Source: Escherichia phage vB_EcoM_10C2_SA_NWU. From it: DNA of 64,000 nucleotides. Each line of letters begins with the position of its first letter. Positions within the stretch are counted from its first letter, which is position 1. A program made the translations under genes and the position numbers. The notes below the pieces were generated by a model. The model had not been told where the DNA came from, searched no databases, and worked only from the letters and a program-made list of their open reading frames with translations. Of the stretch, positions 1 to 64,000 are shown piece after piece. The DNA is taken from the sequence record OR062525; one strand, 5' to 3'.

Positions 1-48
1 TTCATTACAGCATCCAACCATCTTGCAGAGTAACTAACAGGAGGGGCT

Positions 49-1188
49 TTGAGTAGAGAATATCCACTTATTGAATCTGTAGATTGTCTTGCTGATCTTC
101 TCGAACCTGACGCTATAGTTTATTATGACTTCGACCAGGTTGCATATCAAGCTGCGGCAAGTTGTGAAAAAAGGACAATTGAGGTAACACACAAAGCCTC
201 CGGACGCAAGAAGATGTTTAAAACACGAACAGAGTTCTGGGGGCGGCAGAAGAACACCGTTGGTGGTTGGTTAAAAGCTGAGAATACCAACCGTGAAGCC
301 GCATGTAAAAAGGCTGGAAAGGAGTTTATTCCGTGGACACGCGAAGATTTCGATGTCTTGGATATCCAAACCCCTGATCCTGTAGAGAACTGCTTACACA
401 CAATTAAGTGTAAAGCTAATGCAGTTCTTAACTATCTAGGTATTCCGGAAGAGCGATGTGTCGGGGTGTTGGGAGGCACAGGTAACTTCAGACTAGATCT
501 TCCAATGCCGGAAAGATACAAAGCCAACCGTAACAATACTCTTCGACCACTGCTGCTTGGAGATGCAAGACAGTATCTACAAAAGCAGTATAATGCTCAA
601 GTGATCAACGGTATCGAGGCTGACGACTGGTTAGCTATCCAGCAATTTGAAGGTTGGAACCACTACCAAAAAACAGGTAAGTTCAACAAGTTTATTATCT
701 CTATTGATAAGGACCAAAGAACACTACCGGGGCTTGTGTTCGATCCCATGCGAAACGATAAGGGAGATTTTGTAAGGGAAACCCCTATGCTGATCGATAA
801 CGGTATGGGGAACATCTTCATGAAGCCCAATGGAGAGGTTGGTGGTTACGGAATGCTGTTCTTCGGATACCAAATGCTGTGTGGTGACTCTGCTGACAAT
901 ATCAAGCCGTATCAAGGACTTATCGGTAAGGGTAAGTTCGGGGATGCCTCAGCATTCTACCTACTGTCTCAGTGCAGCACTCCAAAGGAGATGTGGGTGG
1001 CTATTATTGATCAGTACAAGAAGTGGTTCCCGAAAGGTGTTGTTAAGTATACTGACTTCAATGGTGTTGATCGTAGAATTTCCGTAGGTCAATGGATGAG
1101 TATAATTTTTGACTGTTTGTATATGAAGCGAACATTCAATGATCAAACAAAACTTGTTAACGTTCTTAGAAATGTTGGAGCAATTTGA
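49..1188 (+). CDS. 5'-3' exonuclease / flap endonuclease (FEN, RNase H-like)
   Basis: GIEADDWLA acidic motif (cf. GYEADD of T4 RNase H / T5 D15 / Pol I 5' nuclease) and H3TH-like GDSADNIKPYQGLIGKGKFG; TTG start after GGAGGGG. Confidence 0.7.
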   Translation: MSREYPLIESVDCLADLLEPDAIVYYDFDQVAYQAAASCEKRTIEVTHKASGRKKMFKTRTEFWGRQKNTVGGWLKAENTNREAACKKAGKEFIPWTREDFDVLDIQTPDPVENCLHTIKCKANAVLNYLGIPEERCVGVLGGTGNFRLDLPMPERYKANRNNTLRPLLLGDARQYLQKQYNAQVINGIEADDWLAIQQFEGWNHYQKTGKFNKFIISIDKDQRTLPGLVFDPMRNDKGDFVRETPMLIDNGMGNIFMKPNGEVGGYGMLFFGYQMLCGDSADNIKPYQGLIGKGKFGDASAFYLLSQCSTPKEMWVAIIDQYKKWFPKGVVKYTDFNGVDRRISVGQWMSIIFDCLYMKRTFNDQTKLVNVLRNVGAI

Positions 1189-1520
1189 TGACTAAAAATT
1201 CTGTAGATAATGCAATTATGGAAGCTGTTTTTGAGGATGATCATACAACAGGGACCATTAAAACAAAAAATACATTTATTGTTGCCACAGGTATGTGGCG
1301 GTTGTACGAAGATGACACCATTTCATACATCCTGTACACGGATGATTACGCAGATGACCGTGTATGGTCTGCTGTTTTAAAAGAGGATTGTGAGCTGATT
1401 GAGGGCGAGCGGTTATGCATGTTCACCAGTGTGGAAACAGATGTTAAGCTTTGCTCTCTCGTCCTGTTCAAAGATAAGGCTTATGCTCCTGATGAAGGAG
1501 AGGAGGATGAGGAAGCATGA
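1185..1520 (+). CDS. hypothetical protein, acidic C-terminus
   Basis: ORF overlapping neighbours by 4 nt; no motif recognised. Confidence 0.4.
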   Translation: MMTKNSVDNAIMEAVFEDDHTTGTIKTKNTFIVATGMWRLYEDDTISYILYTDDYADDRVWSAVLKEDCELIEGERLCMFTSVETDVKLCSLVLFKDKAYAPDEGEEDEEA

Positions 1521-2146
1521 GAGAGCGTCTATTATCCATAGACCAGTCGTTGACACACACAGCTTGCGTTGTATGGGACGATGGAAAGCCTGTTCACAAG
1601 GTTGTGTTACGAACTCAAAGCTCATCTGCAAAAGAGAAGAAACCAGGGACGGTTTCTTTTGCAACAGCTGCTGAGCGTATTGACTGGATCTGCAAACAGG
1701 TCAGATATTATATCCACACGCACGGCGTTGACACCGTGGTTATGGAAGGGCTTTCCTTTGGATCACGCGGGGATGCCACACGTGAACTGGCTGGGTTGTT
1801 TTACGGTCTCGAAGTTATGCTTTGGGATGCTTTAGCTGATTGTGAAAATGACGGCCTGTTTAAGGTTCACACAGTGACACCAACAACTGCCAAAAAGTTT
1901 GCTCGTAGTCATCTTCCTGAAGAACTTGCTTTTGAGGAGAAGAAAAAGCTTGACAAAAAGACAGGTAAAGAGCATACTGTGAAGAAACCTGTTACGATGG
2001 ATAAAAAGTTGATGGTTAAGGCCTGCGAAGTATCTGAACCTGGGTTCCTAGACGGGATCAATTTGGTACAAGGTAAGGCCGATCTCGCAGATGCTTATTG
2101 GATAGGTAGGGCGCATCTGGAGGGATTATCGCAAAGCGTAAAATAA
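1517..2146 (+). CDS. RuvC-like Holliday junction resolvase (putative)
   Basis: N-terminal LSIDQSLTHTACVVWD, VVMEGLSFGS acidic motif, C-terminal ADLADAYWIGRAH resemble the RuvC fold catalytic pattern. Confidence 0.45.
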   Translation: MRERLLSIDQSLTHTACVVWDDGKPVHKVVLRTQSSSAKEKKPGTVSFATAAERIDWICKQVRYYIHTHGVDTVVMEGLSFGSRGDATRELAGLFYGLEVMLWDALADCENDGLFKVHTVTPTTAKKFARSHLPEELAFEEKKKLDKKTGKEHTVKKPVTMDKKLMVKACEVSEPGFLDGINLVQGKADLADAYWIGRAHLEGLSQSVK

Positions 2147-2223
2147 GAAAGAAAGCTGTCAAAGCACCCGTTCATAACGGGTGGCTAAAAGATTCTAAGG
2201 ACATAGCCAACTTTCGAAAAGAA

Positions 2224-2703
2224 TTGTCAGAGGAGCAGGATGGTCTTGATCCGATCTTGTGCGAGCCACTTCGTAAGCCTTGTTTAGATCATGATCATCT
2301 GACTGGTCGTTGCAGGGGTGTTTTGTCTCAGTGCACTAATACCTTTGAGGGGTATGTGCTTAAATACTGGATGAAATACTGTAACGAGTATACAGATTGC
2401 AGTTTATCAGAGGCGTTGCGCCGGATGGCTGACTATTTGGAGAAAGACTACAGCGACTTCCCGCTCCACAAAAACTACAGAGATGATATGACAAAGTTCT
2501 TGAGGAGATGCTCTAAAGCTACGATCATTGCACGAGCAGAATCAGATCTCAATCTTGTCATTAATCCAGAGTGCACCAAGCATGAGGCTATTGAGCTCTA
2601 CATGCAGGAGTTTATAAAGAAAACTGAGGAGAGAGATTTCTATGGGGATGAAAAAGGTATTCAATCCTTGCGACTCAGTCCTGATCAGGATGAAATACCG
2701 TAA
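2224..2703 (+). CDS. endonuclease VII-like (T4 gp49 family) recombination endonuclease
   Basis: CLDHDHLTGRCRGVLSQCTN matches the Endo VII DHDH-x-TG-x-x-RG zinc/His-Me finger signature. Confidence 0.7.
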   Translation: MSEEQDGLDPILCEPLRKPCLDHDHLTGRCRGVLSQCTNTFEGYVLKYWMKYCNEYTDCSLSEALRRMADYLEKDYSDFPLHKNYRDDMTKFLRRCSKATIIARAESDLNLVINPECTKHEAIELYMQEFIKKTEERDFYGDEKGIQSLRLSPDQDEIP

Positions 2704-2875
2704 CTGGAAAGGTGTTGTTGCAGATCGCTGCGTTACTGAGCCCAATTTATGGTTTGGCTCTACAGAGTATCATAAAGAAGAGCAGTGGTTGATGCGTGCC
2801 TTCGATGTAGACAAGGGCGAATATCGTGACTTCGCTTTAAAAGACATTCTTCAGTTTTACTAAGGAATCTTAACG

Positions 2876-3859
2876 ATGATGACAAAGTTAACTCTTGAGC
2901 AAATTTTAACACTAAAGCAACAAGGATACACTAATAGACAAATTGCTCGTGAATTTTTAGGCCGTGAGTCACGTGAGAGCTGGATCCGACTACAGCTTAA
3001 ACGTGCACAAGAGAATATGTCAGAAATTGTAGGAGAAGCAACGGAGCGCTTCCTTGAAGAGCACAAAGGTGCTAAAGTTTGGGTGTATGATACAGAGACA
3101 TCCCCAACAAACGGCTGGTTCTTTGGGCACTATAAGACCAACATTCAAACCTGTGGTATTGAAGTTATGCCCTATATGCTAACTTTCGCAGGTAAGTGGT
3201 TAGACAGCCCTAGTGTGGTTGATTGCGCTCTTCCAGATTACAAAATGTGGGATGAGGATATTCACAATGATCTCGAATTGATTCAGGATTTGTGGTATTA
3301 TCTGGATAAATGCGATGTCGCAGTAGCCCACAATTCAGGTTTTGACTGCGGGTGGGCCAACCAACGATTTGCATTTCACGGGTTGCCTCCAACAAGCCCC
3401 TACAAAGATGTTGACACCCTTAAAATGATCAAAAAGGCATTTCGTTTGAATGCAAACACTTTAGAGTATGCATGCAAATACTTCCAACTGGCCCGACAGA
3501 AACTGATTGATCACACATTTGAAATGTGGATCAAGTGTGTCCATGGTGATCTTGAGGCATTTAAACAGATGCGGGAGTATAATGTTGGTGATATCCTGTC
3601 TCTGGAAGGACTGTATTTGCTGGCTCGCCCGTTTGCTAAGCAGCACCCAAACATGTCATTGTACTACCAGGACGAGGAGCCAAAGGTTCGTTGCCCACGC
3701 TGTGGTGGAGAACACCTTCACGAGGAAGAAGCTTTGGCATATACTCAGCTGAGTGCATTTAAAACATACCGCTGTGAAGGTTGTGGATCTGTTGTTCGTG
3801 ATCGTAACAACATCCGTACCCGAGAAGAGATGAAAAACACCCTGATTCAGATAATCTAA
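2876..3859 (+). CDS. DEDD-type 3'-5' exonuclease with C-terminal zinc ribbon
   Basis: Exo I VWVYDTETS, Exo II VAVAHNSGFDCGW, Exo III YNVGD; C-terminal CPRCGG...CEGCG. Confidence 0.5.
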   Translation: MMTKLTLEQILTLKQQGYTNRQIAREFLGRESRESWIRLQLKRAQENMSEIVGEATERFLEEHKGAKVWVYDTETSPTNGWFFGHYKTNIQTCGIEVMPYMLTFAGKWLDSPSVVDCALPDYKMWDEDIHNDLELIQDLWYYLDKCDVAVAHNSGFDCGWANQRFAFHGLPPTSPYKDVDTLKMIKKAFRLNANTLEYACKYFQLARQKLIDHTFEMWIKCVHGDLEAFKQMREYNVGDILSLEGLYLLARPFAKQHPNMSLYYQDEEPKVRCPRCGGEHLHEEEALAYTQLSAFKTYRCEGCGSVVRDRNNIRTREEMKNTLIQII

Positions 3860-3904
3860 CAAGTATAGGGAGGCGCAAGCCTCCCTTTTCCTTTTGGAGG
3901 CACT

Positions 3905-4723
3905 TTGAGTAAGAAAGAGTCCAACGACAAATATTACACAAACCCTGAGTATGCAGAATATCTTGTTGGTAAAGTAAAAGATAAGTATGGGAATTGTGCA
4001 TACGTTGAGCCTTCTGCTGGGAGAGGTTCTTTTTCAAAACTATTTTCAGAGATACTGTCGTACGATTTAGTACCAGATCCTGAATTTGAAGGACCAACAC
4101 CGTGCATTCAGGCAAACTTCTTGGAGGTGCACCCCAAGGCAGATGTCTTCATAGGTAACCCACCGTTTGGTAAGAATTCATCTTTAGCTTGCAAATTCTT
4201 TAACCATTGTGCATCATTGCTAGAGCTTGGCGGGGCTATAGCCTTCATCTTGCCACGGACATTTGAAAAAATATTTTTTTCAAACAAACTTGACATGTCT
4301 ATGCACCTTGTCTACAGCGAAAGGTGCCCTAAGAACTCGTTTTTACTTAATGGCAAACCTTATGACGTGCCATGTGTTTTCCAAATTTGGGAGAAAAAGG
4401 CGTGCAATAGGGATCCTGTAGAGATTGGAGAGAATAAGTTATTTTCTTTTAGCACACCGGATGACTACGACTTCTGTGTAAGACGTGTTGGGTATAACGC
4501 TGGAAAAGTATTGGGTGATGATGATCCAAAATCTGAAGAATCTACATATTTCATAAAATCTTTAGTTGACGGTGTTGACAGAGTGTTTGCTGAATGCTAT
4601 TCTTCTTTTCAAGAAGAGGCAGGTAAGACTGCTGGAATGAAGAGTATAGGCAAGAAAGAACTACAATACATTTTGGAGACCCGGTATGATCAAAAGCATA
4701 GACTTGACCAAAGAACTTACTGA
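3905..4723 (+). CDS. DNA N6-adenine methyltransferase
   Basis: Motif I-like EPSAGRGSF and motif IV IGNPPFGKN; TTG start after GGAGG. Confidence 0.7.
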   Translation: MSKKESNDKYYTNPEYAEYLVGKVKDKYGNCAYVEPSAGRGSFSKLFSEILSYDLVPDPEFEGPTPCIQANFLEVHPKADVFIGNPPFGKNSSLACKFFNHCASLLELGGAIAFILPRTFEKIFFSNKLDMSMHLVYSERCPKNSFLLNGKPYDVPCVFQIWEKKACNRDPVEIGENKLFSFSTPDDYDFCVRRVGYNAGKVLGDDDPKSEESTYFIKSLVDGVDRVFAECYSSFQEEAGKTAGMKSIGKKELQYILETRYDQKHRLDQRTY

Positions 4724-5144
4724 TGCAAAAGCTTTTGGTGAGACAGCGGTACAAAGAGGCCAGGCTATGGGACTGGCACTACCTTTCGTCTTAAAAGAGC
4801 ACTTTACAGATTTTCAACTTATCAAGGGTGATAAGGGAATGCTTATCCTAGAGCATAAGTTGAGTAAGAAACGCTATAAAGTTGTTTTTAATTCTAAAGC
4901 TCCAACAAAACTGGGATTCAGAACTTACAATCTTAACCCATCCTACACTAAGGGTGTTGGAAGAGTAGAACAACAGCATTTCAGTGCTAGAGCTTCTTTA
5001 GCCCCCTTGATGCTAAATTTTTCAGGGGTGGCTTTAGGATACCTTGACAAGAAAAGAGTTCTTCATGTCCGTTTCACAGACTTTGTAACGCTTTTAGCTA
5101 ACAATGAGGTAGATGAAAAGGGACGTGTAAAAACAAACTTCTAA
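4686..5144 (+). CDS. hypothetical protein
   Basis: co-directional ORF, no motif recognised. Confidence 0.4.
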   Translation: MIKSIDLTKELTDAKAFGETAVQRGQAMGLALPFVLKEHFTDFQLIKGDKGMLILEHKLSKKRYKVVFNSKAPTKLGFRTYNLNPSYTKGVGRVEQQHFSARASLAPLMLNFSGVALGYLDKKRVLHVRFTDFVTLLANNEVDEKGRVKTNF

Positions 5145-5159
5145 TAACGCATAGTATGA

Positions 5160-5363
5160 TTGGAGACCGCAATGACACTAAAGTTAACAGTTCCAGACAG
5201 CTTTTCAGAAAACTTTATCCCAGAAATGATGGATAAGATGCGATCATTGCTTGATCAGATTGAAGAGGCTGTTTGGGAAGACGATGCTGTAGTGGCTAAC
5301 GAGCTGGTAGATAAGTGTAAAAGTATTATTGATGCAGTTGAAGAATACCACGGAGGTTTTTGA
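5160..5363 (+). CDS. hypothetical small acidic protein
   Basis: TTG-start ORF, stop overlaps next start. Confidence 0.4.
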   Translation: METAMTLKLTVPDSFSENFIPEMMDKMRSLLDQIEEAVWEDDAVVANELVDKCKSIIDAVEEYHGGF

Positions 5364-5965
5364 TGGATATTATTGTTCTTAACGCCCCACCCAGCAGTGG
5401 TAAGGATCACATTGCAGATCTCTTGTTGGAAGCTATTCCTAACTCACACCATCGTGAGGTTAAGGAGATACTCTTCAGCGTGGCAATTAAGGCAGCTGGT
5501 GTAACCCCTCAACTCTGGAATGCACTCTATGATCGCCGCTACAAAGAAGAACCATGCCCGTTCTTAATGATAGACGGCAAGCATGTTTCTCCGCGAGAAT
5601 GGATGATCCATTGTAGTGAAAATCTGATTAAACCTATCTTTGGTGAAGACGCTTTCGGTAAGGCCGCAGTCGCATCCTTGAAGAAAGATTTCCCTGAAGG
5701 TAAAGGGGTTGTTGTTTACTCCGATGGTGGCTTCAAAGAGGAGCTGGCATGCCTTGGCGAGTACGCATACAGCACAGGTGGCGATCTTCTACTGTTCCGT
5801 ATCCACCGTGCAGGATATGATTGGGGAAATGATTCCAGAACTTACCTTAGCCTAGAGAAGAACGGGATAAAAGGTATCGAGTTTGATGTTGTTAATCCTG
5901 AGGGGTCTCCTTGGGAGTGCGCATCTGAGATTGTGTGCAAGTATATTGATGCTAAAGAGGTCTGA
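5363..5965 (+). CDS. deoxynucleoside monophosphate kinase-like (T4 gp1-like)
   Basis: N-terminal IIVLNAPPSSGKDHIAD P-loop-like motif as in T4 dNMP kinase (SGKD..AD); start taken at ATG 5363. Confidence 0.55.
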   Translation: MDIIVLNAPPSSGKDHIADLLLEAIPNSHHREVKEILFSVAIKAAGVTPQLWNALYDRRYKEEPCPFLMIDGKHVSPREWMIHCSENLIKPIFGEDAFGKAAVASLKKDFPEGKGVVVYSDGGFKEELACLGEYAYSTGGDLLLFRIHRAGYDWGNDSRTYLSLEKNGIKGIEFDVVNPEGSPWECASEIVCKYIDAKEV

Positions 5966-5970
5966 GAACA

Positions 5971-6564
5971 ATGCTGATCGGAATTGATGTAGATTTAACA
6001 CTGGTAGACTCAGGAACAGCATGGTGGGAGTGGCTAGAGCGTTTATATGGTCCAGCCAGTAAGACAGTTGCTAAACCTTCTAACGGACTGATGTATTACG
6101 ATCTGTCAAAGTATTGGCCTGATCGCCCCAAAGAAAACATCATAGGGCCTTTTGATTTCTGGAGTGATCCGTTCCTCTACGACTTTCTTAAGCCTGAAGA
6201 GGGGGCTATTGAGGTTATGAAAGATTTGGTTGCTCGTGGTCACAAGCTTGCATTTATCTCTGTATGCAAGAAAGGTCACCTTGCATCTAAATCAAGGTTC
6301 TTAAAGCGTTGGACCAGCGATTTTATGGATCTTGACGATCACACCCAGGGCCACGGCTTCTATGCCACACATTTCAAAGGAAATGTGGCTGTAGATGTTA
6401 TAATTGACGACAGGCATGAATACCTGAACCAATTCGCTTCACGCCCTGAAGTTATTAAAATCTTAAAAGACACTCCTTATGAGCAATTCGAGGAGTTGAA
6501 GGTCAGTGTTGACTATACCACCAATAGTTGGTATAAAATAGGAAAGTTTTTAGAAGGTATTTGA
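5971..6564 (+). CDS. HAD-superfamily hydrolase, possible 5'(3')-deoxyribonucleotidase
   Basis: N-terminal IGIDVDLTLVD (HAD motif I DxDxT); sits among nucleotide metabolism genes. Confidence 0.45.
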   Translation: MLIGIDVDLTLVDSGTAWWEWLERLYGPASKTVAKPSNGLMYYDLSKYWPDRPKENIIGPFDFWSDPFLYDFLKPEEGAIEVMKDLVARGHKLAFISVCKKGHLASKSRFLKRWTSDFMDLDDHTQGHGFYATHFKGNVAVDVIIDDRHEYLNQFASRPEVIKILKDTPYEQFEELKVSVDYTTNSWYKIGKFLEGI

Positions 6565-6565
6565 A

Positions 6566-6766
6566 ATGGGCAGATGTTCTAAAGGTGGCGATCCTGTAGT
6601 CAGATACGGTGACTGGCTAGAGGTATATGATCTTGGAGGTAAGCTAGTGTATGCCTCCAGGATCACCCAAGACATGTGCTCTGATATGTTTAACAGATAC
6701 CTTGCATTTAAGGCCAACATAAACCCAGACGAAATTTCCAAAATTAAAACAAGGAGAGCTAAATAA
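6566..6766 (+). CDS. hypothetical protein
   Basis: short ORF between HAD and ThyX-like genes. Confidence 0.35.
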   Translation: MGRCSKGGDPVVRYGDWLEVYDLGGKLVYASRITQDMCSDMFNRYLAFKANINPDEISKIKTRRAK

Positions 6767-7749
6767 TGCTAAAACTGTGCACTGCAAAGATTATTGCCGA
6801 CAGCATTTCCGAGAAAGGTAAGCGTATCACCACTTTTGAGCTAGAGTATCCTCGAATTATTCACTCAGAGCTTATGACACATCGAGTGTTCAGCCGAAAC
6901 GCCATGTCTTCTCGTGCAGTTCCTGTCGGTAAGATGCTGCAGCAGATCGTGGAGAATCCGGCAATGCCAGTTCGCTTCGGTGTAAATAAGCGAGGGATGG
7001 AAGATGGTGGGGAACACGATCAAAAGATCCGTGTAGAGTATACCGACATGGAGTTAACTCCTGAAGAGTTTTGGAAAGAAGCTGCAAAAAACGCCGCGTG
7101 GCATGCAGAGAAGTTCGCCCTTGCGGGTTACCATAAGCAGGTATGTAATCGCTTAGTGGAGCCGTTTCAGCGCATGAAAACAGTTGTAACAAGCACCGAG
7201 TGGAATAATTTTTTCCACCTGCGTTGCTGGCACGATGCTGATCCTACGATTCAGATGCTGGCTAATTGTATGTGGGATGCTCTTATGAATAGCACTCCTG
7301 AAACCCTTAAACCGGGTCAATGGCACACCCCATATGTAGAGCACGTTTATTTGGACGGTGAGTTTAACTACGCTGTACGTGACACAGAAGGGAAGCTATG
7401 CATTCTCGATACTAAAGAAGCTCTATCTATTAGTGCTAGTTGCTGTGCACAAGTATCTTATCGAAATATTGACAGCACGTTTGAAAAGGCAGACAGTGTG
7501 GCTAAAAAATTGATTGGCGGGGATCGTATTCATGCAAGCCCTTACGAGCACCAGGCAACACCTATGGATCACGATAACGCAATGGAACGTTTAAACTACT
7601 ACCTGTCTTCATGTGAAATCACACAGGACAGCTGTGTTTGGCAGGAAGGTGTAACCCATCAAGACCGTGATGGTAAATTCTGGTCTGCCAACTTTTGTGG
7701 GTGGGTTCAGCACAGACAGCTGCTTAATAACCACTTCATCAAAGGTTAA
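6766..7749 (+). CDS. thyX: flavin-dependent thymidylate synthase ThyX-like
   Basis: THRVFSRNAMSSRA fits ThyX signature [RT]HR-x7-S-x-R; RBS AAGGAGA; longer than typical ThyX. Confidence 0.45.
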   Translation: MLKLCTAKIIADSISEKGKRITTFELEYPRIIHSELMTHRVFSRNAMSSRAVPVGKMLQQIVENPAMPVRFGVNKRGMEDGGEHDQKIRVEYTDMELTPEEFWKEAAKNAAWHAEKFALAGYHKQVCNRLVEPFQRMKTVVTSTEWNNFFHLRCWHDADPTIQMLANCMWDALMNSTPETLKPGQWHTPYVEHVYLDGEFNYAVRDTEGKLCILDTKEALSISASCCAQVSYRNIDSTFEKADSVAKKLIGGDRIHASPYEHQATPMDHDNAMERLNYYLSSCEITQDSCVWQEGVTHQDRDGKFWSANFCGWVQHRQLLNNHFIKG

Positions 7750-7847
7750 TCCTATCACAGCGATAGGTAACTTTTGTGTTGACTAATAGTATTAGATAAT
7801 CTATAATAATGGCTCACTTTGTTGGTGAGCCAGAAATGGAGACAGAT

Positions 7848-8309
7848 ATGAGTAATGTTATGATTCCTAAAAAGACATTTATTTCAGTTACTTTAGATTT
7901 CCTATCTACTGTTCCCGGATTTAACGTTCGCACACGAAACGGTCTCCGAGCTGCACTCTTCGCCGTAGGGTTTGATTTAAAAAATATTGATGTTCTTCGT
8001 GGAAAAAACGTTCGATGCAAAAATAAGCCAACACATTATAGAAAGGCAGATGTATTTGCTGGTGTCATGCGTGCAGACTTTAGATACCCGCAAATGTATA
8101 ACGGTGTAGATATTTTAGATGTAGATAAAGCACCAGATGAGGCAATGCTTGTTCAAGATCTTCCATATGATATCCCTGTGGAAGATCGTGTTAATGTAAG
8201 AAAGTATACAAAACAATCTGAAAAGGCTGAAGATATTCATATTGTTGATGAACCTTTCAATTTTGAAGATCTGCATCGCCTGGAAAAATTATTCGGTATT
8301 GAAAGCTAA
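7848..8309 (+). CDS. hypothetical protein
   Basis: start moved to internal ATG with GGAG RBS because a TTGACT-N17-TATAAT promoter (7779-7807) overlaps the track start. Confidence 0.4.
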   Translation: MSNVMIPKKTFISVTLDFLSTVPGFNVRTRNGLRAALFAVGFDLKNIDVLRGKNVRCKNKPTHYRKADVFAGVMRADFRYPQMYNGVDILDVDKAPDEAMLVQDLPYDIPVEDRVNVRKYTKQSEKAEDIHIVDEPFNFEDLHRLEKLFGIES

Positions 8310-8319
8310 GGTGGTGAAG

Positions 8320-8550
8320 ATGAGTCATAACTCCAAGTGGAAGGATCTTGGTTTTGCAAGTCGGTCAGAGTATGTTGGTTGGCTTTGGTTCAACGGCCTG
8401 ACAAACGATATTAAAATGTATGATGATGTTTATTATGACGAGTATACAGGTAAAATTATAAATATCTCTGTAGAAGAGGATACCTTTATCCAACAAGATA
8501 CTGATACCTGCCTTGATAAATACGTTGATGAAGTGGAGGAAGCAAATTGA
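8320..8550 (+). CDS. hypothetical acidic protein
   Basis: ATG with AAGGTGG RBS; stop overlaps nrdA start. Confidence 0.4.
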   Translation: MSHNSKWKDLGFASRSEYVGWLWFNGLTNDIKMYDDVYYDEYTGKIINISVEEDTFIQQDTDTCLDKYVDEVEEAN

Positions 8551-10862
8551 TCACCAAGGTAATTAAAAGCAACGGATGTGAAGTAGCATTCGATCCGGAA
8601 CGTTTAAATAAGGCAGCTATTTTCGGTGACGACGGTAACGGCAATTGGTCACATATTGCACTTGATGCATACAAACGGCTGTATGATGGATGCACAACCA
8701 AAGAAGTTAACCAAGCTATTATAGACTCCTGTGTTAGCCGTAAAGACGAAGCACATTCCCGTATGGCTGGTCGTGTTCTTATTGGTCAGATTTATAAAGA
8801 GGCTTTTGGAGGGTTTACAAAGATCCCTTCCTTACCATCATTTTACAATACCATGGTTGAGAAAGGGTATTGGGAGGATATGGGTTATAGCTTTACCGAG
8901 CTAAACACTTTAGACGCTGTTATTGACCACAGTAAAGATCTCGGTTATGGCTATGCAGTCCTTAAACAGTTTCGCGACAAATACGGGATCAAGGATACTC
9001 TTAAAGACACCTTGTTTGAATCTCCCCAGATGATGTTTATGGGGATAGCAATGGCTGTCATGAAGAATATGCCGAAAGAACGTCGTATCAACGATGTTGT
9101 AAAATTATACACTTATCTGTCCGACTTAAAGATCAATGCCCCGACACCGTACTTAAACGGGCTGCGCACAGGTAAGACAGGGTATGCATCTTGTTGTGTA
9201 ATAAAAGCTGACGATACAGCAAAATCTATTGGTGTGGCACGTGAAGTTGCGTACACAATGACGGTTAACCAAGCAGGTATCGGCTACTATTTATCATCAA
9301 GATCTGCAGGCGATGGTGTTCGTGGTAACACTATTAAACACATGGGTAAGATTCCATATTATCGAGGTATTGATGCTGGGGTTAAGGAGAACAGACAACA
9401 ATCACGTGGCGGTTCTGCAACAGTATCATTTCTTGCACTAGACCCGCAGATTGATGAGCTAATCCGTTTGAGAAACCCTATGACTGTTGCTTCAAAAAGA
9501 ATCAACACCATGGACTACTCTATAGGTATTAATAGGTCGTTTATCAACCGTGTGGCTAAGAATTTAGATTGGATGCTTGTTTCTTATAAGCACGCGCCTC
9601 AACTGCATGAAGGTATCTTCACCATGTCTATGGAGGAGTTTGATGCAGAGGTTGATCGTATCGCTAAAGATGATAGTATTCCTAAAACATGGATCCGAGC
9701 TAGAGATCTTGCTGTTGAGCTGATCACGCAGCGTACTGAGGTTGGAAGGCTGTACGTATACTGGACAGACGAGATGAATAGACATACACCTTTTAAAGAT
9801 GTGATCTATTCAAGTAACCTGTGTGCAGAAATAGCCCTCCCGACAAAAGGCTATTCAGATATGCGTAATATCTTCAAGCACGATGTTGATGACGGCGAAG
9901 TTGCATTGTGCTTCCTGTCATCCCTTGTAGCTGGAAGGGTTACTCCAGAAGAGTATGAGGATGTTGCATACTACACGGTGCTTATGATTGACAATGTTAT
10001 GGAAATCATGACATATCCGTATGAAAATATGGAGAGCACTGTTAAAAAACGCAGATCCATCGGGGTTGGCCTTACCAACGTTGCACATTTTATTGCCAGC
10101 CACAAGGTTACTTACGGATCTCCTGAAAGTAAACAGCTTGTTCACGATCTTGCAGAACTTCACAGCTACAGCTTGCATAAGGCAAGTTTACGGTTGGCAA
10201 AAGAGCGTGGTGTCTGCGAGTGGATGCATAAAACAAAATATCCAGAAGGTTGGTTGCCAATCGACACCTATAACAAAGAGGTCGATAGCGTGGTGAAAGA
10301 TCCTTCTCTTAAACAGGATTGGGAAGGGTTACGTAAAGAAATCATTGAAAATGGTGGGCTACGTAATAGCGTTCTTGAAGCATATATGCCTAATGAAAGC
10401 TCTTCGCTGGCAACAAACACCACTAATGGGGTTTATCCTGTCCGTGAGCACATTATCTTTAAAAAATCGCCACAAGGGCAGGTGCTGTTTATCGTTCCTG
10501 ACTATGATGAGTTGAAAGAGTATTACACCTCGGCTTGGGACGTTGATACTAACGACATGATCGATATGTATGCTGTGATTCAAAAATTCACAGGTCAGGC
10601 AATCAGCGCGGATTTATACATAGACTACACCAAGTTGAAAGATGGTAAAATTTCAATGAAGGAGCAGCTAGGGTACCTTATCCGTGCCACTAAATTCGGG
10701 ATGAAGACATGGTATTATTTAAACTCTAGGGTTGGTGCTGGTGACTCCTTGGCAGAGGAACTTAATGCCAAGAAACAGGCTGAAGATGAAACCAGAAAGA
10801 ACTACCCTTTGATTGCAGATAGTTCAGTTGAAGATCCGTATTGCGAAAGCTGTGCACTATAA
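8547..10862 (+). CDS. nrdA: ribonucleotide reductase large subunit (class Ia NrdA)
   Basis: N-terminal ATP-cone; active-site NLCAEIAL; about 770 aa; TTG start after GGAGGA. Confidence 0.85.
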   Translation: MITKVIKSNGCEVAFDPERLNKAAIFGDDGNGNWSHIALDAYKRLYDGCTTKEVNQAIIDSCVSRKDEAHSRMAGRVLIGQIYKEAFGGFTKIPSLPSFYNTMVEKGYWEDMGYSFTELNTLDAVIDHSKDLGYGYAVLKQFRDKYGIKDTLKDTLFESPQMMFMGIAMAVMKNMPKERRINDVVKLYTYLSDLKINAPTPYLNGLRTGKTGYASCCVIKADDTAKSIGVAREVAYTMTVNQAGIGYYLSSRSAGDGVRGNTIKHMGKIPYYRGIDAGVKENRQQSRGGSATVSFLALDPQIDELIRLRNPMTVASKRINTMDYSIGINRSFINRVAKNLDWMLVSYKHAPQLHEGIFTMSMEEFDAEVDRIAKDDSIPKTWIRARDLAVELITQRTEVGRLYVYWTDEMNRHTPFKDVIYSSNLCAEIALPTKGYSDMRNIFKHDVDDGEVALCFLSSLVAGRVTPEEYEDVAYYTVLMIDNVMEIMTYPYENMESTVKKRRSIGVGLTNVAHFIASHKVTYGSPESKQLVHDLAELHSYSLHKASLRLAKERGVCEWMHKTKYPEGWLPIDTYNKEVDSVVKDPSLKQDWEGLRKEIIENGGLRNSVLEAYMPNESSSLATNTTNGVYPVREHIIFKKSPQGQVLFIVPDYDELKEYYTSAWDVDTNDMIDMYAVIQKFTGQAISADLYIDYTKLKDGKISMKEQLGYLIRATKFGMKTWYYLNSRVGAGDSLAEELNAKKQAEDETRKNYPLIADSSVEDPYCESCAL

Positions 10863-10900
10863 TTTTAAAGGGGCTTCGGCCCCATTTTAGAGGTAGAATA

Positions 10901-11989
10901 ATGGCTGTATTTAATGCTGAGAACACCGCTCATAAAACTGGTGACTATCCGCTGTTTCTGGGACAGCAAATGGGTATGTACGACTCTATCAACAAAAAAT
11001 ATCCACAACTGTTCGAACTGTACAAAAAACAAAAAGAACAAGACTGGGCAGAGGATGAAGTGGATTTGTCGCAATCTATTTCAGATTTTGTAACATGCTC
11101 CAAGTCAACTTATGATGTGATGGTGCAGACCTTGATGTGGCAATGGGAGGCTGATAGCGTTGCGGCAAGATCGATCATCTGCCTCTTTTCACCATTCATC
11201 ACTAATAGTGAGCTTTTCACTCTATTGATGAAACAGTCAGAGATTGAAGTTCTTCACGCACTAACTTACTCAGAGATTGTTAGACAATGCCTCCCCAATG
11301 CCCGTGAGATTATAGAAGAGATTCAGGAAAACCAAAACGTTCTGAGCAGATCTGGCGTTATTGTCAAATACATGCAAGAGCTTGAGGTTATTGGTGCAAA
11401 ATACCGACTGGATCCTTCTAGTGTTGAAGAAGATATTGTGCGGAAATGCATTCTTAGAGCGCTTTTTGCACTTTTAGCTCTGGAAAGTATTGAGTTTATT
11501 GCAAGTTTTGCATGCACTTTCGCAGTAGCTGAACAGGGTATTTTTGTTCAGGTGGCACAGCTTGTTCAAAAAATCATGCTTGACGAAATGCTACATTCGA
11601 AAGGTGATTTTGCCATCATTGATATCCTGCTTAACGATCCAGCATGGGAGAAAAGCTTCCTGGAGATAAAAGGGGAGTTAAAAGAGATTCTTGATGAAGT
11701 ACGAACCAAAGAGTACGGTTGGAGCGACTATATTTTCAGCGAAGGAAGAGCGATTATAGGCCTTAACTCACCGTTGCTTAAAGAATGGGTTGACTATAAC
11801 TGCTCACCGATTTATGATTACTACGATATCGACAAAGACTTTGTGCCGCCAACAAAGGACCCGCTACCGTTTATGCAGGTGTGGATGAAACCTTCATTGC
11901 AACAGACGGCGAACCAAGAAATGTCGAACACTGACTACCGAGTCAACACAACTGTTAACGACGCTGAAGAAGAAATTTGGGAGTTTTAA
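10901..11989 (+). CDS. nrdB: ribonucleotide reductase small subunit (NrdB)
   Basis: ferritin-like helices with E..H iron ligands, C-terminal EEIWEF tail; follows nrdA; start at ATG 10901 with GAGGT RBS. Confidence 0.8.
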   Translation: MAVFNAENTAHKTGDYPLFLGQQMGMYDSINKKYPQLFELYKKQKEQDWAEDEVDLSQSISDFVTCSKSTYDVMVQTLMWQWEADSVAARSIICLFSPFITNSELFTLLMKQSEIEVLHALTYSEIVRQCLPNAREIIEEIQENQNVLSRSGVIVKYMQELEVIGAKYRLDPSSVEEDIVRKCILRALFALLALESIEFIASFACTFAVAEQGIFVQVAQLVQKIMLDEMLHSKGDFAIIDILLNDPAWEKSFLEIKGELKEILDEVRTKEYGWSDYIFSEGRAIIGLNSPLLKEWVDYNCSPIYDYYDIDKDFVPPTKDPLPFMQVWMKPSLQQTANQEMSNTDYRVNTTVNDAEEEIWEF

Positions 11990-11992
11990 TAC

Positions 11993-12271
11993 ATGAGCTG
12001 TGAAAAATCTTTTTTCTTTATTATTTACGGTAAAGATAACTGCCCACATTGTGTAAGAGCAAAAGAATTTGCAGTCAGTAAAGGTCTGCCTTTTGTATAT
12101 AAGACACTTGGCGAGGGTTACACAAAAGAAGAGCTTATTGAGAAGTGCAGTCCAATCGTACCCAGAACGTTGCCGCAGATCTTCTTAGAAAGTAATCTTG
12201 AAAGTGCCCATATAGGCGGTGCCGATGATTTCATCTCTTTTGTTAAGAATGGTTTTGGAGAGAAAAAGTGA
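11993..12271 (+). CDS. glutaredoxin/thioredoxin-like protein (NrdC/NrdH-like)
   Basis: CPHC redox motif near N-terminus, about 90 aa, between nrdB and nrdD. Confidence 0.6.
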   Translation: MSCEKSFFFIIYGKDNCPHCVRAKEFAVSKGLPFVYKTLGEGYTKEELIEKCSPIVPRTLPQIFLESNLESAHIGGADDFISFVKNGFGEKK

Positions 12272-13128
12272 AAGTTGTAAAACGGGACGGTAGAGAAGAG
12301 GTCTATAACGGAATTAAGGTGATCAAGGCGGCAGAGTCCGCCTTACTTGAGTCTGGACATACTGAAGAAGAAGCTTACCGGATCGCCTGCGCGGTTAATG
12401 AAGTTGTTGCTAACAATCTACCAACCGACCAGTGCACGATCTCTGTAAAAAATATCCATATCCTTGTTGAAGACGCTCTTATGGATATGGGTTTAAAATG
12501 TGCAGCCAGAGAATACATCCAGTATAGGCAGACAAGAGATAATAACAGAGAGGCAGGTGGAAAACTGCTTGCAGATATTAGTGGCTTCTTGGATCGCACT
12601 TGTGATGAATTTACAAAAGAAAACGCAAATAAGCCTACCAATCATGTACACACTCATCGTGACCTGCTTGCAGGCATCCTTAGCAAACACCTTGCATCAA
12701 CACAGATCCTGCCAGACCGTGTCTCAGAAGAGCACAATAAAGGCTTCATCCATGTGCATGATCTTGACTACTTGATCAGTCCGTTAACAAACTGTTGTTT
12801 GGTAAATTATCCAGATATGTTGGAAAACGGATTCAACATTGGCAACGCCCATGTCAGTAAGCCGAAGTCAATAGGGGTTGCAACAACAATCCTTAGCCAA
12901 ATCTCTAGTGCAGTAGCTAGTGCTCAATATGGAGGTCAGACTATGAGCCATATTGATCATTATCTGGCACAGTATGCTGAGGCTACCTATGAGAAGAATC
13001 TTAAATTTTGCCAGGAGCACTGGTTGCCAGATGCTGAAGGTGTTGCAATGCAGATGACTGATAAAGACGTGTTTGACAGCATGCAGACGTTGCTTTATCA
13101 AATCAACACGTTAACTTCTGTCAACGGT
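12268..13128 (+). CDS. nrdD: anaerobic ribonucleotide reductase NrdD, exon 1
   Basis: ATP-cone-like N-terminus (VKRDGREEVYNGIKVIKAAE); frame ends GGT then TAA at a predicted group I 5' splice site. Confidence 0.7.
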
Positions 13129-13282
13129 TAACAAACTGGCCGTTGTAAAACTCTCCTAACCTCATAAGAGGGGTCGGTAAATCCGGCTAACGGGGAACGC
13201 TAAGGCGAAAGCTATGCCAATCCCGTGACTAGTTCTTACAGGAGTTGGAACGGTTGTAACGACTAACGAAAGGCAGAGATGC

Positions 13283-13311
13283 TTGACAAACATTTCTGAA
13301 CCAAGTAGTGT
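13283..13311 (+). promoter_or_regulatory. sigma70-like promoter for the intron homing endonuclease
   Basis: TTGACA-N17-TAGTGT upstream of GGAGAGG RBS and ATG 13353. Confidence 0.4.
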
Positions 13312-13352
13312 AGGGGTTAGTTGAAATACTAACTTCGAAATGGAGAGGCTCT

Positions 13353-13886
13353 ATGAAAAAGATCATTCTTAATGGTGAAGAATCAAACTATGTGATTGAT
13401 GAGGTTGGAAACGTATACGGAAAACGTGGAATGCTACACCCAATATTGTGGGGAGGTTATGGAAAAGGTAACAAGCATGTTAAACGCCGTTATATGTACT
13501 CTTTCAACCACAAAGGTAAAAAGATTCGAATCCAAACCTCAAGGATTGTTGCCTTGTATTGTTTGCCAGATGTCCCAGAAGACCCTGAAAACTGGGAAGT
13601 GAATCATAAAGATGGCAATACATTGAATGATCATCCGTCTAACCTAGAGTGGGTTTTGCCGGAAGATAATAAGAGACATGCTTTCCGAACAGGACTTTGT
13701 CCAGGCAAGTGCTATAGGAAAGTGCAGGCATACAAAGGGAAAACCTTAGTTGGTGAATATCCTTCACTCTATGCCTGTGCAAAAGCCTTAAATTTGAACG
13801 TAGGTAACGTTCATAGGGCTATCGAAGGAAATGCCGAAGGTAAGCATCTAACAATAAAGGGTTATTATCTTATTGAAGTAGAGTAA
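13353..13886 (+). CDS. HNH homing endonuclease (intron-encoded)
   Basis: EVNHKDGNTLNDHPSNLEWVLPEDNKRH HNH motif; N-terminal NUMOD4-like NYVIDEVGNVY; C-terminal HTH-like. Confidence 0.75.
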   Translation: MKKIILNGEESNYVIDEVGNVYGKRGMLHPILWGGYGKGNKHVKRRYMYSFNHKGKKIRIQTSRIVALYCLPDVPEDPENWEVNHKDGNTLNDHPSNLEWVLPEDNKRHAFRTGLCPGKCYRKVQAYKGKTLVGEYPSLYACAKALNLNVGNVHRAIEGNAEGKHLTIKGYYLIEVE

Positions 13887-13967
13887 GAGATAGTCTGGCC
13901 CTGTGGAAACACAGGGAGGAGACAGCAGACTCCATTCATCACATTAAGTTTAGGACTGGATACCTCG

Positions 13968-15188
13968 GTCTTTGGTAGAATGATTACCAAAAATTACTTG
14001 AAAGTCCACAAAATGGGTCTTGGTGAAGAACGGATCACACCTGTGTTCCCTAAAGTACTGTTCTTCCTAGAAGAGGGTGTCAACATGAACCCCGAGGATC
14101 CTAACTATGATTTGAAACGATTAGCTCTGGAATGCTCTGCAGAGCGGATTTATCCTGACTTTGTTTCTGTTCCACTAAATCGTAAAGTGACAGGCTCGAC
14201 AGATGGTAAAGTAACGAGCATGGGTTGCCGGAGTTTTCTTAGCAAATACAATGACTTGGAAACAGGCGAGGAGAAATACCTTGGCAGATTTAACTTAGGC
14301 GTTGTTAGCCTTAACCTACCAATGATTGCGGCAAAAGCTAAAACGGAAGGTGTTGATTTCTTTGCAGTTCTTGACGAGTACTTGGATCTGGCATACGAGG
14401 CTCACCTTGTAAGGGTTAACCGTCTAAAAGGAACAAAGGCAGGGCAGAACCCCATCATGTGGTGTGAAGGAGCCCTTGCTCGCCTGGATCCTGAAGAGAG
14501 TATTGATAAACTCTTCTATGACGGGTATGCTTCCATAAGTATTGGGTATATTGGTGTGTATGAAACCTGCCAGATTTTAGGCAGAGAGGGAGACAAGTCC
14601 TTAGCTCTTGGGATCCTTCAGCACATGAAAGACGCTTGTGATCGGTACAAAAAAGAAAGTGGTCTGGCATTCAGCTTGTACGGCACTCCTTCAGAGAGCT
14701 TGTGCTATAAGGCTGCAACATGTCTAGATCGTGAATATCCTGAAGTGTTGAAGCACGAGCACGAATACCTTACCAACAGTTTCCACCAGCCCGTGTGGAT
14801 CAATAGCTCACCTTTTGACAAGTGGAAGTATGAGGAAGGTTTTGCTATGATCTCTTCTGGCGGTAACATTGGATACATAGAAACACCTAACCTGAAAAAC
14901 AACCTGGATGCTTTGGAATCCCTTGTCGATTTCGGGTATAAACACATTATGTATTTTGGTATTAACCAACCTGTGGATAAATGTCTTAAGTGCGGATTCT
15001 CTGGTGAGTTCAGTGCAAAAGCTAAAGGCTTTGTATGCCCAGAGTGCGGAAACCATGAAGAGGGAACGATCAGTGTGATTAGACGTGTATCTGGGTATCT
15101 GTCCAGTCCAAACTCCCGACCTTACAACAAAGGTAAGCAAGCGGAAGTTATAGAACGGGTTAAGCACTACGGAAGCTGTGGTTGCTGA
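13968..15188 (+). CDS. nrdD: anaerobic ribonucleotide reductase NrdD, exon 2
   Basis: C-terminal glycyl-radical motif RRVSGYLSS and Cys cluster CLKCG...CPECG; in frame with exon 1 if spliced at 13128/13968. Confidence 0.7.
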   Translation, partial: VFGRMITKNYLKVHKMGLGEERITPVFPKVLFFLEEGVNMNPEDPNYDLKRLALECSAERIYPDFVSVPLNRKVTGSTDGKVTSMGCRSFLSKYNDLETGEEKYLGRFNLGVVSLNLPMIAAKAKTEGVDFFAVLDEYLDLAYEAHLVRVNRLKGTKAGQNPIMWCEGALARLDPEESIDKLFYDGYASISIGYIGVYETCQILGREGDKSLALGILQHMKDACDRYKKESGLAFSLYGTPSESLCYKAATCLDREYPEVLKHEHEYLTNSFHQPVWINSSPFDKWKYEEGFAMISSGGNIGYIETPNLKNNLDALESLVDFGYKHIMYFGINQPVDKCLKCGFSGEFSAKAKGFVCPECGNHEEGTISVIRRVSGYLSSPNSRPYNKGKQAEVIERVKHYGSCGC

Positions 15189-15251
15189 TACTTGACAAAA
15201 GCCACAAGGATGTGGCATATTGTTGTTACACAGTAAACTAGGAGGTGCAGT

Positions 15252-15365
15252 ATGTCGTCAGGTATTTATAAAATTTGCAAGTGTGGTTGTCATTGCAATC
15301 TTCGTTGGTGCAAGGCACTGGATGATTTTATTTGGCATTGTCCTAAATGTGATGCGGAGTACTTA
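15252..15365 (+). CDS. small Cys-rich protein (37 aa)
   Basis: ATG after TAGGAGGTG RBS; MSSGIYKICKCGCHCNLRWCKALDDFIWHCPKCDAEYL; stop overlaps nrdG start; absent from ORF track (too short). Confidence 0.4.
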
Positions 15366-15838
15366 TGAATATTGTCGGATACACAGAAATATCCTACACC
15401 GAAGGGCCAGGTCTCAGGACGGCCTTGTGGGTATCTGGGTGCCCACACGCTTGTCCTGGTTGCTTTAATCAAGCATTTTGGTCCAAAGATAGGGGAAGAG
15501 AATTCACTGAAGAAGATTTGCAGAGAATTTTGTCAGATTTGGACAATGAATCTATATGCGGTATTTCTTTGCTTGGTGGAGAGCCTTTGGCTACGTATAA
15601 TGAGCCCGGTATTATTAAACTTATGAGGAGAATTAAGGAAAAGTTTGGTGACAAGAAAACTATTCTTGTGTATACTGGGTTCACATTTGAGCATATCTCT
15701 AGTGATGTTCTTGAGCTGGCTGATATCATCATTGATGGCAAGTATGTAAAAGATTTACCAACAAAGAAACCATTCCGAGGCAGCGATAACCAAAGAATGT
15801 TTAAAAAGGTAGCAGGCGGTTGGGTTCAGGTTGACTAA
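15365..15838 (+). CDS. nrdG: anaerobic RNR activating enzyme NrdG (radical SAM)
   Basis: CPHACPGCFN cysteine cluster, about 157 aa, directly after nrdD. Confidence 0.8.
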   Translation: MNIVGYTEISYTEGPGLRTALWVSGCPHACPGCFNQAFWSKDRGREFTEEDLQRILSDLDNESICGISLLGGEPLATYNEPGIIKLMRRIKEKFGDKKTILVYTGFTFEHISSDVLELADIIIDGKYVKDLPTKKPFRGSDNQRMFKKVAGGWVQVD

Positions 15839-15842
15839 TCGT

Positions 15843-15872
15843 TGACAAAGCTTTGGTAAGTTGGTTATAATT
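15843..15872 (+). promoter_or_regulatory. sigma70-like promoter
   Basis: TTGACA-N17/18-TATAAT followed by GAGGAGG RBS. Confidence 0.5.
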
Positions 15873-15901
15873 ATCGTAATGAAAGCAGAGGAGGTGCCAA
15901 A

Positions 15902-16015
15902 TGGCTAAAAAAGCCTTGAAGAAGGCGTACAAGAAAGAGATTGCGCTTGAGCTTAAGAAAAAACACAAGCGTGAAAAGAAATATCATGAAGATGAAGAGG
16001 GGGTGCAACAGTGAC
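15902..16015 (+). CDS. small Lys-rich protein (37 aa)
   Basis: strong promoter and RBS upstream; MAKKALKKAYKKEIALELKKKHKREKKYHEDEEGVQQ. Confidence 0.35.
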
Positions 16016-16361
16016 ACAAGAGCGTATTGATTTAGCCAGTAAGTTTGTAGATCTCATTTTGCCACGGTTGGTTACTCAACATGCAGACGCTATTTCTACC
16101 AATCTTGATGGCTTACGCCTAATGCTGAACCGAACAGATGACCCACGTATTCGGGCCGATTTAGAGGCCTCTGCCAACAAACTGGAAAAGTTCTTGCAAG
16201 TAGACACGCAAGAAGCCTTGCACAAGATTATGGTGGAAGGTTTCTCTAAAGAATTCACCGTTAAAGAGCTTAAGGAGCTGATCCGCCAAGAAGAGATGAA
16301 TATCCGAGTTCAGGCTGTTGCAAGCAGCATGGAAGCGGCTATTGAAAAACTGTTGCAGTAA
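16011..16361 (+). CDS. hypothetical protein, predicted helical
   Basis: GTG-start ORF, no motif recognised. Confidence 0.4.
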   Translation: MTQERIDLASKFVDLILPRLVTQHADAISTNLDGLRLMLNRTDDPRIRADLEASANKLEKFLQVDTQEALHKIMVEGFSKEFTVKELKELIRQEEMNIRVQAVASSMEAAIEKLLQ

Positions 16362-16399
16362 AAGTCCTTGACACATCTCAATCTGAAAGGAGTCCCAAC

Positions 16400-17188
16400 A
16401 TGGGTCGAGCTAAAGAAACAAAACGCATGCGTGATGAAGCCAGAGAGGCTCGCAAATCTGATCGCCTGCGTAAGGCTGCTGAGAAATTTGCTGACGAACG
16501 AGAGCACACAGCTCCAGCTCTCCGACCAATGAACAAAAAGCAGCAAAAGTATCTTGATTATCTAGGATCGCGTAAGATTATTATTGTAAACGGTGTGTTT
16601 GGATCCGGTAAGACATTCATGGCATCTGCATATGCAGGTGATCTTTTGCGTAAGAACGAGATTGATAAGATCATTGTTGCACGCCCTTACGTTCAGACAG
16701 GAAAGACTTCAGGGTTTAAACCTGGAAACGCAATGCAGAAACTGTGGCCATATCTCCGAAGCATGATGGACACGATTTGTCGTCGTGTTGGCAAAGGTGC
16801 TTTTGCCGCAATGCTGGGAGATGGTCAGAACAGTCGTATCGAGATCTGTGAAGTTGAAAGCATTCGTGGTCGTAGTTTCGATGAGCGGTGCTTTGTCCTA
16901 ATTGACGAGGCACAGCAAACTAACCCTGAAGAAATGTTGTCAATTATCACAAGGATCTCTGATCAGGCCACACTTGTAATCATGGGTGATAATAGCCAAC
17001 GTGACATTCCTGGTAAGTCTGGGCTTGCATGGGTAACGGATTTCTTTACTCGTCATCCAGATCCTGAGGTTGGGATGATCAGCTTTGATAGCCCAGATGA
17101 TGTTGTTCGTTCTGGATTGGGCCGTCAGATTGCACTCAATCTTATTAAGGATCGTGCAAATCATATTTGGACACCTGTTTCCGAGTAA
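16400..17188 (+). CDS. phoH: PhoH-like ATPase
   Basis: Walker A GVFGSGKTFMA and VLIDEAQQT; PhoH-family length and layout. Confidence 0.8.
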   Translation: MGRAKETKRMRDEAREARKSDRLRKAAEKFADEREHTAPALRPMNKKQQKYLDYLGSRKIIIVNGVFGSGKTFMASAYAGDLLRKNEIDKIIVARPYVQTGKTSGFKPGNAMQKLWPYLRSMMDTICRRVGKGAFAAMLGDGQNSRIEICEVESIRGRSFDERCFVLIDEAQQTNPEEMLSIITRISDQATLVIMGDNSQRDIPGKSGLAWVTDFFTRHPDPEVGMISFDSPDDVVRSGLGRQIALNLIKDRANHIWTPVSE

Positions 17189-17232
17189 TACAAAAGGGTG
17201 GTTATTCCACCCTTAAATATCTAAAACAATTA

Positions 17233-17261
17233 TTGACAAACAGATAAGTTTTAGGTATTAT
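17233..17261 (+). promoter_or_regulatory. sigma70-like promoter
   Basis: TTGACA-N17-TATTAT upstream of AAGGAGAA RBS. Confidence 0.5.
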
Positions 17262-17286
17262 CGAACAAAACAAGGAGAATGACAGT

Positions 17287-17598
17287 ATGGCTACAATACA
17301 AGAGAGACTGAATAAGATATACTGCCTATTTGTCTATAACGGTGAGACAATTTTGGCAAACAAAGGATACAAGAATGTGTGGATTAAGGACAGCGGTGGT
17401 AACATAATCAACTTGGCGCTACTACGTGAGCGAAGACACCGATTCTTCACTGAGTCCCGTGTTATTGAAAGCAACACATTTTACAGAACAGGGGATAAAG
17501 TAATTGTTGACAATGACACGTGGTATGTGGTAGACTGGCAATCGTTGACCTGTGATGCTTCTGACAATTGTAAGTATTCCATGGTAATTGCTAAATAA
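17287..17598 (+). CDS. hypothetical protein
   Basis: ORF with promoter and RBS. Confidence 0.45.
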   Translation: MATIQERLNKIYCLFVYNGETILANKGYKNVWIKDSGGNIINLALLRERRHRFFTESRVIESNTFYRTGDKVIVDNDTWYVVDWQSLTCDASDNCKYSMVIAK

Positions 17599-17659
17599 AG
17601 GCAAATGAGAATCAGGTTTAAATAGATCGCTTTTAACTTTCCAACATTAAGGACCTCAC

Positions 17660-18709
17660 ATGAATTTAACACCTCGCAGCACCATGGTACACGGCATGAA
17701 AGAAAAACAGAACGGCTTCGAACCGATGAGTAATAAAATGTTTGGTATGCCTGGTGGTATTATGGAAACATACAGCTACCCAACGCCAGTTGTTGACCAC
17801 GTGCTTTATATTGACGATCTTGATGATTTGCAGGATCATATGTCCCGTTTACAAACAATTCGTATGGCACAGCCGGAAGAAAGTATCCGTGTAATTGTTA
17901 ACAGCCCTGGTGGTTGCGTCCACATTGCTATGGCGTATTTGCAGGCATTCCGCGAGTCTCAGGCAAGCGTTGTTGTACACGCTGAAGGGATGTGCTGCTC
18001 AGCAGGAACAATCTTATGGCTGGGTTGCAAAGAACGAACTGTGGCTCCGGACACAGAGTTTATGTTCCACTACTATCAAGGTGGCACCTATGGCAACGGT
18101 GTGAACATGAATACTCAGGTCAACTACTGGAAGAAACGTTTTGAACGCCTGATCGAAAAATACTACGGTGGGGTTCTGACAGAAGATGAGATCGCATCCA
18201 TCACGGCTGGTGGAGAAGTGTGGTTGGATGGAGAAGAGCTGGCAGCTCGAACTGGTGCTATCATTCTGGACGATGAAAACATTCAGCGCATTCAGAATGG
18301 GCAGAAACCGAAAAAGCTTTTGGCAAAAAGTGATGAAGAAGGTGTGCTAGGCGAAGCAGGCCTGCCAGAGATTCACCAATGCACATCTCTGGACGAGCTG
18401 GTTCACGCTGTTGAGTCTGCAAAAGCAAATGGTATGAAAGGTGATGTTCACACTGTGTTCCTGAATCTGCAGATGGAGAGTGGTGAGACCGTTAAGATTG
18501 CACTGGGTGAGATTACCTCGGAAGATCTGCAGCGATTCTCTGTGGTAGAGCTTCAGGACATTTTGTCCCAATTGAAAACCACCCTGAACGGAGGTGAAGA
18601 AGTTCAGGTTAAAGATAAGACCCGCAAGCGTCTGGTGGACAATATTATTAAAACAGCAAAAGAGCTCAATGAAAAAATCCTGGGCGCAGGAATTGTCGAA
18701 GAAGCTTAA
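17660..18709 (+). CDS. ClpP-like serine protease (S14 family) with C-terminal extension
   Basis: VNSPGGCVHIAMA, catalytic Ser context GMCCSAGT, His context MFHYYQGG; about 150 aa extra C-terminal. Confidence 0.6.
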   Translation: MNLTPRSTMVHGMKEKQNGFEPMSNKMFGMPGGIMETYSYPTPVVDHVLYIDDLDDLQDHMSRLQTIRMAQPEESIRVIVNSPGGCVHIAMAYLQAFRESQASVVVHAEGMCCSAGTILWLGCKERTVAPDTEFMFHYYQGGTYGNGVNMNTQVNYWKKRFERLIEKYYGGVLTEDEIASITAGGEVWLDGEELAARTGAIILDDENIQRIQNGQKPKKLLAKSDEEGVLGEAGLPEIHQCTSLDELVHAVESAKANGMKGDVHTVFLNLQMESGETVKIALGEITSEDLQRFSVVELQDILSQLKTTLNGGEEVQVKDKTRKRLVDNIIKTAKELNEKILGAGIVEEA

Positions 18710-18721
18710 ACATTAATCTTA

Positions 18722-18745
18722 AAGCCCTCTTCGGAGGGCTTTTAT
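18722..18745 (+). terminator. rho-independent terminator
   Basis: AAGCCCTC-TTCG-GAGGGCTT hairpin followed by TTTAT. Confidence 0.55.
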
Positions 18746-18760
18746 GATCTGGAGATTTGC

Positions 18761-19294
18761 ATGACTTGTGCTAGAAAACCTGACGAACAACGTAACGCCT
18801 ATGATGAATATGTGACACCAGAGTGGTGTGCAGAAGGGTTGTATGACCTCATTCCGTTCCCAGAAGATTGGACCTATTTGGAGCCTTGCAGGAATAGCGC
18901 CTCAGGTGTGTTCTACTCCCGTATGCCGTTAGGATCTGCATGGGGAGAAATCCAAGAAGGTGTTGACTATCTGAATACAGAATACAACCATGTTGACTGT
19001 ATTATCACCAACCCGCCGTACAGCCTGGCTCGTGAGTTTGTGGACAAGGCGTTGAAAGATGCCGACGTAGTTATTATGCTTTTGCGTCTTAATTTTCTGG
19101 AAAGCAAGGCCAGATTTGAATGGTGGCTTGATAATGCCCCTACCACTGTGATCACAATATCTAAGCGTCCATCATTCCAATCGAATGGCAGAACTGACGG
19201 GCAAGCATATGCATATTTTGTGTGGGACAAGAAGAACCGTTTAGACCTACCGCCATTTATGTGGTTGGCACCTCCGGAGGCAGACTTGAAATGA
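18761..19294 (+). CDS. DNA N6-adenine methyltransferase-like (small)
   Basis: IITNPPYSLA (NPPY motif IV); only 177 aa. Confidence 0.5.
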   Translation: MTCARKPDEQRNAYDEYVTPEWCAEGLYDLIPFPEDWTYLEPCRNSASGVFYSRMPLGSAWGEIQEGVDYLNTEYNHVDCIITNPPYSLAREFVDKALKDADVVIMLLRLNFLESKARFEWWLDNAPTTVITISKRPSFQSNGRTDGQAYAYFVWDKKNRLDLPPFMWLAPPEADLK

Positions 19295-19575
19295 AAATGA
19301 GTGCTAAGGACAAGTTGCACCAGTTAGCGCTAAAACGTCCTGTAACTCTCCCTGACGAGCTTAACTCCATTTATGATGCGATTGTAGGGGAGATACAAAA
19401 TAAGGCGTTAGCAGGCTTTCTGGGATGCGGATTTTCGATAAATCTTCCATCACACCTCTCAGACTACTTCCCACACATCGTTGGGGATTTGAGGGCAGGA
19501 GGTCTGCAGGTGGATGTTGTTGGCATCTCCCCGGAGAAAAATAACACAGTTGCCTACTTGACAGTGACCTGGTAG
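19291..19575 (+). CDS. hypothetical protein
   Basis: ATGA overlap with upstream stop. Confidence 0.4.
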   Translation: MKMSAKDKLHQLALKRPVTLPDELNSIYDAIVGEIQNKALAGFLGCGFSINLPSHLSDYFPHIVGDLRAGGLQVDVVGISPEKNNTVAYLTVTW

Positions 19576-19610
19576 TAGTGTATTTTGTTTTCAACAAGAG
19601 GGGGTTATCT

Positions 19611-19850
19611 ATGTATAAGTCATTTTCAATTTACTCAAGACAGGCAAAACACTACACAGAGATTCTGATCACTCAGAAAAAATCTGTGGAAGGTGAGTGG
19701 GAATATCATCATAAAATGTTGCGTCCAGACTGGGTTTTTGATAGGCTTATTGCTATGATCCCTCTTGGAGAAGTATACCCTCTGACAGGTCATAGGGATG
19801 CTTGGGATTTAATTGATTACATAGATTCATTTAAGGAGCCCAGTGTATGA
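19611..19850 (+). CDS. hypothetical protein
   Basis: internal ATG with GAGGGG RBS. Confidence 0.35.
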   Translation: MYKSFSIYSRQAKHYTEILITQKKSVEGEWEYHHKMLRPDWVFDRLIAMIPLGEVYPLTGHRDAWDLIDYIDSFKEPSV

Positions 19851-20245
19851 AGATTGAGATCACTAAAGAAGGTAAGAAAGTGTCTGGAGACTATGCAACA
19901 GTAATTCGAGATGTAATGTTTGAAGCCACCAAGTTCGGCACATCTAAAGTTGGTCAAACTGTTAGTGTGCAAGGCAATATCGCCACAGGGGAGAAGATAA
20001 TCATTGTAATCAAAGGGCAGGATCCTGTGGAAGGAACAGTGGGCCGAGGAGGCTACCTGTGTATTTCTGAAGAACCGCGCATGCTGGTTGCTGATAACCC
20101 CACAGGTAAAAAGCGGGTATGTAACACGGACGAGGTGATGATTATCTATCCAGTCAACCCAGATGATCCGGCAACATGGATTGTGGGAAATGAAATCTTC
20201 TCTTTAGAAGAGTTATCCTTCCCAGCTCCGCGCTCTGTTCAGTAA
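19847..20245 (+). CDS. hypothetical protein (MKIEIT N-terminus)
   Basis: ATGA-coupled ORF. Confidence 0.4.
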   Translation: MKIEITKEGKKVSGDYATVIRDVMFEATKFGTSKVGQTVSVQGNIATGEKIIIVIKGQDPVEGTVGRGGYLCISEEPRMLVADNPTGKKRVCNTDEVMIIYPVNPDDPATWIVGNEIFSLEELSFPAPRSVQ

Positions 20246-20284
20246 TAATTTATCTTACCAGGGACGGTAGAAGTAGGAGGTAGC

Positions 20285-20518
20285 ATGAAAGTTAAATTTC
20301 TTACAGATTTAGGATACCCTTCCTTGGTTGACTGTGTTGGTAAAATTGTGGAAGCAAAACAGCTATCTGCAAACGATAATGTTGTCATGGTTAAGGGAAA
20401 AGATTTATTAGCTGCAGGTGCAGAGTCTGGCAGGATCTCTTCTGACTATACGTATTACCTGTCTTTAAGTAATCTACCAGAACGAGGCGGCAAAGGCCTT
20501 GAAGTTGTGGAGGAGTGA
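20285..20518 (+). CDS. small acidic protein, MKVK-x-L / DLLAAGA paralog family
   Basis: MKVKFL..VGKIVEA..VKGKDLLAAGA...LEVVEE; GGAGG RBS. Confidence 0.5.
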   Translation: MKVKFLTDLGYPSLVDCVGKIVEAKQLSANDNVVMVKGKDLLAAGAESGRISSDYTYYLSLSNLPERGGKGLEVVEE

Positions 20519-21048
20519 CAAGTATGCTTCTGATTAACTGGGAAGACCTCTATGGGGACAAAGACCCTGTTGCGTTTGTTGATCGTAGATGGAGGTACAC
20601 TGAAGAACAACTGGCTGCAAAAAATTTAACTGCAAAACGCAGAAAGATCATCCAGTGCAAATACAAATACGCACAGTTTGCTGCAAAAGTGTCTCCACAA
20701 ATCGAGAGCTTTGTGCTTAAATTGTATGACGAGTACCTCAAATTCAAATTGGATTTTGTACAGGTATACCGTGCACAGGTACGCCCAGATACCAGCATTT
20801 GTAGATGGAAGGTTGTTTGTGACGGTAAAGATTTGCCACTCAGTTTGACAATTGAGCAGCGCTGGGGGTATCATGAGTGCGGTCTGTATGAGACTTGGGA
20901 TGTCATTGTAGATCCTGCTAAGTACCTGAACACAGAGGAGCTGGAATATATCAATAAGGTTATCCTAGATATGTTTTTCAGCTACACCTGTGAAAACTCT
21001 AAGAAAGAACGGGATAATTTTCTTGACACCATCAGTAACCATCTGTAG
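20515..21048 (+). CDS. hypothetical protein
   Basis: co-directional ORF; start GTG 20515 or ATG 20524. Confidence 0.4.
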   Translation: MTSMLLINWEDLYGDKDPVAFVDRRWRYTEEQLAAKNLTAKRRKIIQCKYKYAQFAAKVSPQIESFVLKLYDEYLKFKLDFVQVYRAQVRPDTSICRWKVVCDGKDLPLSLTIEQRWGYHECGLYETWDVIVDPAKYLNTEELEYINKVILDMFFSYTCENSKKERDNFLDTISNHL

Positions 21049-21078
21049 TATACAATTTAACCTACAAAGGGAGGGCTA

Positions 21079-21315
21079 ATGAGTATAAATGTTGTGCTAA
21101 TAGGTTACCTGGTAATAGCCGTTATAACAGCGGTATTCTTGACAGGTGTATGCATCGTGTCTAGACGAAGGGTGAAGTTTGATGATTTTATCACCATCAT
21201 CACTGCTGCACCTTTTTGGCCTATTGTTATCTTCATCGTAATAATGTGCCTAGTTGATTACTACAAGAATATCCGTAAGGAGAAAAAGGAGAGTAGGGAT
21301 GGAGACCGCACCTAA
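21079..21315 (+). CDS. small membrane protein
   Basis: two hydrophobic segments; GGGAGGG RBS. Confidence 0.4.
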   Translation: MSINVVLIGYLVIAVITAVFLTGVCIVSRRRVKFDDFITIITAAPFWPIVIFIVIMCLVDYYKNIRKEKKESRDGDRT

Positions 21316-21534
21316 AACTGTTTATACTGTTCTTAAAGAGATTGCGTTCTACGCAGATCTTAGCCAGGCACCTTTATGGGAAAAGAGCATGTATTTAAAA
21401 TGGTGCGTTAATTTAGGGAGACCTTCCAGTGTTTCAAGCTATGTTTATTGAGATGCTATCTGGGGTATTGTTACTGGTAGCCATCTTAGGTGGTGCAGTT
21501 CTGATGTATAACTATCTTGAAAAAGGAGACAGCA

Positions 21535-21720
21535 ATGGCAAAAAATAAATCTTTAGAGCAGGCTGAAAACCTTCTCCACGAGCTGGTAAAGGAGTGGAAA
21601 GTTGAATACTCGGATTTTAATGCACGAGAGGGTGAAGATTATTGGCCTACGGAGCGCTCAGAGGGCGAATGGTATCAAGATTTTATAGAGTGGTTATATC
21701 AGACGTGTGATGAGGGGTGA
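21535..21720 (+). CDS. hypothetical acidic protein
   Basis: AAGGAG RBS before ATG 21535. Confidence 0.35.
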   Translation: MAKNKSLEQAENLLHELVKEWKVEYSDFNAREGEDYWPTERSEGEWYQDFIEWLYQTCDEG

Positions 21721-22178
21721 CGATGTTTGTTAAATATGTAAAAACGTGCCTCAACAGTCTTGGCAGAGAGCATTGGTACACCTTACTTGAAAAAGGAGAA
21801 ATTTTAACAAAATCTGGAAAGATAACTTTGATACCCTTGGACGATAAAGACCCGTCACTCCTTGTCATAGATGATTACGTTACAGGTGTGTCGTACGAGG
21901 TCTCTGTGGAGAGGTTAATACGCAGAGCTGGCGGCCCTTATGACCGAAGAGAGTATATTTTCGATTCTGTTACAGAGAAGGAAGATCCGTCTCTAATGTT
22001 CAGGATGGTAATCAGGGATATGAAATCATCTATAAATAGGATCGTAAAGGATATTAAGGAGCCTTTTAGGGTAAAAGTTAAGAAGTTTTTTGATTCTAAG
22101 ATTAACATACTTGCCGTTGTGCTAGGCGTAATTCAACTTCTGTTAATTTTGCACTATCTTGAACTGTTATTTAAGTAG
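21717..22178 (+). CDS. hypothetical protein with C-terminal hydrophobic helix
   Basis: ATGA-coupled ORF. Confidence 0.4.
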   Translation: MTMFVKYVKTCLNSLGREHWYTLLEKGEILTKSGKITLIPLDDKDPSLLVIDDYVTGVSYEVSVERLIRRAGGPYDRREYIFDSVTEKEDPSLMFRMVIRDMKSSINRIVKDIKEPFRVKVKKFFDSKINILAVVLGVIQLLLILHYLELLFK

Positions 22179-22238
22179 TGTGCAATAAGGCACAAAGGAT
22201 GTGCCATAACTAAATAAACTAAGAAAGAGGTAGAGAGA

Positions 22239-22586
22239 ATGCCAAAGATTAAATCGATATTAATGTGGGTAGCTGTTGTAGCTTTTGTAGGATACTGGAC
22301 TTGGGAAACTGAATTAAAAGATATCGGATATACCAGTCTTGAGAACAAGGCGTGCATTGGCATAACCGATGCATTCAGGCAAAATGCTATGGATCACGAA
22401 TGTGTTGATGCAGATATAGATGAGAAACTGTCTAAGGACAAAGACTTCTACCACGGGTATGCTTTGCTTGATAGTGGTGACACTGTAGAGTTCTGGTCGT
22501 GGTTCCGTAAAGATGGAACAATAAAAACAGCAGTAAAGATCTCTAACAAAGAGTTAATGCTGTTGCAGCAGAAGGAGGCTCAATGA
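22239..22586 (+). CDS. membrane-anchored hypothetical protein
   Basis: N-terminal hydrophobic segment ILMWVAVVAFVGYW; GAAAGAGG RBS. Confidence 0.4.
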   Translation: MPKIKSILMWVAVVAFVGYWTWETELKDIGYTSLENKACIGITDAFRQNAMDHECVDADIDEKLSKDKDFYHGYALLDSGDTVEFWSWFRKDGTIKTAVKISNKELMLLQQKEAQ

Positions 22587-22870
22587 TCTGGATATCCTAT
22601 GCTGATGGCACCATGCTGTATACTGCAGGTACCAGGTATGAGGTTCAGGAGGACGATAAAAAATTTATCGTAAAAACATTTGACAAGGACGACAACCTTT
22701 TGCTAGAATTGACTTACAAAGTGGGAGAGGTATCCAATATCCAATTGGATTGTGGTCATAAAGATAATCCACTCAAAAAACCTGGAATAGGCAAGGCTTC
22801 AGAAGAACGTTTGTCTCGTATTGCAGAAAGCGTTTCTCCCCAAAAATCTAAGAAGAGGATTAGAAAATGA
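22583..22870 (+). CDS. hypothetical protein
   Basis: ATGA-coupled ORF. Confidence 0.4.
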   Translation: MIWISYADGTMLYTAGTRYEVQEDDKKFIVKTFDKDDNLLLELTYKVGEVSNIQLDCGHKDNPLKKPGIGKASEERLSRIAESVSPQKSKKRIRK

Positions 22871-23067
22871 GTGACAAAATTCTTAAATTTAATACCTACT
22901 ATGAGAATGATTTGAACGATCTGTATTATATAGTGCGTAGCGAAAACCCAAATGTAGTACTGTTTTGCCGAGAACCTTTCAAAAAAGAGGAGATTGAATC
23001 TACCATGGATGTGGATCAGATTTCACACCTACTGCTCCTTGGATCATTAAAAGAGGCGGTATTCTAA
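22867..23067 (+). CDS. hypothetical protein
   Basis: ATGA-coupled ORF. Confidence 0.35.
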   Translation: MSDKILKFNTYYENDLNDLYYIVRSENPNVVLFCREPFKKEEIESTMDVDQISHLLLLGSLKEAVF

Positions 23068-23086
23068 ACCAAGGTAGAGGGTTTTT

Positions 23087-23272
23087 ATGAAGCACTATTG
23101 TCTGTCTGGTAGAATGGGTGCAGATTGTGATTGGGTTTTCTTAAAACTTGTCAGCATTCGAGAGTTCATCCCAGAGGAAGAGCAAGAAAGTGAGCTGATG
23201 TCATGGATCAACCATTACGGTAACACTTTTCGGCATGTTAAGGTGGAAGAGTTGCCAAGCGAGGCTGATTGA
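23087..23272 (+). CDS. hypothetical protein
   Basis: ORF with GAGGG RBS. Confidence 0.35.
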   Translation: MKHYCLSGRMGADCDWVFLKLVSIREFIPEEEQESELMSWINHYGNTFRHVKVEELPSEAD

Positions 23273-23367
23273 CTATGATTGCATCAATATTAACGTTTAT
23301 GGGCGGCGTGGCATTCGGATTCATTGTTTGCCTGTTTATAGTGATTATGTCTATGCGAGGCTGAATT

Positions 23368-23664
23368 ATGAAACTTTTTGAGTGGTTTAAAAAGTTTAAA
23401 TATAAAGCTGTAGCTATCGTGCCATGGTCCATTCAATGGGTGGACGATGAGGGATTACCAATTCCGGGTGATAAAGACACGGGATACTGGATCATGCTTG
23501 AAAACGGGTTTGGAAAGCGAAAATATACGTGCACAAACTCTACTCGATCTGCACTTAATAGAGTGCCTGGTTACAAACTTATGGTTGTGTGGAAAATGTC
23601 AGGCGTGCCTCCGGCTAATGCTCAATTTCTTACTGACAATCCAACCACGGTGGAGGGAGATTGA
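23368..23664 (+). CDS. hypothetical protein
   Basis: co-directional ORF. Confidence 0.4.
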   Translation: MKLFEWFKKFKYKAVAIVPWSIQWVDDEGLPIPGDKDTGYWIMLENGFGKRKYTCTNSTRSALNRVPGYKLMVVWKMSGVPPANAQFLTDNPTTVEGD

Positions 23665-23666
23665 TA

Positions 23667-23948
23667 ATGAAAAAGATTAACAGTGGTGAAGTTGAGTTTA
23701 AACTTGTCGGGAAAGGCACTTACTGGGAAGTTCGTCAAAAGGTATATTTGTTCGGTCTTATTCCCTATTGGTCTAAATTCTACTGGGGAGCTAACGAGTT
23801 GGGAAGATACGCCACCAAATCAATGGCACTTATTGGTATAGCAGAGTACATTGCAGCCAGAGATAGGGTTGGAGACACTTATTACTATACTGCGGACGAT
23901 ATTCGTAACAGTGTTTACGTCCCACAACCACCTGATGGAGACCGTTGA
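23667..23948 (+). CDS. hypothetical protein
   Basis: ATG with GGAGGGAG RBS. Confidence 0.4.
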   Translation: MKKINSGEVEFKLVGKGTYWEVRQKVYLFGLIPYWSKFYWGANELGRYATKSMALIGIAEYIAARDRVGDTYYYTADDIRNSVYVPQPPDGDR

Positions 23949-24172
23949 TGAAAGTTAAAGTTTTAGATTCAAGCTTCTATATTGGTCAGGAGCCTTTAGT
24001 AGGGAAAGTGTTTACTGCTGTCCCTAACGAAGATTATCCTGACCTTTTAAAAATAAAAGGTGCAGATCTTATTGCCGCTGGTGCATCTCAGGACTGCTTT
24101 GACAGTCAGTGGACCTACAACTTTGCCCTAGGTGAGGATGTAGAGATAGTGGAGGACGATCATGAAGGTTAA
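23948..24172 (+). CDS. small acidic protein, MKVK-x-L / DLIAAGA paralog family
   Basis: MKVKVLDSSFYIGQ..GKV..AV..GADLIAAGA..VEIVEDD; closest paralog of next gene. Confidence 0.5.
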   Translation: MKVKVLDSSFYIGQEPLVGKVFTAVPNEDYPDLLKIKGADLIAAGASQDCFDSQWTYNFALGEDVEIVEDDHEG

Positions 24173-24416
24173 AATTCTTGATTCTAACGTCTACTTGGGA
24201 CAATCCTTCCTGAAGGGAAAGGTCGTTCCTGCGGTATACTTTGAAGGGTTGCCGTGGGATGATCCTGTGCGGCAACATCACAGCTATGTAGGCCACAACG
24301 TGGTGTTTATTTTGGGATCAGACCTGATCGCTGCTGGTGCACCGGAATATTATTTCGGGGAAGAGTCATATTATGCCTTTGGGGCAGGGTCAGATGCAGA
24401 TATTGTAGAGCTGTGA
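24162..24416 (+). CDS. small acidic protein, MKVK-x-L / DLIAAGA paralog family
   Basis: MKVKILDSNVYLGQ..GKV..AV..GSDLIAAGA..ADIVEL. Confidence 0.5.
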   Translation: MKVKILDSNVYLGQSFLKGKVVPAVYFEGLPWDDPVRQHHSYVGHNVVFILGSDLIAAGAPEYYFGEESYYAFGAGSDADIVEL

Positions 24417-24428
24417 TAGGTAACCGTT

Positions 24429-24827
24429 GTGAAAAATAAACTATTCAAAGTTACAATGAAAATTCGCGGAGCTTGGAGCGTAAAGCAAGGGCGTATCCCA
24501 GAATTTGAGAAAGACTTCTACGTAGTCTCCACCTCGGAGGAGGCTGCATGCTGGCAGGCTGGCTATGCCTATGCAAGAACCTGGTACGAAGGATACCAGA
24601 CCGGGGGATATGACGGAGAAATTATCAGCAGAGGTGTGGAAGAAATTAATGTGTTGACAAGTGAAAAAGTTTTTGTTATAGTGCATCCAGATTCCAGAGT
24701 GAAGCATTACTGGAACGCCAGAACAAAAACTTGGACACCGTTTGCAGATTCTGCTACGCCACTTTTAAACCAGAAAGCTCTTGACTCTGCCCCAAGTTAT
24801 GGGATTGTTGAAGAAAAGCTAAACTGA
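24429..24827 (+). CDS. hypothetical protein, paralog of 26637..27032
   Basis: shared HPDSRVKHYWNARTKTWTP vs HPHSNIAYYWDVLNNEWTP. Confidence 0.45.
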   Translation: MKNKLFKVTMKIRGAWSVKQGRIPEFEKDFYVVSTSEEAACWQAGYAYARTWYEGYQTGGYDGEIISRGVEEINVLTSEKVFVIVHPDSRVKHYWNARTKTWTPFADSATPLLNQKALDSAPSYGIVEEKLN

Positions 24828-24844
24828 AACAGTGAGGTACTAAC

Positions 24845-25135
24845 ATGATGGATTTAGTTCTGGACACGGATAACACCGGAGAGTTTAAAAAGGATGGTGT
24901 AACAAGCGTTGACCAATCCTTCCCTGCCAAGATTGACTCAAAATGGACCTACAAGTTCGATGGAGAGATCTTCGCAAATGATGAGAAGGTTGTAGATGCT
25001 GCAGCCATTTTGAACGCTCTAGGGTACGACCCTGTGAATTCTTTGATCAAGGATCCTGTTGAGTTTGCAGAGTATGTTCGAAAAATGGCAGATCTTGCTG
25101 TGGATATTTTAAAAACTATCGACGACAAGCTGTAA
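24845..25135 (+). CDS. hypothetical acidic protein
   Basis: GAGG RBS. Confidence 0.4.
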   Translation: MMDLVLDTDNTGEFKKDGVTSVDQSFPAKIDSKWTYKFDGEIFANDEKVVDAAAILNALGYDPVNSLIKDPVEFAEYVRKMADLAVDILKTIDDKL

Positions 25136-25141
25136 AAACTG

Positions 25142-25170
25142 TTGACACAACGCTTCAGATTTAGTATCAT
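25142..25170 (+). promoter_or_regulatory. sigma70-like promoter upstream of hpf homolog
   Basis: TTGACA-N17-TATCAT, then leader hairpin AGAGGG-TTTGGTT-CCCTCT. Confidence 0.45.
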
Positions 25171-25217
25171 TGTTTTCAAAGAGGGTTTGGTTCCCTCTTC
25201 TTTAAAAGGAACACGTT

Positions 25218-25535
25218 ATGCAAATTGAAATCACTGGCAACGTAGAAATCACTGAAGGTATGGTGTCTTTCATTTCCCACAAAATGTCTAAGCTGGAGCG
25301 TTTGCACCCATCTGCCAACTATGCACGTGTGAGTGTAAAAGTTGAAAATGATCACCAGGAAGTTATGGCGTTCATTTTTGACAATTCTGGAAAAGAAGTT
25401 ATTGCCAAGGCTAAAGGCAGTGATGCTTACGAGGCAACTGACCGTATGGTAGATGTTGCAGCACGTCAGCTGGCTAAATGCGGTGGAAAGAAAGGTAAGG
25501 GGAAAGGCAAAGTAAAGATTGACTTTGGAGAATGA
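25218..25535 (+). CDS. hpf: ribosome hibernation promoting factor / RaiA-like protein
   Basis: MQIEITGNVEITEGMVSFISHKMSKLERL...VSVKVEN...DAYEATDRMVDVAARQLAK aligns by eye with my recollection of E. coli Hpf (MQLNITGNNVEITEALREFV...YAAIDGLIDKLARQL); Lys/Gly-rich tail. Confidence 0.65.
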   Translation: MQIEITGNVEITEGMVSFISHKMSKLERLHPSANYARVSVKVENDHQEVMAFIFDNSGKEVIAKAKGSDAYEATDRMVDVAARQLAKCGGKKGKGKGKVKIDFGE

Positions 25536-25672
25536 GGTGCTACAATGGGTGTGATTAAGAAATTAGTCCCAAATGTAGAGATTGCATGCTTTGAAATTAT
25601 GTTTGCAATCGCAGTTGTAGTTAATGTGTTAGGTTACGGCTATTAATATCAAATAATTGAGGAGACCTCTAA

Positions 25673-25942
25673 ATGAAAATTAAATTATTCAAAACCGAGC
25701 TGGCAGACAAAAACTGTGGACTGGTTGAAGGCATGATCGTTGAAGCACAACCAGTAGACTACATGAAGGTAGTTCGTGATGCCTTGGGTGAAGGTTTTGA
25801 TCTGATGGAACCAGCTCTGCGAGAAGATGTTATCGAGATGGCTAAAAAGCACACACCTGAAGGCATGGTGGTGTTTGTTGCACCGGGTAACGGAGAAGAG
25901 TTGATTGTAACCCCTGATGTGTATGAGATTGTAGAAGAGTAA
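25673..25942 (+). CDS. small acidic protein, probable member of MKVK paralog family
   Basis: MKIKLF...LVEGMIVEA...YEIVEE. Confidence 0.4.
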   Translation: MKIKLFKTELADKNCGLVEGMIVEAQPVDYMKVVRDALGEGFDLMEPALREDVIEMAKKHTPEGMVVFVAPGNGEELIVTPDVYEIVEE

Positions 25943-26036
25943 TCCTGCTTGGATTAGCATACTTCCTCAATAAAAAGAAAAGTTTGTAATTATTTGTGGG
26001 AAAGGAATCCCAATCTCTTACCAGAGGTGATACTAT

Positions 26037-26300
26037 ATGATTGTTTATTTTAAAACTTCAGGTGGATACCCTGATTCTCAAAGCTTGATCGGAAAAACGT
26101 GCACAGCATACTCACCTCTTGATGAAGAGGTAGGTGATATTCTACGAAATATGTATCGGATTGACCCCCAAGAAGCTTTTGATCAAAACCTTGTATTTGT
26201 CAAAGGCTCAGACATGAAGTCTTTGGGAGCATTCCCTGAAGCAGATGATGATGCCGTTTATTCGTTCATGACCCCTTTTGAAGCTATGGTTGTTGGGTGA
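26037..26300 (+). CDS. small acidic protein, MKVK paralog family (N-terminally divergent)
   Basis: GYPDSQSLIGK..VFVKGSDMKSLGA shared with 20285 paralog. Confidence 0.45.
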   Translation: MIVYFKTSGGYPDSQSLIGKTCTAYSPLDEEVGDILRNMYRIDPQEAFDQNLVFVKGSDMKSLGAFPEADDDAVYSFMTPFEAMVVG

Positions 26301-26304
26301 TAGT

Positions 26305-26637
26305 ATGAAAGTACGCTTTATTGGTGAAACAATTCCTGTGCATCTCCGGTCGCCTGAAGATTCTGCAGATCTTGCATCTCAGAAGGCGAGAGGTTATGAT
26401 AAGAAAGTAATCTCAACCGATGTAGAACTTGAGGCTACTAGTCTACCTGACCCTGCTGCATTCTTTAATCATTATGGATACTATTTCAGCAATCTGATGA
26501 ATATCGGTGAACTTGTGTTTATTAGTGGTGGAGAAATTGTTAGCAAGCTTGGCGGCGATCCGGATGTCTTTCATGAAACCTGTCCTTTTGCATTTGTGGT
26601 GGGTTCAGATGTGGAAGTTATTGAGGAGGTGCGGTAA
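26305..26637 (+). CDS. small acidic protein, probable member of MKVK paralog family
   Basis: MKVRFIG...FVVGSDVEVIEE. Confidence 0.4.
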   Translation: MKVRFIGETIPVHLRSPEDSADLASQKARGYDKKVISTDVELEATSLPDPAAFFNHYGYYFSNLMNIGELVFISGGEIVSKLGGDPDVFHETCPFAFVVGSDVEVIEEVR

Positions 26638-27032
26638 TGGTAAGCCTATACCGTGTTGAGTATAGCTCAGATACTGTGTACAACGTAAGAAGCAAAGATC
26701 GCAGCGACAGAGTGCAAGAAATGTATGTTCTTGCCGACAGTCCGTTATCTGCAGCGTTCAAGGCAGGGGCTCTTGCATCTCGTTGGAAATTTGAAGGCGG
26801 ATCTTTCTATGAAGAAACCCTTGAAGATTCTGTTGTTATTTCTTCTGTAGAGGTTTCAGATGACTACGAAGGGAAAAAGTTCGTAATGCGGCACCCACAC
26901 AGCAACATTGCGTACTACTGGGATGTTCTGAACAACGAGTGGACCCCAGATCTTCAGAAGGCTACTGTGCTAACACCGTTTTTGGCAGATAAGTTCCCAC
27001 CAGAAGGTAATTTATCCGCACTGTTTCAGTAA
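26637..27032 (+). CDS. hypothetical protein, paralog of 24429..24827
   Basis: shared motifs with 24429 ORF. Confidence 0.45.
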   Translation: MVSLYRVEYSSDTVYNVRSKDRSDRVQEMYVLADSPLSAAFKAGALASRWKFEGGSFYEETLEDSVVISSVEVSDDYEGKKFVMRHPHSNIAYYWDVLNNEWTPDLQKATVLTPFLADKFPPEGNLSALFQ

Positions 27033-27111
27033 TTTTCTTGCACACAGGTGTTGACAACGCCAACCCTGTGTGAAATAATACCTTCATCTTAACAAGACAG
27101 GAGACCGATTG

Positions 27112-27369
27112 ATGAAGATTAAATTGAAAAACCTTGAAACGGCAGAGATTCAGGACGGTGTTGATTTCCGTTCTAAAGATGGTGACATCTTAGAGGTAAA
27201 TATTCCAACCTACGAGCTGATCAAAGGTTTTGGCAACGTCCCAGAGGAAGGTATCGCAGACGTTCTTCTAATGTTAATCGTTAGTGGGACAGTGTTCTTG
27301 GGTGAAGGTGAGAACGCTATTGCAATCCCAAGCCATTTTTATGAAGTAGTTGACGAAGAGGTGCTGTAA
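27112..27369 (+). CDS. small acidic protein (MKIKL N-terminus)
   Basis: GGAGA RBS; ends YEVVDEEVL. Confidence 0.4.
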   Translation: MKIKLKNLETAEIQDGVDFRSKDGDILEVNIPTYELIKGFGNVPEEGIADVLLMLIVSGTVFLGEGENAIAIPSHFYEVVDEEVL

Positions 27370-27720
27370 ATGAAAGTAGAAATTACTGGTTTTGATGTTA
27401 GTGTGGTTCCGGAAGATATTTTAGCTAAACTTCCAGAAGGTTTTGGTAACGGCGTTGTTGTGGATGCTGTTCCTCCTACCAAAGACATTCTGCTGCAGTA
27501 CGGTGTAGCAGAGGAAGATGTCGATAAAGTTCTTACAATGATGGCAATCGATCGTGTTGTCGTTGTTAAAGGTCTCGATAATTTTGAGAGTGATCCCCTG
27601 ATTATTCGTGGAGATGACTACAAAATCATCGATAATGAAGGCCAAGAGTTCTATGAGCCTTGTGCAGAAGATATTCTTAACTTATTACTGGAAGCAGGCA
27701 CCGAAGAGGAGGACGAATAA
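27370..27720 (+). CDS. small acidic protein (MKVEITG N-terminus)
   Basis: ATG overlapping upstream stop. Confidence 0.4.
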   Translation: MKVEITGFDVSVVPEDILAKLPEGFGNGVVVDAVPPTKDILLQYGVAEEDVDKVLTMMAIDRVVVVKGLDNFESDPLIIRGDDYKIIDNEGQEFYEPCAEDILNLLLEAGTEEEDE

Positions 27721-28049
27721 TGAAGATTGACCCGTTACTGAAGGCTCGTGCAGAAAAAGCGTACACCATTAAGTTGACCAACTTGGTTCCTACTTGTCAT
27801 CCGGATGTAGGTTGGCCCGAAGGTTTGGTGGAGGGAACTGTAACAGCTGCATACCTTCCTAACATCAAATACCTCATGGAAATCTTGGAGCTGGATGAGG
27901 AAACGGCAGAAGAGTTTCAGTTGGACATGAAACAAAGTGGGACTCTGGTTATTCACGGGTGGTACAATACTAAAGATGCAGAAGATCCTCTGGTAACTTC
28001 TAATCTGGCATATGAAATCTTAGGACCTTTGAACCTGGAGGAAGACTAA
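27720..28049 (+). CDS. small acidic protein
   Basis: ATGA coupling. Confidence 0.4.
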   Translation: MKIDPLLKARAEKAYTIKLTNLVPTCHPDVGWPEGLVEGTVTAAYLPNIKYLMEILELDEETAEEFQLDMKQSGTLVIHGWYNTKDAEDPLVTSNLAYEILGPLNLEED

Positions 28050-28336
28050 TGAAAGATCTGGTTAAGATTAAGATTAAAGATACCAATGGAGAACTCAGCC
28101 ATTTTGGAATTAATGATGGTGACGAGCTGATCGCACACCTGCCTACCAAGGAGGTTGTAAGCAAAGCAGTTGCCGGAGAAGAAGCTGCAATGCAGGCTGC
28201 AGGTGTGGATGAAAACTATGTAGCTATGTGCATGTGCCGAGATCAGGTTGTTCTGTATAAAGCGTATCGACCAAACGGAGCCACGGAGTGGCTTGTATTC
28301 CGACCCGAAGGATATGAAATCTTAGAGGCACTATGA
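28049..28336 (+). CDS. small acidic protein
   Basis: ATGA coupling; ends YEILEAL. Confidence 0.4.
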   Translation: MKDLVKIKIKDTNGELSHFGINDGDELIAHLPTKEVVSKAVAGEEAAMQAAGVDENYVAMCMCRDQVVLYKAYRPNGATEWLVFRPEGYEILEAL

Positions 28337-28425
28337 TAAATCTTGCCAAGGTTGCAACGGCACTGTTAATTATTTGCTGGTCAGTAACCTTAACACTGTG
28401 TCTTGTATTTCAGTGAGGTGCTTGT

Positions 28426-28689
28426 ATGAACATCCTGATGTGGGTTATAGCAGTGGCGTTTGTTGCATGTTTTTGCTGCTGGGTTGCGGTGAGGATTTCT
28501 GTAGCTACCCTTCGGAAGTTGGGGTTCTCAGAATGGGATATTAATATCCTTTCTTTTCGCAATGAAACAATCTCAGCCGCCCTGCTTTGTAAGAAATTCA
28601 AGTGGGAACCTTGTGAGGTCATGAACTATCTAAGAACAGGTGATATTCCTGAAAGATTTAAAAAAGTTCTTGACGGCAAGGATAAATGA
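28426..28689 (+). CDS. membrane-anchored small protein
   Basis: N-terminal hydrophobic helix ILMWVIAVAFVACFCCWVAV. Confidence 0.4.
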   Translation: MNILMWVIAVAFVACFCCWVAVRISVATLRKLGFSEWDINILSFRNETISAALLCKKFKWEPCEVMNYLRTGDIPERFKKVLDGKDK

Positions 28690-28844
28690 CAGTATAGTGA
28701 CTAACAAGAGGTGAGGAGTGACTGATTTTACTGAAGCTTTAATGATGGCCTTGTCTGTTTTAGCGCTATCGGTGTGTTTTGGGGCGTTATTCACATCTCT
28801 GGTTAAAGTTTTACATACAGTATTATTACCCGAGGAGCGCAGTA

Positions 28845-29096
28845 ATGACGAAGATTGACTTGAATGCTGGCGACCATGTTGTTGTCAAATGCATCGGAGA
28901 TTATCTTGGATTCACAATCGGCAATACTTACGAGGCGGTAGTGGCGAAGGTTTATCATGATAAAGTCCTCAGTCTTGTATTTGACTGCGATGATGATGGG
29001 GATGACCGATACGTCTGTGAGGTGCTGGCACGAGACGATAGTGAAGACCAGAAATTCCTGGTTATTGAACTGAACGGTATTTTTGTAGAACGTTAA
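28845..29096 (+). CDS. hypothetical acidic protein
   Basis: ATG with GAGGAG RBS. Confidence 0.4.
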   Translation: MTKIDLNAGDHVVVKCIGDYLGFTIGNTYEAVVAKVYHDKVLSLVFDCDDDGDDRYVCEVLARDDSEDQKFLVIELNGIFVER

Positions 29097-29124
29097 TTTA
29101 AAACAACATAAGGAGACTCTTACT

Positions 29125-29430
29125 ATGGCTAAATCTAAAGTTGAACTGTTCACCTCTCTTCCTTCTGACACTGCAGAACGTGATCGCCTTCGCAAAACAA
29201 TCGAAGAGCTGGTGGAACTCCAGCTTCAGATTAAAGATCTGAAAGATGCCATCAAGGATATCATTCTTGTTGAGAAGCAGGATCATCTGTATTCTCCTAA
29301 ATTCATCAAATCTTTGGTGGCTACAGAGTTTGATATCCGCTACGAAGCTGAAAAACGTCGCGCTAAGATTGAAGAAGAGGTTGAGCACATGTCTGAGGCA
29401 GACATTCTGTTCAAACGCTCTGTAGAATAA
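29125..29430 (+). CDS. hypothetical coiled-coil protein
   Basis: AAGGAGA RBS; charged helical sequence. Confidence 0.4.
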   Translation: MAKSKVELFTSLPSDTAERDRLRKTIEELVELQLQIKDLKDAIKDIILVEKQDHLYSPKFIKSLVATEFDIRYEAEKRRAKIEEEVEHMSEADILFKRSVE

Positions 29431-29437
29431 TATGGCA

Positions 29438-29462
29438 GAGGGGCTACGGCCCCTCTTTCACT
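29438..29462 (+). terminator. rho-independent terminator / attenuator
   Basis: GAGGGGC-TACG-GCCCCTC hairpin then T-rich tract. Confidence 0.5.
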
Positions 29463-29482
29463 ATTTGCAAAAGGAACCAGCT

Positions 29483-29809
29483 ATGAGAATGCCAATCACT
29501 GTGAAAGAGCTAAATGAACGTGATGCAGGTGGTCTATGGCCTGCACGAAAAATCCGCTGCGTCTATATGAAAGAGAATCTTGAACATCTTGATCAACAGA
29601 TCAAGGTCGGTGATATTTTCGAGGTCTTCTACTCCAATCGTCGCAACTGGGAAACCATTCAGCCTTCTGGTTTTGTTCTTGCCAAACTTGACACTGGAGA
29701 AGTGATTATCCCTGGGTTGGATATTGTCTTCGAAATTATCCAGGAGTGGGATCCGGATAAGATTAGATACGAAGAATTATTCGGTAAAGGTATTATCAAA
29801 CCTGTGTGA
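29483..29809 (+). CDS. hypothetical protein
   Basis: start moved downstream of terminator hairpin to ATG with AAGGA RBS. Confidence 0.4.
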   Translation: MRMPITVKELNERDAGGLWPARKIRCVYMKENLEHLDQQIKVGDIFEVFYSNRRNWETIQPSGFVLAKLDTGEVIIPGLDIVFEIIQEWDPDKIRYEELFGKGIIKPV

Positions 29810-30117
29810 GGTGGATTATGTCTACAAAGGCGGCTAAATACTCCTATATGCCATCAACCTCTGCAGAGGTAGACTTTAGTTTCGATGTATTTCCACTGTT
29901 TGAGGTGGTTCTGGCATACCCTACAATACTATCCACTCCTGAATCACTTGTGCCTGTTAAGTTGCAGAACGCTATGCATTCCATGCACTACAACAATAAA
30001 TGTAGGCACAGATGGTGTCAGGACGAGGAAAAAGATTTGGATAGTTTGAGGGATTTTGACAGTCACCTTTTGACACCTTTCAGCTACTCCAACCTTGATA
30101 AGCCCTCATGGGTATAG
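29806..30117 (+). CDS. hypothetical protein
   Basis: ATGA coupling. Confidence 0.4.
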   Translation: MRWIMSTKAAKYSYMPSTSAEVDFSFDVFPLFEVVLAYPTILSTPESLVPVKLQNAMHSMHYNNKCRHRWCQDEEKDLDSLRDFDSHLLTPFSYSNLDKPSWV

Positions 30118-30142
30118 CAAAATATCAAATTTAAGACACCTA

Positions 30143-30170
30143 GGACGCTCTGTGGCGTCCTTTTCTTTAT
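30143..30170 (+). terminator. rho-independent terminator
   Basis: GGACGC-TCTGTG-GCGTCC hairpin followed by TTTTCTTTAT. Confidence 0.6.
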
Positions 30171-30810
30171 CTGGTGCACGATTGCATACCTTGGACAGAT
30201 AATCTCATTACAGAGCGTTTAAGAGCTTCCTACAAACAACTCCATATTTCGAGCGTAGCGAGAACGCACGTCCGTTTTGACCCAAATCACCATACGCTCG
30301 GATTTTAACCAAACCCTCGCGGCGTTTCTGTTGACACATTGCCGCTCCAGTGATAGTATCCACACATCGTTTGGAGAATATGGGATACACAATGAAAACA
30401 TTGTCAGAGGTTTTGGTGGTGATTCTGATGATCATTACGTCCATAGTGGCTGTTGCCGGAATACTCACGGGTGGAATATGATAAACACACATGCATCTGA
30501 AGAGACATCCAAAGGAGTGACTATATGTCCCTTGGCTGAGCCAGTGAAAGAGGAAAACTTCGATTCTGAAGATTCTCCATCTTCGCTCCAGGTAGATCCT
30601 GAGGCTGATGACCTAACGTGGGAAGACATCGTAGATATCTGGTTCTCTATTATGCCTGAGCACGAAGAGTTCAGGGGTGGTAGACTATGAAGCACCGAGC
30701 CCACACAGGTTCCTCATGCTAAAGCATGGCCTGAAGAGGCAAACGTGCATAATTCCAGTGCATTGGAACATATAAACCCTGTTCACATTCTCATTTCCAG
30801 AGGAGATTTC

Positions 30811-31026
30811 ATGAAGATAGAAATATTTGGTGGAGCTGACAACACTCGTGGCCTGATTTACCTTGAATTCGATGAATCATACCTGCCAGAGGTGTTAAAT
30901 ATAGACTCTGTTGCTGAGGCTTTGGGAGTAAGTCCTAAAGATCTCTACTCTGGTGCTGAGATTGATGGTTGGGAGGAGACCATGAACATTGATTTCAGTG
31001 AAGTAGGTGATGAACCACTGGACTGA
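30811..31026 (+). CDS. small acidic protein (MKIEIFGG N-terminus)
   Basis: GAGGAG RBS before ATG 30811; last + strand gene before noncoding region. Confidence 0.4.
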   Translation: MKIEIFGGADNTRGLIYLEFDESYLPEVLNIDSVAEALGVSPKDLYSGAEIDGWEETMNIDFSEVGDEPLD

Positions 31027-32536
31027 CACACAATTAGCTACCCGGCTAAAGTGCTGGGAGCACCTATAACACATCTTTCAACTAAATTTCCTACCACCAC
31101 AATCACTTACCTCCCACACATGACTGTTTGCTTGTTTAGTGAGCAGTCATGCCTTGACATTCTTGCCTATCCTGATAAAATTAAGTTCTTCTCTTTTCTT
31201 TTACCGAGTAATTCGGGTTTTCTGTTCTCTTCGGTTTGAAGGGGTATGGAGATACACCTGAGTGAACAGGGTGAACAACCGAACCATTGGCTATGGCATT
31301 AGCATGGCGAAGCGGACGGGTGACGAAAGAGGGGCCGGAGGACACCAGTCACTGCCATATGGTATATGGGTGATAACCTGAAGAGTCTGAATAAGTGTTT
31401 AAGTACCAGTCAGAGGAAAAGGTGAATGGTAGCCGAAGGGGGAGGGGGGTTTCTTGTATCTTTAATTTGTATATTATGTATACACTTGTAAACCAATATC
31501 ATCTGAATCTGTTTACCACACAAAGTGGATAGAGACAAATATCACCTATTAAACTTGAATTATTTATAGAAAATACCACAACACCGCTTAAGTCTTTGAT
31601 TTTACACACAAATCCTACAGATATTCACCCTCCATATTTAACATACTTGTAACATATTCCATACTCTACCTGTCTGATCAATTTCCCCAACTACATCCCC
31701 ATATTTTCCCTGTCTGTACTACCCCTGCCCCGCCGGGAGTCCCGTCATATCTGGCTTTCCAGCAAATATCACACCCACAAATATCATTGCCTGAAGAGGG
31801 TTTCATCCCATAATACCTGCCTTACCTGAAGAGCGCTTCATACACCACGTAAATTTTTTAATTGACCTCCCCCTGCCCCGCCGGAGAGGTTGGCTTTTCC
31901 CACACAGACCTGAAGAGTCAGCCAGAAATATCTGAATAGGCCCAATTCTACCACGATTTTGACCTGACCTACAGGGAGGCCCGAAGGGTCTAGCTTTCAG
32001 CTAGAGTCCTTGCAGGACCTACAGGAGCGCTGCCAGGCGGACGGAATGGGAATACTTCTCATTCTTATAACAATTCTCAAATATCGAGGCAGTGAGAGAA
32101 ATTAATAGGCCAGGCCGTTCACACAGTGGCACAACATTTGCAACCTATTTTGTGTGGATGAATGAGAATACCTATCATTGTGAGAACTGTTATCATTACG
32201 GGCAATTTAACATAATACCCATTATGCGCACCACTGGCGATACATACAGGGATTGATAACATGGGTTACTGTTTACGCACATAACAATTATATTTCTTAT
32301 TATTTGTGGGGGATATAGTTAGCAGCCGATAGATTAGATATTGACCTGCGGACTTCTGACCGTCTAGACGTCTAAACGCCCACACAGCAAGGGTTATACA
32401 TACATCACTGAATGTAAACAGGACTGCAAAAATGCTACCATACAAGCTTGTAAATTTTTCATGTAGCACTTGACAAAGAGGAGAAAAACTTGTCTGACAT
32501 AATGGTGACACAATATGACATAATTGACATGCCTGA

Positions 32537-32632
32537 CTGTTTACGCTATTACTATTCACGCTCTTACTGTTTACATGCTTAATGGTTTACATGACCAATA
32601 GTTTACATAGCTAACTATTTACATTGAAATGA
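32537..32632. repeat. tandem array of about 16-bp imperfect direct repeats (core GTTTACAT)
   Basis: GTTTAC/ATTTAC at 32569, 32585, 32601, 32617 with exact 16-bp spacing, plus copy at 32539. Confidence 0.6.
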
Positions 32633-32663
32633 TAAGCCATGACATTCGTTTGCATGAAAACAA

Positions 32664-32693
32664 TTAACAAGTTAACAATTAACAAGTTAATAA
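32664..32693. repeat. tandem 8-bp repeats TTAACAAG/TTAACAAT (about 4 copies)
   Basis: TTAACAAGTTAACAATTAACAAGTTAATAA. Confidence 0.6.
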
Positions 32694-32698
32694 TCTAT

Positions 32699-32850
32699 GA
32701 CATAATATAAAAGCAGGGCAACTATTAGAAGATCTATAGTTGCCTTGCTTGTTATGTCATGATTAACTAAATACAAGGCAACTATGATCTGATTAATAGT
32801 TTGCAGACAAACTATCACGGGGGTGATGGTTACTGCTTTTATATTATGTC
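32699..32850. repeat. perfect 18-bp inverted repeat pair flanking GGCAACTAT palindromic sites
   Basis: GACATAATATAAAAGCAG (32699-32716) and reverse complement CTGCTTTTATATTATGTC (32833-32850); GGCAACTAT/ATAGTTGCC copies between. Confidence 0.6.
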
Positions 32851-33546
32851 GCGACTCCGTCGCGCCATGCCATTCGTTTGCATAGTTGCCTTATTGTTAC
32901 AGGTAAAATAATTACATTATTAATTATTTCTTATCTTTCTCTTAGTCATCTAATGATTCCAGTCAGTATAGTAATGTACAGTAAACATTAGACGACTAAA
33001 GATTTCTCTGTTTATGATAACTCATCGTGATAATTTCGGACTGTTTACGAAAAATGTTGACACCTGAGCTGATTTATGTTATGCAGTTTACACGAATAAT
33101 TATTTTATGCAGGTATTGACTATTCCGTTATTCTGTGGTTGGAATAAATACTTTGCAGGCTATAGAATGGCGTGCGTACGTGAATTCTGAGATCTGGCGG
33201 CTATAGTTATACTCGATTTTTCGCGTAGAACACGCTTTCGATGCTGTGTAAGTGTATGACTTATAAAGATTTTTAGTTGTTGACAAGATATTGGATATGT
33301 GCATCAGGTTAAAATTTGTGCAATAGCGGCATTACGTGCACTTTTGGGAGAGAAAACGGGTAAAAATGGACTTGCTACCACACAATGAAAAATTATGCAA
33401 TAGTTATTTTCCATGTATATTTGTACAGTGTGTGGGATTGATGGCTAGTCAATTATTCCACTTACCAGGCTGGGCCGTTTGTGGTAGGAGAAATACAGAC
33501 AAAAAGAAAGGGGCCTTTTAAAGCCCCTGATAGTTTAGTTAAGAAA

Positions 33547-33966
33547 TTATAATGATTCGTATATTTCATAGATTCGATTTGCCAGGTCGTTACGGTAGCG
33601 GAATTTTTCCTCACGTTTGATCATAAGATCTTTATAGCCGTACTCTTTAAGCACTTCATTAACTTTATGGCGGCATACTTTCATATTATCCTGCGCGTCA
33701 CCAATAAATCTGTTGCTATGGTGCATGGCTTTAATTTCTTCTTCCAGGACCAGGGCAACTATGCGGACCGGATCAAGCTGATAGGCGGTAACATCAATGC
33801 GGCATTGTAAACGGCTTTTTACGTCTGCCACCGGATATACTGCAACCTCTTCCCCGTCAACATTGACAATAATTAGTTTACCATCGATTTCGAATCCTTT
33901 CGCCGCCGGACCGTGACAAAAAGCGTTATCAAAGCTATATGCCGGATTATTAGATTTAATGTTCAT
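33547..33966 (-). CDS. hypothetical protein
   Basis: first gene of - strand array. Confidence 0.45.
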   Translation of the reverse strand: MNIKSNNPAYSFDNAFCHGPAAKGFEIDGKLIIVNVDGEEVAVYPVADVKSRLQCRIDVTAYQLDPVRIVALVLEEEIKAMHHSNRFIGDAQDNMKVCRHKVNEVLKEYGYKDLMIKREEKFRYRNDLANRIYEIYESL

Positions 33967-34109
33967 GGTGTTTTTACCTCTTAGTTAATTTTCTTACAAC
34001 TTCCCTTCAAAAAGAATATAGCAAAACTGCCGATCCTTGTCAACCAAGGATAGCATAATTTTTATGCGATCAAGGGGCTTTATTGCCCCTGACCATGTAA
34101 CTTGTTGTA

Positions 34110-34373
34110 TTATTTGTTGCTCATCCAGTTTTCCCAAGCTGCCTGATAATCTGCCTCACTACGGCGGATCTCTTCTTGTTCTTCAAGTCGGATCTCTTCT
34201 TCCAGGTATCCCAGGATATCGGCTTTTTTGGTCTGGCGTAACATCCAATCATCTTTTTTACGGGTAAAGATCTTATATGCTTTCTCGCAAACCTCTTTTT
34301 TGCTACCTTTTTGGACTTCAAGAACTTTGTAGGCCATGTACTGAACTAGTTTAAGCTGATCAAGACGTTTCAT
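34110..34373 (-). CDS. hypothetical charged protein
   Basis: co-directional ORF. Confidence 0.4.
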   Translation of the reverse strand: MKRLDQLKLVQYMAYKVLEVQKGSKKEVCEKAYKIFTRKKDDWMLRQTKKADILGYLEEEIRLEEQEEIRRSEADYQAAWENWMSNK

Positions 34374-34433
34374 GATGTTTACCTCTTTGTGTGGTTCTGA
34401 TTAGTGGGCCTCCCGGCCCGTGTCATTATCTTA

Positions 34434-34706
34434 TTACTTACGGCGGCAGAATTCAAGCGTTTTTAATTGATAATCTTCCTCAGCCTGGAGTACAACCGCC
34501 TCGATCATTTCGTTGGCATTGTTGAAGCCATACCCTTTAGCGAACTCGTCCGCACCACCTTCGTGATCATGTTCTGCGTTCATCGCTTCCACAAAATGGA
34601 ATTCCAAATTGTTGAGGTAGGGGCTTGATGTGCCGTCTTCTTTTTCGATGAGATCCCAAATAGCATTAAAACGTGATTCGACTTCTTGATTAATCCAGCT
34701 TGACAT
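34434..34706 (-). CDS. hypothetical acidic protein
   Basis: co-directional ORF with upstream GC hairpin. Confidence 0.4.
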   Translation of the reverse strand: MSSWINQEVESRFNAIWDLIEKEDGTSSPYLNNLEFHFVEAMNAEHDHEGGADEFAKGYGFNNANEMIEAVVLQAEEDYQLKTLEFCRRK

Positions 34707-34924
34707 AGTGTTTTCCTCTCTTCTGGTTGTTGTGTGGGCACCTTTGCCCCTTCAAGATAAATGTTACCCCACCCCCTGGCAGATGTCAACGGTTTTTATA
34801 GTTCTTATATGACAGGCAGGCCTGGTGATTGTCTCCCCCTGTTCCCAAGTGCCGCCCGTTTAATAAGAATAGCAAAAGGGGCCGAACAAGTCAACCCCAA
34901 AATCAGTACCAAAACACTTTTTAT

Positions 34925-35236
34925 TTATACGGTCCGGTCATTGGCCTTTGTCCAGGACCTGGCGATCCGTTTCCCAGTCACCTGGAACGGAGACTGCATT
35001 GTGTGTAATGAATCCAGCGTAAGGGAGGACCGTTTACGGCGTATCTTCAGGATCGCCAATGTATTGTCCATCTCACGGCCAGGTCCTGGGCTGTATGGTG
35101 TGCCTCCAGCGTTAAGGTTGATGATCTCATGTATTGAGATCCGGCGTTGTTTTGCTTCCGCATCTTTGAAGATAGCCAGCGGAGGCGCTATGCGTTGCCG
35201 ATACCAATCTAAAACGGTTGGCGTAATAGCGATCAT
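34925..35236 (-). CDS. hypothetical protein
   Basis: ATGA overlap with upstream gene; preferred over antisense + ORF 34761..35285. Confidence 0.35.
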   Translation of the reverse strand: MIAITPTVLDWYRQRIAPPLAIFKDAEAKQRRISIHEIINLNAGGTPYSPGPGREMDNTLAILKIRRKRSSLTLDSLHTMQSPFQVTGKRIARSWTKANDRTV

Positions 35237-35424
35237 ATTTTACCCCCTATGTAGTCCGGTCGGTTTTTCTCTGTCATACGCTTAAGCAATTCTTGCATGT
35301 TGCTTATGGCTTGTAGTGTATCCTCTTCAAGGGATGAATCAAGATAATCAGGATCATTCTTCACCTTGCAATGATTATGATAACGCAGTACCGCCAGTAC
35401 TTTTTTAACTTCTTCCGCTGTCAT
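35233..35424 (-). CDS. hypothetical protein
   Basis: co-directional ORF. Confidence 0.4.
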   Translation of the reverse strand: MTAEEVKKVLAVLRYHNHCKVKNDPDYLDSSLEEDTLQAISNMQELLKRMTEKNRPDYIGGKI

Positions 35425-35569
35425 TATCGCGCCTAAAACAATGAGTTAATATATAACACCAGATCGCTGACTACCAGGACAACATTAATCAGCACATACC
35501 TAACCATAAAGGGAAAGATCGCCAACATTGCCGCCACGATCCCCATGGTAATAATTATCTTTCTCATGG

Positions 35570-35854
35570 TTAACGGTTCACGTAAGTTTTCCCGTTCACG
35601 GTTATGGGCAGATCCTCCAGGTCTGGATCTTCCTTAAGGTCGCGAGCAAGCTCACCGCACCGGATACCCTCGAATCCGTAGTACTCTGTTGTGCCGTCCT
35701 TAAAAGTTTTAGCGGCAAGGCATAAGCGATAAGTAACCCCGATTTGATTGACGGCATGAATATCCGTTAGATTAACCTCTTTTGCCAGCTCTTTAGCCAT
35801 TACAGGCGCATTAAGTCCAACAACCAGGGTAACCACTGCGATCATCTTTTTCAT
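35570..35854 (-). CDS. small secreted/periplasmic protein
   Basis: N-terminal signal-peptide-like MKKMIAVVTLVVGLNAPVMA followed by AKE; two Cys. Confidence 0.45.
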   Translation of the reverse strand: MKKMIAVVTLVVGLNAPVMAKELAKEVNLTDIHAVNQIGVTYRLCLAAKTFKDGTTEYYGFEGIRCGELARDLKEDPDLEDLPITVNGKTYVNR

Positions 35855-35945
35855 TGTGTCTATCCTCTTTCTGCTACGTTTAAGGCGGCGGTAACCGCCT
35901 GTTTATGCTTTGTTGGTTAATTTTCAGGTATCTGTATAAATTAAA

Positions 35946-36161
35946 CTATGCTGTACGCTCAACTATAACAACGGTTTGGGGGATCTCCCCTTCCACCACT
36001 AGTAAGGCCTTTTTCTGCGTGATAGATATCTTTACCCGTTGCAGCGTGGCGGTGAAGTCTTTCATTTCGTCACGCGGTGTTTTAGTGCAGTACCAGATCT
36101 CAGGCTTGCCGATCTGTAAGTTGCGTAAAAATTCCGTTTTGCCTGTTTTGTTAGTGATCAT
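35946..36161 (-). CDS. hypothetical protein
   Basis: co-directional ORF. Confidence 0.35.
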   Translation of the reverse strand: MITNKTGKTEFLRNLQIGKPEIWYCTKTPRDEMKDFTATLQRVKISITQKKALLVVEGEIPQTVVIVERTA

Positions 36162-36352
36162 TTGCCAACCTCACCCGATACCGTTGGAAGACAAGATCAT
36201 ATTAGACATGGTTGCAATCAGGCCAATACCCAGGGCAATAACCAAGATCACTGCATCGATTAATTTCTGTTTCATGGTGTTTATTCTCTTCTGTTAGTAA
36301 CCTTATTCATGGGGCCGCTACCACAGCCCCAGGGTAAGGCAGCTATGTGCTT

Positions 36353-36598
36353 TTAGTGTTTCATTCCAACCATCGCGGCACGGATCGCCGTAGTGCTGTA
36401 CTTGAAGCCGTCCGGGGTCTTATCTTGTCCGGTTAGCTCCAGAAAAAGCATCATATCCCGCGCCGCATCATTACGATTAGCATTGGCGTTAATAAAGCCT
36501 TGGGCCAACCGGTACAATGACTCATCGTTATTAATCCAAAGGCTTACATTCCAATGAGTTTTGTTTTTGTAACCGTTATAACCTTTATTGCTTTTCAT
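36353..36598 (-). CDS. hypothetical protein
   Basis: start placed at internal ATG with AGAGGT RBS. Confidence 0.4.
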   Translation of the reverse strand: MKSNKGYNGYKNKTHWNVSLWINNDESLYRLAQGFINANANRNDAARDMMLFLELTGQDKTPDGFKYSTTAIRAAMVGMKH

Positions 36599-36940
36599 GG
36601 TGTTTACCTCTTCTTTGTTCCAGGTGGCGGACCATTCCACCGCCTTATGTATTATGCTTTGTAAGATGGCTGTTGTCAAACTATTTTAACGATAATCATC
36701 GTACGCTTTATTAACCTGGCGGATATAACATTCAAAAGCCAGATCAATAGATTTATATTCACGGATATACTCACCATAGGAAACCACATACATTTCTATA
36801 GCTTCCTCATATGCGAGGAGAATAGAATCTAAGCCTACGATCTCAGTCTTTGCAATAATAGCCATGATTTTTATCCTCTTTGTAGTTGGTGGGGTTCGTT
36901 GCCCCCTTTGATTTATATATTACAGTCTTATATGGTCATG

Positions 36941-37174
36941 TCAACTATTTTCAAAAAATTTTTCTGCTGTGATATTCTTCCCGGTAGGGTTCGCTACTTT
37001 CAAAATTTTATCATGCACTGGACGCCCAAAAGAATAAGCGCCGTACACAGTAAACCAATAATCGCCGTCAGGTTGTACTATTACTGCCGCATATGGTACG
37101 CCTTTTTCGTTTTTGCTGACAAAATAGATCACGTTGCCATTAATAGCCTCGGCGCGTTTAATTTGTTCCATCAT
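36941..37174 (-). CDS. hypothetical protein
   Basis: co-directional ORF; GC hairpin in leader. Confidence 0.4.
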   Translation of the reverse strand: MMEQIKRAEAINGNVIYFVSKNEKGVPYAAVIVQPDGDYWFTVYGAYSFGRPVHDKILKVANPTGKNITAEKFFENS

Positions 37175-37229
37175 GATGATTTGCCTCTCTTTATTTTCAT
37201 AATTGGGGGCCTTTTCGGCCCCGCCAGGT

Positions 37230-37514
37230 TTATTTATTGATAGCGTGCAGCGGGAAAGCTACGCCAGGTTGATAAATAACCTTTACAACCTCATCAGGAC
37301 AAAAGAAGTTGCAGAACTCACCGCAATAGGCCTCATCCTCTTTCAACTCTTCATCAACATACTCAAAAAAGTAGTCGATGCTTGGATAATCCTGGCCGTG
37401 ATTATAGTCAACCATCGTTAATAATAACTCTTGATCATTCCGTAGGATGTGCATACCCGCTTTTAAGTATTTTGCTTCCATTTCTACTACATCGCCAGCG
37501 GTAACAATAGCCAT
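37230..37514 (-). CDS. hypothetical acidic protein
   Basis: AGGAG RBS; GGGGGAGGCCCCC hairpin in leader. Confidence 0.4.
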   Translation of the reverse strand: MAIVTAGDVVEMEAKYLKAGMHILRNDQELLLTMVDYNHGQDYPSIDYFFEYVDEELKEDEAYCGEFCNFFCPDEVVKVIYQPGVAFPLHAINK

Positions 37515-37647
37515 GATTTTAACTCCTATCTATCTGGTCAACGATTGGGGGCCTCCCCCTCGACAACTCTTATTATCCATATTGTCGGGAATGATGCAAG
37601 TACTTCTTTAAAAATTTTTTAAGCGCCCCGTATGCCGTTGTAACGCC

Positions 37648-37678
37648 AAAATAATAAAGGCCATGCAACCGCATGGCC
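37648..37678 (-). terminator. rho-independent terminator (possibly bidirectional)
   Basis: GGCCATGC-AACC-GCATGGCC hairpin flanked by A-run on one side and T-run on the other. Confidence 0.5.
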
Positions 37679-37716
37679 TTTATGTGATTATATTGCTGCA
37701 GGCCCTGCTAGGGGCC

Positions 37717-38067
37717 TTATTTTGCATTCTTGCCTGTATTGCCGCCACGGTACCAGCGTTTGCGGTGAAAATGGTAATAATCCCCCTCGGCATTAAACAT
37801 CAGATGATTTTCAATAACCAGCTTACGAAGGTGGGCCGGATCTTGTTCCATTCTTGCCAGATTCCGGCGGCTGTTACGTAAGCGTATAAATTCCATATTC
37901 AGGCCGTTGATTGCAGCATGGATGTCAAAGTAACCACCTTTGAGACGTTCACGCATGGCGTTAAGCTCAACACAATATACAGATTTCTCACAAATCAAGG
38001 TATTAGCTAGGGCGCGGACCTGGGCAAGGGGGTTAAGCTCATTGAGGTAATATAGTTTGACTTTCAT
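37717..38067 (-). CDS. hypothetical protein
   Basis: co-directional ORF. Confidence 0.4.
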   Translation of the reverse strand: MKVKLYYLNELNPLAQVRALANTLICEKSVYCVELNAMRERLKGGYFDIHAAINGLNMEFIRLRNSRRNLARMEQDPAHLRKLVIENHLMFNAEGDYYHFHRKRWYRGGNTGKNAK

Positions 38068-38084
38068 AAAATCGCCTGCTGAAA

Positions 38085-38393
38085 TTAGTTTGAGAAAACA
38101 TCGTTCACAATAGCGATCACAATGCCGCCCACCTTGTCACGGTCAACAATGCACAAATCACCATGGATCATGCGGTAGTCTGGATGATCTTTCACAGAAT
38201 AGTCAATAAGTGTTTTCTTGTCGTCCAGCTTCGTAACTTCCATTCTCATAACGATATGAGAATCATCAAAGGCATTATTCCGAAAAGTCATAGCCTGACC
38301 GCCAGGGCACCCGGTGATCTCCACTTCCACACCATCTACGATCTGACCATCAAAGAAATAAAGATTATTAGCCTGGATAAACATGTCTATCAC
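38085..38393 (-). CDS. hypothetical protein
   Basis: co-directional ORF. Confidence 0.4.
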   Translation of the reverse strand: MIDMFIQANNLYFFDGQIVDGVEVEITGCPGGQAMTFRNNAFDDSHIVMRMEVTKLDDKKTLIDYSVKDHPDYRMIHGDLCIVDRDKVGGIVIAIVNDVFSN

Positions 38394-38431
38394 TCCTTGT
38401 TAACTGCGTGGTATTTTAACAGGGTTTAAAT

Positions 38432-38475
38432 TTACTTTATCGATGGCCCTGAAGTCAAGGCCATCTAAAAATAAA
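38432..38475 (-). promoter_or_regulatory. repeated 44-bp intergenic element with GATGGCC-N10-GGCCATC palindrome (copy 1)
   Basis: near-identical to copies at 42146 and 42765; TTGACT in loop on - strand. Confidence 0.5.
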
Positions 38476-38477
38476 TT

Positions 38478-38678
38478 TTACAGGCCTACAATCTCTTTGA
38501 TTCGTTTAACTGCTGCCTCAGCGCCTTGGGGGTAGAAATTATGATAACCAATCACGCGAGTGATACTAATCGCCGTTTGATGATCTTCATAGTCGCCCTT
38601 GAAGATTTCTTGACCGTCAATCAGCACGGCAATTTTTTCTTCTTTTTTGAAGTTAATAACGCGGATATTGTTGCTCAT
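38478..38678 (-). CDS. hypothetical protein
   Basis: co-directional ORF. Confidence 0.4.
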   Translation of the reverse strand: MSNNIRVINFKKEEKIAVLIDGQEIFKGDYEDHQTAISITRVIGYHNFYPQGAEAAVKRIKEIVGL

Positions 38679-39155
38679 TTTGTTTCTCCTTTCTGGTTTT
38701 TGTGGTGGTGGAGATTAGCTCCCCGTTGATTGTTATTATCCACATTCCGGACCGGATTGCAACACCCCGGAAGAAAAATTTTTTAAAAGATAGGCCCCCA
38801 TGATCGGGGGCCGCTCTTAGTTACTTACAGCGATAAAGTACATCCCTACGCCTAACAATATTTCAAGGGCGATAATCTCAAGCCATACCATAACACGGCG
38901 CACCTTATCAGCGCATGGCTTATCCTTGGTTGTCATCGTCTCCCCCTTCCCTCCTGTTAGTAGTGACGTGGTTTACAATGGCCCCCAGGAGTCCTATCAC
39001 CACGCACACCACAAGAAAAATTATCTCCGCTGTTGTTCGATCCATTGTTATAAAATTCCTCAAGATCAGGCCTGAAAATAAAGCGTTCGTTATTGAATCC
39101 GTCACGCCAGGCGGCTGGCTTCAAATCTTCACTAAAGGGATTAATTAACGTGGCG

Positions 39156-39527
39156 TTATTTAAACGGCTGGTCCACATATTTTCTATTCCTCTCAAATAG
39201 GCGATCCGCTTCAGTTAAACATATCTCATGGGCTTGGTCTCTGGTTTTAGCCTCATCAAAAACCTGTTGTGCCAGGCTGCAGCGTAGGGAGACTGGAAGA
39301 TCACTATAATAGGCGTTGACAAACGTTTGTGCGTCATACAGGTCGGAAAACACTTTACCCTTTCTATTATCGCCCTTGTCAACAATTGCAAGGATAACCA
39401 ATACAATAGTTGCAACCACTCCCAGGAAAATAGATATAACAAACCATAGAAAAGCGGATCTACCTATCTTGCCAGCGATCCAGGCGTTGAACAAGGCAAC
39501 TACTACAGCCAAAATAATAAATTCCAT
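39156..39527 (-). CDS. small membrane protein (two predicted TM helices)
   Basis: internal ATG with AAGAGGT RBS; MEFIILAVVVALFNAWIAG and FLWFVISIFLGVVATIVLVILAIV. Confidence 0.45.
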   Translation of the reverse strand: MEFIILAVVVALFNAWIAGKIGRSAFLWFVISIFLGVVATIVLVILAIVDKGDNRKGKVFSDLYDAQTFVNAYYSDLPVSLRCSLAQQVFDEAKTRDQAHEICLTEADRLFERNRKYVDQPFK

Positions 39528-39591
39528 TCTATGTACCTCTTTTGCAGTTCTGTTTAACAATAAGGCGGCAAATATGCCGCCTGTTACCTGA

Positions 39592-39972
39592 TTAAAAATT
39601 ATCGCCGTAAATCTTTCCGCTTTCTGCCCACACCACCACGCGGGGCATGTTATCCCATACATCTTGTTTTAGATTTAACGCGTGCAATTCTTCGGTGGTG
39701 CTCATACCAGGCACGGGCTGATTGTATACTGCAAAACGACCACCTGCATAATCATAGGCCAGAGTTAAATCACACTGAATCATCTTTTTGATCATGGCGT
39801 TAAGCATAGCGTTAGCCGCATACTGGTCACGTTTTAAAGGCAACTCTTTGATTAGTTTGCGATAGTTTTCAATGTGATCGCACACTGTTTCACGTGGAAG
39901 ATCTTTCATATCTTCACGGAATGTAACCAGGTTAAACATAACGGTGTCAATAGCTTTAGTAGTGTTTTTCAT
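39592..39972 (-). CDS. hypothetical protein
   Basis: co-directional ORF. Confidence 0.4.
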   Translation of the reverse strand: MKNTTKAIDTVMFNLVTFREDMKDLPRETVCDHIENYRKLIKELPLKRDQYAANAMLNAMIKKMIQCDLTLAYDYAGGRFAVYNQPVPGMSTTEELHALNLKQDVWDNMPRVVVWAESGKIYGDNF

Positions 39973-40060
39973 AATGTTTACCTCTTTGTTTTGTGTGGGG
40001 CAAACGTCTTGCCCCTTGAGTTTTAATATAGCAGGTTTTTAGGTTATTGCAACACTTTAT

Positions 40061-40684
40061 TTATGAAAAAGTCATCTCACCGTGTTCATCGACATCAAAC
40101 CGCCAATCATTGGCCTCGATAAGGCCGATCAAGTTTTCGGCGGTGAATTGTTCAAGATAGGCCTCCTCCAGGTCTACGTAAACCTTGCGGGATAACTCCC
40201 GTACCGTCTCGGTGATCAGCTCTTCCAGATCTTCCACTTTGTTTTCTTGTTTGGTGGTCAGGTCTAGCCATGTAGTATCGATGTATCCGTTTACAGTGTT
40301 TTCGTGACTATAGCGGCTATATGGATCACGCTCAACACTTGCGGATAACTCGCCATCGTGCATTGTGCCGAACAAGTGACGAATTGAGCGGAATTTAGTC
40401 AGAGACTTGACTTTACGCAAGAATTTTTCTAAATCCACGTTTTCCGCACTGATTGACGCGCCGTCACCCTGGCACCAAAAGCCTGACCAATGTACATCGG
40501 TATCTTCAAGGCCGTACTCTGGAAAAACATATTCTTTATAGTACTCAATTACACTTTCTGCAAAAAAGTTATCCCCGCTGTGTTCTTCTCTTTCGCGGAC
40601 CATTTCCACGGCTTTTTCTTTTTGTTCGTCGGTCAGCACGTCGAAAGCTAAATTGTAACCTGTGGTAATGTTAACGGTGGTCAT
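40061..40684 (-). CDS. hypothetical acidic protein (207 aa)
   Basis: ORF with consensus promoter, leader hairpin and AGGAGAAAA RBS. Confidence 0.5.
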   Translation of the reverse strand: MTTVNITTGYNLAFDVLTDEQKEKAVEMVREREEHSGDNFFAESVIEYYKEYVFPEYGLEDTDVHWSGFWCQGDGASISAENVDLEKFLRKVKSLTKFRSIRHLFGTMHDGELSASVERDPYSRYSHENTVNGYIDTTWLDLTTKQENKVEDLEELITETVRELSRKVYVDLEEAYLEQFTAENLIGLIEANDWRFDVDEHGEMTFS

Positions 40685-40712
40685 GATATTTTCTCCTGTT
40701 TTCTTTGTTAGT

Positions 40713-40731
40713 GGCGGGAAGTTTTCCCGCC
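40713..40731 (-). promoter_or_regulatory. conserved 5' leader hairpin GGCGGGA..TCCCGCC (copy 1)
   Basis: inverted repeat between promoter and RBS; same hairpin at 42558 and 43226. Confidence 0.5.
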
Positions 40732-40741
40732 TGTGTTTTTA

Positions 40742-40770
40742 ATTATACTTATTGAGATTTACTTGTCAAC
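40742..40770 (-). promoter_or_regulatory. consensus sigma70-like promoter
   Basis: TTGACA-N17-TATAAT on - strand. Confidence 0.6.
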
Positions 40771-41019
40771 ACTATTTTTTAAATTATTGTGGCGCAAAAT
40801 GTTTAAAATCTCTTCAACGTCATCAACACGGCGGCAATTTTTAAACGCTACCAATTGCCCCATGATTTTAATCACTGGGCGGCCTTGCCAGTGCCCCTGG
40901 AGAAAGCGCGCCTTGACTTTATCGGTGGAACTATCACGCCACCAAACGGCCTTGTTATTGCAGTAGTAAAAATTATTCAGGACAATATCAACTTTATCAA
41001 AATTTTTTAATTTACGCAT
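40759..41019 (-). CDS. hypothetical protein
   Basis: co-directional ORF. Confidence 0.4.
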   Translation of the reverse strand: MRKLKNFDKVDIVLNNFYYCNNKAVWWRDSSTDKVKARFLQGHWQGRPVIKIMGQLVAFKNCRRVDDVEEILNILRHNNLKNSVDK

Positions 41020-41239
41020 GGCGTTTACTCCTTACTTCTCGCTTTGATGTGATTAGTATATCTAGAATATTTTAGATGTCAACAATATTTTTAACGCTTT
41101 AAAACAGCCTTTGACGATGTTTTCAGGTTAAGAAATGGGATTGCATGGGTAGGGGGCTTTTAGGGCGTTGTGGGGCCAACCAGGGCGCTATTCGTAGGGT
41201 AGAAATAAAAAGCCCCGCACGATGGCGGGGCGTTGGTTG

Positions 41240-41461
41240 TTAGTTGCCTTTGTGGCGGTATCGTTCCGCCTGCCGTTCACGTTCCAAAAGGAGGCCCGGC
41301 AATTTACGATCATAATGATTCCGCCAGATCTTCCCAAATCTTTTTGGCTTATTCAGTTTATTGTTACGCTGGCGGCGTTCCGGCAGCTCTTCGGAATCAT
41401 GAGATCGCTTTACAATTTTCTCAAAATTAATCTTCATATATTCCCCCCTTGCTAACTTCAA
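41240..41461 (-). CDS. small basic protein
   Basis: Arg/Lys-rich ORF. Confidence 0.35.
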   Translation of the reverse strand: MKLARGEYMKINFEKIVKRSHDSEELPERRQRNNKLNKPKRFGKIWRNHYDRKLPGLLLERERQAERYRHKGN

Positions 41462-41780
41462 TATTGGCCTGAATAGCCCGGATACGGCGCTTTATAACTT
41501 CCTGATCTGTGTGATCGTATCCCCAAAAGTCCACAATTTTTGCGCCCCCTGCCTCCAAGCGGTATAGTGTTTCCTGCATCTTGTAAGCCGGGATCGGTCG
41601 CGGTGTTACTTGGTCACCTTCTTTATTTTTATACTTTATAATATAATCTTCGTTATCGTTGAATGTCCAAAATGGATATTCTGCAAGGGCGGTACTTCCT
41701 CTTTCCTTTTTATCCTGGATCTTGTTTACAATTAAAGCTGTAGCAATAGCGCCAATAATAAAACTAGCCCCGCTGATCAT
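41427..41780 (-). CDS. membrane-anchored hypothetical protein
   Basis: N-terminal hydrophobic segment ASFIIGAIATALIV. Confidence 0.4.
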   Translation of the reverse strand: MISGASFIIGAIATALIVNKIQDKKERGSTALAEYPFWTFNDNEDYIIKYKNKEGDQVTPRPIPAYKMQETLYRLEAGGAKIVDFWGYDHTDQEVIKRRIRAIQANIEVSKGGIYED

Positions 41781-41855
41781 GTACTTTCTCCTTTCATGGT
41801 GTTAATAAACTATCTTTATAGATGGCCCTGCCACTAGGGCCACCGAAAAAACAGC

Positions 41856-42101
41856 TTATTTGACAATACCGACAAAACAGATCCCACCTTCCCCAACATA
41901 GGCGATGTCGGTCACCTTATAATTGGTTAAGATCTGCTTATTTAGTTCATTAATAAAATCGGTCATCGCGTTGGTGTAGTTGTCTTCCATGTCTAGGGAA
42001 TAATCCCAAGTGTAAACCTTTTTACGTCCGAAGCCTTTTACCATGATACGGGCGCTTTTGGTGTTGGTAGGGGCGTAATATTTAGTGATTAGTGCTGCCA
42101 T
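41856..42101 (-). CDS. hypothetical protein
   Basis: co-directional ORF; AGGAG RBS. Confidence 0.4.
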   Translation of the reverse strand: MAALITKYYAPTNTKSARIMVKGFGRKKVYTWDYSLDMEDNYTNAMTDFINELNKQILTNYKVTDIAYVGEGGICFVGIVK

Positions 42102-42145
42102 GGTTTTAACTCCTATGCATTAGTTCAGTGTTAACAGTATAAAGT

Positions 42146-42190
42146 TTACTTTATTGATGGCCCTGGAGTCAAGGCCATCTAAAAATAATC
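42146..42190 (-). promoter_or_regulatory. repeated 44-bp palindromic intergenic element (copy 2)
   Basis: TTTACTTTATTGATGGCCCTGGAGTCAAGGCCATCTAAAAATAA. Confidence 0.5.
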
Positions 42191-42532
42191 TTACTCGTTT
42201 TCTTCCAGCTCCGCAAGCTCTTCTTTTGCTTCTTCCAACTCTGTCTGTAATTCCTGGTATTCTTCATCGTCCTCAATATCCAGGCTGTCGATGTAGTCGC
42301 TAAATCCGCAGCGGTAAGCGATAGGATCTAGCTCCTTGAGGATACGCGACGGAAGAAAAGAAATGTTTCCGATCATAATTTCGCCGTAGATCTCGTCTAA
42401 CCATTCATCATAGTTTTCGTCGTACTTGTCCTCGTCGATTTCAAAGTTATCGATCTTATTCTCAAGGTCTGCGATCTGTTTTTTCAGGGCAGCGATCTGA
42501 ATAGCTTTTTCTGCGGCGGTCATAGTGGTCAT
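42191..42532 (-). CDS. hypothetical acidic coiled-coil protein
   Basis: ORF with promoter (TTGACA-N16-TATACT at 42583-42610), leader hairpin and RBS. Confidence 0.45.
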   Translation of the reverse strand: MTTMTAAEKAIQIAALKKQIADLENKIDNFEIDEDKYDENYDEWLDEIYGEIMIGNISFLPSRILKELDPIAYRCGFSDYIDSLDIEDDEEYQELQTELEEAKEELAELEENE

Positions 42533-42764
42533 GGTGTTTTCTCCTTTTGTGTGTTCTGGGAAGTTTTCCCGTTGATGTGTTTAGTATACCGATCTAAGTT
42601 AGCTTGTCAATTAAAAGTTTAAGAAAAATTTTGCGACACCGTTGGCGCTACCCATCAACATTTGCGCCAGGATATAACCAATGATGCAAACGATAATAGT
42701 TACCTTTGTGTGCTGGCGTGTAGTGCTCATCTTCAAGCCTCCTTTTAGCTTAACTAGGATTAGT

Positions 42765-42809
42765 TTACTTTATTGATGGCCCTGGAGTCAAGGCCATCTA
42801 AAAATAAAC
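42765..42809 (-). promoter_or_regulatory. repeated 44-bp palindromic intergenic element (copy 3)
   Basis: identical core to copy 2. Confidence 0.5.
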
Positions 42810-43205
42810 TTAGTAAGTTTTCAGTACTTTCCCATCCAGTCTGTCAAGCTGGATCTCGATAGCTGCAGAAAACCTATTATAAACCACATCGCCCAGGGAG
42901 TCCAGCCAATCTATGACGTTATACACCTGCTCTTTATTCTTGCAAGTCCGGATCCGTTTCATTACGTAAGACGGATCAATATTAGTGCTCCCGTTGTTGT
43001 GGTCATGCGCCTGGCCTGCTGCACTGGTTATAGATTTTACAACCACCTGAAAGGGCTTTAAGGTGCCTTTTGCGTTCATCTCACGCGCTTTTGCGGCGCG
43101 GTTGTTATATGTTACACAACGGCGGCAAATGTTGACCAAATGCATATCAATAATTTTTTCATCGTTTGCCAGTTCGTTCATGATGCGGCGTACGTTCTTA
43201 TTCAT
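42810..43205 (-). CDS. hypothetical protein
   Basis: ORF preceded by conserved leader hairpin. Confidence 0.45.
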   Translation of the reverse strand: MNKNVRRIMNELANDEKIIDMHLVNICRRCVTYNNRAAKAREMNAKGTLKPFQVVVKSITSAAGQAHDHNNGSTNIDPSYVMKRIRTCKNKEQVYNVIDWLDSLGDVVYNRFSAAIEIQLDRLDGKVLKTY

Positions 43206-43295
43206 GATCTTTTTTCCTTTGTGTTGGCGGGAAACATTCCCGCCTTTTGTGTCTAGTTTACTTTAATTTTGCAGCGTGTCAATAATTTTTTTTTT

Positions 43296-43694
43296 TTATT
43301 CGTGGGCGCATGTCACAATGTGCTTTTTATACCCCAGGTGGGCAGCAAGTGCTGACAAAAACTCATCTTCATAGATCCAGCCGTTGGCAGTGATCCCCAT
43401 AGCATTTAACGCGCTTTCAAGTGCTGCATTGGCCTTATCATAACCGTGACCGCTCGCCTTGCCACCAGTATAACCGTACTTATTATTCTTGTTGTCGTGT
43501 ATCCAAAAAACGCAGTAGTTAGTGTTACCGCTGGCGGCGGCATAGTACCGGATCTCCGCTACTTCGTGCAAATTATTATCATCGTCTAGGCCCACCAGAT
43601 TATAAGCCTTGTAAAATCCACGATCACGGCGGCAGTTCTTGACATCAGAAAAAGAAAAGTCCGCATTATCAAAATTAAAGGTAGTGGTTTTCAT
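43296..43694 (-). CDS. hypothetical protein
   Basis: co-directional ORF. Confidence 0.4.
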   Translation of the reverse strand: MKTTTFNFDNADFSFSDVKNCRRDRGFYKAYNLVGLDDDNNLHEVAEIRYYAAASGNTNYCVFWIHDNKNNKYGYTGGKASGHGYDKANAALESALNAMGITANGWIYEDEFLSALAAHLGYKKHIVTCAHE

Positions 43695-43757
43695 GATTTT
43701 ATCCTCTTAGTGTCTTTTGCGATTTCAGTATATTTTGTGTCAGACCATATGTCAATA

Positions 43758-43955
43758 TTATTTTTTATTAAACCAGTGGTTGATCTGACCTTTTGTCAGG
43801 GCGCAACGGTTAAGCTGTTGCAGGGTATAGCTATGACCGCGACGAAATTTATAAAGGCCTTGCCCGTTGTTGATGGTTACATCCACCCGGCAAATCACTT
43901 GATTGGTGACCACCTGGCGAGTGTTGCGACGTACTTTAATTCCGTAGGCGTTCAT
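43758..43955 (-). CDS. hypothetical protein
   Basis: co-directional ORF. Confidence 0.35.
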   Translation of the reverse strand: MNAYGIKVRRNTRQVVTNQVICRVDVTINNGQGLYKFRRGHSYTLQQLNRCALTKGQINHWFNKK

Positions 43956-44033
43956 GATTTTTTATCCTCTCTGTTAATTGGTGTGGTGTTGTTCACCTTG
44001 CGAGGATAAGAATAACAAGAACTGTCCGAGCTG

Positions 44034-44216
44034 TCAACCATTAGTTAAAATTATTTTTGGGTAGAATTCTCCAGCCGCCGCCCCTGCCAGGTTAACCATC
44101 ATTTTTTCGTACTCTTCTTTATGTTCCAACGCTCCCGCCATAGCCTTTTCAACCAGGGCGATAGCCTCAGCGTCATTAATAGCTACATTTTCCAGGGGGA
44201 TCATATTACCTTCCAT
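44034..44216 (-). CDS. hypothetical protein
   Basis: co-directional ORF. Confidence 0.35.
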   Translation of the reverse strand: MEGNMIPLENVAINDAEAIALVEKAMAGALEHKEEYEKMMVNLAGAAAGEFYPKIILTNG

Positions 44217-44410
44217 TTTTGTACCTCCTCTTCAATTGTTACCTATCCTATAGCATAGGCCCACCAGGTTTGCAAGCCTTCATTATCTCCTACCTGGTCA
44301 GTTAGGCCCTGCCAGGCTGGCCCCGCCAGGTTGCAGCGGTCAGCGCATCAGGTTAGAATTTTTTTTTTTTGAAAAGTGTTGACAGCGGCCCCGCCAGGTG
44401 GCACAATATA

Positions 44411-44650
44411 CCTATCGAAAGGACGGCAGGCACCGGTGACGGGGGAGACAACCACCGGGGATGGGCGCTGCATAAAATGAGAACGGTTATCATTATCATT
44501 TAAAAATTTATGCAAAAAATCCTTGCTTTCTTTGTCCTGTGTGATACTATAATAACAAGCCGGGGCAACAGGGGCCGGGAGACAATCACCGGGCCTGCCC
44601 GTTATTCTGCAAACGAGAATGATTATCATTCAAAATTCTAAATGAGAACT
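44411..44650. repeat. two tandem homologous units of about 95 bp (candidate small RNAs or protein-binding modules)
   Basis: GGGAGACAA[CT]CACCGGG and GAGAA-N-TTATCATT shared by unit 44411-44510 and unit 44555-44650. Confidence 0.5.
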
Positions 44651-45235
44651 CCTCGCATTTAATAAATTTAATTAGCATGCTAATTACCCTCCGTAACAAT
44701 TTCCTATAAAACAGTATCCCATAAAATATTCCCATATAGAAATTTTAAAAATCCATTTCTGAAAACGAAAAATCGATTTCGTCCCCAAAAATTTCAGGTC
44801 GAGATCCGGAACGATTTCCAGAAAATCCGATTCAGAAAACGAAAAACAGATCGAGTACTGAGAAATTTATCGAGAAAAATTTTCAGAAAATCCAAGCCAT
44901 GAAATGAAAAGTAGATCGAGTACTTGGAAAGCTGCACCGCAACTTCAAGATAGTGGTTAGATTGTTACCATAGAAGGTTAAGGGCAAGTGGAGGAAGTTC
45001 TAGTAGAGGGAGGTTAGCATGTGCGGGAAATCTATAATGGTGGCCTGGAATATGGTGCAAACGATAGGATGAGTTATTCAGCTTGTCGCGCCTACTCTGA
45101 AAAATCCATTTTAGTTTTCGATCCATTTTCTGATTTTCTAAGAATTTTAAAATATCCAGCCCGGTGAAATATCAAAAGGAGGAAATCCATTTTAGAAATC
45201 CCCCTTACACTTGATATGCCAGGAATTTTCAAGTA

Positions 45236-45565
45236 TCAGCTGTCTTTGTTTTTAGGTTTGTACATGCGTAGAGGTATGGTCTTTGTAACATTCCATTTCC
45301 TCAATCCTTCCCAGCTCCAGTTGTGGGCGTGGTATCCGGTTATGCATGCACTACTGGAGTGATCGTAAGCATAAGAGAACGCTAAGCGCACCAGGTGGGG
45401 CCAGTCCTTCCATGGTTGTGGACCGTAAGCTTTTCTCCAACACCGACACAAACTAAATGTCTCAAGGATAGGAAGGATAACAAACCCATACACTGTCACC
45501 AAAATAGTCAGTGCAATGATTGTCAGGAACACATACCCTGCAGTTGAAATGATGATCTCTGTCAT
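45236..45565 (-). CDS. membrane protein (hypothetical)
   Basis: N-terminal hydrophobic stretch IIISTAGYVFLTIIALTILVTVYGFVILPIL. Confidence 0.4.
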   Translation of the reverse strand: MTEIIISTAGYVFLTIIALTILVTVYGFVILPILETFSLCRCWRKAYGPQPWKDWPHLVRLAFSYAYDHSSSACITGYHAHNWSWEGLRKWNVTKTIPLRMYKPKNKDS

Positions 45566-45765
45566 TTGTCGTCCCCTTTCTTACGGATATAAATGTGAGA
45601 ACCTGCCTGTATATAAATTTCTCGACCATCTTCTGCGAAGATGTGGAATACACGGTCACCTTCGTACTCAATACGAGATATCTTCATAATGGTCTTTCCA
45701 CCTGGGATACGGATCTCGTCCCCCACAGCGATGTTCCATGCAGATTTAAGCTTAAACATCTGCAC
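45562..45765 (-). CDS. hypothetical protein
   Basis: ATGA-coupled ORF. Confidence 0.4.
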   Translation of the reverse strand: MQMFKLKSAWNIAVGDEIRIPGGKTIMKISRIEYEGDRVFHIFAEDGREIYIQAGSHIYIRKKGDDK

Positions 45766-45997
45766 CCTCCTTTGGGAACTTGAACTCTGGCATAGCCATA
45801 TACGCTACAACAGGGTTGTGATCAAAGTAGAACTGACCGTTAATTATCCCGGTTTTACTCACATAGTTACCAGATCCTGCAAGAACAACCTCGCAAGCTC
45901 CGAAATCTACATTGCCATCCTCATCAGCCATGGCTACGATATACTTTCCTAGAGGCATGTTTTTAACGCCGTCTACAAATGTCCACCCTTTGTTCAT
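45752..45997 (-). CDS. hypothetical protein
   Basis: co-directional ORF. Confidence 0.4.
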   Translation of the reverse strand: MNKGWTFVDGVKNMPLGKYIVAMADEDGNVDFGACEVVLAGSGNYVSKTGIINGQFYFDHNPVVAYMAMPEFKFPKEGADV

Positions 45998-46017
45998 ACT
46001 TTATCTCCTGCACTTTC

Positions 46018-46350
46018 TTAAGGTAACCAGTAAACAATCTCGCCTTTCAGCTTCATGTCGTTTCCAACATAAATTTCCCAGCCATCCATCTTAGCACTTG
46101 CAGGCCCAAAGTCAACCGCACCCCTTACCTCTTTCCAGGCTCTGTAGTCAGGTTGCCAGATATAGAATCCACCTTCTTTGTCCCATGCTCCGTACACTAC
46201 GTTTAACAGGTTTCCCATTGCAACAATGGTGGGCCGTGGGAATAATACATCTACAGATGCGCCACAATTTCTGGTATCTTTTAAGTTGCAATCCCAAAAG
46301 ATGTCTGCCAGTGTGGCGGCGATAGCTTTACGTCTTTCCAATGTTACCAT
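46018..46350 (-). CDS. hypothetical protein
   Basis: co-directional ORF. Confidence 0.4.
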   Translation of the reverse strand: MVTLERRKAIAATLADIFWDCNLKDTRNCGASVDVLFPRPTIVAMGNLLNVVYGAWDKEGGFYIWQPDYRAWKEVRGAVDFGPASAKMDGWEIYVGNDMKLKGEIVYWLP

Positions 46351-46360
46351 GGCACGATAC

Positions 46361-46552
46361 TCACTTGTTGTTAATAAGTTCTAAAACTTTCTGTCTTACT
46401 TTGTCAAGGTCTGTTGATTCAAAAACTGTACGATATCCCCAACTTTGCCCATAGGAGTGACTGCAATCCCCGTAGCACCATTGCTCAATTTGATAGTATT
46501 CAAGGAACGGGTGCTGTCTAACTATGATACCATCCCGGTTAAAAATTACCAT
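46361..46552 (-). CDS. hypothetical protein
   Basis: co-directional ORF. Confidence 0.35.
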   Translation of the reverse strand: MVIFNRDGIIVRQHPFLEYYQIEQWCYGDCSHSYGQSWGYRTVFESTDLDKVRQKVLELINNK

Positions 46553-46615
46553 AATACATCGCTCTCTGTTAGTTTATGTGTATACTATACACTGCAGTTT
46601 TCAGATGTCAACCTC

Positions 46616-46867
46616 TTATAGATTGCTCCAGTACAATCGGCATTTACATTTTGGGCAATGAGGTTCTTTTATGTAATAACCGTCAGTCTTTGGAACACTT
46701 TTTGGTGCAGTTTTAAGATTGTACCGAGTAAAACACCGGAAGCAGGTTACCTCTCCGACCTGTTGATCGTTGATCCACTCGCCAGAGTAAAGCTCTTTCT
46801 TGTTTCTCATAATTCTCTCCCCAATCCTCTGCAATCTTCTACCAGAATCTCCAGCCAGAAAGCACAA
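46616..46867 (-). CDS. small zinc-ribbon protein
   Basis: CFRCF...CPKCKC cysteine pairs. Confidence 0.4.
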   Translation of the reverse strand: MCFLAGDSGRRLQRIGERIMRNKKELYSGEWINDQQVGEVTCFRCFTRYNLKTAPKSVPKTDGYYIKEPHCPKCKCRLYWSNL

Positions 46868-47063
46868 GGGAACACTTTAAGGATTGAATCTTTACTCGGT
46901 TCGGAAGTTATTTTTCCGTAGGGCAGGTAGAAATACCCTCCTGCAGATTCGAACACGGCCCCTTCGGTCGTATCTATCACAGCCAGAATTAAGATTTTAG
47001 TCTCCATAGTGGTGCTCCCTCTCTCAATCGTTGTGGTGACTATACCATCTCAAAAGTCAGCTG

Positions 47064-47621
47064 TCAACACTCTTTGTACTCCACCACGATAATATCTATA
47101 TCAAAAGTGGCGAGGTTAATAACGTCCTCTACGTGCTCCCACTTCAAACCGCCTATGCCGCATCCGATCTTAGGGATGTAGAATGGTAAAGTCGATCCAC
47201 TGAATACCTCATTGACTAGCTCAAAGCCTTTCAGGATTGAGAAATATTCAGCATTAGGTCCTGGGTAGAACTGAGTATACAGATTGATTCCGTAGACAAT
47301 ACCTCTCGGAGATAAGTGCTCCCATCGGGAGAACGCACCCAGTTTACTTAGGCAACCGTGTCTGGTCTCTTTGTCAGCTGCCAATGCTTGAGGGAACTCA
47401 CGGGCAATCTGTTTTGCTATCCCCTTGCCCATTGTGTGGAAGCAGTTACAACCGTGGATCAGGTGACCAGCACCGCTCTTAAAAAGGGAGATTAAATCTC
47501 CCTCTACAGTATCAATAATCACGGTATGCCAGCTCCTCTTCCGCAATTTCAAAAAACTCATCCCAACCTTGTGGCATATTTGAGTTGCCGAAGTGGCTTT
47601 CATAGTAAAGGTTCTCACCAC
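47064..47621 (-). CDS. macro domain protein, TARG1/OARD1 (DarG-type) ADP-ribosyl hydrolase-like
   Basis: GDLISLFKSGAGHLIHGCNCFHTMGKGIAKQIAREFP ... YIPKIGCGIGGLKWEHVEDVI ... IDIIVVEY aligns by eye with TARG1-type macro motifs as I recall them; true start probably internal (about 47561). Confidence 0.55.
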   Translation of the reverse strand: MVRTFTMKATSATQICHKVGMSFLKLRKRSWHTVIIDTVEGDLISLFKSGAGHLIHGCNCFHTMGKGIAKQIAREFPQALAADKETRHGCLSKLGAFSRWEHLSPRGIVYGINLYTQFYPGPNAEYFSILKGFELVNEVFSGSTLPFYIPKIGCGIGGLKWEHVEDVINLATFDIDIIVVEYKEC

Positions 47622-47937
47622 TTGGGAGATAGAAATCTGTTACCTCGTAGAATCCACAATCGTCGCACTCGCCTTCTTCAAACTTGGCCTCAACCTTAAT
47701 ACCGAGGAAGGTGAAAAGTTTATGAATATCTTCAGTTTCGAACTCCCAGTGAATGTTGTTTTCCGCATCGGTGTAGAACTGGATCAGCAGACCATTGTCC
47801 AGTTTACCAAAATACTCTGTGAAGTAACTTCCTTCCCAGAAATCTCTATGACAAATAATATCCATGCGTTTGCCCATAATAATGGTGTGAGCGTTTTGGG
47901 CATCGTCGCGAATCAGTTTTGGCATTTCATAGATCAT
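47512..47937 (-). CDS. hypothetical acidic protein
   Basis: co-directional ORF. Confidence 0.4.
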   Translation of the reverse strand: MIYEMPKLIRDDAQNAHTIIMGKRMDIICHRDFWEGSYFTEYFGKLDNGLLIQFYTDAENNIHWEFETEDIHKLFTFLGIKVEAKFEEGECDDCGFYEVTDFYLPSGENLYYESHFGNSNMPQGWDEFFEIAEEELAYRDY

Positions 47938-48005
47938 CTTAGTTCTCCGGGTTCAACAGGTGGTGGTGCTACAGGAAGATCATAAAACATGGCGATCACA
48001 TTCTC

Positions 48006-48203
48006 TTACGCAGGGATTGCTTCAAACAGGCCGTTATCGATACCATCCTTCAAGTAAAGATTATACTCTATGTCAGTATCTGTGTAAAGGGCAGCATCTA
48101 GCATTCTATCTGTTAGTCCATCCATTGGGTGGAGAAACCACCACCCACGCCAGTCAAAGTAACAACCTGGGGCATCTTCTCTCACACGGATTCGATAAAT
48201 CAT
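48006..48203 (-). CDS. hypothetical protein
   Basis: co-directional ORF. Confidence 0.35.
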   Translation of the reverse strand: MIYRIRVREDAPGCYFDWRGWWFLHPMDGLTDRMLDAALYTDTDIEYNLYLKDGIDNGLFEAIPA

Positions 48204-48299
48204 GGGCAGTGGCCTCCTGTTAGTTACACATCCCAGTTTTCTTCGTTCATCACATCCTCCAGCTCAACAAGGTTATAATTGCACACCTTACAACCTGTG

Positions 48300-48716
48300 T
48301 CAACAGAAAACTTCAACAAATTCTTCCACAGTTTTAATGTCGTGGGAAAAAGGTTTGCGGCTATAACGGGCAATAGCACTGTCAACCACCGCCCGGTACT
48401 CCAAATCTTCAGAATATTTCATGAAGCATTGCAACGTCTCCGGACAGATAGCCAGATAGCTCCACCACCCCTCTTCAGATTGGTAGTCAAATCCCATACT
48501 CTCTAGCCACGAAGCGTATACACCTGCACCCTCAAGCCAGTGAGTATTTTCATCAAGGAACTTGTTAACAGTCATGTGAGCTTCTAAGCACTTGTCCAGC
48601 TCTTTTCCGTTAACCAGCCACGCACTAACTGTGGCGCATCCAAGGTCTACAGATTGAGTTGACAGGTTGTATTGGTCATAGTTCTCAGGTTTAACAATGA
48701 TATCTTCTAATGTCAT
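48300..48716 (-). CDS. hypothetical acidic protein
   Basis: co-directional ORF. Confidence 0.4.
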   Translation of the reverse strand: MTLEDIIVKPENYDQYNLSTQSVDLGCATVSAWLVNGKELDKCLEAHMTVNKFLDENTHWLEGAGVYASWLESMGFDYQSEEGWWSYLAICPETLQCFMKYSEDLEYRAVVDSAIARYSRKPFSHDIKTVEEFVEVFC

Positions 48717-48735
48717 TTTTCAGATCTCCTTATAC

Positions 48736-48763
48736 AAAAATGCCCTACCCTTTCGGGCAGGGC
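48736..48763 (-). terminator. rho-independent terminator
   Basis: GCCCTGCCC-GAAA-GGGTAGGGC hairpin followed by TTTTT on - strand. Confidence 0.55.
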
Positions 48764-48778
48764 TATGTTAGTTAGGTG

Positions 48779-49402
48779 CTAAAAGTATTCATAGAGGTAT
48801 CCATCTGGGGCTGGAATTTTTTCATGAATGTAGTAATCAACACATATTCCGGTTTCTCTTCTACAAGAATTGTGGGATACCCATTCTTTAAGAACGTTTC
48901 CATTCATGTCCAGCCTCCTTACATTTTTACACCGTCTACCGCTGGTGCTTCTATGCAACAGAATATCCTCTGTCTGCTTGTCTTTATTTTCTCCCCAAGT
49001 CGTTAAACGGATATTATCAAAAGAGTACCCTTTGAAATCATCTATCCTGTCACAAGAAGGCTTTTTCCTTTTGTCGTACCCGCTGGCTACCCACTGATCA
49101 TACAACTCTTTGTAACCGTTTAGGTATAGCCACTCCTTAAACTCTTTTTTGGTGTAAGTCGGAGGCTGGTGACCTCTTTGCTTGCTGTTGCACTTTTGAG
49201 TCTTGTACAGCACGCGTATTACACCTTTTTCTGAAGAGTCGTTGGAAAATTGGTCAGCCTCTCTGCTGGCCTTCTTACAACACTCTTTGCACTTATTAAG
49301 ATGACCGTCAGACATCTTTGGGTGTTTGTAGAACTCGGAGAGGTCTCTCACCTCTCCGCACTTGATGCACCTCTTACAATGCGTGGATTCTACTTTTGCC
49401 AT
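48779..49402 (-). CDS. Cys-rich zinc-finger protein, possible freestanding HNH-type endonuclease
   Basis: N-terminal HCKRCIKCGEV...DGHLNKCKECC; start overlaps 3' end of SSB-like gene; own terminator; family not resolved. Confidence 0.3.
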   Translation of the reverse strand: MAKVESTHCKRCIKCGEVRDLSEFYKHPKMSDGHLNKCKECCKKASREADQFSNDSSEKGVIRVLYKTQKCNSKQRGHQPPTYTKKEFKEWLYLNGYKELYDQWVASGYDKRKKPSCDRIDDFKGYSFDNIRLTTWGENKDKQTEDILLHRSTSGRRCKNVRRLDMNGNVLKEWVSHNSCRRETGICVDYYIHEKIPAPDGYLYEYF

Positions 49403-50645
49403 ATTGCAAACCTACCGGAGCGAAAGGTATGTCATCACAGAAGTCATACTGCGCCGGATTCTGATCCATCGGGTCGTCTTCCCCATCATTTACAGGAGGA
49501 GCGTCTACAGTGTTTTGCTGTGGAGCTGCTTCCTGTTTGGCAGCCTGAGGTTCTTGATGGTCAGTTGACCCAGCACCGTTCTTGATCCAATCGTACAACG
49601 GCTCAGCCAGATTAGTCAAGACATCTTTTGCTTCTGCAGTAATTGCCGCTGCAAAATCATCAACTTTCGTTTTCTTGTCAATACGGCGACAAGCGTTCAA
49701 CACCGCATTACCGACACTGGCACCTACTTCATCTTCAGTTCGGTTGGTGGCTTGAGCATACTCTTTCTTAAGCTCGATGGTGACTACGTGCAGTGTTTTA
49801 GCCACGCCTAGTGGGTCGTCTACCTTAAACCCACGATCCAGGATGATCTGCAACGCATTGATGCTATGCCCCGTCTCCACACCAATAGGGTCGTAAGAGG
49901 ATTTACGCTTGCCACCAGGGCCTTGAGTGCCGTTCTCTGCCTTAGGTGGGTAGGCTTTGAAACCACTGATAATGTTTCCGGTGTCTTTGTCCACAATGGC
50001 TGCAACACGACCACCTACCACCAGGTCTTTAAGCTGCTCATCAGTTACAACCATAGCACCTTCGCCAATCTTGTGGTCATTTACAGTAACCACGTTGCCA
50101 ACAATCTGAGTCACATCACCATAGATGCGTAAAACGTCCTGATTGGCATTCTGCTGAGGTTTCTGCTTCTGGCCTTGTGATTGTGCACCTTGTTGCTGTT
50201 TTTGCTGCTGAGTCGCTGCTGGAGCCTCTCCTGCGCCCAGCTTAACCATCTTAGCCAGTGAGCCTTTGTAATAGGTCTTACCGTTATGCTCGTTTGCCTT
50301 CAAAGGGATATTTACGATCCATCCTGGCGTTACGGTTTCCCACTTGTCATCAATTTTAACAGAGACAGAGTCTTGATGACCCGGTTTAAGCAGCTTATCG
50401 CCCATACTGATCCAAACTTCTTCACCACCTTGAAGTAGGTTATCAGAGGAATCCAGTTCAGAAATCAGTAAAGAGATGGTGTGGCTGGACTCAATTTTCT
50501 TACCTTGCCACACAGTGGTTTTAATACCTGTTGTAGGATCAGCACCTTTGATAGGCTTGATGCTGACGCGTTTAATCATGCCGTGAGCCAGTAAAACAGT
50601 TTCACGCGGATTCATCGGGTTAGCGAATTGTTGAATAACGCTCAT
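49374..50645 (-). CDS. single-stranded DNA-binding protein-like with acidic DDIPF tip motif
   Basis: Gln-rich linkers and near-C-terminal YDFCDDIPF resembling what I recall as the bacterial SSB tip (MDFDDDIPF); adjacent to replication genes. Confidence 0.45.
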   Translation of the reverse strand: MSVIQQFANPMNPRETVLLAHGMIKRVSIKPIKGADPTTGIKTTVWQGKKIESSHTISLLISELDSSDNLLQGGEEVWISMGDKLLKPGHQDSVSVKIDDKWETVTPGWIVNIPLKANEHNGKTYYKGSLAKMVKLGAGEAPAATQQQKQQQGAQSQGQKQKPQQNANQDVLRIYGDVTQIVGNVVTVNDHKIGEGAMVVTDEQLKDLVVGGRVAAIVDKDTGNIISGFKAYPPKAENGTQGPGGKRKSSYDPIGVETGHSINALQIILDRGFKVDDPLGVAKTLHVVTIELKKEYAQATNRTEDEVGASVGNAVLNACRRIDKKTKVDDFAAAITAEAKDVLTNLAEPLYDWIKNGAGSTDHQEPQAAKQEAAPQQNTVDAPPVNDGEDDPMDQNPAQYDFCDDIPFAPVGLQYGKSRIHAL

Positions 50646-51010
50646 TCTTTGTCTCCTTGTTCTTCGTTAGTGTTTGCCGTGTGTGCAAACCCTGCTTGAA
50701 TTAATTTGTCCTGAACTTGAGCCAACAGGCCCATTGCAAAACTTGTGGTCCCAGAGAGGGCCATCAGCATATCTCGTTGTTGAGCTACCCAACCTAAGGC
50801 ATAGTCCAAACGACGATATTTTTCTTCTTCACGCAGAGCCTGGAATAATTGTTCAGCCTCTGGCTGTTGTGTAAGCTCCTGAAGTCTTCCCATGAAAGAA
50901 GAAAGCACTAGCAGAAGAGACACTTGATCTTTACTTAACCCTAAGAAAAATTCTTGAGGTTGTTCTTGCTCGTTCATCGCAACCGACGCTTGATCGTTCA
51001 TTTGTTCCAT
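50642..51010 (-). CDS. hypothetical acidic protein
   Basis: ATGA-coupled to SSB-like gene. Confidence 0.4.
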   Translation of the reverse strand: MEQMNDQASVAMNEQEQPQEFFLGLSKDQVSLLLVLSSFMGRLQELTQQPEAEQLFQALREEEKYRRLDYALGWVAQQRDMLMALSGTTSFAMGLLAQVQDKLIQAGFAHTANTNEEQGDKE

Positions 51011-51093
51011 TATGGAATCTCCGATTTTATTTGAACAACATAGAAGGAGACACTATTTTAGCATCCCCTTCTGTAAATTACAATAGGTATTTG

Positions 51094-51339
51094 TTAGCCA
51101 ATCACTTCGAAAGTTCCCCAATTCCCGTCCAGCAGGCAGGTGATCGGATCCCCATCGTCGTCAAAGATTTCAAAGTTTTCAGCATCTAGGATGTGGCCCT
51201 CGAACACAATACTTTCGTCGCCACCACCAGAGATAACAGCATATTCCTTGCCTTGAGTCAAGTTTTGACACCCTTTGCCACCAAAACCTACTTCAACACA
51301 ACGTACTTTCTGTCCTGCGCGAGCAACTGCTTCAGTCAT
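51094..51339 (-). CDS. hypothetical protein (DDDGDPITC motif family)
   Basis: shares Asp-Gly-Asp...Cys motif with 52038 and 52362 ORFs. Confidence 0.4.
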   Translation of the reverse strand: MTEAVARAGQKVRCVEVGFGGKGCQNLTQGKEYAVISGGGDESIVFEGHILDAENFEIFDDDGDPITCLLDGNWGTFEVIG

Positions 51340-51356
51340 CTTAAGGTCTCCTGATA

Positions 51357-51677
51357 TTAATCGTCAAGTTCAAAATAGATTTTAACAGCTTCATCAAAGA
51401 TTGGAATCCCGATGTTGTTGATAAGCTGCCAAACTACCATATCTTTACCTGGGTCTGGGAGAATGTCAACCTTTCTCCATGCGCTGTATATCCAGTTTGG
51501 ACCACCTTCTGCACTAACTGGCAGATTTTCACCAGCCTCCTGCAGATACTTATACAGCAAAAGATATTCTGGATACTCTAGAACACTGTCCTCTGTAGTA
51601 TATAGCAGTTCACGGTATACTTTTAAGAACCCTGCTGGGGTGATGTTTTCAGTCTTCATTTGCTGCTTCTCCTGCAT
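51357..51677 (-). CDS. hypothetical protein
   Basis: co-directional ORF. Confidence 0.4.
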   Translation of the reverse strand: MQEKQQMKTENITPAGFLKVYRELLYTTEDSVLEYPEYLLLYKYLQEAGENLPVSAEGGPNWIYSAWRKVDILPDPGKDMVVWQLINNIGIPIFDEAVKIYFELDD

Positions 51678-52041
51678 TCATCAGATCTGCCATAGCGTCA
51701 CCCACGAAGAGAACAACCACATCGTTGACCGCGTCAGCATCATCTTTGTTGACGTTGCTGAATTTAGGACACACAGCAATAATCATATAGACACCGTTAC
51801 CAACCTGAACTGTCCGTGTGGTGCACATCATGGCTGTATTTGTACCTTCTTTGAAAGCGAATCCTTGAAGACGCTCCTCCAAAGTGTTACCGGTAGATTT
51901 CAGAAGCGCCAGCTCGTCCAAGGCATAGATGATATCTCCGGAAGTTAGTGTTGCCTTGCCATCAGACACCATAATCACTCCATCAGCACCGTCAAGCTTA
52001 GAGGCTTCAAAGATATCGATATCCCAAATATTTTTCATCAC
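51649..52041 (-). CDS. hypothetical protein
   Basis: co-directional ORF. Confidence 0.4.
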   Translation of the reverse strand: MMKNIWDIDIFEASKLDGADGVIMVSDGKATLTSGDIIYALDELALLKSTGNTLEERLQGFAFKEGTNTAMMCTTRTVQVGNGVYMIIAVCPKFSNVNKDDADAVNDVVVLFVGDAMADLMNAGEAANED

Positions 52042-52358
52042 GCTTCCTCGTCGTCTAAGGAGTTGAAGATTTCACCGAAATATTCTAAGACTTCTAGCTC
52101 TCGTGTGGTGCAGAAAACACAGTCACCGTTGTCATCCTCGATAACGGCCTCTTTACCCAGCACATCTACTTCAAGTTTATCGTTCAACAGGACAGCCCCT
52201 GTGTAAACTTTGTCGGCTGTGCAGTCCCGAAAAGCAGAGTCTTTCTCCAGATAGTCTGGCTTAACCTTGGCTTTAATTCGTTGATATTGTTTGGTCATTG
52301 CTGTGGTCCCCTTTCGTTTTGATAGGGCCATTATATTAGGCCCCATCACTGTTGTCAA
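52038..52358 (-). CDS. hypothetical protein, paralog of 52362..52616
   Basis: shared KPDYLEKDSAFRDCT / KPECVANDRAFKDCT and DDNGDCVFCT / DDEGDSVWCT. Confidence 0.45.
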   Translation of the reverse strand: MTTVMGPNIMALSKRKGTTAMTKQYQRIKAKVKPDYLEKDSAFRDCTADKVYTGAVLLNDKLEVDVLGKEAVIEDDNGDCVFCTTRELEVLEYFGEIFNSLDDEEA

Positions 52359-52361
52359 GTA

Positions 52362-52616
52362 TTAATGTTCAGGTTTTACAAAAACTACTTCATTAACAGT
52401 GCACCAGACAGAGTCTCCTTCATCATCTTTAAAGGTAAGGCACTGTGCTGAGTTTTCCAGCTCATCAATCTCTTCTTGTGATAAAGGGGCCCCTTCTTCC
52501 AGAAGGGCTTTTACCAAAGGGTTCTCACAAAACTCTGCTTCATAAGTAGCGCCAAGTGTGCAATCTTTAAAAGCTCGGTCGTTTGCAACGCATTCTGGTT
52601 TCAACATGATTTTCAT
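52362..52616 (-). CDS. hypothetical protein, paralog of 52038..52358
   Basis: see paralog motifs. Confidence 0.45.
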   Translation of the reverse strand: MKIMLKPECVANDRAFKDCTLGATYEAEFCENPLVKALLEEGAPLSQEEIDELENSAQCLTFKDDEGDSVWCTVNEVVFVKPEH

Positions 52617-52692
52617 CTTAGAGGTCTCCTTAATTATTTAACAATCAATACTCTGTTTGTGAGGAGTATCTTACATCTAACCTTACTTCTTG

Positions 52693-53091
52693 TCAACGAC
52701 TATTTTCAATCAGCCACACAGGGTCTAGGTAAATTTGTTGGCGTGTTGCCCAATGACAAACTTCATTGTACATCTGAATCTCTTTGTCCGTCAGTTCACG
52801 AATAGGCTCATCTATACCCTCATTTTTGTGGTAATCCCAGTCGGCATCGATCTCCCACAACCACGACTTGTTGTCACCACGCTTACGCACACAGAAGTCA
52901 CCGGGACGGCCTGCCAATGCATTTAAGAACTCGTTCTCCGCTCGCTCCTGAAGAATACTAAGGAGCAAAACGTTGGAGCATGACCGTAAAATATGCTTCA
53001 GCTCACAATCATCAATCTCAACTTCAATACGTTGTTTGACTGTGTGGGTACCTTTTACTAACATCCTGCCTCCTCTAAACGAACTCTGCAA
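52693..53091 (-). CDS. hypothetical protein
   Basis: co-directional ORF. Confidence 0.4.
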   Translation of the reverse strand: MQSSFRGGRMLVKGTHTVKQRIEVEIDDCELKHILRSCSNVLLLSILQERAENEFLNALAGRPGDFCVRKRGDNKSWLWEIDADWDYHKNEGIDEPIRELTDKEIQMYNEVCHWATRQQIYLDPVWLIENSR

Positions 53092-53269
53092 GAGTTGTGT
53101 TGTTCACTGCACCGCAGTAAATGGAGTATCCCAGCCCATTAGAGTGCAGAAACCACGGCGTGCCGAAATTATCTTTCACGTAGACATCGCCGTTGTTTGT
53201 AAAGGGCCAATATTCTTCACCAAGGGTAAAATACCTATTCATACCTTCAGCAAGATACTTTACTTTCAT
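53075..53269 (-). CDS. small protein, tandem paralog set (W[FY]L..NG motif)
   Basis: KDNFGTPWFLHSNGLGYSIY similar to next two ORFs. Confidence 0.4.
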   Translation of the reverse strand: MKVKYLAEGMNRYFTLGEEYWPFTNNGDVYVKDNFGTPWFLHSNGLGYSIYCGAVNNTTLAEFV

Positions 53270-53493
53270 AGGTCCTCTTCAACAACTACAAACTTGGCAA
53301 GCAAAGTGGTTCCGTAGATATGATACTCACCGTTTGCCAGGTGAGAGATATACCAGTCAACCCCTTCCTCGTCTTTAATCATTTTGTTTGCACGAGCTTT
53401 ATCGTAATAAACCTCGTAGGTCTTTCCTTCTTTAAAGAATGACATGTCTGTCATCTTTTCTTCTACAAAGGTGGCTTTAACCAAAGTCGTCAT
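53266..53493 (-). CDS. small protein, tandem paralog set
   Basis: KDEEGVDWYISHLANGEYHIY. Confidence 0.4.
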   Translation of the reverse strand: MTTLVKATFVEEKMTDMSFFKEGKTYEVYYDKARANKMIKDEEGVDWYISHLANGEYHIYGTTLLAKFVVVEEDL

Positions 53494-53864
53494 TGATCGG
53501 TCTCCTTCTTGTTAAGTCTGAATACTGCAATAATAGCATTCCCAAGGTGCAGTGTCAAGTCATTTCCAAGATACCACAGCATCCCACGGTCATCTTTAAT
53601 GAAAGGGTAACAATCTGGTGCCTTCCAGACATTGTACACTTTCCCAACCTGAAAGAAATCAGGCCCTGTTGGGATTTTGGTGCCAGGCCACACTTGAGAT
53701 ACCTGAACACACTCCACCTGCATAATAACAGGGATAGTCATGGATGTAAATGTTTTTGTTGGTTCTACTACCATAAAAGTCTCCTCTTTGCTCAACAACA
53801 CTTCCATGTGTTGATAGTTTACATTAGTGACAATCACCCCAATTACGACCACACAGGTATTCAC
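53490..53864 (-). CDS. small protein, tandem paralog set
   Basis: KDDRGMLWYLGNDLTLHLG. Confidence 0.4.
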   Translation of the reverse strand: MNTCVVVIGVIVTNVNYQHMEVLLSKEETFMVVEPTKTFTSMTIPVIMQVECVQVSQVWPGTKIPTGPDFFQVGKVYNVWKAPDCYPFIKDDRGMLWYLGNDLTLHLGNAIIAVFRLNKKETDQ

Positions 53865-54180
53865 CTGTGATCTGGAACGGGACGCCCATCATTTTAGAAG
53901 CTTGCCAGAAGCAATGCACCACCATTTCACCCACAGGGCTCCAGATAAGTTCAAGCTTTCCGTCATCGTTCAGGATAGGATCGTACACCGTGTTTCCGTC
54001 TCTGTCAACCACTTCGTTTCCGTCCTCATCCTTGCGTGCCTTTTTGTACTTATGACCGTCGAACACATGAAGTTTGGCCTCCTGCTCTGCCTTAAATGCT
54101 TCCAGTTCTTCGATTGTGTCGAAGGTGTACACAGTCTTATACTTCGGTGTGTCAGGGACTTGAAGTTGGTACTCATCCAA
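53824..54180 (-). CDS. hypothetical protein
   Basis: co-directional ORF. Confidence 0.4.
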   Translation of the reverse strand: MDEYQLQVPDTPKYKTVYTFDTIEELEAFKAEQEAKLHVFDGHKYKKARKDEDGNEVVDRDGNTVYDPILNDDGKLELIWSPVGEMVVHCFWQASKMMGVPFQITGEYLCGRNWGDCH

Positions 54181-54447
54181 TAGTTCAGGTAGGTCGTTAA
54201 GCTACCCCGCACCATTACGTGCATAGCCATACGTTTTCACGTAGGATCGGACCATCTCATATTCCTATGATAAGCAACCACAGGAATCCTCCCATTTAGA
54301 CCGCACTTGCTGGTCTACTTCCTTTCGGAATGGCCTCTGAGCGTTCGCTCTTTTGAGCGCTTCGTTGCGGATTACCTTGCCATAAGGTTTAGGCTTCCCG
54401 CAGTTAAAGAGGTTATTCGACATAGATTACTCTATGAAGCCACAATG

Positions 54448-56877
54448 TTATTTATGGTAATAAATAATACGACGAACACCTTCATCGTACCACCCACGCT
54501 TCACCATCTGGTGGTGCATGAGTATTCCAACTAAGTCACACAACGATGCACCGCCATTTTGTTGGTATGCATTAAGTAAAGAGTGTTTAGATCGGGTCCA
54601 GATAGCATGACCATCAAAAGAGTAGATAAACTTCTTACCTGTTGCTTCCCAGAATTTCTCCAGATCCTCTTTGCGCCCCTTAAGACCTGGGTTGGCATCC
54701 CAGAGTGCATCGATTACCCTTTGTCCCAACTCTGGGGAGATGTCCAGCATATCTGCAACTTTATCTTTTTGTGCCCCGTACATAACCCCATACGTGATAG
54801 GTTTACCGTCGTTACGGGACACCTCTCTGCCTGCCACTTTTGTATATGCCTCAGCATTGTTTTGGTGTGCGTCTCCGTTACTTACAACATCATAATACAA
54901 GCCGTTGTCGAACTCAAAGGCACCCCAAGCCCCGATAAGCTGCTCTAAGTTGGACCCGTCAATACCGATCTCAAAGTATCCCGGAGGAACACCCCACAGA
55001 CTACGCATCTCTTTACCCATAACCACTTTAGGAGATGGTTTAGGCATGTTTGCACAAATACTGTGTTTCTGTCTGGAAGTGTTTGTTAATCCAGAGCTTT
55101 TAGCAGGAAGCTTATGGTCAATCTTCAAACGTGGGTGATTAAGAAGACCAGTATCAACCTTATCCTCCTTGATTGGATCAAGGACCGATCTGCGGTTTCG
55201 CAATGATAACCACAAGACGATATCTTTAGCCATCTCTCCGTTCAATTTTTCAAGATTTGGGCATAGGTGTCCAAACGTATCTTTCAGTTGCGGAGAAGTA
55301 ATAAGTGCCCTGGCTTTTCTACGTATTTTCCCGAATACTTCCTTTTTAATCCTTTCGGAGTTAGGAAAGCTTCGGAACTTGTGCACGGTTGTCTGGAACT
55401 TAGCATCAGTTTTGTTCCAGAAGTTGATAATTAGGTCACAATACTCTGACTCCAAAAGCTCGTCCATATATGCATATACTCGTGCATCAACATCTGCATC
55501 AGGTAAAGCTTTCTTCTTGCTGTCTTTAGTTACATCTTTAGTTCTCCACATTGTTGGTAACCATCCGGCCCCGATAAGGTATCTTTTGATATCATCCTGA
55601 TTACTTATCTTCATAGGAACACGGCAGTCTGGCATTCTCTTCTGCCGCAAATCCTGCATTGCTTGCCGCATCAGGTTTTCTGGAAGAGGTTGTGGTTTAG
55701 CAGACCCTTGCAAGTAGCCACGTAAAAACTCAGGCATCATTTCTGGGTCACTGCACCCCATTTCAATACACCACTTAGCGCCAATTTTGCTAACATCCCC
55801 AGATGTTGTAAATGCCCGTTTTGGAGGCTCTTTGAACTCAAGGGCTTCCATATCAACAGGGTAACCAAGCTTATCTTTTAACCACTTCCAGCCGTTGTTT
55901 GAAATCGTACCATCCTGGTTAAAAGGTTTCTCTGGGAATTTCGGTCTTTGTGATTGAGACAGCTCTTTTAGCGGCAACTGAGGCTCCACACGATCCGCGA
56001 TCTCTTTCATCCAAGCATCACAACGATCTCTGAGCGCCAACGCACCATCTATGTCGAAATATACCCCTTGTCGGGCCTGCAATTCCATTAAAAAATGTTG
56101 CAGCATCCCTCTACGTAGTGCATTTTTCCAGTTAATCTTTTTAAAGCCGTGTGGTTTCTCTTTCTCTGGATCATACATAAAGTTCTGCATGTCAGATTTA
56201 CCATAAAACACACCTTTAGCCTCTGCTGTCAGTTCCTTCCATAGAAGTTCTTGAATGATAACGTCTTCAAATACACGATCAACATACTTCCACAGAGGTA
56301 AATTTCTCCAGTCATCAATTTTAACCTTCTGGTTTCCTAAAGCGTACCCCCACGCCATTAGGCCATGAGGACCTACCTGCTGCATACGTTTTGTAACAGG
56401 ATTGTATACAGAATCAGGGCATCCTTTAGGTAACGGTCTGTCGGGCCATAGTATACGACTCATTGGCAGAGTGTCGAACAGGTTCACCTGATGATTATTG
56501 ATTGTCCCCATACACTTGGGATCACGGAACATATCAAAATGAATACCAGACAGCTTCTCCATCAAGATAAAGTCATAACTAAAACAGTTGTGACAACTTA
56601 ATGATGTGGGTGACCAATCGGAGTTCCCGGTTAACCACCATTCAAGCTGGCTGAAATCCGCAATACGGACAGAGCAGCTAGGATAGATATCTTGCTTTGC
56701 CAGCATAAATTGTTTTGCTTTTTCAACCTCCTCTTCACTGTAATGAGATCTATCATTGATAGGCAAAAACAACATAAAATTATTTTTATTCAACTCTTTA
56801 AACAGGCCACAATGGTAGTAAAGATCTTCCTCGTCCAGAAGACCTGAGGCCTCAAAGTCAAAATTCCACATACTCAT
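54448..56877 (-). CDS. family A DNA polymerase with N-terminal 3'-5' exonuclease domain
   Basis: Exo I FDFEASG, Exo II HNCFSYDF; motif A-like GIDGSNLEQL, motif B-like RNDGKPITYGVMYG, motif C variant WYDEG; AAGGAGAA RBS. Confidence 0.6.
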   Translation of the reverse strand: MSMWNFDFEASGLLDEEDLYYHCGLFKELNKNNFMLFLPINDRSHYSEEEVEKAKQFMLAKQDIYPSCSVRIADFSQLEWWLTGNSDWSPTSLSCHNCFSYDFILMEKLSGIHFDMFRDPKCMGTINNHQVNLFDTLPMSRILWPDRPLPKGCPDSVYNPVTKRMQQVGPHGLMAWGYALGNQKVKIDDWRNLPLWKYVDRVFEDVIIQELLWKELTAEAKGVFYGKSDMQNFMYDPEKEKPHGFKKINWKNALRRGMLQHFLMELQARQGVYFDIDGALALRDRCDAWMKEIADRVEPQLPLKELSQSQRPKFPEKPFNQDGTISNNGWKWLKDKLGYPVDMEALEFKEPPKRAFTTSGDVSKIGAKWCIEMGCSDPEMMPEFLRGYLQGSAKPQPLPENLMRQAMQDLRQKRMPDCRVPMKISNQDDIKRYLIGAGWLPTMWRTKDVTKDSKKKALPDADVDARVYAYMDELLESEYCDLIINFWNKTDAKFQTTVHKFRSFPNSERIKKEVFGKIRRKARALITSPQLKDTFGHLCPNLEKLNGEMAKDIVLWLSLRNRRSVLDPIKEDKVDTGLLNHPRLKIDHKLPAKSSGLTNTSRQKHSICANMPKPSPKVVMGKEMRSLWGVPPGYFEIGIDGSNLEQLIGAWGAFEFDNGLYYDVVSNGDAHQNNAEAYTKVAGREVSRNDGKPITYGVMYGAQKDKVADMLDISPELGQRVIDALWDANPGLKGRKEDLEKFWEATGKKFIYSFDGHAIWTRSKHSLLNAYQQNGGASLCDLVGILMHHQMVKRGWYDEGVRRIIYYHK

Positions 56878-56939
56878 AGTATAAACGTTCTCCTTAAAGG
56901 GGAGGCGGTTGTACTACCCCTCCCACTCTTTGTTAAACA

Positions 56940-59018
56940 TTAAAAAGGCGTTTCATCATCCTCAAAACCAGGGACTGGGTCAGAGGATGGATCATCATAC
57001 GGAAGGTCTTCTTGTGTGTCAACAGGCTTAACAGTAGGAGTTACAACCTTATCAGCCACAACCTTGCCCATAGGTGTTTCTACAACTGCATGCTCCTGAT
57101 CCTCAAACATAGCCTGAGGTCTCCAAACAACCTCCCCACCTTCTCCATCTGTAAACATTTGCATTTCTTTGTCCCAGTACCAATTACTGGCATCATGAAA
57201 CTTACCTGTATGTGGGTCCATAACCAAAGTGTCTGCAATACCCAATGTTTTTGCTGGACGGTTTTTAAGACCTACTAAACGGACACGCCCACGAGAACGA
57301 TCCACCATTTCTTCGGCCTCGACACCTATGACTACCCAACTCAACTGTTCAAGCCCAGCCGATCCTCGCAAATTCTCTTTTCGCACAGGATACCAGAAAG
57401 GTAACGGGTTACCATCCTTGTCTTTAGGAGGCACAATCTCTGTACGTTTGAGGTGAGCGATCACCAAGATAAACACGTTAAACTGCTTACAAAACGCAGC
57501 CAGTTGGGTCATAGCCATGTCCAGCTCTTTTCGCTCATCCTTAACATTAAGCCCCGAAATTACCATGGACAAGTGATCCAGCACAATATAACGACAATGG
57601 TACAGGCAAACCATTTGCTTAAGCTTGGTAATCAACTCGTCCACCGGAATAGACCCGAAATGTTTGAACACTTTGATTTTTCCAGCTTTTGCCCATGATT
57701 GGTGAATCTCTGCGTGTTCTTGATCAGTTAAAAACTGGCTAGGATCTTCAACAAACTCTTTAACATCAAACCCTAACTGGTTTGCATACAAGGAGTTAAT
57801 TGCTTCCTCTGGGTCCTCCTCAAGATGAATCATGCATAGACGATCATCCTCTTCGTAATCATCAGCTTTTGGACATGTCGGGTCCATTAGGTATCTTGCA
57901 ATACAGTGTTCCAGTTTTTTAGCTACAGTTGTTTTACCGCCTCCTGATGGACCTGTAAGCATTACGAGTGTCCCTTTGTGCAAGCCTTTTAGCATTTTTT
58001 GCAGTTTTGGGAACTCTGCGCTGATATCTACCCCGTTGGAAGTCTTTTTCCGCAAAGACTCGATAGAGAAGTCTTCTAAATCCGACACAGCATCAGGCAC
58101 ATATTTAACAGGGTGCCGGAACATGTTGACAATATCTTCCAGCTTTTTAGCCTTCAGCATGTCACGGATATCTTTTACCCCGTCAGGGTCATTTACTTCA
58201 CCAGGGTATTCTACGTGGTAAACGTTATCAGCCATCAAAAATGCTGCGATATTGTGCGTGGCCTCAACACCTTTAATGACGTGTTTTTGCTTCTCTACCT
58301 CGTTAGCTGCATCGTTATCCATTGCCAGCACAACTGTTCCATAGCTACGGATAAACTTCTCATTGTTTGCAAAAGTATCTACTGCGTTTGCACATCCACA
58401 GTTAATTCCAACAAAAGGCAGGCAGGGTTTTCCTGCCAGATCACCACCGTTGATAACTGCGTCGATCCCGTCCTGGACCTCTTTAGCCCACTGCTTCACC
58501 TTTGCCGGGGCTTTAGCGTTGGTGAGAATCCCTTTTACTTGTATCTGATATGCAGCCTGCCATGCTGCAATAACATCACCTTCTCCCTCACAAACGTTAA
58601 TCTGCTTACGGTTGTTGGAAGATGCACACAGCTTTTGACCAAACATCTGGGAGTTGGCCTTTACGATGCCAACAACGGAGAAGTGGCCCCTTTGTTCTTT
58701 AGGAATAGTCCAGTCACGCTTTTTGAAACCGGACAGATTTCCGTAGCGGTCGTAATATGGGAAATATGTTGCAGTGACTGTCACACCGTCTTCTTGTGAC
58801 AATGCTGATCGCACACCAAAATATTGTGCAGCCATCAGACCGATATTTTGTTGTGGGACAGGGACAATTTTAGTATTTTCTAAAACAGTCTCTACAGTTT
58901 CAACCTCTTTTTCATCACGATAGTCTCGTTTCACACTTCCCCCACTTTTATACTTAGTTGCTTTCGGGTTTGGCTCACCGAAACGGTTGTATGCAGATGC
59001 CATAAATTTACTTCCCAT
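56940..59018 (-). CDS. primase-helicase (TOPRIM primase fused to DnaB/gp4-like helicase)
   Basis: TOPRIM motifs CEGEGDVIAA and LAMDNDAANE; Walker A MLTGPSGGGKTT; Walker B IVLDHLSMV; AAGGAG RBS. Confidence 0.7.
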   Translation of the reverse strand: MGSKFMASAYNRFGEPNPKATKYKSGGSVKRDYRDEKEVETVETVLENTKIVPVPQQNIGLMAAQYFGVRSALSQEDGVTVTATYFPYYDRYGNLSGFKKRDWTIPKEQRGHFSVVGIVKANSQMFGQKLCASSNNRKQINVCEGEGDVIAAWQAAYQIQVKGILTNAKAPAKVKQWAKEVQDGIDAVINGGDLAGKPCLPFVGINCGCANAVDTFANNEKFIRSYGTVVLAMDNDAANEVEKQKHVIKGVEATHNIAAFLMADNVYHVEYPGEVNDPDGVKDIRDMLKAKKLEDIVNMFRHPVKYVPDAVSDLEDFSIESLRKKTSNGVDISAEFPKLQKMLKGLHKGTLVMLTGPSGGGKTTVAKKLEHCIARYLMDPTCPKADDYEEDDRLCMIHLEEDPEEAINSLYANQLGFDVKEFVEDPSQFLTDQEHAEIHQSWAKAGKIKVFKHFGSIPVDELITKLKQMVCLYHCRYIVLDHLSMVISGLNVKDERKELDMAMTQLAAFCKQFNVFILVIAHLKRTEIVPPKDKDGNPLPFWYPVRKENLRGSAGLEQLSWVVIGVEAEEMVDRSRGRVRLVGLKNRPAKTLGIADTLVMDPHTGKFHDASNWYWDKEMQMFTDGEGGEVVWRPQAMFEDQEHAVVETPMGKVVADKVVTPTVKPVDTQEDLPYDDPSSDPVPGFEDDETPF

Positions 59019-59772
59019 TAATTCTGCTCCTTACTACAGGCTCGTTTGCTAAGAATACGGCTTTTGCCCAGCCACGTGGCGTGAGGCTTCGGATCATCTT
59101 CGTTCTTGCACTCTTTCCACCCAGCTTGGCGTGTTGCATGGAATACCCGCTAACCGCGTCAACTATTTGCGGGACAGGTTTTGTGGCCGGGATTATAAAT
59201 CCATTGCCTATCCAGCCGCAAGTTATTTTTGGATAGGCATCACGTGGAGCTATAAATTCAGGAAACCAGGGGTTTACATCATCCTCCGGTAAATACCCAC
59301 CATAATCCGAAGGATGAAAACGGTAATCAGGTTTTCGCCACAGTGTGGACATAACCCCTACAGGATTCTCTACATGCCACGGGCAATCGTAAATCTCTCC
59401 CAACTCTTCCGCAACCCGAGCATCCTTTACAGCATTAATTTGGATCAAAGGATCCTTAGCCAGCTTTTTCTTAAAATGTGCAGCACCTGATACCGCTAAA
59501 TGCGTGCACGGAGGAAATGCAAGAATAAAGTCTGGAGCTGGATACATGCAAAAAGTTTCCTGAGGGAACCATGGGTCAATCCAATAATCCACATAGTGAA
59601 TGTTAGGATGATCGGTTATCACCTCTGCATAACTGCCGTGGTCAGCACCTTCTGCATTAAAGCACAGGCACAGGTACCCAGCTTTTGCCCAGTCAATAAC
59701 TGCACCACCAGACCCGTCAAATAGACTCCACACAACACCTTTGTGGTAGTGTTCTTTGTAGATGAATTTCAA
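59008..59772 (-). CDS. DNA (cytosine-5)-methyltransferase-like protein (small)
   Basis: motif I FDGSGG, motif IV-like FPPCT, motif VI VENPVG; start moved to in-frame TTG after GGAGA because the track start lies inside the upstream terminator stem. Confidence 0.5.
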   Translation of the reverse strand: MKFIYKEHYHKGVVWSLFDGSGGAVIDWAKAGYLCLCFNAEGADHGSYAEVITDHPNIHYVDYWIDPWFPQETFCMYPAPDFILAFPPCTHLAVSGAAHFKKKLAKDPLIQINAVKDARVAEELGEIYDCPWHVENPVGVMSTLWRKPDYRFHPSDYGGYLPEDDVNPWFPEFIAPRDAYPKITCGWIGNGFIIPATKPVPQIVDAVSGYSMQHAKLGGKSARTKMIRSLTPRGWAKAVFLANEPVVRSRINGK

Positions 59773-59790
59773 TTTGCTGTCTCCTAATGC

Positions 59791-59817
59791 AAAAAGCCCC
59801 ACCCTTTCGGGCAGGGC
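59791..59817 (-). terminator. rho-independent terminator
   Basis: GCCCTGCCC-GAAA-GGGTGGGGC hairpin with G.U pairs followed by TTTTT on - strand; near-duplicate of terminator at 48736. Confidence 0.55.
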
Positions 59818-59823
59818 CTAGTG

Positions 59824-60306
59824 TTAAACCCGGATACCTATTGTATACTCGGTGGATACCAATGTCAAATCTAAATTTAAAATTTCTTGCATCTCATAAT
59901 ATGCGTCCAGGGTTAGGTACATTTCCCCATCCTTTTCTACATACTTGTCCAAGTGCTTGAGGCATTTCGGATAACTATCAAGTGCAGCTTTCAGGCACTC
60001 AAACTCTGTGCTGTTGATGAATCCTTCCATCTTGGCTACCCGTTCTGGGGTAATGATAGCACTGTAGTGAGATTTAGCTTCCTGAATGCAATGGGTCCAA
60101 GCATCAACCTTCTCTTCGAAAAGTCCAAAGAACTTCTTTTTGGTGAGCTTCAGATTCTTTAAGTGCTTAAGCACTCGGTTGCCGATTACAGCCACATCAC
60201 GAAACTTAAGAATCACTTTGTCGATATCCTCGCGACCTATTTTCACAAAACAGGCCTTACACATTTCAGGGGAGGAATAACCAACTTTCCACATAAAATC
60301 TGACAT
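59824..60306 (-). CDS. hypothetical protein
   Basis: co-directional ORF. Confidence 0.45.
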   Translation of the reverse strand: MSDFMWKVGYSSPEMCKACFVKIGREDIDKVILKFRDVAVIGNRVLKHLKNLKLTKKKFFGLFEEKVDAWTHCIQEAKSHYSAIITPERVAKMEGFINSTEFECLKAALDSYPKCLKHLDKYVEKDGEMYLTLDAYYEMQEILNLDLTLVSTEYTIGIRV

Positions 60307-60318
60307 ACCACCTTCTCC

Positions 60319-60714
60319 TTATTCCTTAAAAGCTATGATATCATAGGAACTTGCAGATGATTCTGGTGAAGAATGACTCCAGTCCAGGTCATCAGAATAG
60401 TCAGCGTACTGTGCGCCACTACGCAGTTTGTATTTTACCCACTTACCTGGTGCAGGGTTTTCACCACCTTCCCATACTTCCCAGCCTTCTGGCAGGCCGT
60501 CCTGAGCGTAGTCATCCACCTCACTAATGATCTTAGGGTTTGGCACCAAGATCCCCGCAGGCTCTTCCTTCCGGATAAGTGTCCACACAGCGTATGTGTC
60601 TGAGCAGGCGCATGATAGCAAAGTATATCCACTATTCAGAACTTCTGCAAGCTCTTTTTCAGCATCTTCCAATTTGGTTAAGTGGTATTGGATAATCTTC
60701 ACACCTGTAATCAT
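60319..60714 (-). CDS. hypothetical protein
   Basis: co-directional ORF. Confidence 0.4.
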   Translation of the reverse strand: MITGVKIIQYHLTKLEDAEKELAEVLNSGYTLLSCACSDTYAVWTLIRKEEPAGILVPNPKIISEVDDYAQDGLPEGWEVWEGGENPAPGKWVKYKLRSGAQYADYSDDLDWSHSSPESSASSYDIIAFKE

Positions 60715-61016
60715 CAGAAACCTCCCACTTCTTCAGCAAATGCAGCTGCTGTCGTCGCTGCATCCAGATAGGACTCTAGTTCACGGGCTGCACGTTTGTA
60801 AATTGAGTGGCGCATATCGTTTGGCAGTTGGTGGAAGTCCACCTCTTCACCGTTGTGGTAAACACGCACATCGGTAATTTGTCTAAACCCGTAATAGTCA
60901 ACATCAGAGTCACGGCACTCCGAGTCTGGCAACTGGACAACTGCCTGAGCTTCCACAGTAAACATATCGTCAAGTTCGAAATCGATTTCAAAAGTGTATG
61001 GTTTATAACGTTTCAT
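60714..61016 (-). CDS. hypothetical acidic protein
   Basis: co-directional ORF. Confidence 0.4.
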   Translation of the reverse strand: MKRYKPYTFEIDFELDDMFTVEAQAVVQLPDSECRDSDVDYYGFRQITDVRVYHNGEEVDFHQLPNDMRHSIYKRAARELESYLDAATTAAAFAEEVGGF

Positions 61017-61076
61017 CGTTTAGTGCTTCCTTAGTTTTTGTGGGGAGGAGTGCCTCCCCTTTATACTCACATCTTA

Positions 61077-61418
61077 CTACTCAAGGTCTTCAGAGTCAAG
61101 CTCAAAAAGAATCAAACTGTGCATGCCTGCAGAGAGATCAACACACCCTGCAACAATAAGGGTTTGATAGTAAGGTTCAGCACCCTCAATGTCTTCGTTA
61201 AAATCCACAACAAGGTAGTCACCTTTGTTAAAGGTGTATTTGTCCGATGTAAACGCAAAACCTGCCCAGTCCCCTACTGCAGGATCTTTATCAGTCACCT
61301 TGGTTAGCAGTAGATCTTTTTCACGAGATCTTTTAGTAAAATCGTGAATCACAACATCCTTCTCTTCAGGAGTTGGATTGCCGCACACGTAGTTAACGAT
61401 ATTTCTCCACAAACTCAT
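61077..61418 (-). CDS. hypothetical protein
   Basis: ATGA-coupled to helicase gene. Confidence 0.4.
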   Translation of the reverse strand: MSLWRNIVNYVCGNPTPEEKDVVIHDFTKRSREKDLLLTKVTDKDPAVGDWAGFAFTSDKYTFNKGDYLVVDFNEDIEGAEPYYQTLIVAGCVDLSAGMHSLILFELDSEDLE

Positions 61419-62785
61419 ACGTCCCCCTCTTCTGCTCTGGTTTCAAAATCTTTCCTGACAATTCTGTCTAAGTCAGGGAATGTTGTATTGTAAAACTCTA
61501 CGACTCGCGGGTCAACAATAATGTCAACCTCTCTTAGTGGACGCAACAAGTTTATTCCTTGTATTGTCTTAACTCTACTCAAAGCGACATACGTCATCCC
61601 AGGAGAGAAAGCTCCGTTCTTTCCAAGGTCTAGGTTGTAACAATCTAGTGTAAGTCCTTGACTTTTATGAGATGTTACAGCGTACCCAGATTTCAGAGGA
61701 AGTTGCTTGTATGACCCAATCACTACCCTCTCTATAAACTTCTCCATCTTCCTTTCTGCAATGTTGTATCTCTGGGATGGCTTATACTCGTTATTCTCCC
61801 ACAACCTCTGCTCTATGTCAACCTGTGTTCCATCTTCAAGCTCTACCACCACCGCCTTGTTCTTAAATTTAACAATTGTAGCACGTGTTCCGTTAACATA
61901 ATAAGGTACTTTGTGCGTCGGGTCAACATCGTTGGCGGTTATCATAACTTTCATGCCAATTTTCAACTTCATCTCCTGCTCAACTGGCAGGGTGGAGGGA
62001 AACTTACCCTTCATTTCACCAGTGTATACCTTCTCTGGGGCGTTGATGGCATCATAGAACCTTCTGTTCACTTCCTCTGCTTGTTTGTTGGTGGCGCAAA
62101 TTGTGAGAGCGTCTGTTGGTACACCTCCTTTGTAACAGCGAGCATTAAGTTCTGCTACAACCTCTTTTATGCGACGACCCTCACGAACACAGTTGAGCAT
62201 TGTAGTAAATCGAATAGACTCCTGTCGGAACTGATCTATTAGGGCTATGTTGTGGAGGTCAAGCTCTTTCCAAGATTCGGTATAGCAACACAGGTCCGTA
62301 TGGTAGAAGTTGAAGTAGGCTTCCTTCTCCATAGAAGAGACAACAGGAGGTGCCTGGTAAAAATCGCCAAACAATATGACCTGTATGCCTCCGAAAGGTT
62401 TGTCATTTTTTCGAAGGAAGCGGAGTTTCCTATCCATCTCTATAAACTTATCAGCACGGATCATAGAGATTTCATCGATAATTAGGATGGTAAATGCCTT
62501 GCTTTTCAAAGGCTTTGCTGTTTTTGCCCTTATTGCGGTCCAGTCTGACTCCATGCTCACACCTGCTGCAAGATCGAAGGTTCGGTGTGCTGTTGCTCCA
62601 TTAACGTTTAAAGCGGCTACCCCTGTCGGGGCAACCGTTATGCAAGAGTCTCCATACATCGACTGGATCATGTTGATGAGATACGTCTTCCCACAACCTG
62701 CAGGTCCTGAAACGAAGACATTCTCACCGCTCATGATTGCAACGAGGGCAGCATCTGTGCCTACATCATACTGCCCTTTTTCCAT
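61415..62785 (-). CDS. Dda/RecD/Pif1-like SF1 DNA helicase
   Basis: Walker A VSGPAGCGKTY, Walker B ILIIDEISMI, C-terminal VTSHKSQGLT motif. Confidence 0.7.
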   Translation of the reverse strand: MEKGQYDVGTDAALVAIMSGENVFVSGPAGCGKTYLINMIQSMYGDSCITVAPTGVAALNVNGATAHRTFDLAAGVSMESDWTAIRAKTAKPLKSKAFTILIIDEISMIRADKFIEMDRKLRFLRKNDKPFGGIQVILFGDFYQAPPVVSSMEKEAYFNFYHTDLCCYTESWKELDLHNIALIDQFRQESIRFTTMLNCVREGRRIKEVVAELNARCYKGGVPTDALTICATNKQAEEVNRRFYDAINAPEKVYTGEMKGKFPSTLPVEQEMKLKIGMKVMITANDVDPTHKVPYYVNGTRATIVKFKNKAVVVELEDGTQVDIEQRLWENNEYKPSQRYNIAERKMEKFIERVVIGSYKQLPLKSGYAVTSHKSQGLTLDCYNLDLGKNGAFSPGMTYVALSRVKTIQGINLLRPLREVDIIVDPRVVEFYNTTFPDLDRIVRKDFETRAEEGDV

Positions 62786-63990
62786 TACGCCTCCTCGTAA
62801 AGAATGTCGATAGTGTTACCGTCACGATCAACTACATATTCAATAGGGTCTCCATCTTTGCGTGCTTCCGGAGCTACCACAATCTCATAGCGGCATGCAC
62901 GGCACTTGGCGCTATTGTGTTGGTATGGCACACTAACCACATCTGCAGGGTCAACCATGACAGTCATTACAGTGCCGTAGCTCTTTGCATACTCTTTGCT
63001 GGCGCAGTGTAAGCCATAGGAGCACGCAGCTTCCGGATCATCCTCTACAAAGTTACGAGGCATGGATACAAAAGCACCCTGGTATTGTGGAACTTTACCA
63101 CTGTGCCAATCCACCCACTTGCTGCCGTTAAACTGAACCCCTTTGTAGCAAATGATTCGACCATCTTCTGCAATCTGGATATCGTTGGCCTGCATAAAAT
63201 CGTAGAGCATGTTTACAGATTTTGCAGAAGGATTGCGTAGCAGGCGAACGAGGAATTTCACATAGCGGTCATCCAGCGTTCCGTCTGCATAATCTTTCTC
63301 AATTTTCTTTGCAATGGTGGATCGCATCTCTACACCGTAGTAGTAGAGCTTACCATCTTTCATGATCAGGTTGTCTGCAAGTGTGGTGAACTCATTCTTG
63401 CGTTCCAGCCAGACAAGGATTTCACCAATTGCCTCATCATATTCCTGAACAGAGATATGGTCGAAGACTTTCTGGTAAACTTCCTCACTTTCGCTGCGGC
63501 GAATTTCAAAAATGCCTTCGTTGCAGGTGATCTGGAGGAGTTCCCCACAAATAACTACCAAAGGCTCGATGCTTCGAGTCTGTTGCTGAGACACACTGCT
63601 CACCACCTCCAGCACCGGATCTTTGACTTCTACTAAAGGTTCTTCTGACTTGATTGCTACCCCAGTGAACCCCACACCGTGAACAACACACAGGGGGTAT
63701 ACCACGCCCCAACGTTTAACGGAACCTTCGCCTAAATCTAAGATCATAGCGTACTTACCGTTATCTTCCAGACCGTATCGAAATAAACGGGCCTCTTCGC
63801 GGGTTTCAAAATCCTCACGGGTGTAGCAGACGCTGTCACGGTCAGGATCGAACAACTCTGGGGCACCAACTGCCAGTGTCCAGGTTGTGTCGCCTTTCTC
63901 AATGGCACATGTGAAACCCTTCTTCTCAAGTTCTGCACGGCGGTCTCGTGCTTCTTTACGGGTTTTGAAATGTTCGTAGATGAAAATCAT
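62785..63990 (-). CDS. hypothetical protein (401 aa)
   Basis: long ORF heading the replication gene array; no motif recognised. Confidence 0.45.
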   Translation of the reverse strand: MIFIYEHFKTRKEARDRRAELEKKGFTCAIEKGDTTWTLAVGAPELFDPDRDSVCYTREDFETREEARLFRYGLEDNGKYAMILDLGEGSVKRWGVVYPLCVVHGVGFTGVAIKSEEPLVEVKDPVLEVVSSVSQQQTRSIEPLVVICGELLQITCNEGIFEIRRSESEEVYQKVFDHISVQEYDEAIGEILVWLERKNEFTTLADNLIMKDGKLYYYGVEMRSTIAKKIEKDYADGTLDDRYVKFLVRLLRNPSAKSVNMLYDFMQANDIQIAEDGRIICYKGVQFNGSKWVDWHSGKVPQYQGAFVSMPRNFVEDDPEAACSYGLHCASKEYAKSYGTVMTVMVDPADVVSVPYQHNSAKCRACRYEIVVAPEARKDGDPIEYVVDRDGNTIDILYEEA

Positions 63991-64000
63991 CTTGGTCTCC

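What the first reader, a model, noticed from the sequence alone, without database searches (positions are those of the whole stretch)
48779..50645. SSB-like protein whose DDIPF tip is internal, with an overlapping Cys-rich endonuclease-like gene
The 423-aa protein has Gln/Pro-rich linkers and the motif YDFCDDIPF, which resembles what I recall as the C-terminal protein-interaction tip of bacterial SSB, yet the ORF continues 17 codons further. The start of the downstream Cys-rich ORF (48779-49402, own terminator at 48736-48763) lies inside that extension. This could be a freestanding endonuclease inserted at the 3' end of ssb, or an extended SSB variant.
Basis: partly seen in the sequence, partly recalled or inferred. 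Interest (0 to 1): 0.45.

Follow-up and report, generated by a model that had tools for sequence, protein, structure and literature searches.

The report
Homing endonuclease caps phage SSB tip
In this rV5-like coliphage a mobile endonuclease gene has landed exactly on the stop codon of the phage's SSB-like replication protein, bringing a 15-residue peptide that buries the normally terminal DDIPF tip; the same peptide is conserved on many other phage SSBs and I found no description of it.

Summary
A 423-aa ORF (49374..50645, minus strand) carries YDFCDDIPF followed by 15 more codons, not 17. A 207-aa Cys-rich ORF (48779..49402) starts 29 nt inside that extension.

The window is an rV5-like Vequintavirus. 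In the phage genome collection 57 relatives lack the 207-aa gene. In the three aligned, the protein is 408 aa, ends ...DDDIPF*, and is followed directly by the same terminator. The extra 640 bp lies between the last sense codon and the stop. It is present in this form in 26 genomes and in a second form, with the tip left terminal, in 18. Decayed and deleted copies also exist. This is a free-standing homing endonuclease gene.

The endonuclease is PacI-like: a His-less, Tyr-type HNH with a Cys4 zinc module and an I-HmuI-like C-terminal domain. It is not T4 endonuclease VII, as several records annotate it.

The 423-aa protein is 99% identical to Bas52_0087, a predicted OB-fold SSB-like protein reported as the trigger of the DRT10 defence system.

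The unexpected part is the extension. AP[IV]GLQY plus 7-8 residues is conserved at protein level on distant homologues, on bona fide PF00436 SSBs and on one primase/helicase, mostly without any endonuclease nearby. Its function is unknown.

The parts
49374..50645 (-). SSB-like protein gene, 423 aa (phrog_4477; orthologue of Bas52_0087). Predicted layout: beta domain 1-140, OB-type beta domain 169-235, four-helix bundle 253-355, disordered acidic tail 359-423.
49422..49448 (-). Tip-coding segment YDFCDDIPF (residues 400-408). It resembles the E. coli SSB-Ct DFDDDIPF but is internal in this allele.
   Evidence: P407 and F408 are invariant in alignment A2. The three aligned endonuclease-less alleles end ...FDDDIPF*.
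49377..49421 (-). 15-codon post-tip extension APVGLQYGKSRIHAL, a member of a conserved AP[IV]GLQY+7-8 C-terminal peptide class. The stop codon is at 49374..49376.
   Evidence: Absent from the endonuclease-less alleles aligned. Present in distant homologues, in 38 IMG/VR loci and in PF00436 SSBs. Synonymous codon variation with amino-acid conservation.
48782..49421 (-). 640-bp segment missing from endonuclease-less rV5-like phages. It comprises the extension plus the endonuclease gene up to its stop.
   Evidence: Alignment A1. The record span is 2071 bp instead of 2711 bp in endonuclease-less phages. Divergence reaches 6 per 30 nt in both immediate flanks against a typical 0-1, occasionally up to 3, over most of the upstream gene.
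48779..49402 (-). Free-standing homing endonuclease gene, 207 aa, PacI-type His-less HNH.
   Evidence: phrog_1035 E=4e-40. AF2 pLDDT 90.6. Foldseek and HMM top hits are PacI 3ldy and I-HmuI 1u3e. 246 homologues.
49280..49369 (-). N-terminal Cys4 zinc module of the endonuclease (C12, C15, C38, C41). This is the module shared with the different HNH endonucleases that sit after tip-ending genes in other phages.
   Evidence: Invariant Cys in A3. Aligns to the PacI N-terminus MTQCPRCQ...CKGC. Shared with the GAP31, PsgM04F and ECOO78 endonucleases.
48986..49063 (-). Active-site motif KPSCDRIDDFKGYSFDNIRLTTWGEN. D118, R119, Y126 and N139 are invariant. Arg occupies the position of the canonical HNH His, as in PacI.
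   Evidence: A3 invariant columns. HMM alignment to PacI 'VDRSDSFEGYSPQNARL'. PacI uses a Tyr in place of the His (PMC5714182).
48736..48763 (-). Intrinsic terminator. It was ancestrally the terminator of the SSB-like gene and now follows the endonuclease gene.
   Evidence: The identical hairpin follows the stop of the 408-aa gene in the three aligned endonuclease-less phages.
50642..51010 (-). Upstream 122-aa gene (phrog_7310). Its stop overlaps the start of the SSB-like gene (ATGA), so both lie in the same operon.

Best explanation
The locus is the 3' end of the Vequintavirus SSB-like gene, invaded by a free-standing homing endonuclease gene (HEG).

The host protein has OB-fold beta domains, a helical bundle and a disordered acidic tail ending in an E. 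coli SSB-like tip. It is inferred to act as the phage's ssDNA-binding hub in a replisome that also has a primase/helicase related to T7's and a polymerase annotated T7-like.

The HEG encodes a PacI-type nuclease of the His-Me finger superfamily: a Cys4 zinc module, a D-R...Y...N...N active site and an I-HmuI-like DNA-binding tail. It sits exactly between the last sense codon and the stop/terminator of the host gene. It has no predicted promoter or terminator of its own. Its ATG lies inside the host reading frame, so it is probably expressed by read-through transcription and coupled or leaky translation.

By analogy with other free-standing phage HEGs, it is inferred to cut HEG-less alleles near the tip-coding sequence during co-infection and to be copied in by recombinational repair, co-converting the flanks.

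In this allele (type A) the imported DNA includes 45 nt that add 15 residues after the tip. That peptide belongs to a conserved class (AP[IV]GLQY + 7-8 residues ending hydrophobic) found on many phage SSBs and kept by purifying selection. It is therefore most likely a functional post-tip motif that changes which partners the tail binds, since canonical SSB-Ct pockets take the terminal Phe. Its partner is unknown.

Shown: the polymorphism, the insertion boundaries, the nuclease family resemblance and the protein-level conservation of the extension. Inferred: cleavage and homing, the mode of expression, ssDNA binding and the effect of the extension.
For: Identity of the window: 100% identical to an rV5-like phage.

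Insertion and polymorphism:
- The 640-bp insert has exact boundaries, and the three aligned HEG-less alleles end DDDIPF* followed by the same terminator.
- Allele counts are 26 type A, 18 type B and 57 HEG-less.
- A type B copy lies 8 nt downstream of a terminal tip.
- V18 carries a decayed HEG. L116 carries a deleted HEG with both ends still recognisable and the extension retained.
- Flank divergence is 6 per 30 nt on each side against a typical 0-1, occasionally up to 3, over most of the upstream gene.

The nuclease:
- pLDDT 90.6. Best structural and sequence matches are PacI and I-HmuI.
- D118, R119, Y126, N139 and the Cys4 are invariant.
- PacI uses a Tyr in place of the His (PMC5714182).
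- PF22083, the I-HmuI NUMOD-like domain, is found in relatives.
- 13 of the 15 closest IMG/VR relatives sit directly after genes ending ..IPF.

The host protein:

The extension:
- Present in 26-43%-identical homologues without a HEG.
- Present on PF00436 SSBs and in cultured Vibrio phages.
- Codon tables show free synonymous variation with invariant amino acids.
- Downstream genes differ from locus to locus.
Against: No cleavage, homing or expression data exist for this HEG. Foldseek and HMM matches to PacI and I-HmuI are marginal (E about 0.01-0.15) and rest mainly on the motif.

The canonical catalytic His is absent, so activity depends on the PacI-like Tyr mechanism applying here.

The SSB-like protein has no Pfam or NCBIfam hit, and ssDNA binding is untested.

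Part of the evidence for conservation of the extension comes from a pattern search that required those residues. The unbiased set is only 11 loci plus about 27 proteins.

L116 shows that an extension can be left behind as a scar after HEG loss, so some HEG-less extended genes could be recent scars.

Short 1-4 residue post-tip additions next to related HEGs (ECOO78, L060, L064) suggest the tip may tolerate added residues without any function being gained.
Confidence: 0.8

Rival explanations
1. The extension is a functionless by-product. The insertion displaced the stop codon and translation simply runs on to the next stop. Extended genes that lack a HEG are scars of former HEG occupancy, spread horizontally by the element.
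For: Within Vequintavirus the extension is seen only on alleles that have, or had, the HEG. L116 keeps the extension after HEG deletion. Related HEGs are accompanied by arbitrary short additions: IPFN*, IPFS*, IPFNEVQ*.
Against: AP[IV]GLQY is as conserved as the IPF tip, while Leu uses 6 codons, Gly 4 and Pro 3-4. The length is fixed at 14-16 residues in about 47 distinct variants. It occurs in homologues of 26-43% identity, and on PF00436 SSBs, next to unrelated genes or a terminator. Type B shows the HEG can insert without any extension.
Confidence: 0.15
2. The extended form is a precursor or regulated form. The 15 residues are removed by a protease, or act as a C-terminal degron, so that the mature active protein again ends in DDIPF, or its level is controlled.
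For: The extension always ends in hydrophobic residues, and some variants resemble the ssrA-type ...YALA end, for example GKMSLYALA in L042. From general knowledge, a terminal Phe is needed for canonical SSB-Ct binding (PMC3632105).
Against: No protease site or processing data exist. Most variants (PALLNCM, GRNFLHCF) do not resemble known degrons. The strongest conservation is in APxGLQY next to the tip, not at the extreme C-terminus.
Confidence: 0.15
3. The 207-aa protein is a domesticated DNA-binding or regulatory protein, or a nuclease working for the phage (a resolvase like endonuclease VII, as annotated), rather than a selfish homing enzyme.
For: Several GenBank records and PHROG label it 'endonuclease VII'. 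The canonical HNH His is missing. It is intact in 44 genomes.
Against: About half of otherwise near-identical phages lack it entirely, and decayed or deleted copies exist, so it is dispensable. There is no Pfam Endonuclease_7 hit. The best matches are PacI and I-HmuI. Relatives are scattered after ssb genes of unrelated phages, which is the pattern of a mobile element.
Confidence: 0.07
4. Assembly or sequencing error: a lost stop codon or a chimeric join created the apparent extension and overlap.
For: None beyond the unusual appearance.
Against: The same junction is found in 26 independently sequenced genomes, including rV5 itself. A 423-aa protein cluster recurs in metagenomes (P0001). The extension is conserved in other genera.
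Confidence: 0.01

Closest known systems
Bas52_0087 of Escherichia phage RudolfGeigy, the SSB-like trigger of the DRT10 (UG17) reverse-transcriptase defence (bioRxiv 10.64898/2026.04.29.721553)
   Same: 403 of 408 residues are identical, including D252 and Y351, the sites of the DRT10 escape substitutions. Same operon position. Predicted OB folds, disordered tail and FDDDIPF-like tip.
   Different: Bas52_0087 ends at the tip and has no endonuclease gene downstream. The window's protein has FCDDIPF followed by 15 more residues.
E. coli SSB and its C-terminal tip (SSB-Ct, DDDIPF)
   Same: Acidic tail ending in D-D-I-P-F after a Gln/Pro-rich disordered linker. OB-fold DNA-binding domain (predicted).
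   Different: No PF00436 signature. The protein has extra domains, including a helical bundle. The tip is not the C-terminus here, whereas partner pockets accommodate the ultimate Phe (PMC3632105).
T7 gp2.5 and gp4 acidic C-terminal tails ending in Phe (general knowledge, not tested here)
   Same: Both the SSB-like protein and the primase/helicase of this phage end in similar acidic ...[DE]-x-P-F tails (window 56940..59030 ends EDDETPF*). The helicase part gives tblastn matches of about 33% identity to T7 primase/helicase, and the polymerase in a relative is annotated 'T7-like'.
   Different: The tip sequence copies the host SSB-Ct rather than the T7 type. Binding to the phage polymerase is untested.
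[quoted passage not shown]
   Same: N-terminal CxxC...CxxC zinc site. Active-site stretch VDRxDxFxGYSxxNxRL with Arg at the canonical His position and a conserved Tyr. Best Foldseek hit.
   Different: PacI is a 142-aa homodimeric restriction enzyme without the I-HmuI-like C-terminal domain. The window's protein is a phage-borne mobile gene of 207 aa. Similarity is marginal outside the motif.
I-HmuI and other free-standing or intron-borne phage HNH homing endonucleases (also T4 Seg/Mob genes as a model of free-standing HEGs)
   Same: An HNH-type core followed by a NUMOD-like DNA-binding tail. Intergenic insertion next to a conserved gene, presence/absence polymorphism and divergent flanks.
   Different: The canonical His is replaced. 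The element overlaps and extends the host reading frame instead of lying in an intron or a clean intergenic gap.
T4 endonuclease VII (the label in GenBank and PHROG)
   Same: Cys-rich N-terminal zinc site. Membership of the His-Me finger superfamily in the broad sense.
   Different: No Pfam Endonuclease_7 match. Structural and sequence neighbours are PacI and I-HmuI. The gene is dispensable and polymorphic.

Membership tests
Bacterial-type SSB (Pfam PF00436) | Sequence signature of the SSB OB domain | tested here: not met
   No Pfam hit with E<=1 other than an irrelevant one. No NCBIfam hit.
Bacterial-type SSB (Pfam PF00436) | OB-fold nucleic-acid-binding domain | tested here: met
Bacterial-type SSB (Pfam PF00436) | Disordered linker ending in an acidic tip (DDDIPF) at the extreme C-terminus | tested here: not met
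   The linker and tip are present, but 15 residues follow the tip in this allele. The tip is terminal in the three aligned HEG-less alleles and in the type B allele examined.
Bacterial-type SSB (Pfam PF00436) | Binds ssDNA | not testable with these tools
   Needs EMSA or fluorescence titration with purified protein.
phrog_4477 / Bas52_0087 family of Vequintavirinae SSB-like proteins | Full-length sequence similarity | tested here: met
   E=5.7e-173 over profile positions 1-393. 99% identity to Bas52_0087.
Free-standing homing endonuclease gene | Presence/absence polymorphism at one precise site among close relatives | tested here: met
   640-bp insert with exact boundaries. 26 + 18 genomes with it, 57 without.
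Free-standing homing endonuclease gene | Signs of the invasion-decay-loss cycle and divergent or co-converted flanks | tested here: met
   Decayed copy in V18, deletion remnant in L116, hybrid HEG-less allele in L112. Flank divergence 6 per 30 nt against a typical 0-1, occasionally up to 3.
Free-standing homing endonuclease gene | Site-specific cleavage of the HEG-less allele and biased inheritance | not testable with these tools
   Needs in vitro cleavage mapping and mixed-infection crosses.
His-Me finger (HNH) nucleases | beta-beta-alpha-metal fold | tested here: inconclusive
   In the high-confidence model (pLDDT 90.6), the two best PDB matches are the HNH enzymes PacI and I-HmuI (prob 0.99 and 0.96), but E is only about 0.009.
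His-Me finger (HNH) nucleases | Catalytic His general base | tested here: not met
   Invariant Arg119 occupies that position, and no His is invariant in the family.
His-Me finger (HNH) nucleases | Metal-ligand Asn in the alpha helix and structural Cys4 zinc site | tested here: met
   N139 is invariant and N130 nearly so. C12, C15, C38 and C41 are invariant.
PacI-like His-Me finger group 20 (Tyr replaces His) | D-R at the His position plus a conserved Tyr in the omega loop (VDRxDxFxGYS) | tested here: met
   PSCDRIDDFKGYSFDNIRL aligns to PacI GVDRSDSFEGYSPQNARL. Y126 is invariant. The role of the Tyr in PacI is taken from PMC5714182.
T4 endonuclease VII family (as annotated in records) | Endonuclease_7 sequence signature or fold | tested here: not met
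   No Pfam match. Endonuclease VII is not among the structural neighbours. The label comes from phrog_1035 only.

The most novel reading that the evidence does not exclude
AP[IV]GLQY + 7-8 residues is a previously undescribed short linear motif that follows the SSB tip in many phages. It converts the terminal DDIPF into an internal one and so re-programmes which host or phage proteins the SSB tail recruits, or hides the tip from host factors and defence sensors such as ExoI/DRT10. The motif is portable. It is moved between non-homologous replisome proteins (PF00436 SSBs, the Vequintavirinae SSB-like protein, the GAP31 primase/helicase) by recombination at the conserved tip-coding DNA, in part by a clade of PacI-type homing endonucleases that specialise on the 3' ends of ssb genes.
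Probability: 0.35. Interest if true: 0.7.

Novelty: new variant of a known kind. Interest (0 to 1): 0.5.

Why it matters
The SSB C-terminal tip is a central protein-recruitment hub in bacterial DNA metabolism, and its partners are described as gripping the ultimate Phe. A conserved class of phage SSBs in which that tip is capped by a selected 14-16-residue peptide would mean either a second binding mode or a way to switch off or redirect host interactions.

This is directly testable, because natural near-isogenic phages differ only in this feature. BASEL phages Bas52 (tip terminal), Bas51 (HEG, tip terminal) and DrSchubert/EmilHeitz/MaxBurger (tip capped) are all available. The uncapped orthologue has just been reported as the trigger of the DRT10 defence, with the host exonuclease ExoI as a modulator.

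Separately, the endonuclease adds a phage-borne, mobile branch to the small PacI-like His-less HNH group. It also shows a homing-endonuclease clade that targets the most conserved DNA of ssb genes, and it corrects the 'endonuclease VII' annotation carried in dozens of records.

Tried and rejected
- Pfam and NCBIfam scans of both proteins gave nothing useful.
- I looked for a gene that always accompanies extension-bearing SSBs, by clustering 779 ORFs from 46 loci. No universal neighbour emerged; the best family was present in 15 loci. No partner could be proposed from context.
- I compared the extension by eye with beta-clamp-binding (QL[SD]LF), PIP-box, FtsZ C-terminal peptide and ssrA-tag consensus sequences from memory. 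None fits across the variants, so none is proposed.
- I checked whether the conservation of the extension could reflect an overlapping downstream gene or a nucleotide signal. This was rejected: downstream genes differ and third codon positions vary freely.
- I considered a fusion or frameshift product of the SSB-like gene and the HEG. The HEG frame is closed by a stop 9 nt upstream of its ATG, and I found no evidence for a frameshift.
- Full-text searches for the motif strings (DIPFAP, IPFAPIGL, IPFAPVGL) found no paper. A search for DDDIPF + phage + extension found nothing that describes a post-tip extension. The library lacks most subscription journals, so this is not proof of novelty.
- The DRT10 preprint text gives no per-phage data that would compare capped and uncapped Vequintavirinae.
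- A scan of one genome per bacterial species found the motif in only 8 genomes, mostly marine Gammaproteobacteria. It is essentially a phage feature.
Full report
**1. What is there**

On the minus strand, a 423-aa ORF (49374..50645) contains YDFCDDIPF at residues 400-408. It continues with APVGLQYGKSRIHAL before the stop.

A 207-aa Cys-rich ORF (48779..49402) starts at an ATG formed by the Q-Y-G codons of that extension, so the two genes overlap by 29 nt. The frame of the 207-aa ORF is closed by a stop just upstream of its ATG.

A hairpin plus T-run lies at 48763..48736. The 122-aa gene upstream overlaps the start of the 423-aa gene (ATGA), so all three genes are read in one direction as an operon.

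**2. Where the window comes from, and the polymorphism**

The region is 100% identical to Escherichia phage vB_EcoM_12A_SA_NWU and about 97% identical to rV5 itself. It is therefore a Vequintavirus.

A more sensitive search showed that many relatives match over only 2071 bp instead of 2711 bp. I aligned three of them: JLBYU08, EduardKellenberger and FV3. In each, the upstream protein is 408 aa and ends ...YAFDDDIPF*. The stop codon is followed at once by the same terminator that in the window follows the 207-aa gene.

The window therefore carries an extra 640 bp (48782..49421), placed exactly between the Phe408 codon and the stop.

Diagnostic 121-nt junction queries gave these counts in the phage collection:
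- 26 records with the window's junction (type A).
- 18 with a second arrangement (type B).
- 57 with the empty site.

In type B (for example WalterGehring/Bas51) a 192-aa version of the endonuclease, with a different 5' end, starts 8 nt after a stop codon that leaves the tip terminal (...EFDDSIPF*). V18 has lost the 5' end of that gene.

A metagenomic relative (L116) has deleted the middle of the gene. About 25 nt of each end survive, and so does the extension. Another (L112) has an empty site, but its upstream flank is type-A-like (YDFCDDIPF*).

Against EduardKellenberger, the window typically differs at 0-1 positions per 30 nt, occasionally up to 3, over most of the gene. Divergence rises over the last ~150 nt and reaches 6 per 30 in the 30 nt on each side of the insert.

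An exact, dispensable insert, intact, decayed and deleted copies, and divergent flanks together form the classical picture of a free-standing homing endonuclease gene. Cleavage and homing themselves are inferred, not shown.

**3. The endonuclease**

PHROGs places the protein in phrog_1035, labelled 'endonuclease VII' (E=4e-40). Pfam and NCBIfam find nothing.

A database search found 246 homologues. In an alignment of 39 of them, the invariant residues are C12, C15, C38, C41, D118, R119, Y126 and N139. No histidine is invariant.

The AlphaFold2 model is confident (pLDDT 90.6). Its two best PDB neighbours are the HNH enzymes PacI and I-HmuI (E about 0.009, probabilities 0.99 and 0.96).

A profile search of PDB sequences gives the same two proteins. 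It aligns PSCDRIDDFKGYSFDNIRL with PacI GVDRSDSFEGYSPQNARL, and the N-terminal CxxC...CxxC with the PacI N-terminus. The C-terminal 90 residues align with the DNA-binding tail of I-HmuI. Some relatives reach the Pfam threshold for the I-HmuI NUMOD-like domain.

PacI is the textbook case of a His-Me finger enzyme in which the catalytic His is absent and a loop Tyr takes over (PMC5714182, PMC3384342).

I therefore read the 207-aa protein as a PacI-type, His-less HNH nuclease with a zinc module and an I-HmuI-like tail. The 'endonuclease VII' label is not supported. The statistical support outside the motif is marginal, and activity is untested.

**4. Where its relatives sit**

Among 51 IMG/VR loci that encode relatives, 13 of the 15 closest (at least 44% identity) lie within about 110 nt downstream of a gene whose product ends in an SSB tip...DDQEIPF*...DDETIPF*...DDDVPF*...EDIIPF*. 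None of the roughly 30 more distant relatives do.

A weak nucleotide search with the window's junction also hit unrelated phages. In those phages a different HNH endonuclease, sharing only the N-terminal zinc module, follows a tip-ending gene:
- ECOO78: a PF00436 SSB ending DDDIPFN*.
- PsgM04F: a 317-aa homologue of the window's protein.
- GAP31: the primase/helicase.

The upstream genes belong to different families and the phage genomes range from 37 to 150 kb. This looks like repeated targeting of the tip-coding end of ssb-type genes rather than inherited synteny.

**5. The 423-aa protein**

It matches phrog_4477 (E=5.7e-173), and the profile ends at residue 408, which is the tip.

The AlphaFold2 model shows four regions:
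- A beta domain (1-140).
- A 65-residue beta1-3/helix/beta4-5 domain (169-235).
- A four-helix bundle (253-355).
- A disordered tail (359-423), with a disordered Gln-rich linker at 141-168.

Residues 1-408 are 403/408 identical to Bas52_0087 of phage RudolfGeigy. A 2026 preprint describes that protein as SSB-like, with two OB folds and an FDDDIPF tip. It reports the protein as the phage factor needed to trigger the DRT10 defence, with escape substitutions D252V and Y351C, and with host ExoI (SbcB) as a modulator. Both residues are conserved in the window.

'SSB-like' is thus well supported at the level of prediction and literature. ssDNA binding has not been measured, and the protein is not a PF00436 member.

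The phage's own primase/helicase (window 56940..59030) ends ...EDDETPF*. The C-terminal helicase part of the GAP31 homologue gives tblastn matches of about 33% identity to T7-group primase/helicases, and the neighbouring polymerase in a relative is annotated 'T7-like'. This recalls the matching acidic Phe-ended tails of T7 gp4 and gp2.5, which I cite from general knowledge.

**6. The extension is not an accident**

Homologues of the 423-aa protein at only 26-43% identity also continue past the tip with the same peptide...DFDDDIPFAPVGLQYARHAIYAL...APIGLQYGRNFLHCF...APVGLQYPQLLWVM.

In Serratia phage Kashira, an E. coli phage contig (P0045), P0066 and P0070 there is no endonuclease downstream. 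In Kashira and P0045 a terminator follows the stop directly, and the next gene called is on the opposite strand in Kashira, P0045 and P0066.

A degenerate DNA pattern for DIPF-AP[IV]GLQY found 38 IMG/VR loci and 8 bacterial genomes. Most are ordinary 150-250-aa SSBs, and three tested examples are clear PF00436 members. Others are Pfam-less small proteins of at least two kinds and a 268-aa protein.

The gene downstream varies: a methyltransferase, unrelated ORFs, and only rarely an endonuclease. Cultured Vibrio phages such as Valp1, 1.106.O and BT-1011 carry the extension too, while close relatives stop at the tip.

About 47 distinct extension sequences fall into two classes:
- A 14-residue class, such as APIGLQYPALLNCM.
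- A 15-16-residue class, such as APVGLQYARHAIYAL or GKSRIHAL(S).

Third codon positions vary freely while the amino acids do not. This also holds in an unbiased set of 11 loci that were not found with the pattern: Leu uses six codons, Gly four and Pro three. In that set APxGLQY is as constant as IPF.

In L029 and L033 an unrelated downstream ORF starts at the same ATG as the window's endonuclease (MAKAGSTRY... against MAKVESTH...). The SSB frame is therefore the conserved one.

GAP31's primase/helicase ends DFDNDTPF-APIGLQYANHAIYAL and is followed by an endonuclease, whereas the orthologues in KB57 and rV5-like phages end ...DDDTPF* and ...EDDETPF*.

I conclude that the extension is a translated peptide under purifying selection. 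It is a portable C-terminal module. In Vequintavirus it arrived together with the type A endonuclease gene by recombination in the tip-coding DNA.

Two caveats apply. L116 shows that an extension can outlive its endonuclease. And 1-4-residue additions (IPFN*, IPFS*, IPFNEVQ*) next to related endonucleases do look accidental.

**7. How it most likely works**

Shown: the insertion, its boundaries, its polymorphism, the PacI-like motif, and the conservation of the extension.

Inferred:
- The endonuclease is transcribed from the SSB-like operon. No promoter-like site lies just upstream of its start; the nearest one predicted on this strand is about 190 nt upstream, inside the SSB-like gene, and the number of such sites is no more than chance.
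- It is translated from an ATG with a weak AGG about 8 nt upstream, inside the extension.
- It cuts empty sites near the tip codons.
- It is copied in by repair.

For the extension, the best-supported statement is negative. Canonical SSB-Ct pockets on ExoI, RecQ, RecO, chi and DnaG accommodate the ultimate Phe, and the surrounding basic residues are proposed to bind the acidic residues and/or the terminal carboxyl group (PMC3632105). A tip followed by 15 residues cannot bind in that mode. The peptide therefore probably redirects or masks the tail. Its own hydrophobic end and the F...Y pair suggest a second docking motif.

No partner could be proposed. Neighbourhood clustering found no universal companion gene, and no known short motif I could recall fits.

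**8. Novelty and verdict**

The endonuclease gene is already annotated as a putative homing endonuclease in some records. The SSB-like nature of the host protein is in a 2026 preprint. Those parts are a new member and an already known item, respectively.

Three things appear not to have been described, within the limits of a library that lacks most subscription journals:
- The conserved post-tip peptide. Full-text searches for DIPFAP, IPFAPIGL and IPFAPVGL returned no paper.
- Its occurrence on several non-homologous replisome proteins.
- The specialisation of a PacI-type endonuclease clade on ssb 3' ends.

I rate the finding a new variant of a known kind, with interest 0.5.

Noticed in passing
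window 56940..59030 (-): The phage's 696-aa primase/helicase ends ...GFEDDETPF*. This is an acidic Phe-ended tail resembling the SSB tip, so two replisome proteins of the same phage carry similar tails (compare T7 gp4 and gp2.5).
   Followed up: partly
L004 (Cronobacter phage GAP31) 2594..4651 and 2107..2604: The GAP31 primase/helicase ends DFDNDTPF-APIGLQYANHAIYAL* and is overlapped by 11 nt by an HNH endonuclease that shares only the N-terminal zinc module with the window's enzyme. Orthologues in KB57 and rV5-like phages stop at ...TPF*.
   Followed up: partly
L116 2700..2900; L055 (V18) 780..1325; L112 3600..3750: Three stages of the endonuclease life cycle in relatives. L116 has an internal deletion that leaves both gene ends and the extension. 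V18 has lost the 5' end. L112 is an empty site whose upstream flank is of the invaded type (YDFCDDIPF*), which could be a resistant or ancestral allele.
   Followed up: partly
L006 (ECOO78) 2673..3170; L060; L064: SSBs next to related endonucleases carry short arbitrary additions after the tip (DDDIPFN*, DEIPFS*, EDEIPFNEVQ*). This suggests the terminal position of the Phe is not always kept in phage SSBs.
   Followed up: no
L012, L018, L035, L042 (IMG/VR loci): The tip-plus-extension module also sits on small proteins with no Pfam match (two different 153-156-aa types) and on a 268-aa protein. These may be further ssDNA-binding scaffolds.
   Followed up: no
phage collection records MG065635-MG065690: Sixteen records named 'Campylobacter phage', with host given as Campylobacter jejuni, are about 96-97% identical to E. 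coli rV5-like phages over this locus. The host labels look doubtful.
   Followed up: no
window 50642..51010 (-): The 122-aa protein upstream (phrog_7310, no Pfam) is translationally coupled to the SSB-like gene. One record (JLBYU08) also annotates it as a putative ssDNA-binding protein. No evidence was found here for or against that.
   Followed up: no
L008, L011, L014, L034, L041 and others (15 of 46 extension-bearing loci): A conserved gene family (MF.V.GV.KKKC...) often lies immediately downstream of extension-bearing SSBs in phages of about 45-55 kb. A DNA methyltransferase does so in 11 loci. The function of the first family was not examined.
   Followed up: no
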